DNA from: Rhabdothermincola salaria
GTDB lineage: Bacteria; Actinomycetota; Acidimicrobiia; Acidimicrobiales; Acidimicrobilacustridaceae
Assembly (NCBI RefSeq): GCF_021246445.1
Contig: NZ_JAJQXW010000002.1
Span: 682,001-746,000, forward strand
Length of the DNA stretch: 64,000 bases
Direction of reading: 5' to 3'
The notes below the pieces were generated by a model. It did no database searches. It worked only from the letters and a program-made list of their open reading frames with translations, and was not told the origin of the DNA. Positions 1-64,000 of this stretch are shown here, in pieces. A program made the translations under genes and the position numbers. The first letter of the stretch is position 1. Each line of letters begins with the position of its first letter.

Positions 1-4
1 GGAG

Positions 5-1609
5 GTGGCGCGCGAGGTGCAACCCGGCGACGCCCGCCTCTACGAGCTGATCTGGCGCCGCACCGTGGCCAGCCAGATGAACGACGCCATCGGCGAGACC
101 GTCACCGTGCGCCTCGGTGCGCTCACCGGGTCGGGGCGCGATGCCGAGTTCTCCGCCGCCGGCACCGTCATCACCGATCGCGGCTGGATGCAGGTGGAGC
201 CGTGGCGCAGCGACGACGACGAGGAGCGCCGCCTCCCGGCCCTCACCGCCGGCGACGCGCTCGACGCCAGCGACCTGTCGGCCGAGGGCCACACCACCAA
301 GGCCCCCGCTCGCTTCACCGAGGCCAGCCTGGTGGCCAAGCTCGAGGAGATCGGCGTCGGCCGTCCCTCCACCTACGCCTCCATCATGGAGACCATCCAG
401 AACCGCGGGTACGTGTGGAAGAAGGGGTCGGCGCTGGTGCCGAGCTGGACCGCCTTCGCCGTCACCACCATGCTCGAACGCCACTTCGCCGAACTGGTCG
501 ACTACGGCTTCACCCGCGAGCTCGAGGAGGTCCTCGACGCCATCTCGGTGGGTGACGCCGAGATGGTGCCCACCCTCGAGGACTTCTACTTCGGACCGAG
601 GGAGACGAGTGGTGAGCGCCACGGCGGCCTGCGCGACCTCGTCACCGACCGGCTGCCGGAGATCGACGCGGCGGCCATCAACACCTTCCCCATCGGCGAG
701 GACCCTGCCGGGGTGCCGGTGGTGGCCAAGCCGGGCCGCTACGGCCCGTACGTGCAGCGCGGCACCGACACCGCCAGCATCCCCGACGACCTGCCCCCTG
801 CCGACCTCGACGTGGAGCACGCCCTCGAGCTGCTGGCCATGCCCAAGGGCGGCAAGCCCCTCGGCGAGGACCCCGACACGGGCCTCACGGTGCTGGTGAT
901 GAACGGGCGGTTCGGTCCCTACGTCCAGCTCGGCGAGGTCGACGACGATCCCGACGGAAAGCCCAAGCGGGCGTCGCTGTTCGCCGGGATGGACCCCCAG
1001 ACGATCGAGCTCGACGAGGCCCTGCGCCTGCTGTCACTGCCCCGGGTGGTGGGCACGGCCCCCGACGGCGACGTCATCACCGCCCAGAACGGCAAGTTCG
1101 GTCCCTACCTCACCAAGGGCGCCGACGGGAAGGACAGCCGCAGCCTGGGTGCCGAGGAGGAGCTCTTCACCGTCACCCTCGACGAGGCGCTGAAGCTCTT
1201 CGCCGAGCCCAAGCGTCGAGGCCGGGCCGCCCCCAAGCCCCCGTTGGCCGAGCTCGGGCCCGACCCGGTCACCGGCAAGCCGATGGTGGTCAAGGACGGC
1301 CGGTTCGGCCCCTACGTGACCGACGGCGAGACCAACGCCTCGTTGCGGGTCGGCGACGAACCGTCCAGCCTCAGCCCGGAGCGTGGCGCCGAGCTCCTGC
1401 AGACCCGACGCGACGCCGTGGCCAACGGCGAGGTGGGCCTGAAGAAGAAGCCGGCGAAGAAGCGAGCCACCAAGGCCGGCGCCAAGAAGAAGGCCACGAA
1501 GAAGAAGGCCACCAAGAAGAAGGCTGCGGGCGACGGGGTGAGCTCCACCGTCAGCCGCACCGTGGGGGCCCGCGCCCGCCCCGCCAAGAAGGCTCCACCG
1601 GAGCGCTGA
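5..1609 (+). CDS. topA: DNA topoisomerase I, C-terminal part (5' end outside window)
   Basis: LYELIWRRTVASQM, FTEASLVAKLEEIGVGRPSTYASI, repeated Topo-C GRYGPY/GRFGPY motifs and a Lys-rich tail typical of actinobacterial TopA. Confidence 0.97.
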   Translation: MAREVQPGDARLYELIWRRTVASQMNDAIGETVTVRLGALTGSGRDAEFSAAGTVITDRGWMQVEPWRSDDDEERRLPALTAGDALDASDLSAEGHTTKAPARFTEASLVAKLEEIGVGRPSTYASIMETIQNRGYVWKKGSALVPSWTAFAVTTMLERHFAELVDYGFTRELEEVLDAISVGDAEMVPTLEDFYFGPRETSGERHGGLRDLVTDRLPEIDAAAINTFPIGEDPAGVPVVAKPGRYGPYVQRGTDTASIPDDLPPADLDVEHALELLAMPKGGKPLGEDPDTGLTVLVMNGRFGPYVQLGEVDDDPDGKPKRASLFAGMDPQTIELDEALRLLSLPRVVGTAPDGDVITAQNGKFGPYLTKGADGKDSRSLGAEEELFTVTLDEALKLFAEPKRRGRAAPKPPLAELGPDPVTGKPMVVKDGRFGPYVTDGETNASLRVGDEPSSLSPERGAELLQTRRDAVANGEVGLKKKPAKKRATKAGAKKKATKKKATKKKAAGDGVSSTVSRTVGARARPAKKAPPER

Positions 1610-1672
1610 GGCGGGAGGCGACGATGGTCGTGGGTGCCCGAACGGCCTCCGACGCGCCCCTAAGGTGAGCCG

Positions 1673-3226
1673 GTGGCCGTGCCGCGCCCTCAGTCCGAGC
1701 CGTTCGAAGAGCCCGATCGCGGCCCCGATCAGATGCCCCTGCCCGGCGTCGCCGACCTGGCCGCCACCCTGGCCGAGCACCCCGACACCGAGACGCACTT
1801 CCCGCCGTCGGCGCAGGATCGCCCGGGATGGCACGTTCGGCTCTTCGGTTCCCACGAGTTCTTCCGCCTGTGGCTGGTGCAGCTCATCTCCGCCACCGGT
1901 GACTGGCTGGCCTTCTCGGCCATCATCGTGTTGGCCACCAAGGTCGGCGGTGGGGCCGGTGCCGGGGCGGTGTCGCTGGTGATGGCGGCCCGCATCGTGC
2001 CCGGCTTCGTCTTCGGCCCCATCGCCGGGGTGCTGGTCGATCGGTGGGACCGCAAGAAGGTGATGGTCGTCTGCAACCTCGGGCGAGCGGTCATCGTGGG
2101 GCTGTTGCCGTTCGTCGACAGCGTGCTCATGTTGGTCGTGGCCTCCCTCGCGCTCGAGGTGATGACCCTGCTCTGGTCGCCCGCCAAGGAGGCCGAGGTG
2201 CCCAACCTCGTCCCCCACGACCACCTCACCACGGCCAACTCGTTGTCGCTCGCCGCCGCCTATGGCACGTTCCCGTTCGCGTCGGCCCTCTTCGCCCTGC
2301 TCGCCGGTGTCTCGGTGTGGGTGGGCGCCATCCCCGGTCTGGCCTTTCTCGAGAACAACCAGATGGCCCTGGCCTTCTACGTCGACGTGCTGGCCCTGCT
2401 GGTGGCCGCCTGGATGATCAGCCGACTCCCGTTGGGTGGCCGTCGTTCCTCGAACCGGCCCCTCGACGCGGCCGACGCGGTGCAGGCCGAGCGGGCCGTG
2501 GGCGCCGCTCTCAAGGAGACCCTCGCCGACCTCGCCGAGGGCTGGCGCGAGATCGCCGCCAACCACACCATCCGCGCGGTGAACCTGGGTCTGGCCACCG
2601 GGCTCATCGGCGGCGGCATGCTCATCCCCCTCGGTGCCGTCTTCTCCACCGACGTGCTCGACGCGGGGGTGGCCGGCTACGGCGTGTTCACCACCGCGCT
2701 GGGGGTCGGGGTGGCGGTCGGGGCCGTCGGCGTCTCGATGTTGCAGAAGCGACTGCCCCAGGCCCGGGTGTTCACCGCCGCACTGGTCTTCGCCGGGGTG
2801 GCGCTGTTCGCCGCCGCCTCGTCGTCGGGGCTGTGGGTGGCCGCCGGCTTCGTGGCGCTCATGGGGGTCTGCGTCGGGCCGGTCTACGTGCTCGGCTTCT
2901 CGCTGCTGCACCAGAACGTGCCCGACGACCTGCGGGGCCGGGTCTTCAGCTCGCTCACCACCCTGGTGCGGCTGTGCGTGCTCATCTCCATGGTGGCCGG
3001 CCCCTTGTTGGCCGCAGTGCTCGGTCGTCTGTCCGAGGCCTTGGTCGGCGGCGAGCTCGACGTCCTCGGGCTGCAGCTGGCCGTCCCGGGGGTCCGGCTG
3101 GCCCTGTGGCTGGCCGCGGTCATCATCGTCGGCGCCGGGCTGGCCGCGTGGGCATCGCTGCGGGCCGGTGAGCGGGCGTCGCGGGCCCAGTCGTCTGCGC
3201 ACCCCTCCGGGCACGGTCACCGGTGA
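1673..3226 (+). CDS. MFS transporter (H+ antiporter/MFS_3-like)
   Basis: About 12 hydrophobic segments, motif A GVLVDRWDRKK, C-terminal VPDDLRGRVFS; TAAGGT 6 nt upstream of GTG. Confidence 0.9.
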   Translation: MAVPRPQSEPFEEPDRGPDQMPLPGVADLAATLAEHPDTETHFPPSAQDRPGWHVRLFGSHEFFRLWLVQLISATGDWLAFSAIIVLATKVGGGAGAGAVSLVMAARIVPGFVFGPIAGVLVDRWDRKKVMVVCNLGRAVIVGLLPFVDSVLMLVVASLALEVMTLLWSPAKEAEVPNLVPHDHLTTANSLSLAAAYGTFPFASALFALLAGVSVWVGAIPGLAFLENNQMALAFYVDVLALLVAAWMISRLPLGGRRSSNRPLDAADAVQAERAVGAALKETLADLAEGWREIAANHTIRAVNLGLATGLIGGGMLIPLGAVFSTDVLDAGVAGYGVFTTALGVGVAVGAVGVSMLQKRLPQARVFTAALVFAGVALFAAASSSGLWVAAGFVALMGVCVGPVYVLGFSLLHQNVPDDLRGRVFSSLTTLVRLCVLISMVAGPLLAAVLGRLSEALVGGELDVLGLQLAVPGVRLALWLAAVIIVGAGLAAWASLRAGERASRAQSSAHPSGHGHR

Positions 3227-3843
3227 CCGCCCCCGTGGAGGGTCGCTTCATCGCCTTCGAGGGCGGCGAGGCCTGCGGCAAGAGCACCCAGGCCCGCCTT
3301 CTCGCCGACGCGCTGGGGGCGGTGCTCACCCGTGAGCCCGGCGGCACCGCCATCGGCGCCCAGCTGAGGGCGCTGATGCTGTCACCCGACACCCACGCTC
3401 TCGACGACCGGGCCGAGGCGTTGCTCATGGCCGCCGACCGGGCCCAGCACGTGGCCGAGGTCGTGCGCCCGGCGCTGGCCGCCGGCCGCCACGTGGTCAC
3501 CGACCGCTACGCGGGCTCGTCCGTCGCCTACCAGGGCTATGGGCGGGGGCTGCCTCCCGACGAGGTCCAGTCGCTCTCGCAGTGGGCCACTGCGGGGTGC
3601 TGGCCCGACCTCGTGGTCGTGCTGGTCGTGCCCCCGTCGGTGTCCGTTCTGCGCCTCGGCGGCGAGCACGATCGGATGGAGGCCGCCGGCGACGAGTTCC
3701 ACGCCCGGGTCCTCGACGGCTTCCTGCGCCAGGCCGAGGCCCGGCCCGACCGTTGGGTGGTCCTCGACGGCGACCGGCCCGTCGACGAGGTCCACCACGC
3801 CGTGCGGGCCGTCGTGCGCGAGCGGCTACAACTGCTCCCATGA
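3223..3843 (+). CDS. tmk: Thymidylate kinase
   Basis: FIAFEGGEACGKSTQ P-loop, TREPGGT, VTDRY..SSVAYQG; GTGA overlap with MFS stop. Confidence 0.96.
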   Translation: MTAPVEGRFIAFEGGEACGKSTQARLLADALGAVLTREPGGTAIGAQLRALMLSPDTHALDDRAEALLMAADRAQHVAEVVRPALAAGRHVVTDRYAGSSVAYQGYGRGLPPDEVQSLSQWATAGCWPDLVVVLVVPPSVSVLRLGGEHDRMEAAGDEFHARVLDGFLRQAEARPDRWVVLDGDRPVDEVHHAVRAVVRERLQLLP

Positions 3844-4934
3844 CGTCGTTGTCCGAGCAGCCCGTGCTGAGCGCCGAGGCCGAGGGGGTCGACCTGTGGG
3901 CCGACGTCGTCGGCCAGGACGCGACCGTGGCCGAGCTGCGGGCCGCGGTCGACGCCCCGGTGCACGCCTACCTGCTGGTGGGGCCCCGAGGCAGCGGCAA
4001 GCGGGCCCTGGCGGCCGCCTTCGCCGCCGCGCTGCTCTCACGCGACCGGGTGGGCCCGGACGCGGCCCGCCACGCCCGCCTGGCCCTGGCCGAGGCCCAC
4101 CCCGACCTCACCGTGATCGAACGCAAGGGCGCCTCGATCTCGGTGGAGCAGGCCGACGAGATCATCGCCGCCGCCTGGCGGGCTTCGGTCGAGGGCGGAC
4201 CCAAGGTCCTGGTCCTCGACGAGTTCCACCTCGTCACGTCAGCCGGTCCCAAGCTGCTCAAGTCGATCGAGGAACCGCCGGCGGGCACGGTCTTCGTGGT
4301 GCTGGCCGAGCAGCTCACCGCCGACCTCGTCACCATCGCCAGCCGCTGCGTGCGAATCGACGTTCCGGCCGTGGACGACGCCGCCGTGGCCGAGCGGCTG
4401 GTGGCCGAGGGCGTCGACCCCGAGCGCGCCGCCGATGCGGCCGCCGCCGCGGTGGGCGATCTGCGCCGGGCCCGGCTGTTGGCCACCGACGACCGCGTGG
4501 CGCTGCGCCGCCGCGCCTGGCACGCCGTGCCCGACCGCCTCGACGGCACCGGTGGTCGGGCGGTGGAGGCGGCCGACGAGCTGCTGGCCATGATCACCGA
4601 CGCCATGGCCCCTCTGGCCGAGGCTCAGGCCGCCGAGCTGGCCGAGCTCGAGGAGCGGGTCAAGGCCCGGGGAGAGCGGGGGTCCGGGCGGGCCGACCTG
4701 GTGGCCCGCCACAAGCGCGAGGAGCGTCGCTATCGCACCGACGAGATCCGTGCCGGCCTCACCGAGCTGGCCCGTCGGTATCGCGACGAGCTGACCGTCG
4801 CCGCCCGCCCCCAGGCTTCGCTGGCAGCCATCGACGCCGTCACCGAGCTGGCCGACGAACTGGTGCGCAACCCCAACGAGCGCCTCCAGCTGGTGGCCCT
4901 GTTCGTCCGCCTCAGCAACCTCGACACCCGCTAG
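3840..4934 (+). CDS. holB: DNA polymerase III subunit delta'
   Basis: VVGQD, HAYLLVGPRGSGK, HPDL, LLKSIEEPP, TIASRC; ATGA overlap with tmk; conserved tmk-holB order. Confidence 0.88.
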   Translation: MTSLSEQPVLSAEAEGVDLWADVVGQDATVAELRAAVDAPVHAYLLVGPRGSGKRALAAAFAAALLSRDRVGPDAARHARLALAEAHPDLTVIERKGASISVEQADEIIAAAWRASVEGGPKVLVLDEFHLVTSAGPKLLKSIEEPPAGTVFVVLAEQLTADLVTIASRCVRIDVPAVDDAAVAERLVAEGVDPERAADAAAAAVGDLRRARLLATDDRVALRRRAWHAVPDRLDGTGGRAVEAADELLAMITDAMAPLAEAQAAELAELEERVKARGERGSGRADLVARHKREERRYRTDEIRAGLTELARRYRDELTVAARPQASLAAIDAVTELADELVRNPNERLQLVALFVRLSNLDTR

Positions 4935-5024
4935 GCCGGTCGAGGAGCGTCCGCGGGGCGGTCGTCGTCCGCCCGCCACGGGCTGGTCCCGACGCCGGGG
5001 CGGGGCGCTACCATCGTCGGACCC

Positions 5025-5100
5025 GCCCGGGTAGCTCAGTCGGCAGAGCAGCTCACTCGTAATGAGCAGGTCAGGAGTTCGATTCTCCTCTCGGGCTCCA
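5025..5100 (+). tRNA. tRNA-Thr (anticodon CGT)
   Basis: Cloverleaf: acceptor GCCCGGG/CTCGGGC, D-arm GCTC/GAGC, anticodon arm GCTCA-CTCGTAA-TGAGC, T-arm AGGAG-TTCGATT-CTCCT, encoded CCA; TACCAT -10 at 5009-5014. Confidence 0.97.
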
Positions 5101-5157
5101 ACAGATCCCCCGCTCCGGGCAAGGGGTCCCTCGTGACCGAGCGGCCCGAGCCGTGCC

Positions 5158-6282
5158 TCACGTGGTCGGCCCCGGCGTCTCGCTCAGCTGGTCGACGAGG
5201 GCGTCGTAGGTAGCGGCCACGGTGGGCCAGGCGAAGCGGGCGACGTGGGCCCGGGCCGCGCCGGCGGCGGCGCGGCGGCCCTCGTGGTCGGTGAGGGCGG
5301 TGCGCAACGACCGCACCAGGTCGTCCTCGTCGTCGTAGAGGTACGGCTCGGGGGTGGGGACGAGCTCGGGGTAGGCGAGGCGCCGGGGGAGGACCGCCGA
5401 CGCGCCGGCGGCCATGGCCTCCACCACCGCGATGCCGAAGAACTCGTGCCGGGCGGTGCTCACGACCACGTCGGCCCGGCCGATGAGGTCGACGTAGCCG
5501 GCCCGGTCGGCGGTGCCGAAGTGCACGATCCGTGGCCCGAGCCGGTCGCGCGCCTCGGCGAAGGCGGGAGGAACCACCCGGAAGCTCTCGCCGGCGACGG
5601 CGACCTCGAAGGCGACCCCTTGGTCGGCCAGCGCGTGCAGCGCGGCGAAGAAGTCCTCCGGAGCCTTGTCGTACTCCCAACGGTGGTTCCAGAGCACCAA
5701 GGGCACCCGGTCGGGGTCCGGCGGGCGGTCGGGGAGGACGAACAGCTCGGCGTCGACGCCGATGGGCACCACCGTCGAACGAGCCGCCACCTCGTCCAAC
5801 CGGTGGTCGTGGCGGCGATCCGGGAAGCGGGACAGGAAGTCCGGCAGGGCGTCGAGGACCTCCGTGCGGTGGAACTCGGAGTTGAACACCACCCGGTCGG
5901 CGGCGGCCATGCTCAGCCAGTTGGTCATGGCGTAGGTGTGATCCGGGGGACCCTCGCGGGGCGGGGGGTAGGTCAGCTGGTTCTCGTGGAAGTACACGAC
6001 GACGGGAACGCCGGCGAGCGATCGCCGGGCCATCCCGAGCATGGCCGGCACGTGCACCATCTCGCTCACGACGAGCACGTCGGGGCGGCCATGGAGGGCT
6101 ACGTGCCCGTCGACCTGTTCGGCCATGGTCAGCGCCGCGCCCTGCATCCGCCACTTCCACGACGTGCCGGGATGCGTGACCACGGTGACGTCGTGACCGC
6201 TGTGGGCGGCCAGCCCCTCGGCCCACGCCCGGTGCGATGCGGTGGCGTAGGGCTCGCAGAGGAGGACCCGTCGACGGGTCAC
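5158..6282 (-). CDS. GT4-like glycosyltransferase with DUF3524 N-terminus (GTDC1/QTMAN-like)
   Basis: EPY..SHRAW, WKWRM, YFHENQLTYP, WNHRWEYDK, STARHEFFGIAVVEA. Confidence 0.85.
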   Translation of the reverse strand: MTRRRVLLCEPYATASHRAWAEGLAAHSGHDVTVVTHPGTSWKWRMQGAALTMAEQVDGHVALHGRPDVLVVSEMVHVPAMLGMARRSLAGVPVVVYFHENQLTYPPPREGPPDHTYAMTNWLSMAAADRVVFNSEFHRTEVLDALPDFLSRFPDRRHDHRLDEVAARSTVVPIGVDAELFVLPDRPPDPDRVPLVLWNHRWEYDKAPEDFFAALHALADQGVAFEVAVAGESFRVVPPAFAEARDRLGPRIVHFGTADRAGYVDLIGRADVVVSTARHEFFGIAVVEAMAAGASAVLPRRLAYPELVPTPEPYLYDDEDDLVRSLRTALTDHEGRRAAAGAARAHVARFAWPTVAATYDALVDQLSETPGPTT

Positions 6283-6842
6283 GAACCCGTCGGGGTCGGT
6301 CCCTCGGGGACATCACCCGCACCGCCGTCGAGCGGTTCGAGCACGAAGAGCCGGATCGTCCTCGAGGTGACCCGCTCCTGGTAGGCGCGGTAGCCGCCGT
6401 AGATGCCGGCCGAGGCGGCCCAGATCCGCTCGCGCTCGTCGTCGGTGGCGGGCCGGGCCCGTGCCCGGACCGATCGCTGCCGGTACTCCACGGTGGCCTC
6501 GGGGTCGGCCTCCAGGTTGAGCACCCACGCCGGGGTGGAGGGCTGCCCGAAGTTGGTGCCCAACAGGGTGAGGTCGTCGTCGAGGGGCACCGAGATGAGG
6601 GGCGTGCTGCGGGGTCGGCCGCTGCGCCGCCCGGTCGTGGTGACGGTGAGCACCGGGAGGCCGGCGAGCACGCCCGGCAGGCTGGCGCGGCCCCGGGTGA
6701 GGCGGTGGGTGAGACGGTCGAGCGGGGGCAGCAACCGGGCGAACAGCCAGGCCCCGGGTCGGGTGGACGCGCCCGACTGCACCAGGCGCTGCACGACGTT
6801 GGGTGGCTGGTGGCGGTAACCGAGGTCGCGGCACAGGCCCAT
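6279..6842 (-). CDS. Deazaflavin (F420)-dependent nitroreductase-family oxidoreductase (DDN-like)
   Basis: LTVTTTGRRSGRPRSTPL, NFGQPSTPAWVLNLEADP, YRAYQ..RTIRLFVLE. Confidence 0.88.
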   Translation of the reverse strand: MGLCRDLGYRHQPPNVVQRLVQSGASTRPGAWLFARLLPPLDRLTHRLTRGRASLPGVLAGLPVLTVTTTGRRSGRPRSTPLISVPLDDDLTLLGTNFGQPSTPAWVLNLEADPEATVEYRQRSVRARARPATDDERERIWAASAGIYGGYRAYQERVTSRTIRLFVLEPLDGGAGDVPEGPTPTGS

Positions 6843-6937
6843 GGACCCGAAAGCTAGCCACTGCCGGGCGTCGGAGGGGCGGCCGGGTCGGCCCCGGCCG
6901 AGGGGTGGTCGGCACGGATCGCTGCTAGAACGGATCG

Positions 6938-7579
6938 ATGGCCGACCAGGCGACGTTCGCGGACCAGGCGATGGAGTACATGCCGTCGCTCTACGCGGCC
7001 GCTGTGCGCATGACGCGCAACCCCTCCGATGCCGAGGACCTGGTGCAGGAGACGTACCTCAAGGCCTACCGAGGGTTCGGCGGGTTCCAGGAGGGCACCA
7101 ACCTCAAGGCCTGGCTGTACCGCATCCTCACCAACACGTTCATCAACTCGTACCGCTCCAAGAAGCGCCGGCCCGACGAGACCGAGCTGGACGAGGTCGA
7201 GGACCTCTACCTCTACCGCCGCCTCGGTGGGCTGGAGGCCGCTCAGGCCGGCCGCAGCGCCGAGGACGAGCTCATGGACTGGTTCACCGACACCGAGGTG
7301 AAGGACGCCATCGAGGCCCTCCCCGAGCAGTTCCGCCTGGCCGTGCTGCTGGCCGACGTCGAGGGGTTCTCCTACAAGGAGATCGCCGAGATCCTCGACA
7401 TCCCCATCGGTACCGTCATGAGCCGCCTGCACCGGGGAAGAAAGTCGCTGCAGAAGGCGTTGTACGAGTTCGCCCTCGAACGTGGGCTCACCGGTCGTCG
7501 GCCCAGTGTCGACGACACCGCCCCGACGGACGACCGCGAACCGGCGCACACCGGTTCGTCCCGCACCGACGACGAATGA
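6938..7579 (+). CDS. ECF sigma factor, SigR/SigH-like (thiol stress)
   Basis: [67 protein letters not shown]; followed by a ZAS anti-sigma. Confidence 0.92.
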
Positions 7580-7884
7580 CGGACATGGCCGACCACCACC
7601 ACCACGACGACCGGCCCACCGACTGCGAGGAAGCCCTCGCGGAGATCTACACGTTCCTCGACGGCGAGCTCACCGAGGCCAAGCGCACCGCCATCGCCTC
7701 CCACCTCGAGGGCTGCAACCCGTGCGTGGAGGTCTTCGACTTCGAGGCCGAGCTGCGCATGGTCATCTCCACCAAGGCCACCGAGCCGGTGCCCGAGTCG
7801 CTGCGGCTGCGGATCTCCAAGACGCTGCTGTCGTTCGGCGGCGACGAAGCCACCGACGACGACGACGACCGCGCCGCCTTCTGA
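7576..7884 (+). CDS. Zinc-binding anti-sigma factor, RsrA/RshA-like
   Basis: [21 protein letters not shown] (HxxxCxxC); ATGA overlap with sigma stop. Confidence 0.9.
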
Positions 7885-7916
7885 GTTCGCCGCCCCAGGC
7901 CCTAGGATCGATCCTC

Positions 7917-8048
7917 ATGGAACTCCTGTCCGTGGTCTGGTCCTACTGGATCGGCGTCGCTCTCGTCGTGCCGGCCATCCTCCTCGTCGTCGGCATCATC
8001 GGCATGTACGTCTACAAGGTCGTCGTCCCCCGCTACCCCAAGCGCTGA
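7917..8048 (+). CDS. Small (43 aa) single-pass membrane protein, unknown function
   Basis: MELLSVVWSYWIGVALVVPAILLVVGIIGMYVYKVVVPRYPKR; G/C third positions; TAGGAT 8 nt upstream; fills the gap before the zincin gene. Confidence 0.7.
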   Translation: MELLSVVWSYWIGVALVVPAILLVVGIIGMYVYKVVVPRYPKR

Positions 8049-8055
8049 GGCGACG

Positions 8056-9129
8056 ATGGCCGGAGCAGTCGACTGGGCCTTCGCCGAGAAGGTCGCCGTC
8101 CGCGTCGCCGGCCGTGAGCCCTTCGCCCTCTCCTACCACCACGACTCGCTGGCCCCGGACTTCGCCCGCTTCACGGCCCAGGCCGAGGAACTGGTCGAGG
8201 CCGAGACCGGCCTGCGGTCCCTGGCCGGTCCCGCTCGCGCCCGGGTGACCGACCGACCGGGGTGGGTGCGGGCCAACCTGGCCTCGTTCCAGCGGCTGCT
8301 GCGGCCCCTCCTCGACCGCTTCGGCGAACGGGTCGACTCCTCGCCCCTCGCCCCGGTCACCACCCGTCTCGCCGGGGCCGAGCTGGGCATGATGCTCGGT
8401 TGGATGAGCACCCGGGTGCTGGGCCAGTACGACCTGTTGGTCATCGAGGAGGAGAACCCCCACGAACAGGACCTCGTGTACTACGTGGGCCCCAACGTGC
8501 TGTCGATCGAGAAGCAGTTCGCCTTCCCGCCCGGTGAGTTCCGGTTGTGGTTGGCCCTGCACGAGGTGACCCACCGGGCCCAGTTCACGGGCGTCCCCTG
8601 GTTGCGCGAGCACTTCATCGGGTTGGTCCACCAGACCCTCGAGGCGGTCGAGCCCGACCCCCAGCGCCTCTTCGACGCCCTCGGGCAGCTCACCGAGTCG
8701 CTGCGCGCCGGGCGCAACCCGCTCGCCGACGGTGGCATCGCCACGCTGTTGGCCGGGCCCGAGCAGCGGGCCGTGCTCGACCAGGTCACCGGTCTCATGA
8801 GCCTGCTCGAGGGCCACGGTGACATCACCATGGACCGCGCGGGACAGGGCCTGGTCCCCAGCGCCGACCGCTTCGGGCGCGCCCTCCGCCAGCGCCGCCA
8901 GTCGGCGTCGGGGCTGGCCAAGCTGCTCCAGCAGATCATCGGGCTCGAGGCCAAGCTCAACCAGTACGCCGAGGGGGAGGCCTTCATCGAGGCCGTCGAG
9001 CGCCGGGGTGGCCCCGAGCTGTTGCACCGGGCCTGGGACGATCCGGGCAACCTCCCCAGCCGGGCCGAGATCCGCGAACCGCAGCTCTGGATCGATCGGG
9101 TGGGCGACCGCCTCTCGGCCGTCGGCTGA
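8056..9129 (+). CDS. Zinc-dependent metalloprotease-like protein (DUF2342/zincin, Rv3626c-like)
   Basis: VLGQYD, WLALHEVTHRAQF (HExxH), MSLLEGHGD, KLNQYAEG; upstream of tilS as in other actinobacteria. Confidence 0.88.
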   Translation: MAGAVDWAFAEKVAVRVAGREPFALSYHHDSLAPDFARFTAQAEELVEAETGLRSLAGPARARVTDRPGWVRANLASFQRLLRPLLDRFGERVDSSPLAPVTTRLAGAELGMMLGWMSTRVLGQYDLLVIEEENPHEQDLVYYVGPNVLSIEKQFAFPPGEFRLWLALHEVTHRAQFTGVPWLREHFIGLVHQTLEAVEPDPQRLFDALGQLTESLRAGRNPLADGGIATLLAGPEQRAVLDQVTGLMSLLEGHGDITMDRAGQGLVPSADRFGRALRQRRQSASGLAKLLQQIIGLEAKLNQYAEGEAFIEAVERRGGPELLHRAWDDPGNLPSRAEIREPQLWIDRVGDRLSAVG

Positions 9130-9144
9130 CGAGGCGTCGGCGCC

Positions 9145-10059
9145 ATGGCCGCCGGTCTGCTCCAGCCCGATCCCTCCCTCGACGCGCTGCTCGGGCGTTG
9201 CCGGTTCCCGCCGCCGGGCGCCGAGCTGTGCTGCGGGGTGTCGGGGGGAGCCGACTCGCTCGCCCTGCTGGCCCTGGCCGTGCGGGCGGGCTGCGTGGTG
9301 ACCGCGGTGCATGTCGACCACGGGCTGCGGTCCGGATCGGACACGGAGGCGGACGTGGTGGCCGACGCCGCCCGCCGCCTCGGGGCGGGCTTCCGCGCCG
9401 AGCGAGTGGAGGTGGCGCCGGGGTCCAACCTCGAGGCCCGGGCCCGGGCGGCCCGCCACGCCGTGCTGGGATCGCGCGCCGCGCTCGGCCACACCGCGGA
9501 CGACCAGGCCGAGACGGTGCTGGTGAACCTCCTGCGGGGCGCCGCCCTCGACGGGTTGGCCGGGATGCGACCCGGGCCCCGTCACCCGATCCTGGCCCTG
9601 CGTCGGGCGGACACCCATGCGCTGTGCGCCGCGCTCGGCCTCGACCCGGTGCACGACCCCAGCAACACCGACCCCGCGTTCGTGCGCAACCGGGTGCGCC
9701 ACGAGCTGTTGCCCCTCATGGCCGACATCGGCGGGCGCGATCCGGTGCCGCTGCTGGCCCGCCAGGCCGACGTGTTGCGCACGGTCGCCGATCACCTGGG
9801 CGACGAGGCCGCCGGCGTCGATCCCACCGATGCCGTCGCCCTGCGTCGGGCTCCGGTGCCCGTGGCCGTCGAGGCCCTGCGCCGTTGGTTGCGCACGACC
9901 AGCGCGGAGGGGCACCCGCCCGACGCCGCCACCGTGGAGCGGGTGATGGCCGTGGCTCGCGGCGAGAACCGGGCGACCGACGTCGGAGGCGGATGGCGGG
10001 TCGCTCGCACGCAGCGACGGCTGCGCCTCGACGCGCCGGAGGGCCACGGCGGCGTCTGA
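9145..10059 (+). CDS. tilS: tRNA(Ile)-lysidine synthetase
   Basis: SGGADS PP-loop, HVDHGLR, EARARAAR, GHTADDQAETVL, DPSN..RNRVR. Confidence 0.95.
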   Translation: MAAGLLQPDPSLDALLGRCRFPPPGAELCCGVSGGADSLALLALAVRAGCVVTAVHVDHGLRSGSDTEADVVADAARRLGAGFRAERVEVAPGSNLEARARAARHAVLGSRAALGHTADDQAETVLVNLLRGAALDGLAGMRPGPRHPILALRRADTHALCAALGLDPVHDPSNTDPAFVRNRVRHELLPLMADIGGRDPVPLLARQADVLRTVADHLGDEAAGVDPTDAVALRRAPVPVAVEALRRWLRTTSAEGHPPDAATVERVMAVARGENRATDVGGGWRVARTQRRLRLDAPEGHGGV

Positions 10060-10116
10060 CGCCTGCCTTCGGCCTTCGGCCTTCGGCGCGGCCGGGGTGC
10101 GCTACGTTCGCCGTTC

Positions 10117-10686
10117 GTGCCTGATGCTCCCGACTCCCCCGGTGTCGATCGCCATGCCACCGACCCCGACCTCGGTGAGGTGGTGGTCTCCGAGGACGAG
10201 CTCGTCCGGCGCCTGGCCGAGCTCGGCGCCGAGATCAGCACCGACTACGAGGGCCGCCGGCCCCTGCTGGTGGGGGTGCTCAAGGGCGCAGTGATGTTCA
10301 TGGCCGACCTGGCCCGCCACATCGAGCTGCCCGTGGAGATGGACTTCATGGCCGTCTCGTCCTACGGGAGCGCCACCAAGACCAGCGGCGTGGTGCGCAT
10401 CGTCAAGGACCTCGACATCGACCTCTCCGGTCGCGATGTCCTCGTCGTCGAGGACATCGTCGACAGCGGTCTCACCCTCAACTACCTGTTGAAGAACCTG
10501 GCCTCGAGGAACCCGGCCACCCTCGAGGTGTGCACCCTGATCGTGAAGGACGGCCAGCAGAAGGTCGAGCCCGACCTGCGTTACGTCGGCTTCCGCCTCC
10601 CCAACACCTTCTTGGTCGGCTACGGCCTCGACATCGACGAGCGCTATCGCGAGCTGCGCGACGTGCGGACCTACGTCGGGCCCTGA
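10117..10686 (+). CDS. hpt: Hypoxanthine phosphoribosyltransferase
   Basis: GVLKGAVMFMADL, VSSYG, VLVVEDIVDSGLTL, FLVGYGLD. Confidence 0.96.
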   Translation: MPDAPDSPGVDRHATDPDLGEVVVSEDELVRRLAELGAEISTDYEGRRPLLVGVLKGAVMFMADLARHIELPVEMDFMAVSSYGSATKTSGVVRIVKDLDIDLSGRDVLVVEDIVDSGLTLNYLLKNLASRNPATLEVCTLIVKDGQQKVEPDLRYVGFRLPNTFLVGYGLDIDERYRELRDVRTYVGP

Positions 10687-10752
10687 CCCCGAGGCCGGAT
10701 CGGCCGCCCGAGAGTTGTCCCGGGACATGGGGTCGGTAGCCTCGCGGTCACC

Positions 10753-12714
10753 GTGAAGCTGCCACGTCCGTCCCAGATCTCCCCCACCACTCGCAAGTGG
10801 CTGTTGGTGGTGGTGGCCGTCGCCCTGGTGGTGGTGGCGGTGCTGGTGGTGCGGGCCCGCAGCGGTACGGACCGCACCGAGCTCGACCTCAGCGAGTTCG
10901 AGCGGCGCATCGCGGCCGGCGAGGTGGCCACTGCCGAGGTCATGGACCGCGACAACGCGGTCAAGGGCGAGCTCGAGGACGGCACCGAGTACGAGGTCAG
11001 CTACCCCCGCGAGTACGGCGAGGCGATCACCACCGCCCTGGTCGACGGCGACGTGGAGATCGAGACCAACAACCAGTCCGAGTCGATCTGGACCCAGCTG
11101 CTGTTCCAGCTGCTGCCGGTGGTGCTGTTGGTGGGGGCCTTCCTGTGGCTCATCAGCAACATGCAAGGCGGTGGCCGTCTCGGCTCGTTCAGCCGCACCA
11201 AGGCCAAGACGTCCGGCAAGGAGACGCCCGAGGTCACCTTCGCCGACGTGGCCGGCTGTGCCGAGGCCATCGAGGAGCTGGCCGAGATCCGCGACTTCCT
11301 CGCCGAGCCCGAACGCTTCCAGGCCCTCGGCGCCAAGATCCCCAAGGGGGTGCTGCTCTTCGGGCCCCCGGGCACGGGCAAGACGCTCCTGGCCCGCGCC
11401 GTGGCCGGCGAGGCAGGTGCCCCGTTCTTCTCCATCTCCGGCTCCGACTTCGTCGAGATGTTCGTGGGCGTCGGCGCCAGCCGGGTGCGCGACCTCTTCG
11501 AGCAGGCCAAGAACGATGCCCCGGCCATCATCTTCGTCGACGAGATCGATGCTGTCGGCCGTCACCGAGGGGCCGGGCTCGGCGGTGGCCACGACGAGCG
11601 CGAGCAGACGCTCAACCAGCTCCTCGTCGAGATGGACGGCTTCGACGCCACCTCGGGCGTCATCCTCATCGCCGCCACCAACCGTCCCGACATCCTCGAT
11701 CCCGCCCTGCTGCGCCCGGGCCGGTTCGACCGTCAGATCGTGGTCGACCAGCCCGACCTCGACGGGCGCCGGGCCATCCTCGAGGTCCATGCCCGCGGCA
11801 AGCCCCTCGGCGACGACGTCGATCTCGGCGTCCTGGCTCGGCGCACGCCCGGCTTCACCGGTGCCGACCTGGCCAACATGTTGAACGAGGCCGCGCTCCT
11901 CGCCGCCCGGCGCCGCCACGAGGGCGTCTCCATGAAGGAGTGCGAGGAGGCCATCGACCGCCTCCTCGCCGGCCCCGAACGCAAGAGCCGGGTGATGTCC
12001 GACCGCGAGAAGCGCGTCATCGCCTACCACGAGGCGGGTCACGCCCTGGTGGGCCACGTGTTGCCCAACACCGACCCCATCCACAAGATCTCGATCATCG
12101 CCCGGGGTCGGGCCCTGGGCTGGACCCTCGCCCTGCCCACCGAGGACCGGGTGCTGCACACCCGGGCCGAGCTGGTCGACTCCATGGCGATGCTGCTCGG
12201 CGGGCGCACCGCCGAGGAGATGATCTTCGGTGATCCCACCACCGGTGCCGCCGACGACATCGAACGGGCCACCCGCATCGCCCGGGCCATGGTCACGCAG
12301 TTCGGCATGAGCGACGCCATCGGTCCCCAGCAGCTCGGGCACCGCCACGGCGAGCCCTTCCTCGGTCGCGAAGTGCAGGGCGAGCCCGACTACAGCGACG
12401 ACGTCGCCGCCACCATCGACGCCGAGGTGGCCCGTCTGGTGGGCACGGCCCGCACCGAGGCGCGCGAGATCCTCACGCTGCACCGTCGCACCCTCGACCG
12501 GCTGGCCGACGCGCTCGTCGAGCACGAGACGCTCGGCGACCCCGAGCTGGCCGACGTGCTCGCCGGGGCGCAGGCCATCGACCCCGACGAGCCGCCCGCC
12601 GACGAACGGTCCCGGTCCCGCCCCGGGAATGAACAGGGCACACGCGGTGCTTCAACTCCGCAGGTGAGCCGGTACCAGGCCGGCTCCCCACCTCCTCGGG
12701 AGCCGAACCCATGA
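10753..12714 (+). CDS. ftsH: ATP-dependent zinc metalloprotease FtsH
   Basis: Two TM segments, [20 protein letters not shown] region, AYHEAGH. Confidence 0.97.
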
Positions 12715-13415
12715 CCGATCAGCTGCTGAGCGGGCCGGAGGCCTTGTCCGAGGATCTAGCGTCGTCCGGCGTGCCCCCCTTCGACGAACCCGAGCTGGTC
12801 CGGCCGTCTCGACCGGTCCCCGACCGCCCGCCCCATGAGACACTGCCCCCCGTGGACCTCCCCCGCATCGAGGCAGCTGTCCGCGAGATCCTCCTCGCCA
12901 TCGGCGAGGACCCCGACCGCGACGGCCTCCAGAACACGCCGGGTCGCGTCGCTCGCATGTACAGCGAGGTCTTCGCCGGCCTCCGCGAAGAGCCGGACTC
13001 GCACCTCAAGGTGGTGTTCGAGGCCGAGCACGACGAGATGGTGATGGTCCGCGACATCGCCCTCACCTCGATGTGCGAGCACCACCTGGTGCCCTTCATC
13101 GGCAAGGCCCACGTGGCCTACATCCCCAATGAGGACGGGCGGGTCACCGGTCTGTCCAAGCTGGCTCGTCTGGTCGACGCCTACGCCAAGCGACCGCAGG
13201 TGCAGGAGCGACTCACCGCCCAGATCGCCGACGAGATCGAGCGCACCCTGCAACCGCGGGGCGTGCTGGTCGTGGTCGAGGCCGAGCACCTGTGCATGTC
13301 GATGCGCGGCGTGAAGAAGCCGGGTTCGTCCACCGTGACCTCGGCGGTCCGGGGGTTGTTCCGCGACAGCACGGCCACCCGCTTCGAGGCCATGCGCTAC
13401 ATCGAACGCAGCTGA
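12711..13415 (+). CDS. folE: GTP cyclohydrolase I (start may be further downstream)
   Basis: [48 protein letters not shown]. Confidence 0.96.
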
Positions 13416-13424
13416 CCGCTCGCC

Positions 13425-14204
13425 GTGATCCCCCAGGTGATGGGCATCGTCAACGTCACGCCCGACTCCTTCAGCGACGGCGGCCTCTTCCTCGATGCCC
13501 AGGCGGCCGTGGCCCACGGTCGGGCGCTGTTGGCCGAAGGGGCATCGGTGATCGACGTCGGCGGCGAGAGCACCCGCCCGGGGGCGTCTCCGGTCGACGC
13601 CGCCGAGGAGCTGCGCCGGGTCCTGCCGGTCGTCGAGGCCCTCAGCGAGCACGGACGGGTCAGCATCGACACCCGCAAGCCCGAGGTGGCCCGGGCGGCG
13701 GTGGCCGCCGGTGCCACCCTGGTCAACGACGTGTCTGCCTCGCTGTGGCCTGTCGCGGCCGACTGCGGTGTGGGTTGGGTGGCCATGCACATGCTCGGCG
13801 AGCCCGGCACCATGCAACAGGAGCCCCTCTACGACGACGTCGTCGGTGAGGTGTGCGCCTTCCTCGAGGCACAGGCTCGCCAGGCGGCGAAGGCCGGCAT
13901 CGACGAGGTCTGGGTCGATCCCGGGTTCGGCTTCGGCAAGACCGCCGAGCACAACCTCACCTTGATGGCCCACCTCGACGACGTCGTGGCCCTCGGCTGG
14001 CCGGTGCTCGTGGGCACCAGCCGCAAGGCCACCATCGGGCGGCTGTTGGCCGCCTCCGACGGGGTCGACGAGATCGTCCCGCCGGACGATCGGCTGGCCG
14101 GATCGCTGGCCACCGAGGTGTGGTGCATGCATCGTGGCGCGCGCATGGTCCGAGCCCACGACGTGAGCGCCGCCGTCCAGGCGGCCCGAGTCGTGGCAGC
14201 ATGA
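13425..14204 (+). CDS. folP: Dihydropteroate synthase
   Basis: MGIVNVTPDSFSDGG, DVGGESTRPG, DPGFGFGK, GTSRK, RAHDV. Confidence 0.96.
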   Translation: MIPQVMGIVNVTPDSFSDGGLFLDAQAAVAHGRALLAEGASVIDVGGESTRPGASPVDAAEELRRVLPVVEALSEHGRVSIDTRKPEVARAAVAAGATLVNDVSASLWPVAADCGVGWVAMHMLGEPGTMQQEPLYDDVVGEVCAFLEAQARQAAKAGIDEVWVDPGFGFGKTAEHNLTLMAHLDDVVALGWPVLVGTSRKATIGRLLAASDGVDEIVPPDDRLAGSLATEVWCMHRGARMVRAHDVSAAVQAARVVAA

Positions 14205-14208
14205 CCGG

Positions 14209-14721
14209 GTGGCCAGCAAGGGCAAATGGGCCCAGGGCATCCGCCCTCGTAACTTCCACTGGGTGATCGCCGACCGTCTCGCCATCTGCGAGCGGCCCGG
14301 CGGCTACGGCGCGAACCATCGCAAGGTGCGCCGCCAGGAAGAGATCATCTGGGTCCGTGAGCAGGGGTTCACCGTCGTGATCTCCACCATCGGCGCCCCC
14401 CACAACCTGCACAACTACGACGAGCTCGGCGTCGTGTGGCGGCATCGGCCCTACGACGACGAGGACCTGGCGGGCTACGAGCGCCGGCTCTTCACCGAGG
14501 TCCAGGGCCTGCTCGCGGCCGGGGCCAAGGTGCTCGTCCACGGCGACGAGCTGGGCGACAAGGTCTGCGGGCTGATCGCCGGGTACCTGCTGTGGACGGG
14601 GCTGCTCGACACCGCGCCCGCCACCGTCACCGTCGTCGAGCGCCTCACCAGCCGCCAGCTCGGGCCCGTCGGTCGTGAGCTGGTCGCGGTGGCCGGTACG
14701 CTGCCCGCTCCCCCCGGGTGA
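14209..14721 (+). CDS. Hypothetical protein resembling a dual-specificity/PTP phosphatase fold but lacking the CX5R motif
   Basis: NFHWVIADRLA..RP, QGFTVVIS, KVLVHGDELGDK..GLIAGYL; operonic between folP and folB. Confidence 0.7.
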   Translation: MASKGKWAQGIRPRNFHWVIADRLAICERPGGYGANHRKVRRQEEIIWVREQGFTVVISTIGAPHNLHNYDELGVVWRHRPYDDEDLAGYERRLFTEVQGLLAAGAKVLVHGDELGDKVCGLIAGYLLWTGLLDTAPATVTVVERLTSRQLGPVGRELVAVAGTLPAPPG

Positions 14722-14749
14722 CGACACGCGCACCTCTGCGAAGGACATG

Positions 14750-15115
14750 ATGGCCCCCACTGATCGCATCGAGCTGCGCGGCCTCGTGGCCAGCGGCATC
14801 TGCGGCGCCCTTCCCGAGGAGAAGCAGCGCCGCCAGCCCCTCGAGGTCGACCTCGACGTGGTGGCCGACCTGGCCGCCGCCGGAGCGTCCGACGAGTTGG
14901 ACGACACCCTCGACTACGGGGCCCTGGCCGCCGCCGTCGAGTCGGTGATCACCGGCGAGGAGTTCACTCTCCTCGAACGCCTGGCCCAGCGCCTGGCCGA
15001 GGTCGTGCTCGCCGATCTGCGGGCCCTCGAGGTCACGGTCAGCGTGCGCAAGCAACGCCCCCCGGTCCCCCAGGTGATGGCCACCTCCGGTGTGCGCATC
15101 ACACGGGGTCGATAG
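14750..15115 (+). CDS. folB: Dihydroneopterin aldolase
   Basis: DRIELRGL, G..EEK..QPLEVD, SDELDDTLDY, LLERLA, VRK..PP; alternative ATG at 14747. Confidence 0.92.
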   Translation: MAPTDRIELRGLVASGICGALPEEKQRRQPLEVDLDVVADLAAAGASDELDDTLDYGALAAAVESVITGEEFTLLERLAQRLAEVVLADLRALEVTVSVRKQRPPVPQVMATSGVRITRGR

Positions 15116-15583
15116 ATGGCACGCGCCTTCCTCGGCCTCGGGTCGAACCTCGGAGAGCAGTGGGCCCTGCTGCGAGAGGCGGTGGGGTCGCTGACCGGCG
15201 TGGTGGCCGTCTCGCCGGTGTACCGCACGGAGCCGATGGGCGGCCCGGGCGGACAGCAGCCCTACCTGAACCTGGTGGTCGAGCTCGACACCGCGCTCAG
15301 CCCCCGAGAGCTCCTCGGCGTCTGTCACCGGCTGGAGTCCGCCGCCGATCGGGTGCGGGTCGAGCGGTGGGGCCCGCGCACCCTCGACGTCGACATCCTC
15401 TGGATCGAAGGCGTCGAGATCGACGAGCCGGACCTGCAGATCCCGCACCCCCGGATGCGTCGCCGTCGTTTCGTCATGGCCCCGTTGGCCGACATCGCTC
15501 CCGACGTCGCCGGCGCGGACTGGACCGACCGGGCCGAGGGTCGCGTGGAGCTGGTCGGCGGCCTCGACACCGCCCCCGCCTGA
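15116..15583 (+). CDS. folK: 2-amino-4-hydroxy-6-hydroxymethyldihydropteridine diphosphokinase
   Basis: AFLGLGSNLG, YRTEP, YLNLVV, RWGPRTLDVDIL, IPHP. Confidence 0.96.
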   Translation: MARAFLGLGSNLGEQWALLREAVGSLTGVVAVSPVYRTEPMGGPGGQQPYLNLVVELDTALSPRELLGVCHRLESAADRVRVERWGPRTLDVDILWIEGVEIDEPDLQIPHPRMRRRRFVMAPLADIAPDVAGADWTDRAEGRVELVGGLDTAPA

Positions 15584-15590
15584 GGCGACG

Positions 15591-16340
15591 GTGCCGTCGC
15601 TGCGCGTCATCGGCCCGGGCCGAGCGGGTGGTGCGCTCGAGGTGGCGCTGGGGGCGGCGGGCTGGCAGGTCCTGCCGGCCCGGCGACGGGGGGACGACGT
15701 GACGACGGCCGCGAGCGGCGTCGACCTGCTGGTGGTGGCCACCCCCGATGCCCTGATCGACGAGGTCGCCGCCGCGGTGGCGCCCGAGCCGGAGACCGTG
15801 GTCGTCCACCTGGCCGGATCGCGAGGCCTCGACGTGCTGGGCGCGCACCCCCGGCGGGGCGCGCTGCACCCCCTCGTCGCCCTGCCCGACGCCGCGCTCG
15901 GAGCGCGACGCCTGGCGGCCGGGGCCTGGTTCGCGGTCGCCGGAGACCCGCCGGGCGCGCTCGCCCTGGTCGAGCGGGCGGCGGCCGACCTCGGCGGCAG
16001 ATCGTTCCGGGTGGACGACGACGCCCGGGCCGCCTACCACGCCGCCGCCGCCATCGCCTCCAACCATCTGGTCGCGCTGCTCGGACAGGTCGAACGGGTC
16101 GGCGCCGGTGCCGGGGTGCCCCTCGCGGCCTATCTCGACCTCGTGCGGGCCACCGTCGACAACGTGGCCGAGTTGGGTCCGGCGGGCGCGCTCACCGGCC
16201 CGGCCGCTCGAGGCGACTGGGCCACCATCGAGCGCCACCGGGCCGCCCTCGCCCCCGACGAGCTCGAGGCCTACGACGCCATGGTGCGTGCCGTGCGTCG
16301 GTTGGTCGACGCCCGTGACGACGACGCGTCCCGCCCGTGA
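15591..16340 (+). CDS. Rossmann-like + DUF2520 protein (PanG-type ketopantoate reductase candidate)
   Basis: IGPGRAG, HLAGS, LHP, YHAAAAIASNH, ALTGPAARGD; directly upstream of panC. Confidence 0.85.
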   Translation: MPSLRVIGPGRAGGALEVALGAAGWQVLPARRRGDDVTTAASGVDLLVVATPDALIDEVAAAVAPEPETVVVHLAGSRGLDVLGAHPRRGALHPLVALPDAALGARRLAAGAWFAVAGDPPGALALVERAAADLGGRSFRVDDDARAAYHAAAAIASNHLVALLGQVERVGAGAGVPLAAYLDLVRATVDNVAELGPAGALTGPAARGDWATIERHRAALAPDELEAYDAMVRAVRRLVDARDDDASRP

Positions 16341-16389
16341 CCGCTCGCACCAACTGGACCGTCGGTCGTCGTCGGGGGAGAGTGGCCCG

Positions 16390-17244
16390 ATGCAGCTGGT
16401 GAGCACCAAGGACGAGTTGCGGCACCATCTCGATGCCGTGCGGATGGCCGGCCGCAGCGTCGGGTTCGTCCCCACCATGGGAGCGCTCCACGAGGGGCAC
16501 CTGTCGCTCGTCGGGGCCGCGACGGCCGACTGCGACGTCGTCGTGCTCAGCATCTTCGTGAACCCGTTGCAGTTCGGGGCCGACGAGGACCTCGAGTCCT
16601 ATCCGCGGCCGCGCCAGCGCGACCTGGAGCTGGCCGAGACGGCCGGGGTCGACGTGGTCTTCACGCCGTCCCCTCAGGAGATGTACCCGGGGTCCGTCTT
16701 CACCGCCGTGCACGTCGCCGCCCTCACCTCCACCATGGAAGGGGCGGCCCGGCCCACCCACTTCGACGGCGTCTGCACCGTGGTCACCAAGCTGTTCAAC
16801 CTGGTCGGGCCCTGCCACGCCTACTTCGGCGAGAAGGACTACCAGCAGCTGGCGGTGGTGGGCCGCATGGTGGCCGACCTCGACCAACCGGTGACGGTGG
16901 TCGGGTGCCCCATCGTGCGCGAGCCGGACGGCTTGGCCCTGTCGAGCCGCAACGTCCACCTGTCGGGGGAGCAGCGCGAGGCGGCCGGCGTGCTGCACCG
17001 GGCGCTGCGGGCCGGAGCCACCATGATCGCGGTCGGCGAGCACGACGGGGAGGCGGTGGCCGCCCACATGGCCGAGATCATCGGCGACGAGCCCCTCGCC
17101 CGGCTCGACTACGCCACGGTGGTCGACGCGGCCACGCTCGAGCCGCTGCGGGCCCTGGCGCGAGACGCCGAGATCCGGTTGTTGGTGGCGGCCGCTTTCG
17201 GATCGACGCGCCTGCTCGATAACGTGGGTGTGACCGTCCCCTGA
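16390..17244 (+). CDS. panC: Pantoate--beta-alanine ligase
   Basis: [47 protein letters not shown]. Confidence 0.97.
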
Positions 17245-17308
17245 CGGCCGTGTTTCTCCTCCCCCCGTACGGCGACCGCAACCGGCGTCGAGACCTCCAG
17301 GAGCTCCA

Positions 17309-17701
17309 GTGAACCGCCGCATGATGAAGTCCAAGATCCACCGGGCGCGCGTGACCGACGCCAACCTGCACTACGTCGGGTCGATCACCCTCGACACCCG
17401 CCTCATGGAGCTGGCCGACATCAAGGAGTGGGAACAGGTCCACGTCGTCGACATCGACAACGGCGCCCGCTTCGAGACCTACGCCATCCCCGGCGGTTCC
17501 GGCGACGTGTGCCTCAACGGTGCCGCCGCCCGCCTCGTGCAGCCGGGCGACCGCATCATCGTGATCACCTACGCCGACTACGCCGACGCCGAGCTCGACG
17601 CCTATGAGCCCCGTGTCGTGCACGTCGACTCGTCGAACCGTCCGGTCGACGAGGACGCGGCCGTGGAGCTCGCCGCCCTCGAGGTCGGTGTGCGGGCCTG
17701 A
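17309..17701 (+). CDS. panD: Aspartate 1-decarboxylase
   Basis: [18 protein letters not shown] cleavage site, [23 protein letters not shown]. Confidence 0.97.
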
Positions 17702-17756
17702 CGGCCCGCTCCACACCCATGCACCGGTCGACACCCCGGCCGGGGGCGTGCTCCCG

Positions 17757-19406
17757 GTGAGCGACGACGGCGACGAGACGCTCCGCGAGGTCGATCTGCT
17801 CGTCGTCGGCTCTGGCGTGGCCGGCCTGTCGGCCGCCGTGCGGGCAGCCGACATCCACGGGCTCCGGGTGGGTGTGCTCACCAAGGGCGAGCTCGAGCAG
17901 TCGACCACCCGCTGGGCCCAGGGCGGCGTGGCCGCCGTGCTGGCCGAGGACCCCGACTCCACCGACCTGCACCTCGCCGACACCCTCTCCGCCGGCGCCG
18001 GCCTGTGCGAGGTCGAGGCGGTGCGGGTGCTCGTCGACGAAGGCCCCGGACGGGTGCAGGACCTCATCGCCCTGGGCGCCATGTTCGACCGCGACGCCCA
18101 CGGGGAGCTGCAGCTGGCCCGCGAGGGCGGGCACACCCTGCCCCGCATCGTGCACGCCGGTGGAGCCGCCACCGGCGCCGAGATCGAGCGGGCGCTGGTG
18201 GAGGCCGTGCAGCGCACGGCCGCCGCGGTGCACGAGCACGCCTTCGCCCTCGACCTGTTGATCGACGGCGGCCGCGCGGCCGGGGTGCGGGCGGTCACCG
18301 CCGACGGCCGCACGGTCGACGTGAGGGCCCGCCACGTGCTGTTGGCCACCGGGGGAGCCGGTCAGGTCTTCTCGGTGACCACCAACCCCCTCGAGGCCAC
18401 GGGCGACGGCGTCGCCATGGCCCTGCGCGCCGGCGTCGCAGTGGCCGACGTGGAGTTCGTGCAGTTCCACCCCACCGCCCTGCACCACCCGCGCATGCCC
18501 CGACCGCTGCTGAGCGAAGCCCTGCGGGGTCACGGGGCCCTGCTGCGCGACACGACCGGCGCGCGGTTCGTCGACGAGCTGCTGCCTCGCGACGAGGTGT
18601 CGCGGGCGATGACCCGGCGCATGCTCGACCTCGGCGTCGACCACTGCTGGCTCGACGCCACCGGCCTCGAGGACTTCGCCGCCCGGTTCCCCACGATCAT
18701 GACGTCGTTGGCCGAGGCCGGCCTCGACCCCACCGTCGACTGGCTCCCCATCGCCCCGGCGGCGCACTACCTGTGCGGGGGCATCGTCACCGATCTCGAC
18801 GGTGCGTCGAGCCTCCCCGGCCTGTGGTCGGCGGGCGAAGCGGCCTGCTCGGGGGTGCACGGCGCCAACCGGCTCGCGTCCAACTCGTTGTTGGAGGGGA
18901 TGGTGTTCGGCGCCCGGGTCGTCGAGGCGGTCGAACGGGGGGTCGACGGGCCCCGGGCGACGGGCGCCATGCGGGGTGTGCTCGAGACGACCGGTCCCGA
19001 CGCCATCGGGGCCAGCGTCCTGCGGGACTGGACCCCACCCGGTCGCCTCCCCCGGGTGGCGTCCGGCGACGCCCCGTCGCCCGCCGAGGTGGCCGCGGCC
19101 CGCGATCGCCTGCAGCGGGCGATGACCACGGGCGCCGGGGTGCTGCGCTCCGCCGATTCCCTGGCCGACACCGACCTGGTCGTGGCCGAGGTCACCGCCG
19201 TGGCGGCGAGGGGCGCCGACCCGTCGACCTGGGAGCTGGCCAACCTGGCCGTCAACGCCGCCGCCCTGCTCGACGCGGCCGAGGCCCGCCTCGAGAGCCG
19301 GGGTGCCCACACCCGCAGCGACCACCCCGCCGCCGACCCCGCCTTCCGGCGGCGGCTGGTGCTCGGCGGGGGATTACCCGCCGGGCCGTCCGGCGAGGCA
19401 GGCTGA
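17757..19406 (+). CDS. nadB: L-aspartate oxidase (start approximate)
   Basis: VVGSGVAGL, WAQGGVAA, REGGH, QFHPT, LSEALRG, AHYLCGG, GVHGANRLASNSLLE, ESRGAH. Confidence 0.95.
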   Translation: MSDDGDETLREVDLLVVGSGVAGLSAAVRAADIHGLRVGVLTKGELEQSTTRWAQGGVAAVLAEDPDSTDLHLADTLSAGAGLCEVEAVRVLVDEGPGRVQDLIALGAMFDRDAHGELQLAREGGHTLPRIVHAGGAATGAEIERALVEAVQRTAAAVHEHAFALDLLIDGGRAAGVRAVTADGRTVDVRARHVLLATGGAGQVFSVTTNPLEATGDGVAMALRAGVAVADVEFVQFHPTALHHPRMPRPLLSEALRGHGALLRDTTGARFVDELLPRDEVSRAMTRRMLDLGVDHCWLDATGLEDFAARFPTIMTSLAEAGLDPTVDWLPIAPAAHYLCGGIVTDLDGASSLPGLWSAGEAACSGVHGANRLASNSLLEGMVFGARVVEAVERGVDGPRATGAMRGVLETTGPDAIGASVLRDWTPPGRLPRVASGDAPSPAEVAAARDRLQRAMTTGAGVLRSADSLADTDLVVAEVTAVAARGADPSTWELANLAVNAAALLDAAEARLESRGAHTRSDHPAADPAFRRRLVLGGGLPAGPSGEAG

Positions 19407-19410
19407 GCAG

Positions 19411-20274
19411 ATGACCAGGGCCGTGCAGCCACCCCGCGGGGCCGTCGTCGACGCCGTGGCTCGCGCCCTGGCCGAGGACCTCACCCCCCTGGGCGACCTC
19501 ACCTCGGCGTTGCTGCCCGAGGACCTCGTCGCCGAGGCGGCCTTCGTGGCCCGCCAACCCGGCGTCGTGGCCGGCCGGGCCTGCGCCGACGAGACCTTCG
19601 CCGCCGTCGACGACCAGGTGGCGCTCAGCTGGCAGGTCGACGACGGCGACGCGGTCGAGCCCGGCGCGGTGCTGGCCACGGTGACCGGCCCACTGGCGCC
19701 GATCCTCACCGCCGAGCGCACCGCCCTCAACTTCCTGGGCCACCTGTCCGGCATCGCCACCCGCACCCGGGCCTTCGTCGATGCCGCCGCGGCCGGAGGG
19801 GGCCACGCCCGCATCTGGGACACCCGCAAGACCACACCCGGCCTGCGCAGCCTCGAGAAGGCCGCCGTGCGCGCCGGAGGCGGGGCCAACCACCGCGGGA
19901 ACCTGTCGGACTGGATCCTGTTGAAGGACAACCACATCGCCCTGTTCGGCATCGTCGAGGCCGTCGGCCGGGCCCGGGCCATGTGGCCGGCGCGCACCGT
20001 GCACGTCGAGTGCGATCGCCTCGACCAGGTGCGCGAGGCCCTCGGCGCCGGGGCCGACGCGCTGCTCCTCGACAACATGACCCCCGACGAGGTGCGCGCC
20101 TGCGTGGCCGAAGCGGCCGGCGCCCCCCGGCGGCCCCTGCTCGAGGTCTCCGGCGGGGTCACCCTCGACACCGTCGCTTCCTACGCCGCGACCGGCGTCG
20201 ACTGCATCTCCGTGGGCGGGCTCACCAACGCCGCGCCGGTGCTCGACATCGGCCTCGACCTCGACCCCGCCTGA
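19411..20274 (+). CDS. nadC: Nicotinate-nucleotide diphosphorylase (carboxylating)
   Basis: ALAED..GDLTS, AERTALN, DTRKTTPG, NHR, LLKDNH, LLDNM, EVSGG. Confidence 0.96.
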   Translation: MTRAVQPPRGAVVDAVARALAEDLTPLGDLTSALLPEDLVAEAAFVARQPGVVAGRACADETFAAVDDQVALSWQVDDGDAVEPGAVLATVTGPLAPILTAERTALNFLGHLSGIATRTRAFVDAAAAGGGHARIWDTRKTTPGLRSLEKAAVRAGGGANHRGNLSDWILLKDNHIALFGIVEAVGRARAMWPARTVHVECDRLDQVREALGAGADALLLDNMTPDEVRACVAEAAGAPRRPLLEVSGGVTLDTVASYAATGVDCISVGGLTNAAPVLDIGLDLDPA

Positions 20275-20295
20275 CCCGTCGCCGAAAGGACGCCC

Positions 20296-21093
20296 GTGCT
20301 GCTCGTCGTGGATGCCGGCAACACCCAGACCGTGGTCGGTCTCTACGAGCACGACGGCGAGCCCGTCGCCGACGACCGCCAGCCCGACGACGGCCTCCTC
20401 GACCACTGGCGCATCTCCACGGCATCCACCCGCACCTCCGACGAGATGGCCGTGCTGCTCCAGGGCTTCCTCGCCCTGCGGCGGGCCTCGTTCGCCGACA
20501 TCGAGGGCATCGCCGTCTCGTCCGGCGTGCCCCGGGTCACCGCCGCCATCCGCGACCTCGCCGCCCGCCACCTCGACTTCGACCCCGTCGTCATCGAGCC
20601 GGGTGTTCGCACCGGCATCGCCATCGTCTACGAGAACCCCAAGGAGGTGGGCGCCGATCGCATCGCCAACGCGGTGGCCGCCTACGCCATGTACGGGGGC
20701 CCGACCATCGTGGCCGACTTCGGCACCGCCACCACCTGCGACGCGGTGTCGGCCAACGGCGAGTACCTCGGTGGCGCCATCGCCCCGGGCATCGAGATCT
20801 CCATGGACGCCCTCGTCGGCCGGGCGGCCGCCCTGCGGGCGGTGGAGCTCAAGGCGCCCCGCACCGTGCTCGGCAAGTCCACCGTCGAGTCCATCCAGTC
20901 GGGCGCCGTGTTCGGGTTCGCGGCCCAGGTCGACGGGCTCTGCGCCCGCATCGAGGACGAGCTCGGGCCGTGCACGGTCGTCGCCACCGGGGGCCTGGCC
21001 GAGCTCATCACCCCCCACTCCGAGCGCATCCAGCACACTGAGCCCTGGCTCACCCTGCACGGTCTGCGCCTGGTGTACGAGAAGAACCTGTAG
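20296..21093 (+). CDS. coaX: Type III pantothenate kinase
   Basis: LLVVDAGNT, YENPKEVGADR, DFGTATT, GGAIAPG, ATGG. Confidence 0.96.
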   Translation: MLLVVDAGNTQTVVGLYEHDGEPVADDRQPDDGLLDHWRISTASTRTSDEMAVLLQGFLALRRASFADIEGIAVSSGVPRVTAAIRDLAARHLDFDPVVIEPGVRTGIAIVYENPKEVGADRIANAVAAYAMYGGPTIVADFGTATTCDAVSANGEYLGGAIAPGIEISMDALVGRAAALRAVELKAPRTVLGKSTVESIQSGAVFGFAAQVDGLCARIEDELGPCTVVATGGLAELITPHSERIQHTEPWLTLHGLRLVYEKNL

Positions 21094-21101
21094 AGGTCGC
21101 C

Positions 21102-22091
21102 ATGAGGGTCGCCATCACCGGCATGGGAGGAGAGCTGGGCACCCGCGTGGCCACCCTGCTCGAGACCCACGACGAGATCACCGAGATCGTCGGGGTCGAC
21201 GTCGAGCCCCCGCGCCGCCACCTCGAGCGCAGCCACTTCCACCGGGTCGACCCGCGCAACCGGTCCCGCATGGTCGAGGTGCTGGCCGCGTTCGAACCCG
21301 AGGTCCTCCTGCACATGGGGGTCTACGAGCCCAACGCCCGCTCCAGCCCCCGTTCGGCCACGGCCCGCACCGCGGCCGGCACCGTGGCCGCGGTCGACGC
21401 CGCCCGCGAGGGCGGGTCCCTGCGCCACATCGTGATGCGCTCCGGCATCGAGGTGTACGGCCGCGGCCGCCACGCCCCCGAGCGCCCCGACGAGTCCGCC
21501 CCGCCGGCGCCCACGTCGCCGTTCGGCCAGTCGCTCCTGCACGCCGAGCGGGTCGTCGCCACCGGCGCCCTGCGGGCCGACGTCCCCGCCGCCCTGGTGC
21601 GCTTCGCGCCGGTGCTCGGACCGCACTTCCCGAGCCCGCTGGGTCGTCTCCTGCGCCTCCCGGCGGTCCCCGTCCCTGCCTTCGGTGGTGGTGCCTTCTG
21701 CGTGGTCCACCGCGAAGACGCCGCCCTGGCCCTGGTGGCGGCCGTCCTCCGCGGCGACGTCGACGGGCCCGTCAACGTGGTCGCCGCCGGGGAGGTCAGC
21801 GCCTGGGACGCCGTGCGCATGGGGGGACGCGTCCCGGTCCCCGTGTGCGGGTTGGGGTGGCAGGCGGCCAAGCTCACCACCGAGCTCTCCAGCGCCCCCC
21901 TGCCCGATCATGTCATCGAGCTCCTGGTCAAGGGGCGCCTGGCGGACGGTGGTGGGGTCGAGGGCCGCCTCGGTGTCGTGCCCGAGCACGCCACCCGCGA
22001 CGTGGTGCGCCACGTGCACGAATGGGGGGAGACGGCCTGGACCAGGTCGGGCCCCTCGACCCCTTCGAGTGGCGCGGCCCCGGCCGCCTGA
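21102..22091 (+). CDS. NAD-dependent epimerase/dehydratase family (atypical SDR)
   Basis: VAITGMGGELG Rossmann start, EVYG, RFAPVLG, DGPVNV; no clear YxxxK. Confidence 0.75.
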   Translation: MRVAITGMGGELGTRVATLLETHDEITEIVGVDVEPPRRHLERSHFHRVDPRNRSRMVEVLAAFEPEVLLHMGVYEPNARSSPRSATARTAAGTVAAVDAAREGGSLRHIVMRSGIEVYGRGRHAPERPDESAPPAPTSPFGQSLLHAERVVATGALRADVPAALVRFAPVLGPHFPSPLGRLLRLPAVPVPAFGGGAFCVVHREDAALALVAAVLRGDVDGPVNVVAAGEVSAWDAVRMGGRVPVPVCGLGWQAAKLTTELSSAPLPDHVIELLVKGRLADGGGVEGRLGVVPEHATRDVVRHVHEWGETAWTRSGPSTPSSGAAPAA

Positions 22092-22113
22092 GCCCGGTCC
22101 CTACACTCGGCTC

Positions 22114-22926
22114 GTGCCCACCGTCTCGGCCCACGACGGGACCCGCATCCACTACGACACCTTCGGTCCCGACGACGGCCCGCCGGTGCTGTTGGTGCAG
22201 GGTCTCGGGGCCGACAGCCGGGGCTGGATGCGGCAGCGCCGCATGCTCTCGGACCGGTACCGCGGCATCGTCTTCGACAACCGGGGGGTGGGCCGCAGCG
22301 ACGTCCCCCCCGGGCCCTACGACCTCGAGGTCATGGCCGACGACGCGGTGGCCGTGCTCGACGACCTGGGCATCGAGTCGGCCCACGTCATGGGGGCCTC
22401 GATGGGCGGGGTCATCGCCCAGATCCTGGGGGTGCGCCACCGACGACGGGTGCGCTCGCTGGTCCTGGCCTGCACCGGGTGCCAGCACCTGCCGTGGCGT
22501 CGCGAGCTGCTGGCCGAGTGGGGCGAGGTGGCCCGCACCAAGGGCATGCGGGCGCTGGTGGACACCGCGGCGCGTTGGCTGATGGGCCCGCGGTCCCGCT
22601 TCCGCCTGTGGCCCGTGGTCGGGGTGCTCGGACCGTTGGCCCTGCAGGTGTCGCCCGAGGCCTTCACCGCCCAGATCGACGCCATCTTGGCCCTCGACGA
22701 CAAGCTCCGCTTCGAGCTCACCTCGATCGAGGCCCCCACCCTGGTGCTGGTGGGCAGCCAGGACATCTTGACCCCCATCGGCGACTCCGAGCTGCTCGAC
22801 GACCTGATCCCCGATTCGGAGCTGGTGATCATCACCGGGGCCGCCCACGGGTTCATGTTCGAGACCGCCGGGCGGTTCAACGAGAGCGTGCGCACCTTCC
22901 TCGACCGGGTCTCCGCCGACGACTGA
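22114..22926 (+). CDS. Alpha/beta fold hydrolase
   Basis: FDNRGVGRS, GASMGG nucleophile elbow, GSQD, GAAHG; TACACT 6 nt upstream of GTG. Confidence 0.9.
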   Translation: MPTVSAHDGTRIHYDTFGPDDGPPVLLVQGLGADSRGWMRQRRMLSDRYRGIVFDNRGVGRSDVPPGPYDLEVMADDAVAVLDDLGIESAHVMGASMGGVIAQILGVRHRRRVRSLVLACTGCQHLPWRRELLAEWGEVARTKGMRALVDTAARWLMGPRSRFRLWPVVGVLGPLALQVSPEAFTAQIDAILALDDKLRFELTSIEAPTLVLVGSQDILTPIGDSELLDDLIPDSELVIITGAAHGFMFETAGRFNESVRTFLDRVSADD

Positions 22927-22991
22927 GGTCCATCCCGAGCGTGGGCCACGGCGCCCCGATGGTCGTCGGGGGCGGTCGACGACGGGGAGGC

Positions 22992-24017
22992 TCAGGCGGC
23001 GGCGCGGACGCTGGCGAGGAGGTGGTCGGCCGCGGCCTGCAACGCACCCGCCGCCTCGGTGCCGGCGTAGGGGGCCAGGGCCACCTGGCCGTCCTCGACG
23101 TAGCGCCGGGCGGTGTCGAGCGACGCCTGCACCGCCGGCCCGCCGCGCAACAGCTCGCGGGCCTCGGCCAGGGTGGCGGGATCGTCGACCGGTTCGAACG
23201 AGCCGTCGATGGGACGGAGCCGGCCCAGCAGTGCCTCGAGGTGCTGGGCGGCGTCGCCGCCCGCCTCCAGCGTGCGGATGACCGGCAGCGTGTAGGTGCC
23301 CTCCACGAGGTCGTGGCCGGCGGGCTTGCCCAGCTCCTCATCGGTGGCGGTGACGTCGAGGAGGTCGTCCACGATCTGGAAGGCCATGCCGAAGCTGCGG
23401 CCGAAGGTCGTGAGGGCTTCGATCTGGTCGCGGGGGAGGCCGGCGACGATGCCGCCGACACGACACGACGTGGCCAGCAGCGAGGCGGTCTTGCCGTCGA
23501 TGGAGGAGAGGTAGGCCTCCTCGGTGCGACCCAGGTCGAAGGCGTGCTGCAGCTCGAGCACCTGGCCCTCGCAGAGCCGGGCGATGGTGGCGGCCAGCAG
23601 ACCGGCCACCTCGGTGCCGAGCGAGGCGCCGATCTCGGACGCCTTGGCCAGGAGGTAGTCGCCGGCGAGGATGGCCTTGAGGTTGCCCCAGCGAGCGTTG
23701 ACGCTCGGGACGGTGCGCCGGGTGGTGGCGTCGTCCATGACGTCGTCGTGGTAGAGCGACCCGAGGTGGACCAGCTCCACCGACACCGCGCCGAGGAGGA
23801 CCTCGTGGGAGGCGGCGACGATCTCGGGCGTGGCGGTCGCGGCCGACGTGACCGCGAAGGCGGGGCGCACCCGCTTGCCCCCGGCGAGGATCAGGTGGCT
23901 GGCGACCTCGGTGAGGAAGGGGTCGTCGGCCACCACCGAGGCGCGCAGGGCGTCCTCGACCCGGCTGAGGTCGGCCTGCAGCACCGGGAGAGCGAGGAGG
24001 GGGGAGGCGGCGGCCAC
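22992..24017 (-). CDS. Polyprenyl diphosphate synthase (HepT-like)
   Basis: GGKRVRP, LYHDDVMD..RR (FARM), GKTA, FQIVDDLLD (SARM), GKP..D; TATCGT 6 nt upstream of GTG. Confidence 0.93.
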   Translation of the reverse strand: MAAASPLLALPVLQADLSRVEDALRASVVADDPFLTEVASHLILAGGKRVRPAFAVTSAATATPEIVAASHEVLLGAVSVELVHLGSLYHDDVMDDATTRRTVPSVNARWGNLKAILAGDYLLAKASEIGASLGTEVAGLLAATIARLCEGQVLELQHAFDLGRTEEAYLSSIDGKTASLLATSCRVGGIVAGLPRDQIEALTTFGRSFGMAFQIVDDLLDVTATDEELGKPAGHDLVEGTYTLPVIRTLEAGGDAAQHLEALLGRLRPIDGSFEPVDDPATLAEARELLRGGPAVQASLDTARRYVEDGQVALAPYAGTEAAGALQAAADHLLASVRAAA

Positions 24018-24147
24018 GAGTGAACGATAGGCGGGCCGGGCCCGAACCACTGAACCCGAGAGAGGTGATGGGGAGGGTGGTGGGTAGACTCGACCCACGA
24101 TTCCCCCGTTCCGGGGGAGCCATTCCCGCCCAGGGGAGGCAGTTTCT

Positions 24148-26673
<2,526 letters not shown>

Positions 26674-26698
26674 CCCAGCGGCGGTAGCGTCCGGCGTC

Positions 26699-27502
26699 GT
26701 GTCGACGCCGGACCCTCTCGCCTCCCATCGCAGCACCCGACGACCGTCGCCGATCACCTCGGCGGCGGTCGTCGTCGTTCTCGCCCTCCTCCTGCTCGCC
26801 GGCTGCCAGCTGCAGGTGGACACCACCATCACGATCGAGGCCGACGGCTCGGGCACCGTCACCCAGGCGGTGGGGCTCGACGACGCCGCGCTCGCCCGCA
26901 TCGGCGACCTCGAGCAGCAGCTCGCCGTCGACGACCTCGTCGCTGCCGGCTGGACCGTCGACGAACCGGTGCGCGAGGGAGAGCTCACCTGGGTGCGGGC
27001 GCACCGCGAGGTCGACGACACCACCGAGTTGGCCGTCGTCGTCAGCGAGCTCAACGGACCGGACGGGCCCTTCCGCGACATCGCCACCGGGCAGTCCGAC
27101 ACCTTCCTCGACCGTACGACCGAGTTCATCGCCACCTACGACCTCACCGGGGGGCCGGGGTTGTTCGCCGACCCGGACCTGGCCGCGGTCGGGGGGAACC
27201 CGTGGGGCACCCTCCTGGCCCGGATCGAGGCGGAGGAGGGCCGCCCCGTCACCGAGATGGTCGACTTCTCGGTGACCGTCGAGCTCCCCGGTGGCTACGC
27301 CGAGACGTGGACCCCGAGCTTCGCCGACCCCGCGCCCACCGAGATCTCGGCCCGTCAGAGCGAGAGCAAGGTGGGGGAGCGCCTGGTGCAGGCCCTGGTC
27401 GTGCTGTTGGTGCTGGTGACGGCCGTGGCCCTGCGGGTGGCCTGGGTGGCCCGGCGCCGTCGGACCCGCCGGATGATGGCGGGCCGCCACTACCGCCGCT
27501 GA
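26699..27502 (+). CDS. Lipoprotein with C-terminal TM anchor (LppM/DUF3153-like)
   Basis: Lipobox LLAGC then ..ITIEADGSGTV, VTVELPG, C-terminal hydrophobic helix with Arg tail. Confidence 0.7.
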   Translation: MSTPDPLASHRSTRRPSPITSAAVVVVLALLLLAGCQLQVDTTITIEADGSGTVTQAVGLDDAALARIGDLEQQLAVDDLVAAGWTVDEPVREGELTWVRAHREVDDTTELAVVVSELNGPDGPFRDIATGQSDTFLDRTTEFIATYDLTGGPGLFADPDLAAVGGNPWGTLLARIEAEEGRPVTEMVDFSVTVELPGGYAETWTPSFADPAPTEISARQSESKVGERLVQALVVLLVLVTAVALRVAWVARRRRTRRMMAGRHYRR

Positions 27503-27586
27503 GCACGTCGCTCCGGGTGCCCGGATGATCGGGGGTGGGCCACGGCCGGCACCGGTGCTGTCGCACGCGGTGCGTAGGGTCGGTGC

Positions 27587-29017
27587 ATGGCCAAGGCTCG
27601 ATCGGTGTTCCGCTGTCAGGACTGCGGAGGCACCGCGCCCAAGTGGGTGGGCCGCTGCCCCACGTGCGAGGCGTGGAACACCCTCGTCGAGGAGCGCGTC
27701 GTGCCCGCCGCCGGCGGCGCCGACGCGGGCACCCTGTCCCCGCCGGCGGTGCCCCTGCCCATCTCCGAGGTCGACGTCGACCAGTGGGTGGTGCGCCCCA
27801 CCGGGGTGGGCGAGCTCGACCGGGTGCTCGGCGGTGGGCTGGTACCGGGGTCGGTCACCCTCCTCGGCGGCGAGCCCGGCATCGGCAAGTCCACCCTGCT
27901 GTTGCAGGCCATGGCGGCGGTGGCCGCCGGCGGCACCACCGTCTTGTACGTCTCGGCCGAGGAGTCCACCCAGCAGGTCCGCATGCGGGCCGAGCGGCTG
28001 GGCACCCTCACGCCGTCGTTGTACCTGGCCTCGGAGACGGCCCTGCCCCACATCATCGGCTTCCTCGACGAGCTGTCGCCGGAGCTGCTCGTCGTCGACT
28101 CCATCCAGACCGTCTTCGACCCGGAGCTCGGTTCGGCCCCCGGCTCGGTGGGCCAGGTCCGCGAGTGCGCCGCCCGGTTGGTCGGCGAGGCCAAGCGGCG
28201 GGGGCTGGCCACCGTGCTCGTCGGCCACGTCACCAAGGAGGGCGGGTTGGCCGGGCCCCGGGTGCTCGAGCACGTGGTCGACACCGTCCTGGCCTTCGAG
28301 GGCGAGCGCCACCACGCCCTGCGCCTGCTGCGGGCGGTCAAGCACCGCTTCGGGCCCACCGACCAGTTGGGCCTGTTCGAGATGACCGGCGACGGCATGG
28401 TCGGCGTGCCCGATCCCAGCCGGCTCTTCCTGGCCGACCGGCGCCAGGGCGTCTCGGGGTCGGTGGTCGTGCCCACCATCGAAGGGCACCGGCCATTGCT
28501 GGTCGAGCTGCAGGCCCTCGTCACGCCGTCGTCGCTGCCCAGCCCGCGTCGCTCCGCCCAGGGCGTCGACAACGGTCGCCTCTCGCTGCTGATCGCCGTG
28601 CTGGCCGAGCGCAGCGGGCTGCGCCTGGCCGAGTTCGACGTCTACGCCCTCGCCGTCGGGGGCGTGAAGGTCGTCGAGCCCGGAGCCGATCTCGGCCTGG
28701 CCCTGGCGTTGGCCTCGGCTCTCACCGGCGAAGCCGTCCCGGCCGGGCTGGTGGTGTGCGGCGAGGTCGGTCTCGGTGGCGAGCTGCGCCAGGTCTCCCA
28801 GAGCGACCGGCGACTGGCCGAGGCCGCCCGTCTCGGCTTCCACCGGGCGATCGTGCCCCGGTTGGCCCCCGACGGCGATGGGTCCATCGAGCTCGTGCGC
28901 GTCGAGACCCTCGCCGAGGCGGTGGCCGCGGCCGGGCTCCTGCCCGCCGGCGGGTCCTCTCCGTCCCCGTCGGTCCCCGCCGGGAGGTCCGTGCCCTCAC
29001 CGGACGAGCCGTTCTGA
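27587..29017 (+). CDS. radA: DNA repair protein RadA/Sms
   Basis: C4 zinc finger, GGEPGIGKSTL, VDSIQT, KHRFG (KNRFG variant), Lon-like C-terminus GEVGLGGE. Confidence 0.97.
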   Translation: MAKARSVFRCQDCGGTAPKWVGRCPTCEAWNTLVEERVVPAAGGADAGTLSPPAVPLPISEVDVDQWVVRPTGVGELDRVLGGGLVPGSVTLLGGEPGIGKSTLLLQAMAAVAAGGTTVLYVSAEESTQQVRMRAERLGTLTPSLYLASETALPHIIGFLDELSPELLVVDSIQTVFDPELGSAPGSVGQVRECAARLVGEAKRRGLATVLVGHVTKEGGLAGPRVLEHVVDTVLAFEGERHHALRLLRAVKHRFGPTDQLGLFEMTGDGMVGVPDPSRLFLADRRQGVSGSVVVPTIEGHRPLLVELQALVTPSSLPSPRRSAQGVDNGRLSLLIAVLAERSGLRLAEFDVYALAVGGVKVVEPGADLGLALALASALTGEAVPAGLVVCGEVGLGGELRQVSQSDRRLAEAARLGFHRAIVPRLAPDGDGSIELVRVETLAEAVAAAGLLPAGGSSPSPSVPAGRSVPSPDEPF

Positions 29018-29037
29018 ACGGGAACTAGACTCCGCGG

Positions 29038-30114
29038 ATGCCCCGGCGACGCAGTGAGGCGATGCTCGACGCCCTCGGTGCCGTCGCGCCGGGGAAGCCG
29101 CTGCGTGAGGGCCTCGACCGCATCCTGCAGTCGGGCATGGGTGCTCTGATCGTCGTGGCCGACGGTCCCGAGGTGCTCAACATCTGCTCGGGCGGGTTCC
29201 TGCTCGACGCCGCGTTCAGCCCGCAGCGCCTCTCGGAGCTGGCCAAGATGGACGGCGCCATCGTGTTGGCCCCCGATGCCAGCCGGATCGCCCGGGCCAA
29301 CGTCCACCTGGTCCCGAACCCCAACGTGCCCACGTCCGAGACCGGCACCCGTCACCGCACCGCCGAGCGGGTGGCGCGGTCCATCAACGTGCCGGTGATC
29401 TCGGTGTCCGAGGACATGTCGATCATCGCCGTGTACGTGGCCGACACCAAGCAGCAGCTGGTGCCCATCCCCCGGCTGCTCGACCGGGCCAACCAGGCCC
29501 TGCGCACCCTCGAGCGCTACAAGGACCGTCTGGTCGAGGTGTCGGCCAACCTGTCGGCGCTCGAGGTCGAGGACCTCGTCACCCTGCGCGACGTGGTCAT
29601 GTTGTTGCAGCGCACCGAGATGGTGCTGCGCATCGCCGAGGAGATCGAAGGCGACATCGTCGAGCTCGGGGCCGACGGTCGCCTGGTGCGCCTCCAGCTC
29701 GAGGAGGTCCTCGCCGGCGTCGACGACGAGCGCCGCCTGGTGGTGCTCGACTACCTCCACGAGGAGAACGACTGGCACCTCGAACAGGCCATGGAGGGGC
29801 TGGCCCGTCTCGACACCGAGATGCTGCTCGACATGAAGGCCGTGGCCGAGGTCCTGCACCTGCCCGACGGCGCCGCGGTCGACCTCGACGATCCGGTGCA
29901 GCCCAAGGGGCACCGCATGCTGGCCCGCATCCCCCGCCTGCCCGACTCGGTCATCGAGGCCATCGTCGATCGCTTCGGCACCCTGGCCACCATCATGCGG
30001 GCCACCATCGCCGACCTCGAAGGGGTCGACGGCGTCGGCGACCACCGGGCCAAGGCCATCAAGGACGGATTGTCCCGCCTGGCCGAGGCCAGCATCCTCG
30101 ATCACTACAGCTGA
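29038..30114 (+). CDS. disA: DNA integrity scanning diadenylate cyclase
   Basis: APGKPLREGL, ELAKMDGA, ETGTRHRTAERV, C-terminal HhH VDGVG; radA-disA order. Confidence 0.97.
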   Translation: MPRRRSEAMLDALGAVAPGKPLREGLDRILQSGMGALIVVADGPEVLNICSGGFLLDAAFSPQRLSELAKMDGAIVLAPDASRIARANVHLVPNPNVPTSETGTRHRTAERVARSINVPVISVSEDMSIIAVYVADTKQQLVPIPRLLDRANQALRTLERYKDRLVEVSANLSALEVEDLVTLRDVVMLLQRTEMVLRIAEEIEGDIVELGADGRLVRLQLEEVLAGVDDERRLVVLDYLHEENDWHLEQAMEGLARLDTEMLLDMKAVAEVLHLPDGAAVDLDDPVQPKGHRMLARIPRLPDSVIEAIVDRFGTLATIMRATIADLEGVDGVGDHRAKAIKDGLSRLAEASILDHYS

Positions 30115-30169
30115 GGCCTCGGGGTCGCGCACTGCGCCCCGAGCGGCGCGTCGGTGCCAGGATCGGGGG

Positions 30170-30823
30170 ATGCGCATCACACTGCCCTCCGGCACCGCGG
30201 CCGCCCTCGCCCGCCCCGACGGGGCCGAGCGAGGCCTCGTGGTCATCCCCGACATCATGGGCCTGCGCCCGCTCTTCGACGACATGGTCGATCGCCTGGC
30301 CGCCGACACCGGCTGGGCGGTGTGCGCCGCGGAACCCTTCGCCGGCCACGAGGACTGGACCATCGAGCAGCGCATGGGCGGCGGGGTGGCCGACGTGGGC
30401 GACGAACGGGTGCTCGGCGACGTGGTCGCCGCCGCCGAGGCCACCGGCTGCGACACGGTCGGGGTCATCGGCTTCTGCATGGGCGGCATGTTCACCTTCA
30501 AGGCCGCGGCCACGGGTCGGTTCCACCGCGCCGTCGGCTTCTACGGGATGATCCGCCTGCCCGAGCCGTGGCGAGGGCCGTCGCTGGCCGAGCCGCTCGA
30601 CGCCCTGGCCTCTCCCGAGCGCTGCCCGACCATGGCCGTCATCGGCACGGTCGATCCGTACACCCCGCCACAGGACGTGGCCGACGCCGAGGCCCTCGGC
30701 GTGCACGTGGTGCGCTACGAAGGCGCCGACCACGGGTTCGTGCACGACCCCAGCCGACCGGCGCACCGGGCCGACGACGCGGCCGACGCCTGGCAGCGCA
30801 CCCTGGAGTTCCTGGGCACCTGA
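30170..30823 (+). CDS. Dienelactone hydrolase family protein
   Basis: PDIMGLR, GFCMGG, FYG, YEGADHGF..AADAW. Confidence 0.9.
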   Translation: MRITLPSGTAAALARPDGAERGLVVIPDIMGLRPLFDDMVDRLAADTGWAVCAAEPFAGHEDWTIEQRMGGGVADVGDERVLGDVVAAAEATGCDTVGVIGFCMGGMFTFKAAATGRFHRAVGFYGMIRLPEPWRGPSLAEPLDALASPERCPTMAVIGTVDPYTPPQDVADAEALGVHVVRYEGADHGFVHDPSRPAHRADDAADAWQRTLEFLGT

Positions 30824-30866
30824 CCCGGTCCCATCCGACCCGCCCCCGTCGTAGGGGTGGGCCTGG

Positions 30867-31802
30867 TCAGGGTTGGAGGACGACCTTGATGGCGCCGGCG
30901 GCCCGATCGGCCGCGGTGCGGAAGGCCTCGGCGGCCTCGTCGAGCCCGAAGCGATGGGTGATGACGGTGTCGGCGATCTCGGGGTCGCGGGCGAGGAGCT
31001 CGGCCGCCTCGTCCACCTCGCGTCGGCCGTGGTGGTCGCCGTAGGCCATGGCCCCCACCCACGACAGCTCCTTGACCAGCGTGACGGCGCCGGGCGCGGG
31101 TAGCAGCCCGTGGTACACGCCGAGCAGCACGATGCGGGCTCCCGGTGTGGCCAGCTCTGCGCCGCGGGCCAGGCCGGACTCGCTGCCGGCGGCGTCGATC
31201 ACGATGTCGTACGACCCCGAGGGGGAGCCCGCTCCGAGGCGCTCGCCCGCGTGGCGCTGGTGGGGATGGCGGGACTCGAGGTCGACCTCGGCGCCCAGGT
31301 GGCGCAGGGCGGCGACGGCCAGCAGCCCGATCGATCCACCGCCCACGACGACCACCCGCTGACCGGGCTGCGTCTCGGCGCGCACGGCCCCGTGCCACGC
31401 CACGGCCGTGGGCTCGACGAGGCAGGCATCGGACACGTCGAGTCCTGGGGGCAACGGGACCAAGGCGGAGCGGCGGACGCGGGCCTGGTCGGCCAGGCCG
31501 CCGTCGACGAAGATCCCGAGGTTGGCGTGGTCGCCCACGCAGCGCTGGCGATGGCCCGCCGCACACTGCCCGCAGCTCCCGCAGGGCATCAGGGGTTCGA
31601 CGGCGTGGGGCACGCCGTCGACGAGGCCGGCGAACTCGTGGCCCAGGGTGAAGCCTCCGAAGCCGAGGGTGACGAAGCCGAGGTCGGTGCCGCAGATGCT
31701 CGACGTCGCGACGTCGACGACGACGTGGTCGTCGTCGGGGCCGTCGGGTGCGGGCACGTCGACGACGCGGGCCTGGTTGTCCTCGATGCGAACGGCGCGC
31801 AC
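30867..31802 (-). CDS. Zinc-binding alcohol dehydrogenase (MDR)
   Basis: ICGTD, GHEFAG, CGSCGQC..C structural Zn site, VEP, GGGSIG. Confidence 0.9.
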   Translation of the reverse strand: MRAVRIEDNQARVVDVPAPDGPDDDHVVVDVATSSICGTDLGFVTLGFGGFTLGHEFAGLVDGVPHAVEPLMPCGSCGQCAAGHRQRCVGDHANLGIFVDGGLADQARVRRSALVPLPPGLDVSDACLVEPTAVAWHGAVRAETQPGQRVVVVGGGSIGLLAVAALRHLGAEVDLESRHPHQRHAGERLGAGSPSGSYDIVIDAAGSESGLARGAELATPGARIVLLGVYHGLLPAPGAVTLVKELSWVGAMAYGDHHGRREVDEAAELLARDPEIADTVITHRFGLDEAAEAFRTAADRAAGAIKVVLQP

Positions 31803-31826
31803 GGCGATCTCTCCTCGGTGGGGTTG

Positions 31827-32885
31827 CTACCGGTTGGCGTGGACGAGGGTGACCCGGACCGCGTCGCGATCGGGGTCGCGGCGCTCGAGCAGGGCGATGG
31901 CCTCGGGGATCTCGTCGAGGCCGACGGTGACGCCGGCCATGGTCTCGGCGTGGGCCGTTCCGTCGCGCAGCATCTCGACGGCGGTGGCCATGGACGCCGG
32001 CGTGAAGCCCGAGCCGCCGAACAGCGTGAGGCTCTTGGTGACGATGTGGTCGGTGACCAGGTCCGGGACCGGTCGGAAGTGCTTGAGGCCGGCCAGCAGG
32101 ATCCGTCCGCCGTAGCGGACCAGCTCGACCGCCTGGGGAACGGTGGCGGTGGCGGTGGTCACGTCGAACACCACGTCGGCGCCCCAGCCCTTCGTGAGGT
32201 CCCTCACCGCCTGGCCGACGTCGTCGCGGTCGACCATCAAGGTGGCGGTGGCGCCCATGGCCTCGGCCGCCCGCAGGCGCAGACCGTCCGACGAGGTGCC
32301 GGTGACGACCACCCGGTCGGCCCCCGCGGCCAGCGCGGCGGCCACCACGGCGAGGCCCTGGTGGCCCGGCCCCTGCACGACCACGGTCTCGCCCGGGTGC
32401 ACGCCGACCCGCTCCACCCAGTTCACCGCGTTGGCCAGGGGCTCGAAGACGGTGAGGGCGGCGGCCGGCCCGTCGGACGGCAGCCGATGCAGGCGGGTGC
32501 CGGCGAAGAGCTGCATGTACTCGCCGTAGCCGCCCCACAGCCCGGGCTCGCCGGCGCCGGTCATGTCGCTGTAGCCGTAGACCCGCAGGGGACCACCCGG
32601 GAGGATCTCGTCGACCCCGACCCGGTCGCCGACGGCCACGCCGAGGTCGGCGTCGGGGGCCAGCTCCACGACTCGGCCGACGGTCTCGTGCCCTGGCACC
32701 ACCGGGAAGGCGCTGGCCCCGGGGACCAGCTCGACGCCGTGGAACTGGGCGGCGTCGCTGCCGCACAGCCCCACCGCCTCGACCGCCAGCACCGCCCCGC
32801 CGGGCGGGGGTCCGGGCACGGCGAACTCCCGGATCTCGACGGTGCCGTCACCCGGGAACACCGCTGCTCGACAGGTCTGCGTCAT
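31827..32885 (-). CDS. Zinc-binding dehydrogenase (MDR, no structural Zn cysteines)
   Basis: LCGSD, PGHETVG, GGYGEY, FEP, GPGHQG; GAGGGGG RBS. Confidence 0.88.
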   Translation of the reverse strand: MTQTCRAAVFPGDGTVEIREFAVPGPPPGGAVLAVEAVGLCGSDAAQFHGVELVPGASAFPVVPGHETVGRVVELAPDADLGVAVGDRVGVDEILPGGPLRVYGYSDMTGAGEPGLWGGYGEYMQLFAGTRLHRLPSDGPAAALTVFEPLANAVNWVERVGVHPGETVVVQGPGHQGLAVVAAALAAGADRVVVTGTSSDGLRLRAAEAMGATATLMVDRDDVGQAVRDLTKGWGADVVFDVTTATATVPQAVELVRYGGRILLAGLKHFRPVPDLVTDHIVTKSLTLFGGSGFTPASMATAVEMLRDGTAHAETMAGVTVGLDEIPEAIALLERRDPDRDAVRVTLVHANR

Positions 32886-32943
32886 GGATCCCCCTCGGAG
32901 AGGCCGCCCCGGCGTTCGCCGGTCGGGCGAGCTCGGCCGACCG

Positions 32944-32983
32944 AGTCGAACGGTATCAGGGCAGGGACTGGTACCGTTCGGCT
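32944..32983. promoter_or_regulatory. Inverted repeat carrying divergent TACCGT -10 boxes; probable TetR operator
   Basis: AGTCGAACGGTATCAG-N8-CTGGTACCGTTCGGCT between the divergent dehydrogenase and tetR genes. Confidence 0.6.
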
Positions 32984-32984
32984 G

Positions 32985-33557
32985 ATGGCCGCACCCGTGG
33001 GAGTGGATCGTGACACGGTCGTGGCGGCGGCAGCGGCCCTGGTCAGCGAAGCCGGGCGGGTGGACGCGGTGAGCCTGCGCCAGGTGGCCGAACGGGTGGG
33101 GGTGCGCACCCAGAGCCTGTACGCCCACGTCGACGGGCTCGACGACCTGCGCCGGGCCCTCGCCGTGGTCGGCCTCGTACGGCTGGGCGACGCCCTCACC
33201 GATGCGGCCATCGGGCGTTCCGGCCCCGAGGCGGTCGAGGCGATCGTGCGGGCCTACGTGCGCTTCGCCCTCGACGAGCCCGGGCTCTACGACGCGACCC
33301 TGGTGGTGCCCGGCGACGACGTCGAGGTGGCGGCGACGATGACCGCGGTCGGTCGTCCCCTCAACCTGGTGTTCCGGTCCTACGGCTATGACGAGGCCGA
33401 CGCCCTGCACTGGTACCGCATCGTCTTCGCCGCCGTGCACGGCTACGCCCTCATGCGCCGCGACGGCCTGTTCACCATGCCCGCCGACCCCGACGAGACC
33501 CTCGACCGCATGATCGCCGTGTTCGTGCGGGAGCTCGAGGCCACGGCGCCGGTCTAG
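32985..33557 (+). CDS. TetR/AcrR family regulator (WHG-type C-terminus)
   Basis: VSLRQVAERVGVRTQSLYAHV HTH, AYVRFALDEPGLY, AVHG. Confidence 0.92.
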   Translation: MAAPVGVDRDTVVAAAAALVSEAGRVDAVSLRQVAERVGVRTQSLYAHVDGLDDLRRALAVVGLVRLGDALTDAAIGRSGPEAVEAIVRAYVRFALDEPGLYDATLVVPGDDVEVAATMTAVGRPLNLVFRSYGYDEADALHWYRIVFAAVHGYALMRRDGLFTMPADPDETLDRMIAVFVRELEATAPV

Positions 33558-33588
33558 GAACCACCGCTGGCGTGTCGGGTGGGGCGGG

Positions 33589-34182
33589 TCAGGGGCGCTC
33601 CAGCTCCAGGCGACGGGCGGTGAGCCCGGGGGCCAGGTCCTCGTCGTGGTGGCGACGGACGTGGAAGCCGTCGACGAGGGCGTCGACGACATGGGGGCGC
33701 AGGGGCCACGGCGGGCCCGACGGCTCCTCGGGGTCGGCCACGGTGATGGCCACGGCCATCAGCAACCCGCCGGGGGCCACCGTGCGGTGGATGGCCTCGA
33801 CGGCGGCGACCTGTTGTTCCGGCGCGATGGACTGCACGGTGAAGACCTCGACCACCAGGTCGAAGGCGGCGTGCCAGTCCGCGGGGAGGGCGAAGAGGTC
33901 GGCCACCTGCCAGTCGACATCGGCCTCGGGGTGGCGACGGCGGGCCCACGCCACCGCCGACGGGGCGGCGTCGAAGGCCACGACCTCGAGGCCGTGCTCG
34001 GCCAGGGCGGCCGCGTCGTCGCCCAGCCCCGAGGCCACGACCAGGGCCCGACGATGGTGGTCGGGCTCGAGGTCCGCCAACCACTCCTCGACCAGGCGGC
34101 GGGAGATGGCGTGCTGCCACGGGACGGCGGCGTCGTCGCCCTCGGCGCGGGCGTAGACGGACTCGAAGAAGTCGTCGGCCAT
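33589..34182 (-). CDS. Class I SAM-dependent methyltransferase (TPMT-like)
   Basis: VPW, ALVVASGLGDDA, VAFD..SAV, ADLF, FDLVVE, PGG, GPPWPL. Confidence 0.85.
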   Translation of the reverse strand: MADDFFESVYARAEGDDAAVPWQHAISRRLVEEWLADLEPDHHRRALVVASGLGDDAAALAEHGLEVVAFDAAPSAVAWARRRHPEADVDWQVADLFALPADWHAAFDLVVEVFTVQSIAPEQQVAAVEAIHRTVAPGGLLMAVAITVADPEEPSGPPWPLRPHVVDALVDGFHVRRHHDEDLAPGLTARRLELERP

Positions 34183-34279
34183 CGCTCAGGCCGTCGGCCG
34201 TGATGGTGCGCCAGGCAGGCCGGTGTCGGTGTCGGTCATCGTCCGGTCCCCCTCGTGGCGGCTGGCGGTGGTGGCGCCA

Positions 34280-35977
34280 TCATCGCGGTTCGTAGCGCAC
34301 GATGCCGAAGGCGGTCGTGTGCATCACCCGGCCCTGTTCGTCGAGGTTCAGGCCCGAGAAGAGGGTGTTGTAGCGGTTGGAGCCCGTGACCCAGTGGAAG
34401 ACCGACTCACCTGTCGACCAGTCGAGGCCTTCCAGGGTCCACGCACCGTCGCGGGCGCCGACGGTGTAGAGGGTGTCGGAACCGGTGGAGACCAGGGGCA
34501 CGGCGTTGGCCGACGAGACCTCCCGGTTGACCCAGGCGGTGTCGAGGCGATCGGCGGTGGGATCCCACGCCAGCTTCTGCAGGCCCTTGGGGGTGAAGTC
34601 GGGGTCGGCCCCGGCGTAGCCGGCGAGGATGCGGGTGGCGGCCGGCGGGAAGCCATCGGGGATCGAGGAGGGGTCGTTGTTGACGACCAGCGCCCCGTAC
34701 CCGCCGACGACCACCGACTGCTCGGTCTGCACGGCGGTGCGGGTGGGGTCGCCGATGTCGGCTCGGACCTGCCCGGCGATGCGCTCGCTCGGTGCGCCCT
34801 CGGGGGGCGTCCAGCCGGCCGGGATCTCGTCGCGCCACATCAGCACCACGTTCATCACGTCCTCGCCGTCGGTGAACACCACGAACCGGTCGGCGTCGGG
34901 GCCGAAGCCCATGAGCGACGGGGTGGCCCCCGACCCGTTGCCCGAGCCGTTGCGGTAGGGGGCCGTCCACGCCCCGTCGGCCGGGTCGGTGGACAGCGAC
35001 GAGCCGTCCCAGACCACCTTGTGGGCGTGGTCGAGGGAGAGGGCGTAGATCCCGCCGTCGTCATCGACGGCCACGCTGTTGCGCACCCAGTCCGCTTGCC
35101 CGGCTCGGCGGCCCTCGGCCCCCATCTGCTCGTTGTGGGCCGGCGCGGCCTCGCCCCCGGGGAGTCGTACCGCCTGGTGGGAGGAGAAGTCGCGAGCCGC
35201 GACGACGATCCACCCTTCGTCGGTGATCATCACCAGGTGGCCGTCGAAGGTGAGGTTGGCGCCGGCGAAGGACCCGGTCACCTCGGCGGGCCGGGCGAAG
35301 GTGGCGGCCAGCTCGATGGGAGAGGCCGGGTCGTCGGGGTCGACGTCTCGATAGGCGAGGATCGACTCGGCACCGCCGACGAAGAGGGTGTTGTCCCGGT
35401 CGAGCAGGTAGTACACACCGCTCAAGCCGGTGAGGTACTGCGCAGCCAGGCCGATGCCGGCATCCGCGAGGGCTCGTCCCTCGAGGCCGTCGAGCTCGGC
35501 GATGTGGGCGTCGGCCATCTCCGAGGTGACGGGCTCCTTGTCCGGCAAGGGCAGCTCGGCGAGCACCTCGAGGGTCTCGGCGTCGAGCTTGGAGATCCGA
35601 TCGCCGCCGTTGCTCCAGATCACCCGACGTCCGTCGGGATAGGTGGGGGAGATGGCCAGGCCGAAGTGGGCCGGTCCGAGGTGGGTGTAGGTGAGCTCGT
35701 CGGGTGAGAGGGTGGCCGTGGGGCCGGTGGGGCCGGCGACGGTCATCGAGTCGGTCTGGGCGCTGTCGAAGTGGCCGATGGGCACGACGGAGTCGGCCAG
35801 GAACGGGTTGACCGGGGGATCGCCGGCAGCGGTCGTGGTGGAGGGTTCGACTGCGGGCTCGGACGCGTCGGTCGGCGACGTGCTGTCGCCGCTGTCGGAG
35901 CAGGCTCCGGCGGTCAGGGCCAGCACGGCGAGCAGCGCCGTGGCCCGCCGTCGGGTGGCGGTGGATCGAGCGGTCAT
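34280..35977 (-). CDS. Large lipoprotein of unknown function (beta-rich, propeller-like)
   Basis: Signal peptide with lipobox TAGAC, Ser/Thr/Pro linker, GSGATPSL and V..TDG repeats; coding-like codon usage. Confidence 0.75.
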   Translation of the reverse strand: MTARSTATRRRATALLAVLALTAGACSDSGDSTSPTDASEPAVEPSTTTAAGDPPVNPFLADSVVPIGHFDSAQTDSMTVAGPTGPTATLSPDELTYTHLGPAHFGLAISPTYPDGRRVIWSNGGDRISKLDAETLEVLAELPLPDKEPVTSEMADAHIAELDGLEGRALADAGIGLAAQYLTGLSGVYYLLDRDNTLFVGGAESILAYRDVDPDDPASPIELAATFARPAEVTGSFAGANLTFDGHLVMITDEGWIVVAARDFSSHQAVRLPGGEAAPAHNEQMGAEGRRAGQADWVRNSVAVDDDGGIYALSLDHAHKVVWDGSSLSTDPADGAWTAPYRNGSGNGSGATPSLMGFGPDADRFVVFTDGEDVMNVVLMWRDEIPAGWTPPEGAPSERIAGQVRADIGDPTRTAVQTEQSVVVGGYGALVVNNDPSSIPDGFPPAATRILAGYAGADPDFTPKGLQKLAWDPTADRLDTAWVNREVSSANAVPLVSTGSDTLYTVGARDGAWTLEGLDWSTGESVFHWVTGSNRYNTLFSGLNLDEQGRVMHTTAFGIVRYEPR

Positions 35978-36019
35978 GGGCCCCTTCCGGCTCGGCTCCC
36001 CCGAGCCGGTGCCTTTCCA

Positions 36020-36041
36020 ACTACCTTTCTAGCAAGATAGT
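36020..36041. promoter_or_regulatory. AT-rich palindrome, probable MarR operator
   Basis: ACTACCTTTCTAGCAAGATAGT, imperfect dyad (core TACCTT-N6-AAGATA) between divergent lipoprotein and marR genes. Confidence 0.7.
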
Positions 36042-36066
36042 GTCGGGACGTCGACACTGGAGGGAC

Positions 36067-36540
36067 ATGGCCCACCCGCCGGAGCTCACCACGCTCACCT
36101 TGTTGCTCGCTCGTGCCAGCCGGCTGAACGAGGCGGTGATCGGCGACGTCTGCCGCCGCCACGCGGTCGCTCCGGCCGAGCTGCGCGTGCTGGGGGCGCT
36201 GCGGTTGTCGTCGGGGGGTGCGCCCATGCGCCCCACCGTGCTCGGCGGTCGGGTCGTGCAGACCTCCGGCGGGCTCACCGCCACCCTTCGCCGTCTGGAG
36301 GCCGCCGGTGCGGTGGAGCGGGTCGGCGACCCCGAGGACGGGCGCGTGCGGCTGGTGGCGCTCACCCCGGAGGGTGAGCAGCTCCACGACCGGCTGCTCG
36401 ACGATCTCACCGCGCGCTACGCCGTGACCTTCGACGGTGACCTCGACGCCGATCTGGCGGCGGTCCGCCGCTTGCTCGACCGCCTCGAGGCGATGGGGGA
36501 CGTCGCTTCGAGCGCCCACTGGGCCCCGCCCGAGGTCTGA
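36067..36540 (+). CDS. MarR family regulator (PecS/TamR-like sequence features)
   Basis: VLGALRLS..MRPT, TSGGLT..LRRLE.AG.VER..DPEDGR..VALT.EG; GGAGG RBS. Confidence 0.9.
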   Translation: MAHPPELTTLTLLLARASRLNEAVIGDVCRRHAVAPAELRVLGALRLSSGGAPMRPTVLGGRVVQTSGGLTATLRRLEAAGAVERVGDPEDGRVRLVALTPEGEQLHDRLLDDLTARYAVTFDGDLDADLAAVRRLLDRLEAMGDVASSAHWAPPEV

Positions 36541-36635
36541 GCGCTCGACGGCTCGAGTCGGGTCGGGCTCGGGGATCCCTCTCGTCGTCGGGCGCCCCAG
36601 GGCGCACCTCCCGGCGGGCGGATGTGTCTCGATCG

Positions 36636-37424
36636 TCAGGAGTGCACGTAGCGCATCTGACGGCTGGTGGAGAGCAGCTCGCCCTCGGGTGACCAGATCT
36701 CGGTGTCCTCGTCGACGAAGCCGCCGACCGAGGCCCGGGTGGTGAGCACCACCAGCACCGGGGTGGTGGCCGTGAGCTCGGCGCGGGGCAGCGACGAACG
36801 GGCGTGGTAGGTGAGGTCGACCGACTGGGCGATGGCCCCCACCGGCCACACGTGGTAGGCGACCGGCGGCCACAGGTCGGCCAGCAGGCCGAGGTAGCGG
36901 TGGTCGACGATCTCGGGGGTGCGAGGCAGCACCCAGCCACCGACACGGGCCTCTCCGCCCGCGAGCTCCTCGATGCGGGGGTACAGGTGGAACTTGTCGA
37001 AGGTGGGGACCGGGAACGGCGGCTCGGTGGGGGGCTCCTCCGCCCCGACGGGTGCGACCTCCGGCATCACCGCGGCGTGGAACTCCGCCACCGGGCGGCG
37101 GCGGGCGAACGACGCCAGCACCAGTCCGGCCGGCTTGCCGCCCGACCACAGCCGGGCGGTGGCGTTGGCCATGGTGCGACCGGTGCGCTCGACCGTGACC
37201 TCGGCCCGGAAGGGCCCGTCGACGAAGCGGCGCATGTAGTGCACCGTGCAGTGGTGCAGCTCCATGTCGTGGCCGAGCTCGGCGTCGACCGCGGTCTGGG
37301 CGAGGGCCATCACGTAGCCGCCGTGCAGCGCCTCCCACCCCCACCAGACCCTGGAGCAGTCTCGTTCGTAGATCCCGTCGCCGAGGGCGGTGAGCTGGCA
37401 TTCGGTGTCGAGCAGTGCGGTCAC
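36636..37424 (-). CDS. Acyl-CoA thioesterase family (double hotdog)
   Basis: W..LHGGY, ERTGR, LLADLWPP, SVDLTYH, GFVDEDTEIW..G.LL..SRQ. Confidence 0.85.
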   Translation of the reverse strand: MTALLDTECQLTALGDGIYERDCSRVWWGWEALHGGYVMALAQTAVDAELGHDMELHHCTVHYMRRFVDGPFRAEVTVERTGRTMANATARLWSGGKPAGLVLASFARRRPVAEFHAAVMPEVAPVGAEEPPTEPPFPVPTFDKFHLYPRIEELAGGEARVGGWVLPRTPEIVDHRYLGLLADLWPPVAYHVWPVGAIAQSVDLTYHARSSLPRAELTATTPVLVVLTTRASVGGFVDEDTEIWSPEGELLSTSRQMRYVHS

Positions 37425-37473
37425 CGTGGTTGCCTACCACGCCCCGGACAGGGCCTCGACGAGCGAGCGGCGA

Positions 37474-37734
37474 TCAGCCGGTGCGAGGGTCGTCGATGGC
37501 GACGGCGGCCAGACCGGGCACCTGGGGCTGCATCAGCTGCAGGGCCACGTCCTGCAGCAGCGGCGTGGGGAGCACGCACTCGGCGCAGTTGGCGTCGACC
37601 AGCACCAGGCGGAGCTGGGCCACCTCACCCTCCAGGCCCACCAGCTCGATGTCGGCGCCGTCGGCCTGCAGGAGGCTGCGCACCGACTCGAGGGCGGTGG
37701 CCACGGCGGTCGTGTCGAGGCTGCTGGTGGTCAC
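37474..37734 (-). CDS. Small NifU-C/NfuA-like CxxC protein
   Basis: ALESVRSLLQADGADIELV..L...CAECVLP; GGAGG RBS; GTGA overlap with SDR stop. Confidence 0.75.
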   Translation of the reverse strand: MTTSSLDTTAVATALESVRSLLQADGADIELVGLEGEVAQLRLVLVDANCAECVLPTPLLQDVALQLMQPQVPGLAAVAIDDPRTG

Positions 37735-38543
37735 TGGGTGTCCTCCGGGCGTCGGTTGGGCGGGCGGGTGCGTGAGAGGTGGGCGCCGGCGTCGGCCAGG
37801 ATCAGCTGACCGGTGATGCACCGGGCCAGGTCGCTCACCAGGAACACGGCCAGGCGCGCCAGCTCGTCGGGCTCGGTGAGGCGCCGCAAGGGGGTGGAGG
37901 CCACCAGGTCGGCCACGTGGTCGTCGTCGAAGGCCTCCCGGACCGTCTCGGTGAGCGTGGTCCCCGGCGCCATGGCCACCACCCGGATGCCGTCGGCTCC
38001 GAGCTCGACGGCCATGGTCTGGGTGAGGTGGTTGATGCCGGCCTTGGCCGCGGCGTAGGCGGCCATGAACGGTGCCGGCCGGGTGGTCTCGCCGGAGCTG
38101 ACGTTGAGGATCACGCCCCCGCGCCCTGCCGCCACCATGGCCCGGGCCTCGGCGGCGCCGGCCAGGGCGGTGAGCACCAGGTTCTGGTCGAGCAGCCCGC
38201 GCCAGTGGTCGCCGTCGAGGGTGGTGAACGGCCCGGGGCGGTGCTCGCCGTACATGCCCACGTTGTTGACGGCGATGTCGAGCAGGCCGCCCAGGCCGCC
38301 GACGGCGTCGGCGACCATGCGGGCGAGGGCGGTGTCGTCGCGGGCATCGGCCACGACGGCGAAGGCCCGGCCCCCCTCGGCGACGATGCGATCGACGGTG
38401 GCGTCGGCGTGGGCGGATCGCACGTCGTGGACGGCCACGTGGGCGCCGGCCCGGGCCAGCCACACCGCGATCTCGGCCCCGATGCCGGCCCCCGATCCGG
38501 TGACGAGCGCCGTGCGGTCGGTGAGGTCGATCTCGACGGTCAC
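37731..38543 (-). CDS. SDR family oxidoreductase
   Basis: VTGSGAGIG, VNNVG, NVSS, YAAAK, APG; GTGA overlap. Confidence 0.92.
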   Translation of the reverse strand: MTVEIDLTDRTALVTGSGAGIGAEIAVWLARAGAHVAVHDVRSAHADATVDRIVAEGGRAFAVVADARDDTALARMVADAVGGLGGLLDIAVNNVGMYGEHRPGPFTTLDGDHWRGLLDQNLVLTALAGAAEARAMVAAGRGGVILNVSSGETTRPAPFMAAYAAAKAGINHLTQTMAVELGADGIRVVAMAPGTTLTETVREAFDDDHVADLVASTPLRRLTEPDELARLAVFLVSDLARCITGQLILADAGAHLSRTRPPNRRPEDTQ

Positions 38544-39091
38544 GAGGCTCCGGCGCCGGTGAACAGTGCGATGAGCCGGTCGGTGGCCGCCTCGGCCCAC
38601 GCCGTGAGCGTGGCGGCGTCGGTGCCGCCGATGGGGTGGGGGAGCACCAGCAGCCGGGTGTCGGGGAGCCCGAAGCTCGACGACAGGGTGCGGGCCACGG
38701 TCTCGAAGTGGGTGGTGGTGGCCACCACCGCCGGGCGCCCGACCTTCTCGAACTCGATCGCATCGGTGACCGAGTAGGCGGTGCAGCTGCCGCAGTCGGC
38801 GGCGCCGGTGATGACCAGGTCGGCCTCGGCCACCACCGTGGCGAAGATGTCGGGGTCGCAGGGCACCGCCGCGTTGGCCGACTCGCCCCGGGGGCCCTTC
38901 TTGGTGATCACCGACACGGTGGCCCCGGTGCGCCGGGCCAGCGCCTCGGCGGCCGCGGTCATGACCACATCGGCATTGGGCTTGCCGTTGTCGAGCACGG
39001 CGACACGCAGGCCGGCCAGCGTGGGCGGCGACGGAGCCAGGGCCACGGACTCCGGGCCCGGTTCGGAGTCGGGGAGGTAGACGAGGGTCAT
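38540..39091 (-). CDS. UGSC-family protein, cysteine form (DCGSC)
   Basis: LAGLRVAVLDNGKPNA, D..ITG.ADCGSCT..D...EK.G.P.V, F..A..FGLP..LPHP; first Cys codon is TGC. Confidence 0.78.
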   Translation of the reverse strand: MTLVYLPDSEPGPESVALAPSPPTLAGLRVAVLDNGKPNADVVMTAAAEALARRTGATVSVITKKGPRGESANAAVPCDPDIFATVVAEADLVITGAADCGSCTAYSVTDAIEFEKVGRPAVVATTTHFETVARTLSSSFGLPDTRLLVLPHPIGGTDAATLTAWAEAATDRLIALFTGAGAS

Positions 39092-39094
39092 GGC

Positions 39095-40159
39095 TCAACC
39101 TTCCACGGGGAGGGTGACGCTGCGGGTGACGCCCCACGACGGCACGACGAGCGAGTGCTTGCCGGGTCCGCCGACCACGACGACCCGGATGTTGTCGGCG
39201 TCACCGGTCATGGGCATCAGGTGGTCGTCGTCGCTGACGATGTGCATCCACTGCTGCCAGGCCCGCTCGGCGAAGTGGCGCTTGAGCACCCCCAGGGGCA
39301 GGCGGGCGTGGTCGAACAGGTACGACGAGACGTCGCCCCGGGTGAGCCCTCGATCGGCCAGGCTGCGGGCGTGCTCGGGGCCGAGGACGATGAAGTACTC
39401 GGCCTGGCTGATGGGGGCGTTGTTCTGGCCCAGGGAGGTCATGGCCGAGGCGATCTTGTCGAGGATGAGGGCCGGGTCGCCGGCGGCCTCGGCATCGTGG
39501 ACGTTGTGGGGGCCCTCGCCGCAGTGCACGGTGACGGCGCTCGGGGCGTCGACGCCACGGCTGAGGGCGTAGGACTCCCACGGGCTCTCGGCGAGGTTCT
39601 CGGCCGCGCAGAACGTGTACTTCGCCGGCTGACCATGGGTGGCGGCGTCGCCGGAGCCGGGGAGGGCGCCGGCCACGTGGAGCATGGCCAGGCGGACCGC
39701 CCGACCGACGGTGGCGTTGGCCCGGTTGCCGGGCCCGAAGGCGCCCACCCCTGCGTGGAAGCCGGCGGCCTCGGCGATCCGGCCGTGCACCAGCACCATG
39801 GGGGCGACCGGGTGGGTGGTGGCGTTGACGCCGCGCAGGTTGACCTCGGGGCGGGCGAGGGCCCGCAGAGCGGTGAGCACCACCGGGAACGTCTCGGGGA
39901 GGCAGCCGGCCAGGACGGCGTTGATGGCCACCACCCGCCGAGTGACGATGCCGGCACGGGGCTGGAGGGTGAACAAGACCTCGTCGGGGTCGCCCTCGGC
40001 GGTGGCCAACATGGCGTCGACTCGCTCCGCGGCGGGGGGCACGACGGGGAGCCCGTCGCCCAGGCCCCGTTCGGCGAGCAGCTCGAGCATCGCCTCGGGG
40101 CCGTCGTCGGCGAGCTCGACCATCTCGGGCTGATAGGTGGTCCGACTGGTGACCGTCAC
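39095..40159 (-). CDS. Conserved uncharacterised UGSC-partner protein (DGLPVVPP family)
   Basis: GDGLPVVPP..ERV..ML, AINAVLAGC.PE, ATTH, GPGNRANATVGRA.RL, G.P.KY..C.AEN, VVGGPG. Confidence 0.75.
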   Translation of the reverse strand: MTVTSRTTYQPEMVELADDGPEAMLELLAERGLGDGLPVVPPAAERVDAMLATAEGDPDEVLFTLQPRAGIVTRRVVAINAVLAGCLPETFPVVLTALRALARPEVNLRGVNATTHPVAPMVLVHGRIAEAAGFHAGVGAFGPGNRANATVGRAVRLAMLHVAGALPGSGDAATHGQPAKYTFCAAENLAESPWESYALSRGVDAPSAVTVHCGEGPHNVHDAEAAGDPALILDKIASAMTSLGQNNAPISQAEYFIVLGPEHARSLADRGLTRGDVSSYLFDHARLPLGVLKRHFAERAWQQWMHIVSDDDHLMPMTGDADNIRVVVVGGPGKHSLVVPSWGVTRSVTLPVEG

Positions 40160-40181
40160 GAGCTCCCCCTGAGTCGAATGC

Positions 40182-40201
40182 CATCAGACTCTAGACTGAT
40201 G
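40182..40201. promoter_or_regulatory. Palindrome with overlapping divergent -10 boxes
   Basis: CATCAG-ACTCTAGA-CTGATG; TAGACT on + (40192-40197) and TAGAGT on - (40188-40193). Confidence 0.6.
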
Positions 40202-40231
40202 TGGGTCGGTCGACAAGGGAGGGGGACCAGC

Positions 40232-41110
40232 GTGGAGGACGAGGGCACTGCGACAGGTGGCCGGCCCACGCCAGCCGTGATCGATGCCCACACCCACGTG
40301 GCCTGCCCCGACACCGAGCGCTTCCCGACCCGACCCACCGGGGTGGGCAGCGACTGGTGGGCGCACGGCGGTGGTGCGGTCGAGGGGTTGGTGGCCGAGA
40401 TGGACGCGGCGGGCGTGATTCGGGCGGTGGCGGTGCAGGCCGTGGGGGTCTACGGCCACGACTGCCGCTGCGCCGCCCACGCCGTGGCCGCCCACCCCGA
40501 TCGCCTGGCCCTGGTGGCGTCGGTGGACATGGACGGCTCCGACCCCGCGCAGGCCCTGCACGACCTCGTGGGGGAATCCGGATCGGTGCGGCCGGCGGGC
40601 GTGCGTTGCTTCGGCGTCGGTGCCAAGGGCGCGACCTGGCTGGACGACGGCCGTGGTCACGAGGTGTGGGCGACGGCCGGCGATCTCGGCCTCACGGTGG
40701 TCCCCTGCGTGTTCTCACCGGCGCTCGACGCCGTGGCCGGCCTCTCTGCGGCCCACCCCGAGGTCCGGGTCGCGGTGGACCACTGCGGCTTCCCCGACCG
40801 TGAGGGCGCGGCCGGCTGGGCTGCTGTCCACCGGTTGGCCGAGGTGGGCTCGGTGGCGTTGAAGGTGTCGAGCTACGTGCTCGAGGCGGCCGAGCGCGAC
40901 GACGGCGACCCGGCGCCGGTCGTCGACGACCTCGCCCGCCGGTTCGGGGCCCACCGCCTGTGCTGGGGTTCGGATCACCCGCAAGACCAGACCCGGTCCT
41001 ATGCCGACAAGCTGGCCCTGGCTGCCCACGCCGTCCGCCGCCTCGACGGCGAGGCCGTCGCCTCGTTCTTCCACCACACCGCCGCCCGCCTCTGGTGGGG
41101 CCGGCCCTGA
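40232..41110 (+). CDS. Amidohydrolase_2 family protein (lactonase-like)
   Basis: IDAHTH, AVAVQ, GVR, VDHCG, LKVS, FGAHRLCWGSDHP; GGAGG RBS. Confidence 0.88.
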   Translation: MEDEGTATGGRPTPAVIDAHTHVACPDTERFPTRPTGVGSDWWAHGGGAVEGLVAEMDAAGVIRAVAVQAVGVYGHDCRCAAHAVAAHPDRLALVASVDMDGSDPAQALHDLVGESGSVRPAGVRCFGVGAKGATWLDDGRGHEVWATAGDLGLTVVPCVFSPALDAVAGLSAAHPEVRVAVDHCGFPDREGAAGWAAVHRLAEVGSVALKVSSYVLEAAERDDGDPAPVVDDLARRFGAHRLCWGSDHPQDQTRSYADKLALAAHAVRRLDGEAVASFFHHTAARLWWGRP

Positions 41111-41120
41111 GGTCGATGGC

Positions 41121-41609
41121 TCAGCTGATCTCGACGAGGTTCTCGAAGCGGACCAGGGGGAGCTCGCGGTCGGTGCGGGACTGGTAGTCGCGGTAGTACT
41201 CGCGGTCGGTGGTGAGCAGGTCCCAGATGCGCTGGCGCTCCTCGCCCTCGAGCACCACGGCGTCGCATTCGTACAGCCCGCCGCGCACCCGGATCTTCAC
41301 CTTCGGGTTGGCGGTGCGGTCGGCCAGGTTGAGGTACCAGGCGGGGTGCTCGGGGGCGCCGGAGAACGAGCCCACCACGACGCGGCGACCCTCGGGGTCG
41401 TACCAGAAGGGCAACGTGACCTTGTGCTCGTTGCCCGACTTGCGGCCGATGGTGTGCAGGATCACGTGGTCCATGCCGGCGATGATCCACGCCTCCTCGG
41501 CGTCGGTCGTCTCGAGGAAAGCGGTGTGCTGTCGGGAGATGCCGGGGATCTCGTCGCGGCTCGGCTCGTCGAACGCCTCGTTCTTCTGGCTGGCAGGCAC
41601 GTCGCTCAT
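41121..41609 (-). CDS. Deazaflavin (F420)-dependent nitroreductase-family oxidoreductase (DDN-like)
   Basis: LHTIGRKSG, SFSGAPEHPAWYLNL, YRDYQSRTDRELPLV; TACAGT 8 nt upstream of ATG. Confidence 0.88.
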   Translation of the reverse strand: MSDVPASQKNEAFDEPSRDEIPGISRQHTAFLETTDAEEAWIIAGMDHVILHTIGRKSGNEHKVTLPFWYDPEGRRVVVGSFSGAPEHPAWYLNLADRTANPKVKIRVRGGLYECDAVVLEGEERQRIWDLLTTDREYYRDYQSRTDRELPLVRFENLVEIS

Positions 41610-41740
41610 GGGCGCGCACTGTAGGCGACCGACCCGCATCGGTTCCCGACCAGCTCGGCCGGGAGAACGTTGACCTGATGAACTAGAACGGGCACAGACG
41701 AGCCGGGCTGCGCGAACGCGTCCGGAGTGGGGAGCACGAC

Positions 41741-42793
41741 GTGATGAAGGTCGATCTGGGAGTGGCGCTGAGCGGACCCGTCGGGGTGGCCGACCAGGCC
41801 CGGGAGCTCACCGAGCTCGGCGCCGACGGCCTGTTCACCTTCGAGAACGCCCACGACGTGTTCTTCCCGCTGGTGCTGGCCAGCCAGGCCGTCGACGCCG
41901 ACCTGATGACCAACGTGGCCATGGCCTTCCCTCGCAGCCCCCTGCACCTGGCCTACGGCGCCAACGACCTGCAGCTGCTCACCGAGGGTCGGTTCCGTCT
42001 CGGCCTGGGTTCGCAGATCAAGCCCCACATCGAGAAGCGCTACGGCTCGCGCTGGGGCAAGCCCGTCGCCCAGATGCGCGAGTGGGTGCAGGCGCTGAAC
42101 ATGATGTTCGACCACTTCGAGGGCAAGGGCCCGTTCGACTTCCAGGGCGAGTACACCCGCCACACGCTCATGACTCCGAACTTCAACCCCGGGCCCAACC
42201 CTCACGGTCGTCCGCCGGTGCTGGTCGGGGCCCTCGGGCCCAAGATGTGCGAGATGACCGCCGAGGTGGCCGACGGCATCCTGGTCATGCCCTTCAACAG
42301 CGCCCGGCACATGAACGAGCGCACCGTGCCGGCCCTGCAGTCCGGCCTGCGCAAGGCGGGGCGCACCGGCGAGGAGCTCGAGGTGATCGCCGAGGTCATC
42401 GTGGCCACCGGCCGCGACGACGCCGAGCTGGCCGCGGCCGCCGCCGGCGTGCGCTACCTCCTCGGCTTCTACGGCTCGACCCCGTCCTACAAGCCGGTCC
42501 TCGACGTGGAGGGTTGGGGCGAGTACCAGCCCCGGCTCAACGGCCTGTCCAAGCAGGGCGACTGGCAGGGCATGGCCGACCTCATCACCGACGACATGGT
42601 GTCCACCATCTCGGTGTTCGGCACCCCGAAGCAGGTCGCGGCGGAGATCCTCGACCGCTTCGGGCCCCACGCCTCGCGGGTGTGCTGCTACTTCCCCGGC
42701 TACGACATCGACCCGGAGACCATGGCCGAGCTCCTCCGCGCCATCAAGGACGGCTCGGCCGCCCGCGACGACCTGGGCGGCGTACGGGCATGA
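41741..42793 (+). CDS. LLM-class F420-dependent oxidoreductase (MSMEG_2256-like)
   Basis: ENAHDVF, AMAFPRSP, LGLGSQIKPHIEKRYG, HTLMTP.F, FYGSTPSY. Confidence 0.88.
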   Translation: MMKVDLGVALSGPVGVADQARELTELGADGLFTFENAHDVFFPLVLASQAVDADLMTNVAMAFPRSPLHLAYGANDLQLLTEGRFRLGLGSQIKPHIEKRYGSRWGKPVAQMREWVQALNMMFDHFEGKGPFDFQGEYTRHTLMTPNFNPGPNPHGRPPVLVGALGPKMCEMTAEVADGILVMPFNSARHMNERTVPALQSGLRKAGRTGEELEVIAEVIVATGRDDAELAAAAAGVRYLLGFYGSTPSYKPVLDVEGWGEYQPRLNGLSKQGDWQGMADLITDDMVSTISVFGTPKQVAAEILDRFGPHASRVCCYFPGYDIDPETMAELLRAIKDGSAARDDLGGVRA

Positions 42794-43662
42794 GCGCGGC
42801 GGACGAGGTCGGTTCGCAGCGCATCGACCTCGGCACCGACGACCTCCTGCTCGATCTGCGCGACGACGGCGTGGCCGTGGCCACCCTCAACCGCCCCGAC
42901 ACCCGCAACGCCTTCAGCGGGGCCATGGGCTCGGCGCTGGCCGAGGTCTACCGTCGAGCCGACACCGACGACGCCATCCGGGTGGTCGTGCTCACCGGCA
43001 CCCCGCCCGCCTTCTGCGCCGGCGCCGACTTCTCGTCGGGCAGCGACGTGTTCGAGCGCAGCGACACCCCCACCGAGTTCAGCGCCAACCCCGTGCACCC
43101 CACCGCCTGGCAGATCCGCAAGCCGGTCATCGCCGCGGTGAACGGCCACGCCATCGGCCTCGGCCTCACCCTCACCCTGCACTGCGACATGCGGTTCATG
43201 GCGCTCGACGCCAAGTACGGCATCGTGCAGGTGCGGCGCGGCGTGATGCCCGACGCCATGAGCCACTGGACGCTGCCGCGCATCGCCGGCATGGCCAACG
43301 CCGCCGACATCCTGCTCACCGGGCGCACCTTCACGGGAGCCGAGGCCCAGTCCCTCGGTGTGGCCAACAGGGTCCTGCCCAACGACGAGGTGCTCCCCGC
43401 TGCTCTCGAGGTGGCCCACGACATGGCGGTCAACACCGCGCCGGTGTCGGTGGCCGTGGCCAAGCGCCTGCTGTGGGGCTCGTTCGGTCTCGACCCCGGC
43501 CAGGTCGAGCGGGCCGAGACCGAGCTGCACCTGCACATCATGGGCGAGCCCGACGCCCGCGAGGGGGTCAACGCCTTCCTCGAACGGCGCGACCCCGAAT
43601 GGACCATGACCGTCAACGACAACTGGCCGGCCGCCTGGCCCGGCCCGGAGGACGTGCTGTGA
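42790..43662 (+). CDS. Enoyl-CoA hydratase/isomerase family
   Basis: LNRPDTRNA, FCAGADF, KPVIAAVNGHAIG, DAREGVNAFLERRDP; ATGA overlap. Confidence 0.92.
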   Translation: MSAADEVGSQRIDLGTDDLLLDLRDDGVAVATLNRPDTRNAFSGAMGSALAEVYRRADTDDAIRVVVLTGTPPAFCAGADFSSGSDVFERSDTPTEFSANPVHPTAWQIRKPVIAAVNGHAIGLGLTLTLHCDMRFMALDAKYGIVQVRRGVMPDAMSHWTLPRIAGMANAADILLTGRTFTGAEAQSLGVANRVLPNDEVLPAALEVAHDMAVNTAPVSVAVAKRLLWGSFGLDPGQVERAETELHLHIMGEPDAREGVNAFLERRDPEWTMTVNDNWPAAWPGPEDVL

Positions 43663-44588
43663 GCGAGCAGACCACCCCCCGCACCACCGACGACGTCCTG
43701 GCGGGCGTCGACCTCTCCGGTCGCACCGCCCTGGTCACCGGCGCCACCACCGGGCTCGGCTTCGAGACGGCCCGCGCCCTCGCCGCCGCCGGCGCCCACG
43801 TGGTGATGACCGCCCGCACCGCCGAGAAGGGCGCCGACGCCGTGGCCCGCCTGCGCGAGCGGGTGCCCGAGGCGTCGGTCGAGGCCGGCGTCGTCGAGCT
43901 CGGCTCCCTGGCCAGCGTGCGGGCCTTCACCGACGAGCTCAGCGGGCGCATCGACGAGCTCCACCTGCTGGTGGCCAACGCCGGGATCATGATGCCGCCT
44001 CTCGGTCGCACCGAGGAGGGCTTCGAGCTGCAGTTCGGCACCAACCACCTCGGCCACTTCCTGTTGGTGAGCCGGCTCATGCCCGCGCTGTTGGCCGGTG
44101 CCCCCTCACGCGTCGTGGTCCTCAGCTCCGGCGGGCACCAGGCCTCCGGCGTCGACCTCGAGGACCCCAACTACGAGCATCGGCCCTACGCCAAGATGGA
44201 GGCGTACGGGCAGTCCAAGACGGCCAACGTGCTCTTCGCCCTCGAGCTCGATCGGCGCTACGCCGACCGAGGCGTGCACGCCTGGTCGGTGCACCCGGGG
44301 ATGGTCCGCACCGACCTCGGTCGCAACTTCACCAAGGACGACTACGCCGAGATGGCCGGTCGGGCCAAGTCGGCCGGCACCTCCCTGCCCCCGCTGTACG
44401 AGGTGGAGCAAGGGGCGTCCACCAGCGTGTGGGCGGCCACGGCCCCGGAGCTCGACGACCAGGGTGGCGCCTACCTGGCCGACTGCGCGGTGGCCCCCGC
44501 CGCCGCGCACGCCACCGACCCGGAGGTGGCCGCGAAGCTGTGGTCGCTCTCCGAGGAGCTGGTGGGCGAGGCGTTCCCGACGTCGTGA
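43659..44588 (+). CDS. SDR oxidoreductase (retinol dehydrogenase-like)
   Basis: TGATTGLG, NAGIM, GFELQFGTNHLGHF, YGQSK, VHPG; GTGA overlap. Confidence 0.92.
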   Translation: MSEQTTPRTTDDVLAGVDLSGRTALVTGATTGLGFETARALAAAGAHVVMTARTAEKGADAVARLRERVPEASVEAGVVELGSLASVRAFTDELSGRIDELHLLVANAGIMMPPLGRTEEGFELQFGTNHLGHFLLVSRLMPALLAGAPSRVVVLSSGGHQASGVDLEDPNYEHRPYAKMEAYGQSKTANVLFALELDRRYADRGVHAWSVHPGMVRTDLGRNFTKDDYAEMAGRAKSAGTSLPPLYEVEQGASTSVWAATAPELDDQGGAYLADCAVAPAAAHATDPEVAAKLWSLSEELVGEAFPTS

Positions 44589-44640
44589 CGTCTCGGTGGC
44601 GCCCGAACCGGCCGGCCGAGGTGGGCCGCCGGTTCTGGCG

Positions 44641-45300
44641 TCAGCGCGCCCGGCGGGTGAGCTGCTCGCGGTTGGTGATGCGGTAGCGGCGCTCGGCCTG
44701 GTCGATCCACCCCAGGCGCACGAAGCTGGCGATGGCCTTGTTCACCCGCTCGCGGGAGGCGCCCACCATGCCGGCGAGCTCTTCCTGGGTGATCGGCAGC
44801 GAGAACTCGTCGGCCTCACCGGCCAGCTCGAGCAGGCGCTTGGCCGTGCGCCCGGTGACATCGAGGAACACCGAGTCGGCCAACTGGTTGTCGGTGTTGC
44901 GCAGACGGCCGGCCAGCAGCTCCACCACGTTCCACAGCAGCTCGGGGCGCTTTTCGTAGATGGAGCGCAGCGGCTCGTAGGGGATGGCGGTGACCGCGGA
45001 GGGCTCGAGGGCCCGAGCCTCGGCCGAGCGGAGCATGCGGTCGAACAGCGGCATCTCGCCGAAGAGGTCGCCCCTCTCCATGAGCGCCACCACGGACTCG
45101 CGCCCGTCGTCGGACTTGTTGGCGATGGCGATGCGGCCGGACTCGACGACGAAGAGCTCGGTGGCCTCGTGGTTCTCGGTGAAGATCACGTCGCCCCGGT
45201 TGAGGGCGCGGGTCTGCGCCGCCGCCACCAGGTCGTCGAGGGCGGCGCCCTCGAAACCCTTGAAGAACTCCACATCGCTCAACAGCCGAGGTTCCACCAC
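44641..45300 (-). CDS. Crp/Fnr family regulator (Crp/GlxR-like)
   Basis: GDLFGEMPLFD..RSA cNMP pocket, VFLDVTGRTAK.LL, TQEELAGMVGASRERVNKA. Confidence 0.93.
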   Translation of the reverse strand: MVEPRLLSDVEFFKGFEGAALDDLVAAAQTRALNRGDVIFTENHEATELFVVESGRIAIANKSDDGRESVVALMERGDLFGEMPLFDRMLRSAEARALEPSAVTAIPYEPLRSIYEKRPELLWNVVELLAGRLRNTDNQLADSVFLDVTGRTAKRLLELAGEADEFSLPITQEELAGMVGASRERVNKAIASFVRLGWIDQAERRYRITNREQLTRRAR

Positions 45301-45432
45301 GAGCGGCGATCCTACCCGGACGCTCGGTGGCGTGCGCGGCGACCGTCCCGGCCACCGGACCTCGCCCGTAGGGGCCGCGACGGCGAACTAGCCTCGACGA
45401 GCCAGGACCCGGGACGATGCGCAGGGAGCAGC

Positions 45433-45912
45433 ATGCCGTTCGACGTCGGTGACAAGGTCGTCTACCCGCACCACGGTGCGGCGGTGATCGAGCGCAAGGA
45501 GTCCAAGGAGGCGTTCGGCGAGCAGCGGGAGTACTTCGTGCTGCGCCTCGCCTACGGCGAGCTGACCCTGATGGTCCCGGTCGACAACACCGACGAGGTC
45601 GGCCTGCGCGAGGTCATCACCGCGGAGGAGGTCGAGGAGGTCTACGACGTCCTGCGCAAGAAGGACGCGCGCATGCCCACCAACTGGTCGCGACGCTTCA
45701 AGAACCACGTCGAGAAGCTCAAGTCCGGCGACGTGTACCAGGTGGCCGAAGTGGTGCGGAACCTCACCCTGCGCGACAACGACAAGGGGCTCTCCGCCGG
45801 CGAGAAGCGCATGTTGGCCAAGGCCCGCCAGATCCTCGTGTCGGAGCTCACCTTCGCGCTCGAGCTCACCGAAGAAGAGGCCGAGGCCCAGCTCGACGGA
45901 GTCCTCACCTGA
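45433..45912 (+). CDS. carD: CarD transcription factor
   Basis: FDVGDKVVYPHHGA, VP..VGLR, NWSRR, VAEVVRNL, LSAGEKRML.KARQIL.SE. Confidence 0.96.
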   Translation: MPFDVGDKVVYPHHGAAVIERKESKEAFGEQREYFVLRLAYGELTLMVPVDNTDEVGLREVITAEEVEEVYDVLRKKDARMPTNWSRRFKNHVEKLKSGDVYQVAEVVRNLTLRDNDKGLSAGEKRMLAKARQILVSELTFALELTEEEAEAQLDGVLT

Positions 45913-46676
45913 CCGCCTCCCCGACCGGCGCCGCCGGAGACAGCTCGGCTGCGTCCGACGAGGGCCCGCTCGACGGGCCGGTCTGGGCCATCGTGCTCGG
46001 GGCGGGCCAGGGCCGTCGCTTCGGGGGCACGGTGCCCAAGCAGTACGAGCGCCTGGGACGCGAACGGGTCATCGACCGCTCGCTGTCCACCGCCCGGGCG
46101 GTGGCCGACCACGTGGTGGTGGTGCTGGCCCGTGGCGACGACGACGAGGGCGTGGCGCTGGTGGACGCCGGCGTCGCCGACGTCGCCGTCCCCGGCGGCG
46201 CCGAGCGAGCCGACTCCGTGCGCGCCGGCCTGTCCGTGGTGGACGCCGACGCGGCCGTCGTGGTGGTCCACGACGCCGCCCGGCCGCTGGCGTCCCCGGC
46301 GCTGTACCGCTCGGTCGTCGACGCGGTGCGCTCCGGCGCCGACGCCGCCATCCCCGCCGTCGCCGTCACCGACACCATCAAGCGGGTCCATCCGGCGCCG
46401 GTCGAGATGGGCGCGGCCGTCGAAGGTCTCGACGTGGTGGCCGAGACGCTCGATCGCGACGAGTTGGTGGCGGTGCAGACGCCGCAGGCGTTCCGGGCGG
46501 CGATCCTGCGACGGGCCCACGCCGATGCGGGCGCCGCCACCGACGACGCCGGCCTCGTGGAGGCGGCCGGAGGATCGGTGGTGGTGGTGCCGGGTGAGGG
46601 CACGAACCTGAAGATCACCGGTCGCCACGACCTGGTCGTGGCGGCGGCGCTGCTCGACCTGCTCGGCGAAACGTAG
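45909..46676 (+). CDS. ispD: 2-C-methyl-D-erythritol 4-phosphate cytidylyltransferase (probable CTG start; first canonical start 45993)
   Basis: VWAIVLGAGQGRRFG..PKQ, GG.ER..SV, VHDAARP, DTIK, VQTPQAF, TDDA, NLKIT. Confidence 0.9.
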   Translation: MTASPTGAAGDSSAASDEGPLDGPVWAIVLGAGQGRRFGGTVPKQYERLGRERVIDRSLSTARAVADHVVVVLARGDDDEGVALVDAGVADVAVPGGAERADSVRAGLSVVDADAAVVVVHDAARPLASPALYRSVVDAVRSGADAAIPAVAVTDTIKRVHPAPVEMGAAVEGLDVVAETLDRDELVAVQTPQAFRAAILRRAHADAGAATDDAGLVEAAGGSVVVVPGEGTNLKITGRHDLVVAAALLDLLGET

Positions 46677-46685
46677 CCTGAGGTC

Positions 46686-47174
46686 ATGACCGTTCGCGTC
46701 GGGCAGGGCTTCGACATCCATGCCTTCTCCGACGATCCCGGGCGGCCGTTGGTGCTCGGTGGCGTGCACTTCGAGGGCGAGCGAGGCCTCACCGGCCACA
46801 GCGACGCCGATGCGGTCGCCCACGCCTGCGCCGACGCCCTGCTCGGCGCCGCCGGCCTGGGGGACATCGGTCAGCACTTCCCCGACACCGACCCGCAGTG
46901 GGCCGGGGCCGACAGCGTCGGGTTGTTGGCCGAGGTGGCCGCTCGGGTGCGCGCCGCCGGGTGGGAACCGGGCAACGTCGACTGTGCCGTGATCTGTGAG
47001 CGCCCGAAGCTGGCGCCGAGGAGGGACGAGATGCAACGCACGCTCACCGAGGCGGTCGGCGCCCCCGTCACCGTCAAGGGCAACCGGGCCGAGGGCCTCG
47101 GCGCCATCGGGCGCGTCGAGGGCCTGGCGTGCGTCGCCGTCGCCGTCGTCACCGCGTCGGGGTCGGGATCGTGA
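46686..47174 (+). CDS. ispF: 2-C-methyl-D-erythritol 2,4-cyclodiphosphate synthase
   Basis: RVGQGFDIH, GHSDAD..HA..DALLGA, GDIG.HFPD, PKL, EGLG..GR.EG. Confidence 0.96.
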   Translation: MTVRVGQGFDIHAFSDDPGRPLVLGGVHFEGERGLTGHSDADAVAHACADALLGAAGLGDIGQHFPDTDPQWAGADSVGLLAEVAARVRAAGWEPGNVDCAVICERPKLAPRRDEMQRTLTEAVGAPVTVKGNRAEGLGAIGRVEGLACVAVAVVTASGSGS

Positions 47175-48214
47175 CCCCGCCTCGCGGCTCGGGCAAGGGC
47201 AAGGGCGGTGCCGGCAAGGGCGGACGAGGCGGTCCTCCCGGTCGCGGCGCTCCGGCCGGGCGGGGCGCCAAGGGCGCGGGACCGGCCAAGAAGGCGGCCA
47301 AGCCCCTGTCGCCGGCGGCCAAGAAGGCGGTGGAGGCCAAGCGGACCAAGCACGCGGCGGCGTCGGTGCGCAAGGCCGACCGCCCCGGAGGCGGCCCCCG
47401 GCGGGTGGCGTCGGGCCCGCGCGAGCCGGGCCGCCGGGGACCGAAGAACGACGGGATCGGCGGCGACCAGGTCGAGGGCCGTCAGGCCGTGCGGGAGCTG
47501 CTCCTGGCCGGCTCCCGACGCATCCGCGAGATCTACGTCGCCGAGGACCAGGACGACAACGAGGTCCTGGGCGACATCGTGGAGCTGGCCCTCGACCTCA
47601 AGGTGCCGGTGCGCGAGGTCACTCGCACTCGTCTCTTCGCCGAGGCCCGCACCGACGCCCCCCAGGGGGTGGTGGCCAAGGCCCAGGCGCTGAAGGAGTG
47701 GGACGTCGACGACCTGGCCCGCCGGCCGAGCCCGTCAGGGGCTCCGCCGTTCCTGCTGGCCGTCGACGGCGTGACCGATCCGGGGAACCTCGGGGCGCTG
47801 CTGCGCTCGGCGGAGTGCGCCGGGGTGACCGGCGTCGTCCTGCCCCGGCACCGGGCCGTGCACGTCACCCCCACCGTCACCAAGGCCGCCGCCGGAGCCG
47901 TCGAACACCTCCCCATGGCGCTGGTGGGCGGCCTCCCCAACGCCCTGCGCGGGCTGCGCGACGCCGGGGTGTGGGTCATCGGCCTCGATGCCGGCGGCGA
48001 CACCGACCTGTTCGACCTCGAGGTCGCCGACCAGGCCGTCTGCCTGGTGCTCGGCGCCGAGGGCAAGGGCCTCTCCCGGCTGGTGCGCGAACGGTGCGAC
48101 GCGGTGGCCGGCATCCCGCTGTTGGGCCAGCTGGCATCGCTCAACGTGGCCGCGGCCGGCGCCCTGGCCTGCTACGAGGTCACCCGCCGGCGGCTGGCAT
48201 CGCCCCGCCCGTGA
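47171..48214 (+). CDS. rlmB: 23S rRNA (G2251)-2'-O-methyltransferase with long basic N-terminal extension
   Basis: EGRQAVRELL, PQGVVA, DGVTDPGNLGA..RSA, KAAAGA, GAEGKG, SLNVA. Confidence 0.92.
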   Translation: MTPPRGSGKGKGGAGKGGRGGPPGRGAPAGRGAKGAGPAKKAAKPLSPAAKKAVEAKRTKHAAASVRKADRPGGGPRRVASGPREPGRRGPKNDGIGGDQVEGRQAVRELLLAGSRRIREIYVAEDQDDNEVLGDIVELALDLKVPVREVTRTRLFAEARTDAPQGVVAKAQALKEWDVDDLARRPSPSGAPPFLLAVDGVTDPGNLGALLRSAECAGVTGVVLPRHRAVHVTPTVTKAAAGAVEHLPMALVGGLPNALRGLRDAGVWVIGLDAGGDTDLFDLEVADQAVCLVLGAEGKGLSRLVRERCDAVAGIPLLGQLASLNVAAAGALACYEVTRRRLASPRP

Positions 48215-48807
48215 CCGGGCGCCGCTCAGCACGGTCGGCGGCGGCGCTGGGGGTGCTGGCCCTGGTGGTCGTCGGGTGCAGCGACAGCGGGAGCGACGAG
48301 GACGGTCCCGCACTTCCCGCCACGGCGACGACCCTGGTGCCCTCGAGCACCGGTGATCGCTGCGACGACCCCACCGACGATCTCGACGCTCCCGGGGTGC
48401 CCGACGACGTGCGGGCCTCGCTCTCGGGCATCGACCTGGTGGGCGCATCGGCCGTCGTGGAGGGCGACGAGCTCCTCGTCCGCTTCGACGTCGCTGGTCC
48501 CCTCGCCGAGGTGGCCGACCCCACCTTCGTGGTGGCCCAGGGCGATCCGCTCGAGTCGCTCAGCTTCGAGCTGCGCCTCACCCGCACCGACGGCGACTGG
48601 TCGTCGACGCTGGTCACCTGGCCCTCGGGTCGCGAGCAACGCCAGGAGGCCGGGCTGGAGATCGAGGCCGAGGACACGGCGATCGCCACGTCCCTTCCGC
48701 TCTCGGCCCTGCCGCCGATCGCCTTGTCGCTCCAGTTCGGCGCGGCCGCGGAGCTGCCCGACGGCACGATCGTCATCGACGACTGCAGCAGCCTCGGCGG
48801 TTCCTGA
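48211..48807 (+). CDS. Hypothetical lipoprotein
   Basis: Lipobox VVVGC, Pro/Thr linker, beta-rich body with CDDP..DDC cysteine pair; GTGA overlap with rlmB. Confidence 0.65.
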   Translation: MTGRRSARSAAALGVLALVVVGCSDSGSDEDGPALPATATTLVPSSTGDRCDDPTDDLDAPGVPDDVRASLSGIDLVGASAVVEGDELLVRFDVAGPLAEVADPTFVVAQGDPLESLSFELRLTRTDGDWSSTLVTWPSGREQRQEAGLEIEAEDTAIATSLPLSALPPIALSLQFGAAAELPDGTIVIDDCSSLGGS

Positions 48808-48856
48808 CCCGGCCCGGCCCGTTCATGGACGCGTCACCTCGCTGTCGCTCGGGGTT

Positions 48857-48885
48857 TTGACCGCTCCTGGTGGCCCTCGTAGGGT
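48857..48885 (+). promoter_or_regulatory. SigA-type promoter of binding protein 1
   Basis: TTGACC-N17-TAGGGT; conserved in the duplicated copy. Confidence 0.75.
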
Positions 48886-48993
48886 CGCCGCCGACGGAAG
48901 TCGTCAGTCCGGGGGGCCGGGTCGGGAGGGGCACAGCGCGTGACCGCTCTGCCGATCGGCCGCCCTCGGGCTCCATCTCTGAGGGGGATCCTT

Positions 48994-50595
48994 GTGAAGC
49001 CGAAGACGTTCGCGCCGCTGGCACTGCTGCTGGCGCTGACCATGGTGGCGGCCGCATGCGGCGGCGACGGCGACGAGAACGGCGGCGGCGAACCCGGCAC
49101 CACCGAGGAGGCCAGCGGCGAGCGCTGCGAGGCCACCGTGCCCGGTACCCAGGTCGACTACGGCGTGTACGCGCCGACGCCGTCGCTCGATCCGCCCTAT
49201 GTGAGCGGTGGCCTGGTGGGGGGCACCCAGCTCCTCAACGTCTACGACGTGCTCTTCACGTTCGACTTCGAGGCCAACACGTTCGAGCCCCGGGTGGCGG
49301 AGTCGCTCGAGCCCAACGACGACTTCACGGTGTGGACGCTCAAGCTGCGTGACGACATCACCTACAGCGACGGCACCGCCCTCGACGCCCAGATGGTGTC
49401 GGACAACATGGACCGCTACCTGCAGGAGGGCGTGCGCAACTCCTCGGGTGGCTTCATGACCACCATCGAGGACAAGACGGTCGTCGATCCCCAGACCCTC
49501 GAGATCACCTTGTCCAAGCCGTGGTCGGAGTTCCAGTTCGTGTTCGCGGACGAGCCCGGCTACGTCGTGAACCTCAACGCCATCGGTGACGACGCCGAGG
49601 CCTTCGGTGTGGAGCCCCCGGATGCCGCCGGCATCGGCCCCTACGTCGTCGAGCGCAACGTGCCCGGCGAGGAGCTGGTCATGACCGCCCGCGAGGACTA
49701 CTGGGACGGCCCGGTGTGCATCGAGACCCTGCGGTTCGTGTTCGTGCCCGGCGCCCAGGCCACCTACGACGCCTTCCAGGCGGGCGACGTGAACGTGGCC
49801 TTCCTGCGTGACGAGCCGGTGATCGCCGAGGCCGTCGATGCCGGCACCGAGAGCTTCTTCATCGAGCCGCAGGCCGGTGGTGCCTTCATCGTCAACCACG
49901 ACGAGGGCCGGCCCGGTGCCGACGTCAAGGTGCGCGAGGCCATCGGCCTGGCCGTCGACATCGACGTCGTCAACGATCGGGCCTTCGACGGTGACATGGC
50001 GGTCTACAAGGCCCTCGTGGCCCCGGACTCGCGGTTCTACTCCGACGCCATCGAGGAGATGGCCACCGACCTCGAGGGTGCCCAGGCGGCGCTCGAAGAG
50101 GCCAAGGCCAACGGCTACGACGGCCAGATCGAGGTGCTGTGCGCCAACGCCCCGCCCGCCCCGGAGACCGCGTTGTCCCTCGAGGCGCTGCTCGAGTCGG
50201 CCGGGTTCGACGTCAACGTCACCACCATCCCGACCTCCGACCAGATCGGTCAGGTCATCCAGGGTGACTACGACATCGCCTGCTGGGGTCTCAACGCCGG
50301 GGCCGAGACCGGGATCACGGCCCTCAACCTCAACCTGCGCTCCGACAGCCCCTCCAACCGGGTGGGCTACGAGAGCGCCGAGATGGACGAGGCCCTCGAC
50401 GCCCTCTTCGCCGCTCCCGACGAGGAGGCCCGCCAGGAGGCCGTGGCCGAGATCAACTCGATCTACAACGAGGACTGGGTGGGCGTGATCTACGGCGCTC
50501 CCCGCGAAGGCATCATCTGGGCCGACGACGTCGAGGGGATCATCCCCACCACGGCTTCGACGTTCCTGTTCGCCAACGCCTACATCAACAGCTAG
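48994..50595 (+). CDS. ABC transporter substrate-binding lipoprotein (family 5, Dpp/Opp), copy 1
   Basis: Lipobox AAACG, SLDP, P..AES, WTLKLRDDITYSDGT, GIGPY, DVKVREAI; GAGGGGG RBS. Confidence 0.93.
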   Translation: MKPKTFAPLALLLALTMVAAACGGDGDENGGGEPGTTEEASGERCEATVPGTQVDYGVYAPTPSLDPPYVSGGLVGGTQLLNVYDVLFTFDFEANTFEPRVAESLEPNDDFTVWTLKLRDDITYSDGTALDAQMVSDNMDRYLQEGVRNSSGGFMTTIEDKTVVDPQTLEITLSKPWSEFQFVFADEPGYVVNLNAIGDDAEAFGVEPPDAAGIGPYVVERNVPGEELVMTAREDYWDGPVCIETLRFVFVPGAQATYDAFQAGDVNVAFLRDEPVIAEAVDAGTESFFIEPQAGGAFIVNHDEGRPGADVKVREAIGLAVDIDVVNDRAFDGDMAVYKALVAPDSRFYSDAIEEMATDLEGAQAALEEAKANGYDGQIEVLCANAPPAPETALSLEALLESAGFDVNVTTIPTSDQIGQVIQGDYDIACWGLNAGAETGITALNLNLRSDSPSNRVGYESAEMDEALDALFAAPDEEARQEAVAEINSIYNEDWVGVIYGAPREGIIWADDVEGIIPTTASTFLFANAYINS

Positions 50596-50651
50596 CCGCA
50601 GCGAGGATCGACCCCGGGGGCAGGCGCGGGCCGCCCCGGGGTCGGTTCCCT
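50596..50651 (+). terminator. GC-rich stem-loop after binding protein 1 (repeated after copy 2)
   Basis: GGATCGACCCCGGGG...CCCCGGGGTCGGTTCC; no U-tract. Confidence 0.6.
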
Positions 50652-50763
50652 GGCGTTCGACGACGTCAGCGGAGCCAGATCCAGTAGCCGGGCACCTGGT
50701 GGAACCGGCCCGGCCGCCGCGGTCGGGCGTTCACTCGTCGGCCATCCGCCGGTCGGGTGGTGT

Positions 50764-50792
50764 TTGACCCCCCGCGGAGGCCCTCGTAAGGT
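50764..50792 (+). promoter_or_regulatory. SigA-type promoter of binding protein 2
   Basis: TTGACC-N17-TAAGGT. Confidence 0.75.
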
Positions 50793-50907
50793 CGCCGCCG
50801 ACGGCGAGAGCCGTCGGGCTCGGGGGCACTGGGCCACCGCGGCGTGCGGAGCACTCGTGCGCGTCGGGTCCACCGACCCTGGTCGTTCACTCTTGAGGGG
50901 GATGCTC

Positions 50908-52518
50908 GTGAAAGCGAAGAGGTTCGCACCGCTGGCCTTGTTGCTGGCGCTGACCATGGTGGCGGCCGCATGCGGCGGCGACGACGACGGCGATGGTGAC
51001 GGTGGTTCGGCCAGCCCGGACACCACCGAGGAGGCCAGCGGCGAGCGCTGCGACGCCACCGTCCCTGGTACCCAGATCGACTACGGCGTGTACGCGCCGA
51101 CCTCGTCGCTCGACCCGCCCTTCGCCAGCGGCTCGCTCGTGGGGGGCACCGAGCTCATCAACATCTACGACGCGCTGATGACGTTCGACTTCGAGACCAA
51201 CACCTTCGAGCCTCGCCTGGCCGAGTCGCTCGAGTCCAACGACGACTTCACGGTGTGGACCCTGAAGCTGCGCGACGACATCACCTACAGCGACGGCACC
51301 GCCCTCGACGCCCAGATGGTGTCGGACAACATGGACCGCTATCTGCAGGAGGGCGTGCGCAACACCTCGGGTGGCTTCATGACCACCATCGAGGACAAGA
51401 CGGTCGTCGATCCCCAGACCCTCGAGGTCACGCTGTCCGAGCCGTGGTCGGAGTTCCAGGTGGTGTTCGCCGACGAGCCCGGGCTGGTCGTGAACCTCAA
51501 CGCCATCGGCGACGACGCCGAGGCCTTCGGTGCCCAGCCCCCCGACGCCGCTGGTGTCGGCCCCTACGTCGTCGAGCGCAACGTGCCCGGTGAGGAGCTG
51601 GTCATGACCGCCCGCGAGGACTACTGGGACGGCCCGGTGTGCATCGAGACCCTGCGGTTCGTGTTCGTGCCCGGCGCCCAGGCCAGCTACGACGCCTTCC
51701 AGGCCGGCGACCTGAACGTCGCCTTCCTGCGCGACGACCCCGTGATCACCGAGGCCATCGACGCCGGCAACGACAACTTCTTCATCGAGCAGCAGGCCGG
51801 CGGTGGGTTCGTGATCAACCACCGCGACGGTCGTCCCGGCGCCGACGTCAAGGTGCGTGAGGCCATCGGCCTGGCCGTCGACATCGACGTCATCAACGAT
51901 CGGGCCTTCAACGGCGACATGGCCGTCTACAAGGCCCTCGTGGCCCCCGACTCCCGCCTCTACTCCGATGCCATCGAGGAGATGGCCACGGACGTCGAGG
52001 GCGCGACGGCGGCCCTCGAGGAGGCCAAGGCCAACGGCTTCGACGGCCAGATCGAGGTGCTGTGCGCCAACGCCCCGCCCGCGCCGGAGACCTCGTTGGC
52101 CCTCGAGGCCCTGCTCGAGTCGGTCGGGTTCGACGTCAACGTGACCAACATCCCGACCGCCGACCAGATCGGTCAGGTCATCCAGGGTGACTACGACGTC
52201 GCCTGCTGGGGCATGAACTCCGGCCCCGAGACCGGGATCACCTCGTTCAACCGCAACCTGCGCGGCGACAGCTCGTCCAACCGTCAGGGCTACGCCAGCA
52301 CCGCCATGGACGACGCCCTCGACGCCCTCTTCGCCGCTCCCGACGAGGAGGCCCGCCAGGAGGCCATGGCCGAGGTCAACTCGATCTACAACGAGGACTG
52401 GGTCGGCGTCATCTACGGCGCTCCCCGCGAGGGCATCATCTGGACCGATGACATCGAGGGCATCATCCCCAGCAACGCCACCACGTTCCTGTTCGGGAAC
52501 GCCTACATCAACAGCTAG
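50908..52518 (+). CDS. ABC transporter substrate-binding lipoprotein (family 5), copy 2
   Basis: Colinear paralogue of 48994-50595 with long identical stretches; alternative ATG at 50902. Confidence 0.93.
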   Translation: MKAKRFAPLALLLALTMVAAACGGDDDGDGDGGSASPDTTEEASGERCDATVPGTQIDYGVYAPTSSLDPPFASGSLVGGTELINIYDALMTFDFETNTFEPRLAESLESNDDFTVWTLKLRDDITYSDGTALDAQMVSDNMDRYLQEGVRNTSGGFMTTIEDKTVVDPQTLEVTLSEPWSEFQVVFADEPGLVVNLNAIGDDAEAFGAQPPDAAGVGPYVVERNVPGEELVMTAREDYWDGPVCIETLRFVFVPGAQASYDAFQAGDLNVAFLRDDPVITEAIDAGNDNFFIEQQAGGGFVINHRDGRPGADVKVREAIGLAVDIDVINDRAFNGDMAVYKALVAPDSRLYSDAIEEMATDVEGATAALEEAKANGFDGQIEVLCANAPPAPETSLALEALLESVGFDVNVTNIPTADQIGQVIQGDYDVACWGMNSGPETGITSFNRNLRGDSSSNRQGYASTAMDDALDALFAAPDEEARQEAMAEVNSIYNEDWVGVIYGAPREGIIWTDDIEGIIPSNATTFLFGNAYINS

Positions 52519-52575
52519 CCGCAGCGAGGATCGACCCCGGGGGGCAGGCGCGGGCCGCCCGGGGTCGGTTCCCTG
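52519..52575 (+). repeat. Second copy of the stem-loop, between binding protein and permease
   Basis: Near-identical to 50596-50651. Confidence 0.7.
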
Positions 52576-52600
52576 AGATTCGAAGGAGGGGACCCGAACG

Positions 52601-53722
52601 ATGCTGCGGCTGTTCGGGCGACGACTGATCCGCCTGGTGCCCGTGCTGTTCCTCGTGACGCTCGGCACGTTCTTCCTCATCGCCCTGGTCCCCGGAGATC
52701 CCGCGGTCAGCATCCTCGGCCCGGACGCCACGCCCGAGGCGATCGCCAACCTGCGCACCGAGCTCGGGCTCGACGAGCCGCTCGTGGCGCGCTACTGGGA
52801 CTGGTTGAGCAGCGCCTTCCAGGGCGACCTCGGCAACTCCCTGCTGCAGCCCACGGACTCCGTGGTCGACCTGATCCGCGCCAGCCTGCCCATCACGCTG
52901 CAGCTGGCGGCCATGGGTCTGCTCATGGCGCTCTTCATCGCCGTGCCCCTCGCCATCTGGTCGGCCTACCGAGCCGACAGCCACGTCGATCGGGCGTCGT
53001 CGTTCCTCACCGCCGCCCTCATCTCCGTCCCCACCTTCCTGGCCGCGCTGTTGCTGGCCTACTTCTTCGTCTTCCAACCCGACGTCGTGCGCTGGGCCAC
53101 GCTGCTGCTCGGGTTCTCCATCGCCGGGGCCATGGTGGTCGGCGCCGCCAAGCGCTGGGGCGACGACACCAACCGGGCCGTGCTGGTCCGCCTCGGGGGC
53201 GCCGCCGCCGTGGTGGGCGCCACCCTGGCGGTGTTCGCCTTCTTCCCCGAGTTCCCTCGCACCGGGTTCTCCCGCATCACCGCCGAGGAGGGCCTGGGCG
53301 AGAACCTGCGCTCGGCCTTCCTCCCGGCGTTCGCCCTGGCCCTCACCGAGATCGCCGTGTTCACCCGACTGCTGCGCGGCGACATGATCTCGACGCTCCA
53401 GGAGGACTACATCCTGGCGGCGCGGGCCAAGGGCATGCCGGTGTGGCGGGTGCTGTGGAGCGACGCCCTGCGGCCGTCGTCGTTCTCGCTCGTCACCCTC
53501 GCCGGGGTGAGCCTGGGCCGACTCATCGGCGGCACCGTCATCGTCGAGACCATCTTCGCCATCCCCGGCATGGGCCGCCTCGTCGTCAACCAGGGGGTGG
53601 TGCTCGGCGACTTCACCGTGGTGCAGGGCGGCGTGCTGGTGATCGCCGTGTTCTACGTCCTCATCAACCTGGTGGTGGACGTGTCCTACCTCTACCTCGA
53701 CCCGAGGATCCGTCGTGCCTGA
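52601..53722 (+). CDS. ABC permease (DppB/OppB-like)
   Basis: VPGDPA, LGLDEPL..RY..W, GDLG.S, EDYILAARAKG, IVETIF.IPG.G. Confidence 0.93.
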   Translation: MLRLFGRRLIRLVPVLFLVTLGTFFLIALVPGDPAVSILGPDATPEAIANLRTELGLDEPLVARYWDWLSSAFQGDLGNSLLQPTDSVVDLIRASLPITLQLAAMGLLMALFIAVPLAIWSAYRADSHVDRASSFLTAALISVPTFLAALLLAYFFVFQPDVVRWATLLLGFSIAGAMVVGAAKRWGDDTNRAVLVRLGGAAAVVGATLAVFAFFPEFPRTGFSRITAEEGLGENLRSAFLPAFALALTEIAVFTRLLRGDMISTLQEDYILAARAKGMPVWRVLWSDALRPSSFSLVTLAGVSLGRLIGGTVIVETIFAIPGMGRLVVNQGVVLGDFTVVQGGVLVIAVFYVLINLVVDVSYLYLDPRIRRA

Positions 53723-54785
53723 GGCTCCCGTGCTCGAAGACCTGCCCGCCGAGCCCGAGGAGCCGACGCCCGCGCCGCGGCCCACTCCGGCCCGGCCCTG
53801 GGCCCGCGTGGCGCTGCTGCCGCTGAGCCTCGTGCTGCTCTTCGTCGCCCTCGACGTGATGGCCGGGCTCACCGTGTGGGCCCAGGCGCCGGTGGTCGCC
53901 GTCGGCCTGGCCGCCTTCTACATGGGCCTCGACGCCCTGCTCTTCGTCGTCAAGGGGCGCAAGGTCAACACCGGCTTCTGGCTGGCGGTGGTGTGGGTGG
54001 TCGGCCTGGTGCTGCTGGCCGTCTTCGCCGACCTCTTGCCGCTGGGTGAGTCCGAGGACACGGCTGCCACCTTGCGGGACACGCCTCGCCTCCGACCGGA
54101 CCTCTTCTCGGCCCATCCGCTCGGCACCGACAACCAGGCCCTCGACATCCTCGCCGGTGTCATCTACGGCGCCCGGGTCTCGCTGCAGGTCAGCTTCCTG
54201 GCCGTGGCCATCGGCATGGTCGGCGGTGGGCTGCTGGGCATCTCCGCCGGCTTCTTCCGCGGCAAGCTCGACGCCGTGGTCGGCGTGTTCGCCGACTCCA
54301 TGCTCGCCTTCCCCCCGCTCATCCTGCTCCTCGCCGTGGTGGCGGCCGTCGACGCCAGCGTGCTCAACATCTCCCTGGCCCTGGCGCTGTTGAGCGTGCC
54401 CACCTACACCCGTCTGGCCCGGGCCAACACGCTCACCCTGGCCCAACGCGAGTTCGTGCTCTCGGCCCGGGCCATGGGCGCCAAGGACTGGCGCATCATC
54501 GCCTTCGAGCTGGTGCCCAACGTGGTGCGCCCTCTGCTGTCGTACAGCTTCATCATCATCGCCGTGCTGATCGTGGCCGAGGCGTCGCTGAGCTTCCTCG
54601 GGGTCGGCATCCAACGCCCCACCCCCACCTGGGGCAACATGATCGCCGCCGGTCAGAACGACCTCCAGCAGACCCCCCACCTGGTCTTCGTGCCCGGTGC
54701 GGTGATGTTCGTGACCGTGTTCGCCCTCAACAAGATCGGCGACCGGGCCCGCGCCAAGCTCGACCCCCGCGCCAGCGCCATCTGA
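53715..54785 (+). CDS. ABC permease (DppC/OppC-like)
   Basis: HPLGTD, YGARVSL, AFP, REFV.SARAMGA, EASLSFLG.G..P.WG.MI. Confidence 0.93.
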   Translation: MPEAPVLEDLPAEPEEPTPAPRPTPARPWARVALLPLSLVLLFVALDVMAGLTVWAQAPVVAVGLAAFYMGLDALLFVVKGRKVNTGFWLAVVWVVGLVLLAVFADLLPLGESEDTAATLRDTPRLRPDLFSAHPLGTDNQALDILAGVIYGARVSLQVSFLAVAIGMVGGGLLGISAGFFRGKLDAVVGVFADSMLAFPPLILLLAVVAAVDASVLNISLALALLSVPTYTRLARANTLTLAQREFVLSARAMGAKDWRIIAFELVPNVVRPLLSYSFIIIAVLIVAEASLSFLGVGIQRPTPTWGNMIAAGQNDLQQTPHLVFVPGAVMFVTVFALNKIGDRARAKLDPRASAI

Positions 54786-54790
54786 CCGGG

Positions 54791-55372
54791 TCAGGTCGGA
54801 GGGTCGTCCTCGGCTCGGAAGCGGAACAGGCGGCGCTCCTTGCGGAGCCGGTCGAGCCGCTCGAAGTCGACGTCGGGCTGCTCCTCGTGCTCGTCGGCGT
54901 CGTAGGCGATGACCCACGTGCCGGCCACGAGGTCGTGCAGGCCCCGGCCGGAGCCGACGAGGGTGGGCAGCGCCAGCGCCACCAGGACGGCACCGGCCAC
55001 CCACGGGTTGGGCACCAGCAGCACCACCAGCACGAGGAGCCATCGGCGCACGGCGCGGGCCAGGCCCGGGGTGTCGGTGCCGGGGTGCGCGGCGACCTTG
55101 ACGTCCAACCAGTCCTTGGCCGGTGTCTGGCCCAACCGGGCGACGAACACCAGCTCGTAGCCGGTGAGCAGCACGGCGAAGAGGTAGCGAGCTCCGTCGG
55201 GGCCGACGAGTGCGCTCCCGCCGAGCACCATGAAGGTGAGCTGGGCGAAGAAGACGATGAAGAGGTCGACCACACGCGCCGCGGCGCGCCGCCAACGAGC
55301 CGCAGGATCAGGCGCCGCCGGCCGACTCCTCCGCGAAGTGGCACGCCACGTAGTGCCCGGGGCGCAGCTCAC
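54791..55372 (-). CDS. RDD family membrane protein (start uncertain)
   Basis: ARWRRAAARVVD, GQTPAK..L.VKV, RGLHD.VAGT.V. Confidence 0.8.
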   Translation of the reverse strand: MSCAPGTTWRATSRRSRPAAPDPAARWRRAAARVVDLFIVFFAQLTFMVLGGSALVGPDGARYLFAVLLTGYELVFVARLGQTPAKDWLDVKVAAHPGTDTPGLARAVRRWLLVLVVLLVPNPWVAGAVLVALALPTLVGSGRGLHDLVAGTWVIAYDADEHEEQPDVDFERLDRLRKERRLFRFRAEDDPPT

Positions 55373-56312
55373 GTAGCTCCGGCTCGGTCTCGGCGCACAC
55401 GTCCTGGGCCAACGGGCACCGGGTGCGGAAGCGGCAGCCCGACGGCGGATCGATGGGCGAGGGCAGGTCGCCGCTGATGGTGCCGTCGCCGTTCTCCCTG
55501 TCGGGGTCCGGGACCGGGATCGACTGCAGGAGCAGCTGCGTGTAGGGGTGGACGGGTTCGCCGTAGAGCTGGTCGGCGCCGGCGACCTCGCAGATCTTGC
55601 CCAGGTACATCACCACGACGCGGTCGCTGACGTTCTTGACCACGGCCAGGTCGTGGGCGATGAAGAGCAGCGTGAGGCCGTAGCGCTGCTTCATGCTCTC
55701 GAGCAGGTTGAGGATCTGGGCCTGCACGGACACGTCGAGCGCGGAGACCGGCTCGTCGCAGATGATGACCTCGGGATCGAGCATGAGGGCGCGGGCGATG
55801 CAGATGCGCTGGCACTGCCCGCCGGAGAACTCGTGGGGTCGGCGGTCGCCGACGACCTTCGGGTCGAGGCCGACCGCTTCGAGGATCTCGTCGATGTGGC
55901 GGTCGTGCTCGGGGCCGGAGCGCTCGTGCCAGATCCGCGGGCCTTCGTTGACGATGTCGCGGACCTTGCGCCTCGGGTTCAGCGAGGAGATCGGGTCCTG
56001 GAAGATCATCTGCAGGTGGGTGCGGACCCGTCGCAGCTCCTCGCCCTCGAGGCCGGTGAGGTCCTGGCCGTCGAGGACGACCTCACCGGACGTGGGCTTG
56101 GGGAGCTGCATGATGGCGCGCCCGGTGCTCGACTTCCCGCACCCCGACTCGCCGACGAGGCCGACCGTCTCGCCCTTGAGGATGTCGAAGCTCACATCGC
56201 TGACGGCGTGGACCACCTCGCCCTTGCCGGTGGGGAACTCGACCACCAGGTTGCGCACCGTGAGCACGGGGTCCTGGTCGCCGCGGAGGTGGGCGGTGCC
56301 GCTGCCGGCCAT
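55308..56312 (-). CDS. ABC ATPase (DppF/OppF-like)
   Basis: GESGCGKS, FQDP.SSLNP, PHEFSGGQ.QR, DEPVSALD, HPYT, GCRF.TRCP..C..CH. Confidence 0.95.
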   Translation of the reverse strand: MAGSGTAHLRGDQDPVLTVRNLVVEFPTGKGEVVHAVSDVSFDILKGETVGLVGESGCGKSSTGRAIMQLPKPTSGEVVLDGQDLTGLEGEELRRVRTHLQMIFQDPISSLNPRRKVRDIVNEGPRIWHERSGPEHDRHIDEILEAVGLDPKVVGDRRPHEFSGGQCQRICIARALMLDPEVIICDEPVSALDVSVQAQILNLLESMKQRYGLTLLFIAHDLAVVKNVSDRVVVMYLGKICEVAGADQLYGEPVHPYTQLLLQSIPVPDPDRENGDGTISGDLPSPIDPPSGCRFRTRCPLAQDVCAETEPELRELRPGHYVACHFAEESAGGA

Positions 56313-57382
56313 CAGCTCACCACCTCGGCGCGCAGGTCGAGGCCGGCGGCGGTGACGCCGGCCTCGGTGTTGCGGCGCAGGGCCTCGTCGCCCTCCGGGG
56401 TGCCGGTGGGGAAGTGGCAGCACCACTGGTGGGCGGGTCCGTCGAGCACGACGTAGCCGGGGTCGACCTCACCGCAGGTGGGCTGGGCCTGTGGGCACCG
56501 GGGTGCGAACCGGCAGGCGGGTGGGGGCGAGACCATGTCGGGAGGTCGTCCCGGGATGGCCTCCAGGGTCGAGTGGCTGGGCAGCTCGACGCGGGGGATC
56601 GAACGCATCAGCGCCGTGGTGTAGGGGTGGCGGGGGTTGATGAACAGCTCGCGGGTGGGGGCCATCTCCGACAACCGGGCGGCGTACATCACGCCGATGC
56701 GGTCGGCCCGTCCGGCCACCACCCCGAGGTCGTGGGTGATGAGGATCATGCCCATGCCCGTCTCCTCCTGCAGGCTCTGCAGGAGGTCGAGGATCTGCTT
56801 CTGGACGGTCACGTCGAGGGCGGTGGTGGGCTCGTCCGCGATCAACAGCTTGGGCTCGCACGACAGCGCGATGGCGATGGTGACCCGCTGGCGCATGCCG
56901 CCCGAGAGCTCGTGGGGGTACTGCGAGAGGCGCCGCTCCGGATGGGGGATCCCCACGTGACCCAACAGCTCGACGGCGCGGCTGCGGGCATCGGTGCGGT
57001 TGAGTCCGAGGTGGTAGCGCAGGGGCTCGGTGAGCTGCTGGCCCACCTTCTTGACCGGGTTGAGCGAGGTCATCGGGTCCTGGAAGACCATGGCCACCTC
57101 GACCCCGAAGAAGTGCCGGGCTTCGGCCAACGTGAGGCCCCGCACGTCCCGCCCGTCGAGCAGCACTTCCGAGGCGGGATCGACCGAGGCCGCCTTGGGC
57201 AGGATGTTCATGATCGACCGGACCAGCACCGACTTGCCCGAGCCGGACTCGCCGACGATCCCGAGCGTCTCGCCCCGATCGAGCTCGAAGGACACACCGT
57301 CGACCGCCAGGAGCTCGCCCCGGTCCGTGGCGAAGCGGGTGGACAGGCCGTTGACGGCCAGCAACGGTTGTCCTGCGCTCAA
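56312..57382 (-). CDS. ABC ATPase (DppD/OppD-like); alternative ATG at 57412
   Basis: GESGSGKS, YPHELSGGMRQR, ADEPTTALD, THDLGVV, CRFAPRC. Confidence 0.95.
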   Translation of the reverse strand: MSAGQPLLAVNGLSTRFATDRGELLAVDGVSFELDRGETLGIVGESGSGKSVLVRSIMNILPKAASVDPASEVLLDGRDVRGLTLAEARHFFGVEVAMVFQDPMTSLNPVKKVGQQLTEPLRYHLGLNRTDARSRAVELLGHVGIPHPERRLSQYPHELSGGMRQRVTIAIALSCEPKLLIADEPTTALDVTVQKQILDLLQSLQEETGMGMILITHDLGVVAGRADRIGVMYAARLSEMAPTRELFINPRHPYTTALMRSIPRVELPSHSTLEAIPGRPPDMVSPPPACRFAPRCPQAQPTCGEVDPGYVVLDGPAHQWCCHFPTGTPEGDEALRRNTEAGVTAAGLDLRAEVVS

Positions 57383-57546
57383 CGGTTCCCCCCGGGTCGT
57401 GGCCGCGGCCATGTTGGCAGCCGGGTGCAGGAGCCGCAACACGCCGCAGGCCCGTCGCGTGCCCGTCGTGGGCCTCCGGTGCCCGGGGGCGTGAACCCAC
57501 CCGCCCGGACGACCTGACCGATGTCACACCGCCTCGGCGGATCGTC

Positions 57547-57575
57547 GGGAACCAGGGCCGCTCCTGGTGCGACTA
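57547..57575 (+). promoter_or_regulatory. SigC-type ECF promoter
   Basis: GGGAAC-N17-CGACTA, 8 nt before GTG 57584, heading an operon that encodes a SigC-like sigma. Confidence 0.75.
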
Positions 57576-57583
57576 CCACCAGC

Positions 57584-58252
57584 GTGCCCCGGTCCCCGCG
57601 CCCCGCATCCGCCCGAACTCGGTCGCATCGCAACCCCGACGGCCCGACCCCGGGCGTGGTGCGGGTGATCGTCGTCCTCGTCGCCTTGGCGCTGCTCGCC
57701 GCCGCGTGCGGCAGCGACGGGTCCGCGGCCTCGTTGAACGGCCTCCAGCAGGACCCTTCTCCGCAGGTGGGGGAGGTGGCACTGCCCGACGTGCTCGATG
57801 GCGGAGCTTCCTCCGCCATGCGGGCGCAGTCGGATGAGCTGCTGTTGGTGTTCTTCGGGTTCACCAGCTGCCCCGACATCTGCCCCACCACCATGGCGAC
57901 CATCGCCACCGCGCTCGACCAGCGCCCCGAGCTGGTGGACGAGGTGGAAGTCGCCATGGTGAGCGTCGACCCCGAGCGGGACACGGCGGATGTGATGCCG
58001 CGCTACGTCACCTCGTTCGTCGACCGGGCCCGGGCCCTGCGCACCGACGACCCGGCGACCCTGCGGGCCGCGGCCGACGCGTTCGGGGCGTCCTACCTGG
58101 TCACCACCGACGCCGACGGTGAACCCGATGTCGGGCACTCGGCCTATCTGTACGGCGTCGACGACCAGGGCCAGGTCGTCGTGACCTGGAGCTTCGGCGT
58201 CACCGCCGACGAGCTCTCGTCCGATCTCTCCACCCTGCTGACCCAGTCCTGA
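57584..58252 (+). CDS. SCO/SenC family copper chaperone lipoprotein
   Basis: Lipobox LAAAC, FFGFTSCPDICP (CxxxC), VSVDPERDT, VGHS; alternative start 57656. Confidence 0.93.
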   Translation: MPRSPRPASARTRSHRNPDGPTPGVVRVIVVLVALALLAAACGSDGSAASLNGLQQDPSPQVGEVALPDVLDGGASSAMRAQSDELLLVFFGFTSCPDICPTTMATIATALDQRPELVDEVEVAMVSVDPERDTADVMPRYVTSFVDRARALRTDDPATLRAAADAFGASYLVTTDADGEPDVGHSAYLYGVDDQGQVVVTWSFGVTADELSSDLSTLLTQS

Positions 58253-58262
58253 GGAGGACCCC

Positions 58263-58907
58263 TTGACCACCGACCGACCGCTCACGTGCATCGACGGCCG
58301 ACGAACGCGGCCTCGCCGCCTCCTGGTCGTGCCTCTGCTGGCCGTGGCCGCGATGGTGCTGGCCGCGTGCGGCTCCACCGACGAGGCCGACGGCGGGGCG
58401 GCGGCGACCGTCGAGGTCCGCGACGCCTGGGCGCGCACGTCCCCCAGCGGGCAGATGAACGGCGCCGCCTACATGGTGCTGGTGGGGGGCGAGGAGGACG
58501 ACCGGCTGGTGGGGGTGAGCGTCGCCTCCGACGTGGCCGCTCGGGCCGAGCTGCACGAGACGGTGATGGCCGACGACGACGCCACCGGGATGGGCGGCGA
58601 TGCCCAGATGGACGGCGATGCCCAGATGGACGGCGATGCCCAGATGGACGGCGATGCCCAGATGGACGATGCCGGCATGGACGGGACCCCGACCACCATG
58701 GCCGCAACGCCGGGGATGATGACCATGCACGAGGTGTCTGCCATCGACGTGCCGGCCGGTGGGGAGGTGGCGCTCGAACCGGGCGGCTACCACGTGATGC
58801 TGCTGGAGCTGGCCGCCCCCCTCGTGGCCGGTGAGACGGTCGATCTCACCCTCGAGCTCGAGCAGGCCGGCACCGTCACCGTGACCGCCGAGGTCCGCAC
58901 CGCGTGA
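58263..58907 (+). CDS. PCu(A)C copper chaperone lipoprotein with Met/Asp-rich insertion
   Basis: Lipobox LAAC, DAWAR, GAAYM, ELHET, M-x21-HVM (PGGYHVML); GAGGAGG RBS. Confidence 0.93.
   Translation: MTTDRPLTCIDGRRTRPRRLLVVPLLAVAAMVLAACGSTDEADGGAAATVEVRDAWARTSPSGQMNGAAYMVLVGGEEDDRLVGVSVASDVAARAELHETVMADDDATGMGGDAQMDGDAQMDGDAQMDGDAQMDDAGMDGTPTTMAATPGMMTMHEVSAIDVPAGGEVALEPGGYHVMLLELAAPLVAGETVDLTLELEQAGTVTVTAEVRTA
58590..58661 (+). repeat. 4 x 18-bp coding tandem repeat (M-G/D-GDAQ)
   Basis: ATGG(G/A)CGGCGATGCCCAG four times, then a degenerate copy. Confidence 0.95.
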
Positions 58908-58917
58908 GGTCACGGCC

Positions 58918-59331
58918 GTGAGTCGATCCCCCCGTGGGGCGAGCGTGGCCGTCACCGCGGTGCTGCTGGTCGGCGCCGCGGCCCTGGGCGCATGGCTGGT
59001 GCTCGGGGGATCGGAACGAGGCCCCGGGGCCGTCCCCCGGTTCGAGATGGTGGATGCGTCGACTCCCGGTGACGTCGAGATCGTGATCCCGGCTGGTACC
59101 GCGTCCCGCTTGGCGAGCGGGGCGCCGGTGAGCGCCGTCCCCCGCCTGATCGAACCCCACGTCGGCGACGTGGTCGTCGTGCGCAACGAGGACGTCGACG
59201 CGGCCTTCCTCGGTCCGTTCTTCGTGCCGGCCGGGGAGACCATCGCCCACCGAGCCCTCAGCACCGGTGTGCTCGAAGGGTCCTGCTCGGCCCATGAGGA
59301 CGGACGGATCACCGTGGTGGTGGCGGCATGA
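58918..59331 (+). CDS. Small membrane-anchored cupredoxin-like protein
   Basis: N-terminal TM, P.LIE..VGD.VVV.NED, PAGET, G...G.CSAH; sits in the copper operon. Confidence 0.6.
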   Translation: MSRSPRGASVAVTAVLLVGAAALGAWLVLGGSERGPGAVPRFEMVDASTPGDVEIVIPAGTASRLASGAPVSAVPRLIEPHVGDVVVVRNEDVDAAFLGPFFVPAGETIAHRALSTGVLEGSCSAHEDGRITVVVAA

Positions 59332-59915
59332 ACACGGCTCGCCCGCGCCGGGTTGTGAGCCGACGAGGGAGCGGCGATGCTCGGGGGGTGGACGACACGA
59401 CGCGGCTGTTGCTCGCCGCCCGAGACGGTGACCGGGACGCCTTCGCCGAGTTCGTGCGCCGCACCCAGCCCGAGGTCCACCGGCTCTGCCGGGCGCTGAG
59501 CAGCCCGTCGGCCGCCGACGATCTCACCCAGGAGACCTACCTGCGGGCACTGGACGCGCTCGGGCGCTTTCGAGGCCGATCGTCGGCGCGCACGTGGTTG
59601 CTGGCCATCGCCCGCAACGTGGCGGCCGACGACATCCGTCGTCGGGGAGCACGCGGACGCCTGCTGTCCCGGCTGGGCGGCCCCGACGAACCCATGGCCT
59701 CACCAGGAGCCATGGTCCACACCGCGGACCTGTTGGCCCGCCTCCACCCCGATCGTCGCGACGCCTTCGCGCTCACCCAGCTGCTGGGCCTCAGCTACGC
59801 CGAGGCCGCCGAGGTCCTCGACTGCCCGGTGGGGACGATCCGCTCCCGGGTGGCGCGTGCCCGCGAGGACCTGGTCGACGCGCTTCGCGACCCTCGCGCC
59901 GAGGAGACGGGATGA
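59328..59915 (+). CDS. ECF sigma factor, SigC-like (alternative start 59388)
   Basis: TQPEV, ADDLTQETYLRA, SSARTWLLAIAR, LTQLLGLSYAEAA..CPVGTIRSRVARAR, as I recall mycobacterial SigC. Confidence 0.88.
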   Translation: MNTARPRRVVSRRGSGDARGVDDTTRLLLAARDGDRDAFAEFVRRTQPEVHRLCRALSSPSAADDLTQETYLRALDALGRFRGRSSARTWLLAIARNVAADDIRRRGARGRLLSRLGGPDEPMASPGAMVHTADLLARLHPDRRDAFALTQLLGLSYAEAAEVLDCPVGTIRSRVARAREDLVDALRDPRAEETG

Positions 59916-60706
59916 CCGGCCGGAAGGACACTCCGATCGCCCTGCCGGCCGAGTGCTCGCCGTGGCGCGAGGCCCTCTCGGCCCGGATCGACGGAGAGCT
60001 CCCCGCGGCCGACCACGGCGGCCTCGACGACCACCTGGCCGGGTGCGAGAGCTGCCGGGCCTTCGCCGGTGACGCGGAGGCCTCCCACCGGGCTCTTCGG
60101 CTCGGTCCCGCCGAAGCCGTGGGCGACCGGACCGACGCGATCATGGCCGCCTGGGACGACCGCCAGGATCGAGACGGGCCGTCGCGCCGGCACCGTCCAG
60201 CGCGACGGGTCGGTGTGGCGGCGCTGGTGGCGGCCGCCCTGGTGGTGCTGGCCGGCCTGGCCGGGTGGTGGCCCGGTGGAGGCGGCGCGGACGCCGAACC
60301 GGCGTTGGCCTTCGCGTCGGGCGTGGCCACCCCGGCCCCGGCGGAGGGCAACACGGCGGTGTACGTGTCGCTCACCAACGACGGAGGCTCGGACCGCCTC
60401 CTGGGCGTCGACACCGACGTCGCCGAGCGGGCCACGCTGCACGCCACCGAGCAGCGCGACGGCCTGGTGCTCATGACCGGCCGCGACGACTACCCCGTGC
60501 CGGGCGACACGACGGTCGTGTTCCAGCCGGGGGGCGCCCACGTGATGCTCGAAGGGCTCCGGCGTCCGCTCGAGGTCGGGGACCGGCTCGAGGTGGTGCT
60601 CGAGTTCGAACGCTCGGCCTCGCGCACGCTGATGGTCGAGGTGGTGTCGCTCAGCGAGGTCACCGAGGTCGTCGGTATCGCCTCGCAGCTGATGGGCCCC
60701 GCCTGA
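59912..60706 (+). CDS. Anti-sigma factor: ZAS (zf-HC2) + TM + PCu(A)C copper-binding domain
   Basis: C..REALSARIDGE..HLAGCESC; TM VGVAALVAAALVVLAGLAGWW; H-x10-M-x21-H-x-M; ATGA overlap with sigma. Confidence 0.87.
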   Translation: MTGRKDTPIALPAECSPWREALSARIDGELPAADHGGLDDHLAGCESCRAFAGDAEASHRALRLGPAEAVGDRTDAIMAAWDDRQDRDGPSRRHRPARRVGVAALVAAALVVLAGLAGWWPGGGGADAEPALAFASGVATPAPAEGNTAVYVSLTNDGGSDRLLGVDTDVAERATLHATEQRDGLVLMTGRDDYPVPGDTTVVFQPGGAHVMLEGLRRPLEVGDRLEVVLEFERSASRTLMVEVVSLSEVTEVVGIASQLMGPA

Positions 60707-60746
60707 GGCGGATACGTCCCCCGGGCGCCCGGCCGGGTCGGGGCGC

Positions 60747-61724
60747 TCAGCGTCGGGCGAGGTCGGCCAGCAGCGTCAGCGTGCGGTCGTGGTTGGCGGT
60801 GCGTTCGGCGGGGTCGGCACCCACCCCGAAGGTCATGGCGGCCAGGTCGGTGACCCCGGCATCGGCGTAGGACGCCAGACGGGCGGCCACCTCCTCTTCG
60901 GTGCCGATGACGGCGACCTGCTCCGGGGCACCCGTCTCGCCCAGCGCCAGCACCCGCGCGTAGGTGGGGATCTCGCGGTACATGGCGTAGCGGCGGGCCG
61001 CCACCGCCAATCCCTCCTCCCGGTCCGAGCAGACCGCCACGGGCAGGCCGGCCACGACCCGCGGCAGCGGTCGCCCGACCGATTCGGCCGCCGCCGCGAG
61101 GCGAGGGACCACGTGGTCGGCGTGCGTGCGCTCGTCGCACATCCAGGTGATGGTGCCTGCCGCTCGCTCACCGGCGAGGCGCAGCATCAGCGGGGCCAGG
61201 GCGGCGAGCAGCAGGGGCACCGGACGGGCCCCGGGGACGGCCAGGATGGCCTCCACGGGAAAGCGCTCGCCCTCGTGGTGGACCCTCCCGCCCATGGCGC
61301 CGGCGGTGCCGTCGACCACCTCGCGCTGGGCCTGGTTGGCCGCCTCCAGCACGGCGACGTACTCCCGCACGTGGTGGATGACGCCGTCGTAGTCCGCGCC
61401 GTACCAGTTCTCGGCGACGCTGCGGTGGCTGGGACCGATGCCCAGCAGGAGCCGGCCGTCGCAGGCGGCCTGGGTGGTCAGGGCGTGCTGGGCGAGGCCG
61501 TAGGGGTGGTGGGACCAGGTGGGGACGACCGCCGTGCCGAGCTCGATGCGCGACGTCGCCCGGCCGGCGACGGCCAGGGCGGTGAGGGCATCGAGGCTCC
61601 AGGGGACGTGGGGTACCCACCCGGCGTGCAGTCCGTGCTCCTCGGCCCACACCGCCCGGGCCACGACGTCGTCGATGTCGGATCCACCCGGTCCCGTCTC
61701 GGCGACGAACAGTCCGATGCGCAC
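60747..61724 (-). CDS. LLM-class F420-dependent oxidoreductase (MSMEG_4879-like)
   Basis: DALT.LA, IELGTAVVP..HP..LA..ALT, LGIGPSH, AALAP.ML.LAG..A.GTI.WM, P.Y. Confidence 0.85.
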   Translation of the reverse strand: MRIGLFVAETGPGGSDIDDVVARAVWAEEHGLHAGWVPHVPWSLDALTALAVAGRATSRIELGTAVVPTWSHHPYGLAQHALTTQAACDGRLLLGIGPSHRSVAENWYGADYDGVIHHVREYVAVLEAANQAQREVVDGTAGAMGGRVHHEGERFPVEAILAVPGARPVPLLLAALAPLMLRLAGERAAGTITWMCDERTHADHVVPRLAAAAESVGRPLPRVVAGLPVAVCSDREEGLAVAARRYAMYREIPTYARVLALGETGAPEQVAVIGTEEEVAARLASYADAGVTDLAAMTFGVGADPAERTANHDRTLTLLADLARR

Positions 61725-61728
61725 CGGT

Positions 61729-63978
61729 TCAGAGCTCCTGGAGGGCCCGCCACACCCGCTCGGGCGTGAGCGGCATGTCGATGTGGCGAACGCCCAGGTG
61801 GGCGAGGGCGTCGATCACGGCGTTCTGCACCGCAGGGGTGGAGCCGATGGTGCCGGACTCGCCGATGCCCTTGGCGCCCAGGGGGTTCATGGGCGACGGG
61901 GTCTCCATGGGCACCCGCTCGAAGCTGGGCAGCTCGGCCGCCGACGGGACGGCGTAGTCGATGAGGGTGGCGGTGACGGGATTGCCGTCGGGGTCGTAGC
62001 GGACCTCCTCGAACAACGCCTGGGCGATGCCCTGGGCCAGCCCGCCGTGCACCTGCCCGTCGACGATGAGGGGGTTGAGGATGCGGCCGGCGTCGTCGCA
62101 GGCGACCATGCGGACCAGGTCGACCTGGCCGGTGTCGCGGTCGACCTCGACCACGGCGACGTGGGCGCCGAAGGGGAACGACGGCCCCCCGGACGAGAAG
62201 TCCGAGACGGCCAGCAGCTCGTGGGTGTCGGCGGTGTCGGCCACCGCGGCCCAGTCGACGCTGATGGCCGGGGTGCCCACCACGTGGAACGCGCCGGTCT
62301 CGGCATCGAGGACCACGTCGTCGACGGCGGCCTCGAGCAGGTCGGCGGCCCGGTCGCGGGCGAGGGCGACCAGCTTGCCGGCGGCGTCGTCGACCGACGA
62401 GCCCGCCACCTGCGCCGAGCGGGACCCGCCCGTCACCTCGCCGTGCGGGACCACGTCGGTGTCGCCGTAGACCACCTCGATGCGGTCGAGGGGTAGGCCG
62501 GTGCGCTCGGCGACGAGCATGGCCCAGGAGGTCACGTGCCCCTGGCCGTAGGGGTTGGAACCGGTGACCACCAGCGCGGTGCCGTCGGGGCGCAGCTGGA
62601 CCGAGGCGAACTCCTCGCCCCCGGTCATGGCGGTGATCTCCACGTAGCAGCCCAGCCCGATGCCCAGGAGGCGGGAGTCGTCGGCCGCTCGGCGCCGGGC
62701 CTGCTCGGCCCGCAGGTCGTCGTAGCCGGCGGCGGCCAGCACCCGGTCGAGGGCGCCCTCGTAGTCGCCGCTGTCGTAGGTGGTGCCCATGGGGGTCTGG
62801 AAGGGGAAGGCATCGGGGGCCACGAAGTTGCGCCGGCGCACGTCGGCGGGGTCGAGGCCGGCTTCGGCGGCGAAGAGGTCGACGGCCCGTTCGAGGGCGG
62901 CGGCCGCCTCGGGCCGACCGGCGCCGCGGTAGGCGCCGGTGGGCGTGGTGGTGGTGGCCACCGAGCGCGAGCGGTACTCGACCTCGGCGATGTCGTAGAC
63001 GCCGCTGGCCATGATGCGGGTGGCGAAGGGCAGGATGGCGCCCATCGTGGGGTAGCCGCCGGCGTCCTGGACGACCTCGAGGCGGTAGGTCGTGAGGTGG
63101 CCGTCGGCGGTGCCGCCCAGGGTGACGGTCTGGACCTGGCCTCGGCCGTGGTTCATGCCCACGAGGTTCTCCGAGCGGGTCTCGCTCCAGCGGACGGGCC
63201 GGTCGATGCGCCGGGCCAGCTCGCCGAGCAGCAGGGCCTCGGCAGGGATCTGGGCCTTGGCGCCGAAGCCACCGCCCACGTCGGGGCAGACCACCCGGAT
63301 CTGCTCGGGGTCGAGCCCATAGGCCTCGGCCAGGGCGGTGCGCACCGGGTGGGGGCCCTGGCAGCCGATCTCGACCACCAGGCGGTCGTCCTCCCACCAG
63401 GCGAGGGCGCTGCGGGCCTCGATGGGGACCGGCGCCACCCGCTGGTTCACGGTGCGGGTGGTGACGACGACGTCGCAGTCGTCGAACGAGACCGGGTCGC
63501 CGTGGTGGTCGATGACCATGGCGGCGTTGGTGCCCGCCGCGGGGAAGAGCAGCGGTGCGTCCGGCTCGAGCGCGGCCTCGGGGTCGACGAGGGCGGGCCG
63601 CGGTTCGATGTCGACGATCACGGCCTCGGCGGCGTCGACCGCCTGGTTGCGGGTCTCGGCGACCACGGCGACGACGGGCTCGCCGACGAAGCGGACGGTG
63701 TCGGTGGCCAGCACCGGCCGGGTCATGGCCTGGTCGACGATGGCCAGGGGGACGAGGTCGGGCAGGTCGATGTCGGCGGCGGTGACGACGGCCAGCACCC
63801 CGGGCGCGGTGCGGGCCTCGTCGGTGTCGATCGACTCGATGTGGCCGTGGGCGACAGTGGAGCGGACGTACACCACGTGGGCGGCGCCATCGCGAACGAT
63901 GTCGTCGACGTAGGTGCCGCCGTCGGTGAGCAGCGCCGGATCTTCGCGACGCAGGACACGGTGACCGAGGATGCTCAT
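61729..63978 (-). CDS. Xanthine dehydrogenase-family molybdopterin-binding subunit (CoxL form II-like)
   Basis: RRED..L..G.YVDD, VGGGFGAK, AYRGAGRPEA, GQGH, GGSRS, GQVHGG..QG, GAKGIGE; TACGGT 8 nt upstream of ATG. Confidence 0.92.
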   Translation of the reverse strand: MSILGHRVLRREDPALLTDGGTYVDDIVRDGAAHVVYVRSTVAHGHIESIDTDEARTAPGVLAVVTAADIDLPDLVPLAIVDQAMTRPVLATDTVRFVGEPVVAVVAETRNQAVDAAEAVIVDIEPRPALVDPEAALEPDAPLLFPAAGTNAAMVIDHHGDPVSFDDCDVVVTTRTVNQRVAPVPIEARSALAWWEDDRLVVEIGCQGPHPVRTALAEAYGLDPEQIRVVCPDVGGGFGAKAQIPAEALLLGELARRIDRPVRWSETRSENLVGMNHGRGQVQTVTLGGTADGHLTTYRLEVVQDAGGYPTMGAILPFATRIMASGVYDIAEVEYRSRSVATTTTPTGAYRGAGRPEAAAALERAVDLFAAEAGLDPADVRRRNFVAPDAFPFQTPMGTTYDSGDYEGALDRVLAAAGYDDLRAEQARRRAADDSRLLGIGLGCYVEITAMTGGEEFASVQLRPDGTALVVTGSNPYGQGHVTSWAMLVAERTGLPLDRIEVVYGDTDVVPHGEVTGGSRSAQVAGSSVDDAAGKLVALARDRAADLLEAAVDDVVLDAETGAFHVVGTPAISVDWAAVADTADTHELLAVSDFSSGGPSFPFGAHVAVVEVDRDTGQVDLVRMVACDDAGRILNPLIVDGQVHGGLAQGIAQALFEEVRYDPDGNPVTATLIDYAVPSAAELPSFERVPMETPSPMNPLGAKGIGESGTIGSTPAVQNAVIDALAHLGVRHIDMPLTPERVWRALQEL

Positions 63979-64000
63979 GGGCACCGACCGTACCGGGTGA

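Follow-up and report, generated by a model that had tools for sequence, protein, structure and literature searches.

A SigC-like sigma factor and a PCu(A)C-fused anti-sigma factor as a candidate copper-responsive module in a copper-delivery operon of Rhabdothermincola salaria

Gene content and organization of the operon

The DNA analyzed here (the window) is a 64,000-nt stretch of the genome of Rhabdothermincola salaria, an environmental actinobacterium of the class Acidimicrobiia (contig NZ_JAJQXW010000002.1, positions 682,001 to 746,000). From 57547 to 60706, open reading frames and their translations reveal one five-gene operon encoding, in order, a SCO protein, a PCu(A)C protein, a small protein referred to here as p137, a SigC-like ECF sigma factor and an anti-sigma factor (Table 1). 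The genes are tightly packed, with two gaps of 10 nt and two 4-nt ATGA-type overlaps, one of which joins the start of the anti-sigma gene to the stop of the sigma gene. Opposite-strand genes flank the operon on both sides; those upstream encode ABC ATPases, and those downstream encode a luciferase-like oxidoreductase and a molybdopterin enzyme. An initial annotation, made from the sequence alone, had described a packed operon of SCO, PCu(A)C, sigma and anti-sigma genes, and every one of these elements was recovered in place by ORF calls, translations and Pfam.

Table 1. Features of the operon, with positions in the window
Feature	Position	Strand	Evidence
Predicted ECF-type promoter: -35 GGGAAC, 17-nt spacer, -10 CGACT	57547..57574	+	Motif match
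SCO1/SenC copper chaperone, lipoprotein	57656..58252 (longest ORF 57521-58252)	+	PF02630, E 6.2e-27
Free PCu(A)C copper chaperone, lipoprotein, with Met/Asp-rich insert	58263..58907	+	PF04314, E 5.3e-33
Tandem repeat, 18 nt x 4.4 copies, encoding (DAQMDG)n within the free PCu(A)C gene	58589..58668	+	
p137, membrane-anchored small protein, 137 aa, invariant C-x-x-H	58918..59331	+	
ECF sigma factor, SigC-like	59328..59915	+	Sigma70_r2 5e-17, r4_2 5e-16
Anti-sigma factor, 264 aa: ZAS domain, TM helix and PCu(A)C domain in one chain	59912..60706	+	
Cytoplasmic anti-sigma domain, four helices (residues 13-87)	59948..60172	+	zf-HC2, RsiW profile match
Single TM helix (residues 100-119), RRHRPARR before the helix	60209..60268	+	AlphaFold model and sequence
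PCu(A)C beta-sandwich, predicted extracytoplasmic (residues 132-244); candidate Cu(I) ligands H177, M188, H210, M212	60305..60643	+	PF04314, Foldseek

The SCO protein carries its CxxxC motif as CPDIC (residues 117-121 of the long ORF), and its translation probably begins at the GTG at 57656 rather than at the start of the longest ORF, because the predicted promoter falls inside the N-terminus of the long ORF and a lipoprotein signal peptide with the lipobox LAAC comes after it. The free PCu(A)C protein contains M-x21-H-x-M at residue 155. A sigma-70 promoter scan of the operon returned no promoter-like site, and the only terminator-like hairpin found by a terminator scan of the operon, located inside the SCO gene, was taken as a chance occurrence. 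A second SCO-PCuAC pair is encoded elsewhere in the genome, unlinked to the operon, which suggests that the operon supplies an extra, conditional copper-delivery set.

p137 has no match in a Pfam scan and may be a divergent cupredoxin: the profile of its family weakly matches blue-copper proteins (5fc9_A, 0.0015, followed by amicyanins and plastocyanins), and Pfam Copper-bind is matched by 4 of 20 family members, with E values no better than 0.033. Of the type 1 copper ligand set His...Cys-x2-His-xn-Met/Gln, the family shows no variation at C123 and H126; the upstream His is absent from the window's copy. The family is present in 73 of 401 genomes of the class and adjoins SCO in 16 of 20 loci and PCuAC in 12 of 20. 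The cupredoxin-like label of the earlier description has weak profile matches behind it. The module also draws attention to a conserved cupredoxin-like protein, as yet without a name, that would partner SCO and PCuAC when cuproenzymes are assembled.

The sigma factor and its affinity to SigC

By sequence comparison, the closest named and characterized relative of the sigma factor is Mycobacterium tuberculosis SigC, whose domains are its best PDB sequence matches (2o7g, sigma-2, 1.5e-21; 2o8x, sigma-4, 3.3e-15). Among NCBIfam models it scores 163 bits with PRK12535 and 152 bits with the SigC model PRK09649, both under their cut-offs, compared with 91 bits for RpoE, the next-best named model, and it is the genome's best match to the SigC model. 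Since its score of 151-152 bits lies below the SigC equivalog cut-off of 219 bits, we label it SigC-like, not SigC; the SigC affinity proposed in the initial annotation is thus retained at the level of the nearest named relative, without membership of the equivalog. An alternative start, GTG at 59388, agrees with the N-termini of orthologues in an alignment.

M. tuberculosis SigC is reported to prevent copper starvation (PMC7924339), in agreement with the copper-acquisition role ascribed to it beforehand. The same source describes SigC as monocistronic, not autoregulated and without a known anti-sigma factor, as the initial annotation had stated for the mycobacterial protein. SigC-group sigma factors outside mycobacteria do have anti-sigma factors. 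Within the class, the usual anti-sigma factor beside SigC-group sigma factors consists of a ZAS domain and a 4-TM membrane domain with invariant His/Asp residues, and most anti-sigma factors of the SigC-like group have no PCuAC domain. Given these existing partners, the fusion amounts to a variant of the input module, not to the group's first anti-sigma factor.

Architecture of the anti-sigma factor

The anti-sigma factor combines two domain families in one chain, as the initial annotation had proposed and as an HMM scan bears out, with zf-HC2 at residues 15-49 (E 1.4e-9, 38.3 bits, cut-off 22.2) and PF04314 at residues 140-237 (E 5.7e-25, 87.8 bits, cut-off 29.4). The zinc motif comprises C16 and H41-x3-C45-x2-C48 (HLAGCESC at 41-48), and the N-terminal family profile matches RsiW (5wuq_C) at 4.6e-8. 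The basic stretch RRHRPARR occupies residues 93-100 and, by the positive-inside rule, would lie in the cytoplasm, with the PCu(A)C domain outside. The translation and an AlphaFold model (mean pLDDT 85, above 90 over the PCu(A)C domain) agree with the earlier description of a cytoplasmic C..HxxxCxxC domain, this basic stretch and one TM helix; the model consists of a four-helix domain, the TM helix and a beta-sandwich.

In Foldseek searches, the sandwich most resembles AccA (9yah) and ECuC (3zja), both with a TM score of 0.88 and an rmsd of 1.6-2.1 Å, and TM-to-target ranges from 0.78 to 0.88 across solved PCuACs. The outer domain contains the exact pattern H177-x10-M188-x21-H210-x-M212, so the spacing reported beforehand was reproduced residue by residue. 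The PCuAC form may represent a sensor swap relative to the 4-TM partner; an exchange of input modules is suggested by the fact that the PCuAC domain stands in place of the whole 4-TM module.

Occurrence of the fusion in other genomes

At least 42 fusion proteins were collected, and their named sources are all Acidimicrobiia. The fusion is rare, being present in 2 of 401 sampled genomes of the class, and a metagenome locus scan with one alignment recovered 39 loci with a single close fusion, on a 1.2-kb contig. HxxxCxxC is retained, with an upstream Cys, in all 42 fusions, and the copper pattern H-x10-M-x21-H-x-M is exact in 32 and near-exact in 36; six have no Cu motif recognizable by pattern. 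Across 39 aligned fusions from differing sources, which share 27-81% identity and are co-linear in their domains, H41, C45 and C48 are invariant and each of H177, M188, H210 and M212 is conserved in at least 90%. Both ends of the protein thus appear to be under selection.

An orthologous sigma gene adjoins the fusion in six of seven distinct fusion loci (47-57% identity; 85% in locus L026, where the 4-nt sigma/anti-sigma overlap is found too), and the seventh locus has a sigma-type promoter. No sigma gene lies within 8 kb of the fusion of G012. The association with SigC-group sigma factors proposed for survey is accordingly a recurrent one, and the fusion is no assembly artefact, as it recurs in independent genomes and metagenomes. 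In a congener (G003), the TM-PCuAC part occurs without a ZAS domain and without a neighboring sigma gene, and such ZAS-less proteins intermingle with the fusions in a domain tree, where the label changes 13 times, at least 6 of these changes being forced; evidently, the outer domain can persist as a plain tethered chaperone. The idea that the fused domain arose when the free PCuAC of the operon was recently duplicated was rejected, given an identity of about 30% between them and their wide separation in the domain tree.

Promoter motif and predicted regulon

Transcription from the predicted promoter would start at about 57580. GGGAAC-N17-CGACT has its sole exact match in the window here and one of only three in the 3.9-Mb genome, and in relatives the same motif recurs ahead of the orthologues of the sigma, anti-sigma and copper genes. 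In 59 loci of the class (212 kb), selected by similarity to PCuAC, ZAS or p137, the strict form CGGGAAC-N17-CGAC[TC] has 21 sites, 20 of which lie at most 450 bp upstream of, and co-oriented with, genes for ZAS anti-sigma factors, YcnI/DUF1775, PCuAC or SCO. The genes linked to the module across loci are those for SCO, PCuAC, YcnI, CopC/CopD and the cupredoxin-like protein. Neither an efflux ATPase nor a multicopper oxidase was seen in the loci examined, a lack of detoxification genes that is biased by the selection of the loci.

The whole genome contains two strict sites and 10 sites of the relaxed form GGGAAC-N17-CGAC[TCA]. The nine relaxed sites outside the operon were rejected as targets, having no copper, sigma or anti-sigma gene recognizable by Pfam alongside; the other strict site among them (C2:263933) points antisense to an unrelated gene. 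Within this genome, the operon itself thus appears to be the only credible target of the motif. Motif counts across spacer lengths show no genome-wide excess in this genome, and the case for a regulon therefore rests on position across genomes, not on enrichment within one.

Proposed mechanism and alternative explanations

Taken together, we consider it probable that the sigma and anti-sigma factors form an autoregulated, self-contained module controlling a private set of extracytoplasmic copper-delivery proteins. The cytoplasmic ZAS domain would hold the SigC-like sigma factor at the membrane, as family membership, translational coupling and conserved adjacency suggest, while the single-pass protein would display its PCu(A)C domain outside, with a fold and ligands suited to binding Cu(I). 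The outer domain could then act as the sensor, its copper occupancy setting the release of the sigma factor and its metal state deciding the fate of the anti-sigma factor. Under the favored scheme, Cu(I) scarcity, or the stripping of copper by unloaded free PCuAC and SCO, would leave the domain in its apo form and render the anti-sigma factor unstable or inactive. RsiW-type anti-sigma factors are controlled by regulated proteolysis, and by analogy this may be the route here. The freed sigma factor would transcribe from the GGGAAC-N17-CGACT promoter, yielding SCO, PCuAC, p137 and more of both sigma and anti-sigma factors, until a re-metallated chaperone pool keeps newly made anti-sigma factor copper-loaded and switches the loop off. 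In a more tentative reading, which we regard as possible, the SigC-like ECF group of Acidimicrobiia would be dedicated to regulating copper supply, and its outer copper sensors would be interchangeable, most genomes using a 4-TM His/Asp site and a few using PCu(A)C. The PCuAC form would then gauge the metalation of the chaperone pool, not free copper, by exchanging Cu(I) with the free PCuAC and SCO under its control.

Although the sequence is compatible with either direction of response, release of the sigma factor under copper scarcity is favored over release under excess. With the opposite sign, which we think unlikely, Cu(I) loading under copper excess would inactivate the anti-sigma factor, and the induced SCO, Met-rich PCuAC and p137 would buffer envelope copper. 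The Met/Asp-rich insert of the free PCuAC, (DAQMDG)x4, is typical of high-capacity Cu(I) binders and would also suit such buffering; the CopC/CopD neighbors in relatives bear copper-resistance family names, and other copper-linked ECF systems, namely SigAb (PMC12153292) and CorE (PMC10141476), are reported to respond to copper excess. By contrast, in none of the loci examined does the motif precede a gene for an efflux pump, a multicopper oxidase or CsoR/CopZ, SCO and PCuAC are by family cuproenzyme-assembly factors, and the nearest named sigma factor is reported to counter copper starvation (PMC7924339).

It seems slightly less probable still that the PCuAC domain functions as a chaperone tethered to the membrane instead of serving as the signal input. 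In that case a zinc-thiolate switch in the ZAS domain (cytoplasmic oxidation or metal displacement) or generic envelope proteolysis would free the sigma factor, and the fusion would do no more than tie the dosage of the chaperone to the regulator. This would fit the ZAS-less TM-PCuAC relatives, one of them in the same genus, the intact HxxxCxxC and upstream Cys of every fusion, and the scarcity of PCuAC domains among anti-sigma factors of the group. Yet a free PCuAC has a gene of its own in the operon, and replacement of an entire 4-TM module, itself with invariant His/Asp residues, suggests that one input module was exchanged for another. The rarity of the fusion and the truncated form in one congener might even recall an artefact of assembly or gene calling, or a gene that is decaying and has no function; we give this almost no credence and consider it refuted by recurrence across independent assemblies. 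The gene is one open frame on an 868-kb contig, the aligned fusions combine wide divergence with co-linear domains and conserved ligands, and L026 shares the start/stop overlap with the sigma gene.

Little is understood of how bacteria sense extracytoplasmic copper scarcity. The module is a compact, fully specified system in which a sigma factor and an anti-sigma factor are combined with a predicted promoter, with three genes as output and with four residues as candidate ligands, and it suggests how a cell could, by simple and testable means, gauge the copper beyond its membrane. If the proposal is true, a metallochaperone fold would join the known repertoire of anti-sigma input domains. If sensors are indeed interchangeable, this would be the first metallochaperone domain co-opted as a sigma/anti-sigma receptor, and would offer a working model for copper-deficiency sensing by SigC-type sigma factors.

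Comparison with known systems

The fused domain has its fold, Pfam family and H-x10-M-x21-H-x-M site in common with Thermus PCuAC (2k6w), Streptomyces ECuC (3zja), Neisseria AccA (9yah) and PmoF (6p16). However, those chaperones are stand-alone and soluble or lipid-anchored, whereas the fused domain would be the ectodomain of a transcription regulator. At its other end, the protein resembles RsiW, the class I ZAS partner of sigma-W in Bacillus subtilis (profile match over positions 9-81), and like RsiW it is predicted to be a single-pass membrane protein with an outer domain. The outer domain of RsiW is not known to be a metallochaperone, and RsiW responds to envelope or alkaline stress. In CnrYXH of Cupriavidus metallidurans, release of an ECF sigma factor depends on a periplasmic metal-binding sensor, as proposed here, but the system consists of three separate proteins, its signal is Ni/Co, its helical sensor CnrX is not known to be related to PCuAC, and CnrY is not known as a ZAS protein. 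CnrH (4cxf) is among the PDB sequence matches of the window's sigma factor.

M. tuberculosis SigC (ECF36) is the nearest named sigma factor and is reported to have a copper-supply role (PMC7924339). The window's sigma factor differs in being translationally coupled to an anti-sigma factor and in lying behind a predicted promoter of its own type. CorE of Myxococcus xanthus is likewise a copper-regulated ECF sigma factor, but copper is bound in the cytoplasm by its own Cys-rich C-terminal extension, and CorE is described as having neither an anti-sigma factor nor an outer sensor (PMC10141476). SigAb-AabA-AabB of Acinetobacter baumannii combines an ECF sigma factor, operon-encoded anti-sigma activity and a copper phenotype, but it answers excess copper with a mostly indirect regulon, and its published abstract names no PCuAC domain (PMC12153292). 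In line with the initial annotation, which knew of no characterized protein with the ZAS-TM-PCuAC architecture, a literature search found no paper describing it; the ECF36 subgroup descriptions of Casas-Pastor et al. (2021) may list anti-sigma types or gene context. Extracytoplasmic sensing of copper scarcity is raised as a question in the 2021 SigC paper, which reports that no anti-SigC factor is known (PMC7924339). To these systems, the present comparison would add a predicted promoter motif with a candidate regulon across relatives, and the PCuAC form as a likely swap for the 4-TM partner.

Architecture of the operon and of the fusion protein

The five plus-strand genes that end with the fusion are tightly packed as one operon, with minus-strand genes on both sides (see table). 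Gaps of 10 nt separate the SCO, PCu(A)C and p137 genes, and the p137/sigma and sigma/anti-sigma junctions are 4-nt overlaps. A second SCO-PCu(A)C pair and a third SCO gene lie elsewhere in the genome, the former unlinked to the operon. The free PCu(A)C gene contains a tandem repeat with a unit of 18 nt (4.4 copies at 98% matches). Its translation, (DAQMDG)n, is rich in Met and Asp and forms a loop that separates the first His of the copper site from the Met.

The initial annotation had read the last gene as an anti-sigma factor joined to a copper chaperone, and every feature it gave was found: C16 and H41-x3-C45-x2-C48 in the cytoplasmic domain, the basic stretch RRHRPARR (residues 93-100), one helix (residues 100-119 of the AlphaFold2 model) and the copper-site spacing H177-x10-M188-x21-H210-x-M212, matched exactly in a pattern search. 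The HMM scan that it had proposed likewise placed zf-HC2 and PCuAC in one chain. The AlphaFold2 model, for which 39 fusion proteins were aligned, has a mean pLDDT of 85.2. It consists of four helices (13-87), the TM helix and a beta-sandwich (132-244), the last two joined by a short linker of low confidence. In Foldseek, the sandwich matched AccA (9yah) and ECuC (3zja) with a TM-score to target of 0.88 and an rmsd of 1.6-2.1 Å, and Thermus PCuAC, PmoF and DR1885 were also among the matches. In sequence searches, the fusion-family profile matched PCuAC chains down to E 6e-27, and its first 81 positions matched the anti-sigma factor RsiW (5wuq_C, 4.6e-8) and, weakly, RslA (3hug_B, 0.016). Since basic residues precede the TM helix, the positive-inside rule would place the zinc-finger anti-sigma (ZAS) domain in the cytoplasm and the PCuAC domain outside.

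The p137 family comprises unnamed membrane-anchored proteins of ~130 aa, present in 73 of 401 genomes of the class Acidimicrobiia, with invariant P58, G60, G68, P75, N90, D92, G99, C123 and H126, the last two forming a C-x-x-H motif. Its profile weakly matches blue-copper proteins. Among the loci read (the window and L106-L124), p137 directly follows SCO (16/20) and/or PCuAC (12/20). SCO and PCuAC form a conserved cassette, of which p137 is probably a third, cupredoxin-like component.

Features of the operon and of related loci. Locations are window positions unless a locus (L), genome (G) or contig (C) is named; G000 is the window's own genome.
Feature	Location	Strand	Remarks
Upstream flank		-	ABC-transporter ATPases
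Operon	57547-60706	+	SCO, PCuAC, p137, sigma, fusion
Promoter motif	57547-57574		sole exact match in 64 kb
SCO1/SenC gene		+	Pfam E 6e-27
SCO lipoprotein signal start	57656		GTG
Free PCu(A)C gene		+	Pfam E 5e-33
Tandem repeat in free PCu(A)C gene	58589-58668
p137	58918-59331	+	137 aa, no Pfam family
ECF sigma	59328-59915	+	Pfam regions 2 and 4, E 5e-17 and 5e-16
Extra N-terminal part of sigma ORF	59328-59390
Candidate sigma start	59388		GTG
Fusion	59912-60706	+	264 aa; zf-HC2 at residues 15-49 (1.4e-9), PCuAC at 140-237 (5.7e-25)
Downstream flank		-	luciferase-like oxidoreductase, molybdopterin enzyme
Second SCO-PCuAC pair	G000 C1:1996279-1997408
Third SCO	G000 C1:411799-412368
Fusion locus	L026		fusion 81% identical to window's; sigma end is fusion start
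Fusion locus	L003/L011		YcnI (DUF1775), then sigma, convergent with fusion
Fusion locus	L012		sigma, then fusion; CopD gene convergent, YcnI-like match further on
Fusion locus	L013		YcnI divergent, then sigma, then fusion
Fusion locus	G159 (L066/L126)		fusion, sigma, PCuAC, SCO, PCuAC, p137: window's gene set reordered
Fusion locus	G012 (L004/L125; L125 is G012:C114:9000-26000)		fusion between CobW-family genes
TM-PCuAC protein	L002 (G003:C84:8664-12245)
Tandem GGGAAC units	L009:1160-1290
Four-helix anti-sigma	L009:1471-2118
Four-helix anti-sigma	L086:1492-2094
Four-helix anti-sigma	L081:1501-2106
Four-helix anti-sigma	L010:1504-2136
Four-helix anti-sigma	L091:1183-1995	-
Four-helix anti-sigma	L094:1222-1878	-

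The partner sigma factor and its putative promoter

Among NCBIfam models, the sigma scores highest against PRK12535 (163 bits, cut-off 290) and against SigC PRK09649 (152 bits, cut-off 219), followed among named models by RpoE at 91 bits. Its best PDB matches are both solved domains of Mycobacterium tuberculosis SigC, 2o7g (1.5e-21) and 2o8x (3.3e-15), and within its own genome it is the top match to the SigC model (151 bits versus 77 for the next). Because SigC is the best named match yet scores below the cut-off, by these profile scores the sigma is SigC-like and not a SigC equivalog. The sigma ORF carries 20 more N-terminal residues than its orthologues, which are 47-57% identical. As these begin at ‘MD.LTRL’ in the alignment, the true start may be the internal GTG. 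A regulatory N-terminal extension has been reported for M. tuberculosis SigC (PMC7826278).

The motif GGGAAC, a 17-nt spacer and CGAC[T/C/A] occurs in intergenic regions of 9 of the 10 loci inspected. In the window it falls within the longest SCO ORF, and a lipoprotein signal (…LLAAAC) starts at a GTG; the SCO protein therefore probably starts at this GTG. The strict form CGGGAAC-N17-CGAC[TC] was counted by script in 59 class loci (211,749 bp in all) and occurs at 21 sites, two of the rows (L081 and L112) being the same place. In 20 cases, a gene for a zinc-finger anti-sigma, YcnI, PCuAC or SCO follows in the same orientation within 450 bp; the remaining site is unassigned and lies at a locus edge. 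These loci had been picked for copper or anti-sigma genes, so the test covers position and orientation, not which gene families are regulated. One relative (L009) has seven tandem ~14-nt units with GGGAAC ahead of a functional-looking -35 element, between divergent sigma and anti-sigma genes.

The operon itself appears to be the only credible target of the sigma in this genome. Its 3.9 Mb hold two strict sites, one of them the operon's; the other was rejected as a target as it points antisense to an unrelated gene, and the looser matches fall within or next to genes that are likewise unrelated. The genome-wide scan listed no copy of the motif at the second SCO-PCuAC pair or the third SCO.

Distribution of the fusion and its gene neighborhoods

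The fusion is a genuine architecture, ancient and uncommon. When 5.8 billion proteins were searched by words, 24 came back at E <= 0.001; both Pfam domains are present in seven of these, counting the window's own. Of the 150 best hits listed by a profile search against 1.84 billion cluster representatives, 34 cover the whole profile in one stretch (218-267 aa). Our own domain profiles identified one anti-sigma and one PCuAC domain in 42 of 173 proteins gathered; HxxxCxxC is kept in all 42, and the copper-site spacing is exact in 32 and near-exact in 36. In the 39-protein alignment, no sequence departs from H41, C45, C48 or H210, and conservation is 90% or more at H177, M188 and M212. Source names on 2 of the 10 fusions looked up were ‘copper chaperone PCu(A)C’ or ‘copper(I)-binding protein’, one from an Acidimicrobiia MAG.

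The genomes bearing fusions belong to Rhabdothermincola sp., a genus that the taxonomy look-up places in Iamiaceae (Acidimicrobiia), or to an Acidimicrobiia bacterium. Among 41 close relatives, three (G000, G012 and G023) have the full fusion and the congener G003 a shortened form. Among the 401 genomes drawn across the class, full-length matches occur in G000 and G159 only; this tally takes in three genomes flagged unpublished (G308, G247 and G417), each with a zinc-finger-only match and not drawn on for any other result.

Seven distinct fusion loci were readable. A sigma adjoins the fusion in six, and copper-trafficking genes adjoin it in 5 of the 6 long enough to judge. In G012, no sigma was found within 8 kb of the fusion, and a sigma-type promoter is retained 88 bp upstream. 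The CobW-family neighbors there are GTPase genes of metallochaperone type. The G003 protein, which lacks a zinc-finger domain, is 54-57% identical to fusion residues 70-255. Its gene has no sigma close by and, like the operon of the window, lies beside a gene for a molybdopterin enzyme; this common neighbor suggests that the regulatory half was lost in G003.

When 211 PCuAC domains are placed in a tree, those from fusions cluster (13 label changes versus 38.7 in shuffles), and the operon's free PCuAC is distant from them. ZAS-less proteins are interleaved with the fused domains, and some of these may be gene fragments.

A probable exchange of input modules

Many class proteins without PCuAC are hit at ~1e-25 by the profile's N-terminal half. 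The six that were read (see table) consist of a zinc-finger anti-sigma domain followed by a four-helix membrane domain, and they adjoin the orthologous sigma and YcnI, CopC-CopD, SCO or PCuAC. As this common anti-sigma shares the ZAS, the sigma and the copper neighbors but has a four-helix domain, the PCuAC fusion is best read, on these comparisons, as an input-module exchange within a copper-linked sigma/anti-sigma family. The four-helix domain is without a Pfam family, and its invariant H128 and H132 (H-x3-H), D175 and H189 (L009 numbering) are a candidate in-membrane metal site.

Possible mechanism and direction of the response

Put together, the evidence comprises the architecture, the predicted fold, the conserved ligands, the genetic coupling to the sigma, and a conserved sigma-type promoter before copper-chaperone genes. 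In the proposed mechanism, the ZAS domain would sequester the sigma and the outer PCuAC domain would bind Cu(I), whose presence or absence would determine how stable the anti-sigma is or what conformation it takes. Free PCuAC and SCO, being co-expressed, could take Cu(I) from the sensor or give it back, and the sensor would thereby report the loading of the chaperone pool.

We favor, with moderate confidence, induction by copper scarcity, because all genes seen behind the motif encode supply-side, extracytoplasmic copper proteins and because the nearest named sigma, SigC, is described as guarding against copper starvation (PMC7924339). The opposite sign, in which copper excess induces the module, would accord with the Met-rich insert of the free PCuAC and with CorE (PMC10141476) and SigAb (PMC12153292), which are reported to respond to excess; given the supply-side genes, we consider it unlikely. 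It is also conceivable, though quite improbable, that the PCuAC domain is merely a tethered chaperone and that the zinc-thiolate switch is the input, as the ZAS-less relatives of the fusion might suggest.

Comparison with known systems

A full-text search of the literature found no paper joining an anti-sigma factor and PCuAC. Searches on PCuAC with ECF and on DUF461 with sigma gave nothing relevant, and those on anti-sigma factor, copper chaperone and extracytoplasmic function gave no description of the architecture, as judged mostly from titles and abstract openings. The initial statement that no characterized protein of this architecture was known thus agrees with the literature searched, to which the supplement of Casas-Pastor et al., which may describe ECF36 contexts, did not belong. 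In excerpts from a 2023 review, CorE is the sole copper ECF named (PMC10141476). Subgroup ECF36s4, the home of SigC, is described in part of the account by Casas-Pastor et al. as having no discernible anti-sigma, and for some ECF36 sigmas a fusion to an anti-sigma that has three to four TM helices is reported (PMC8999054). Against the literature searched, the feature that appears new is a metallochaperone domain serving as the ectodomain of a class I ZAS anti-sigma.
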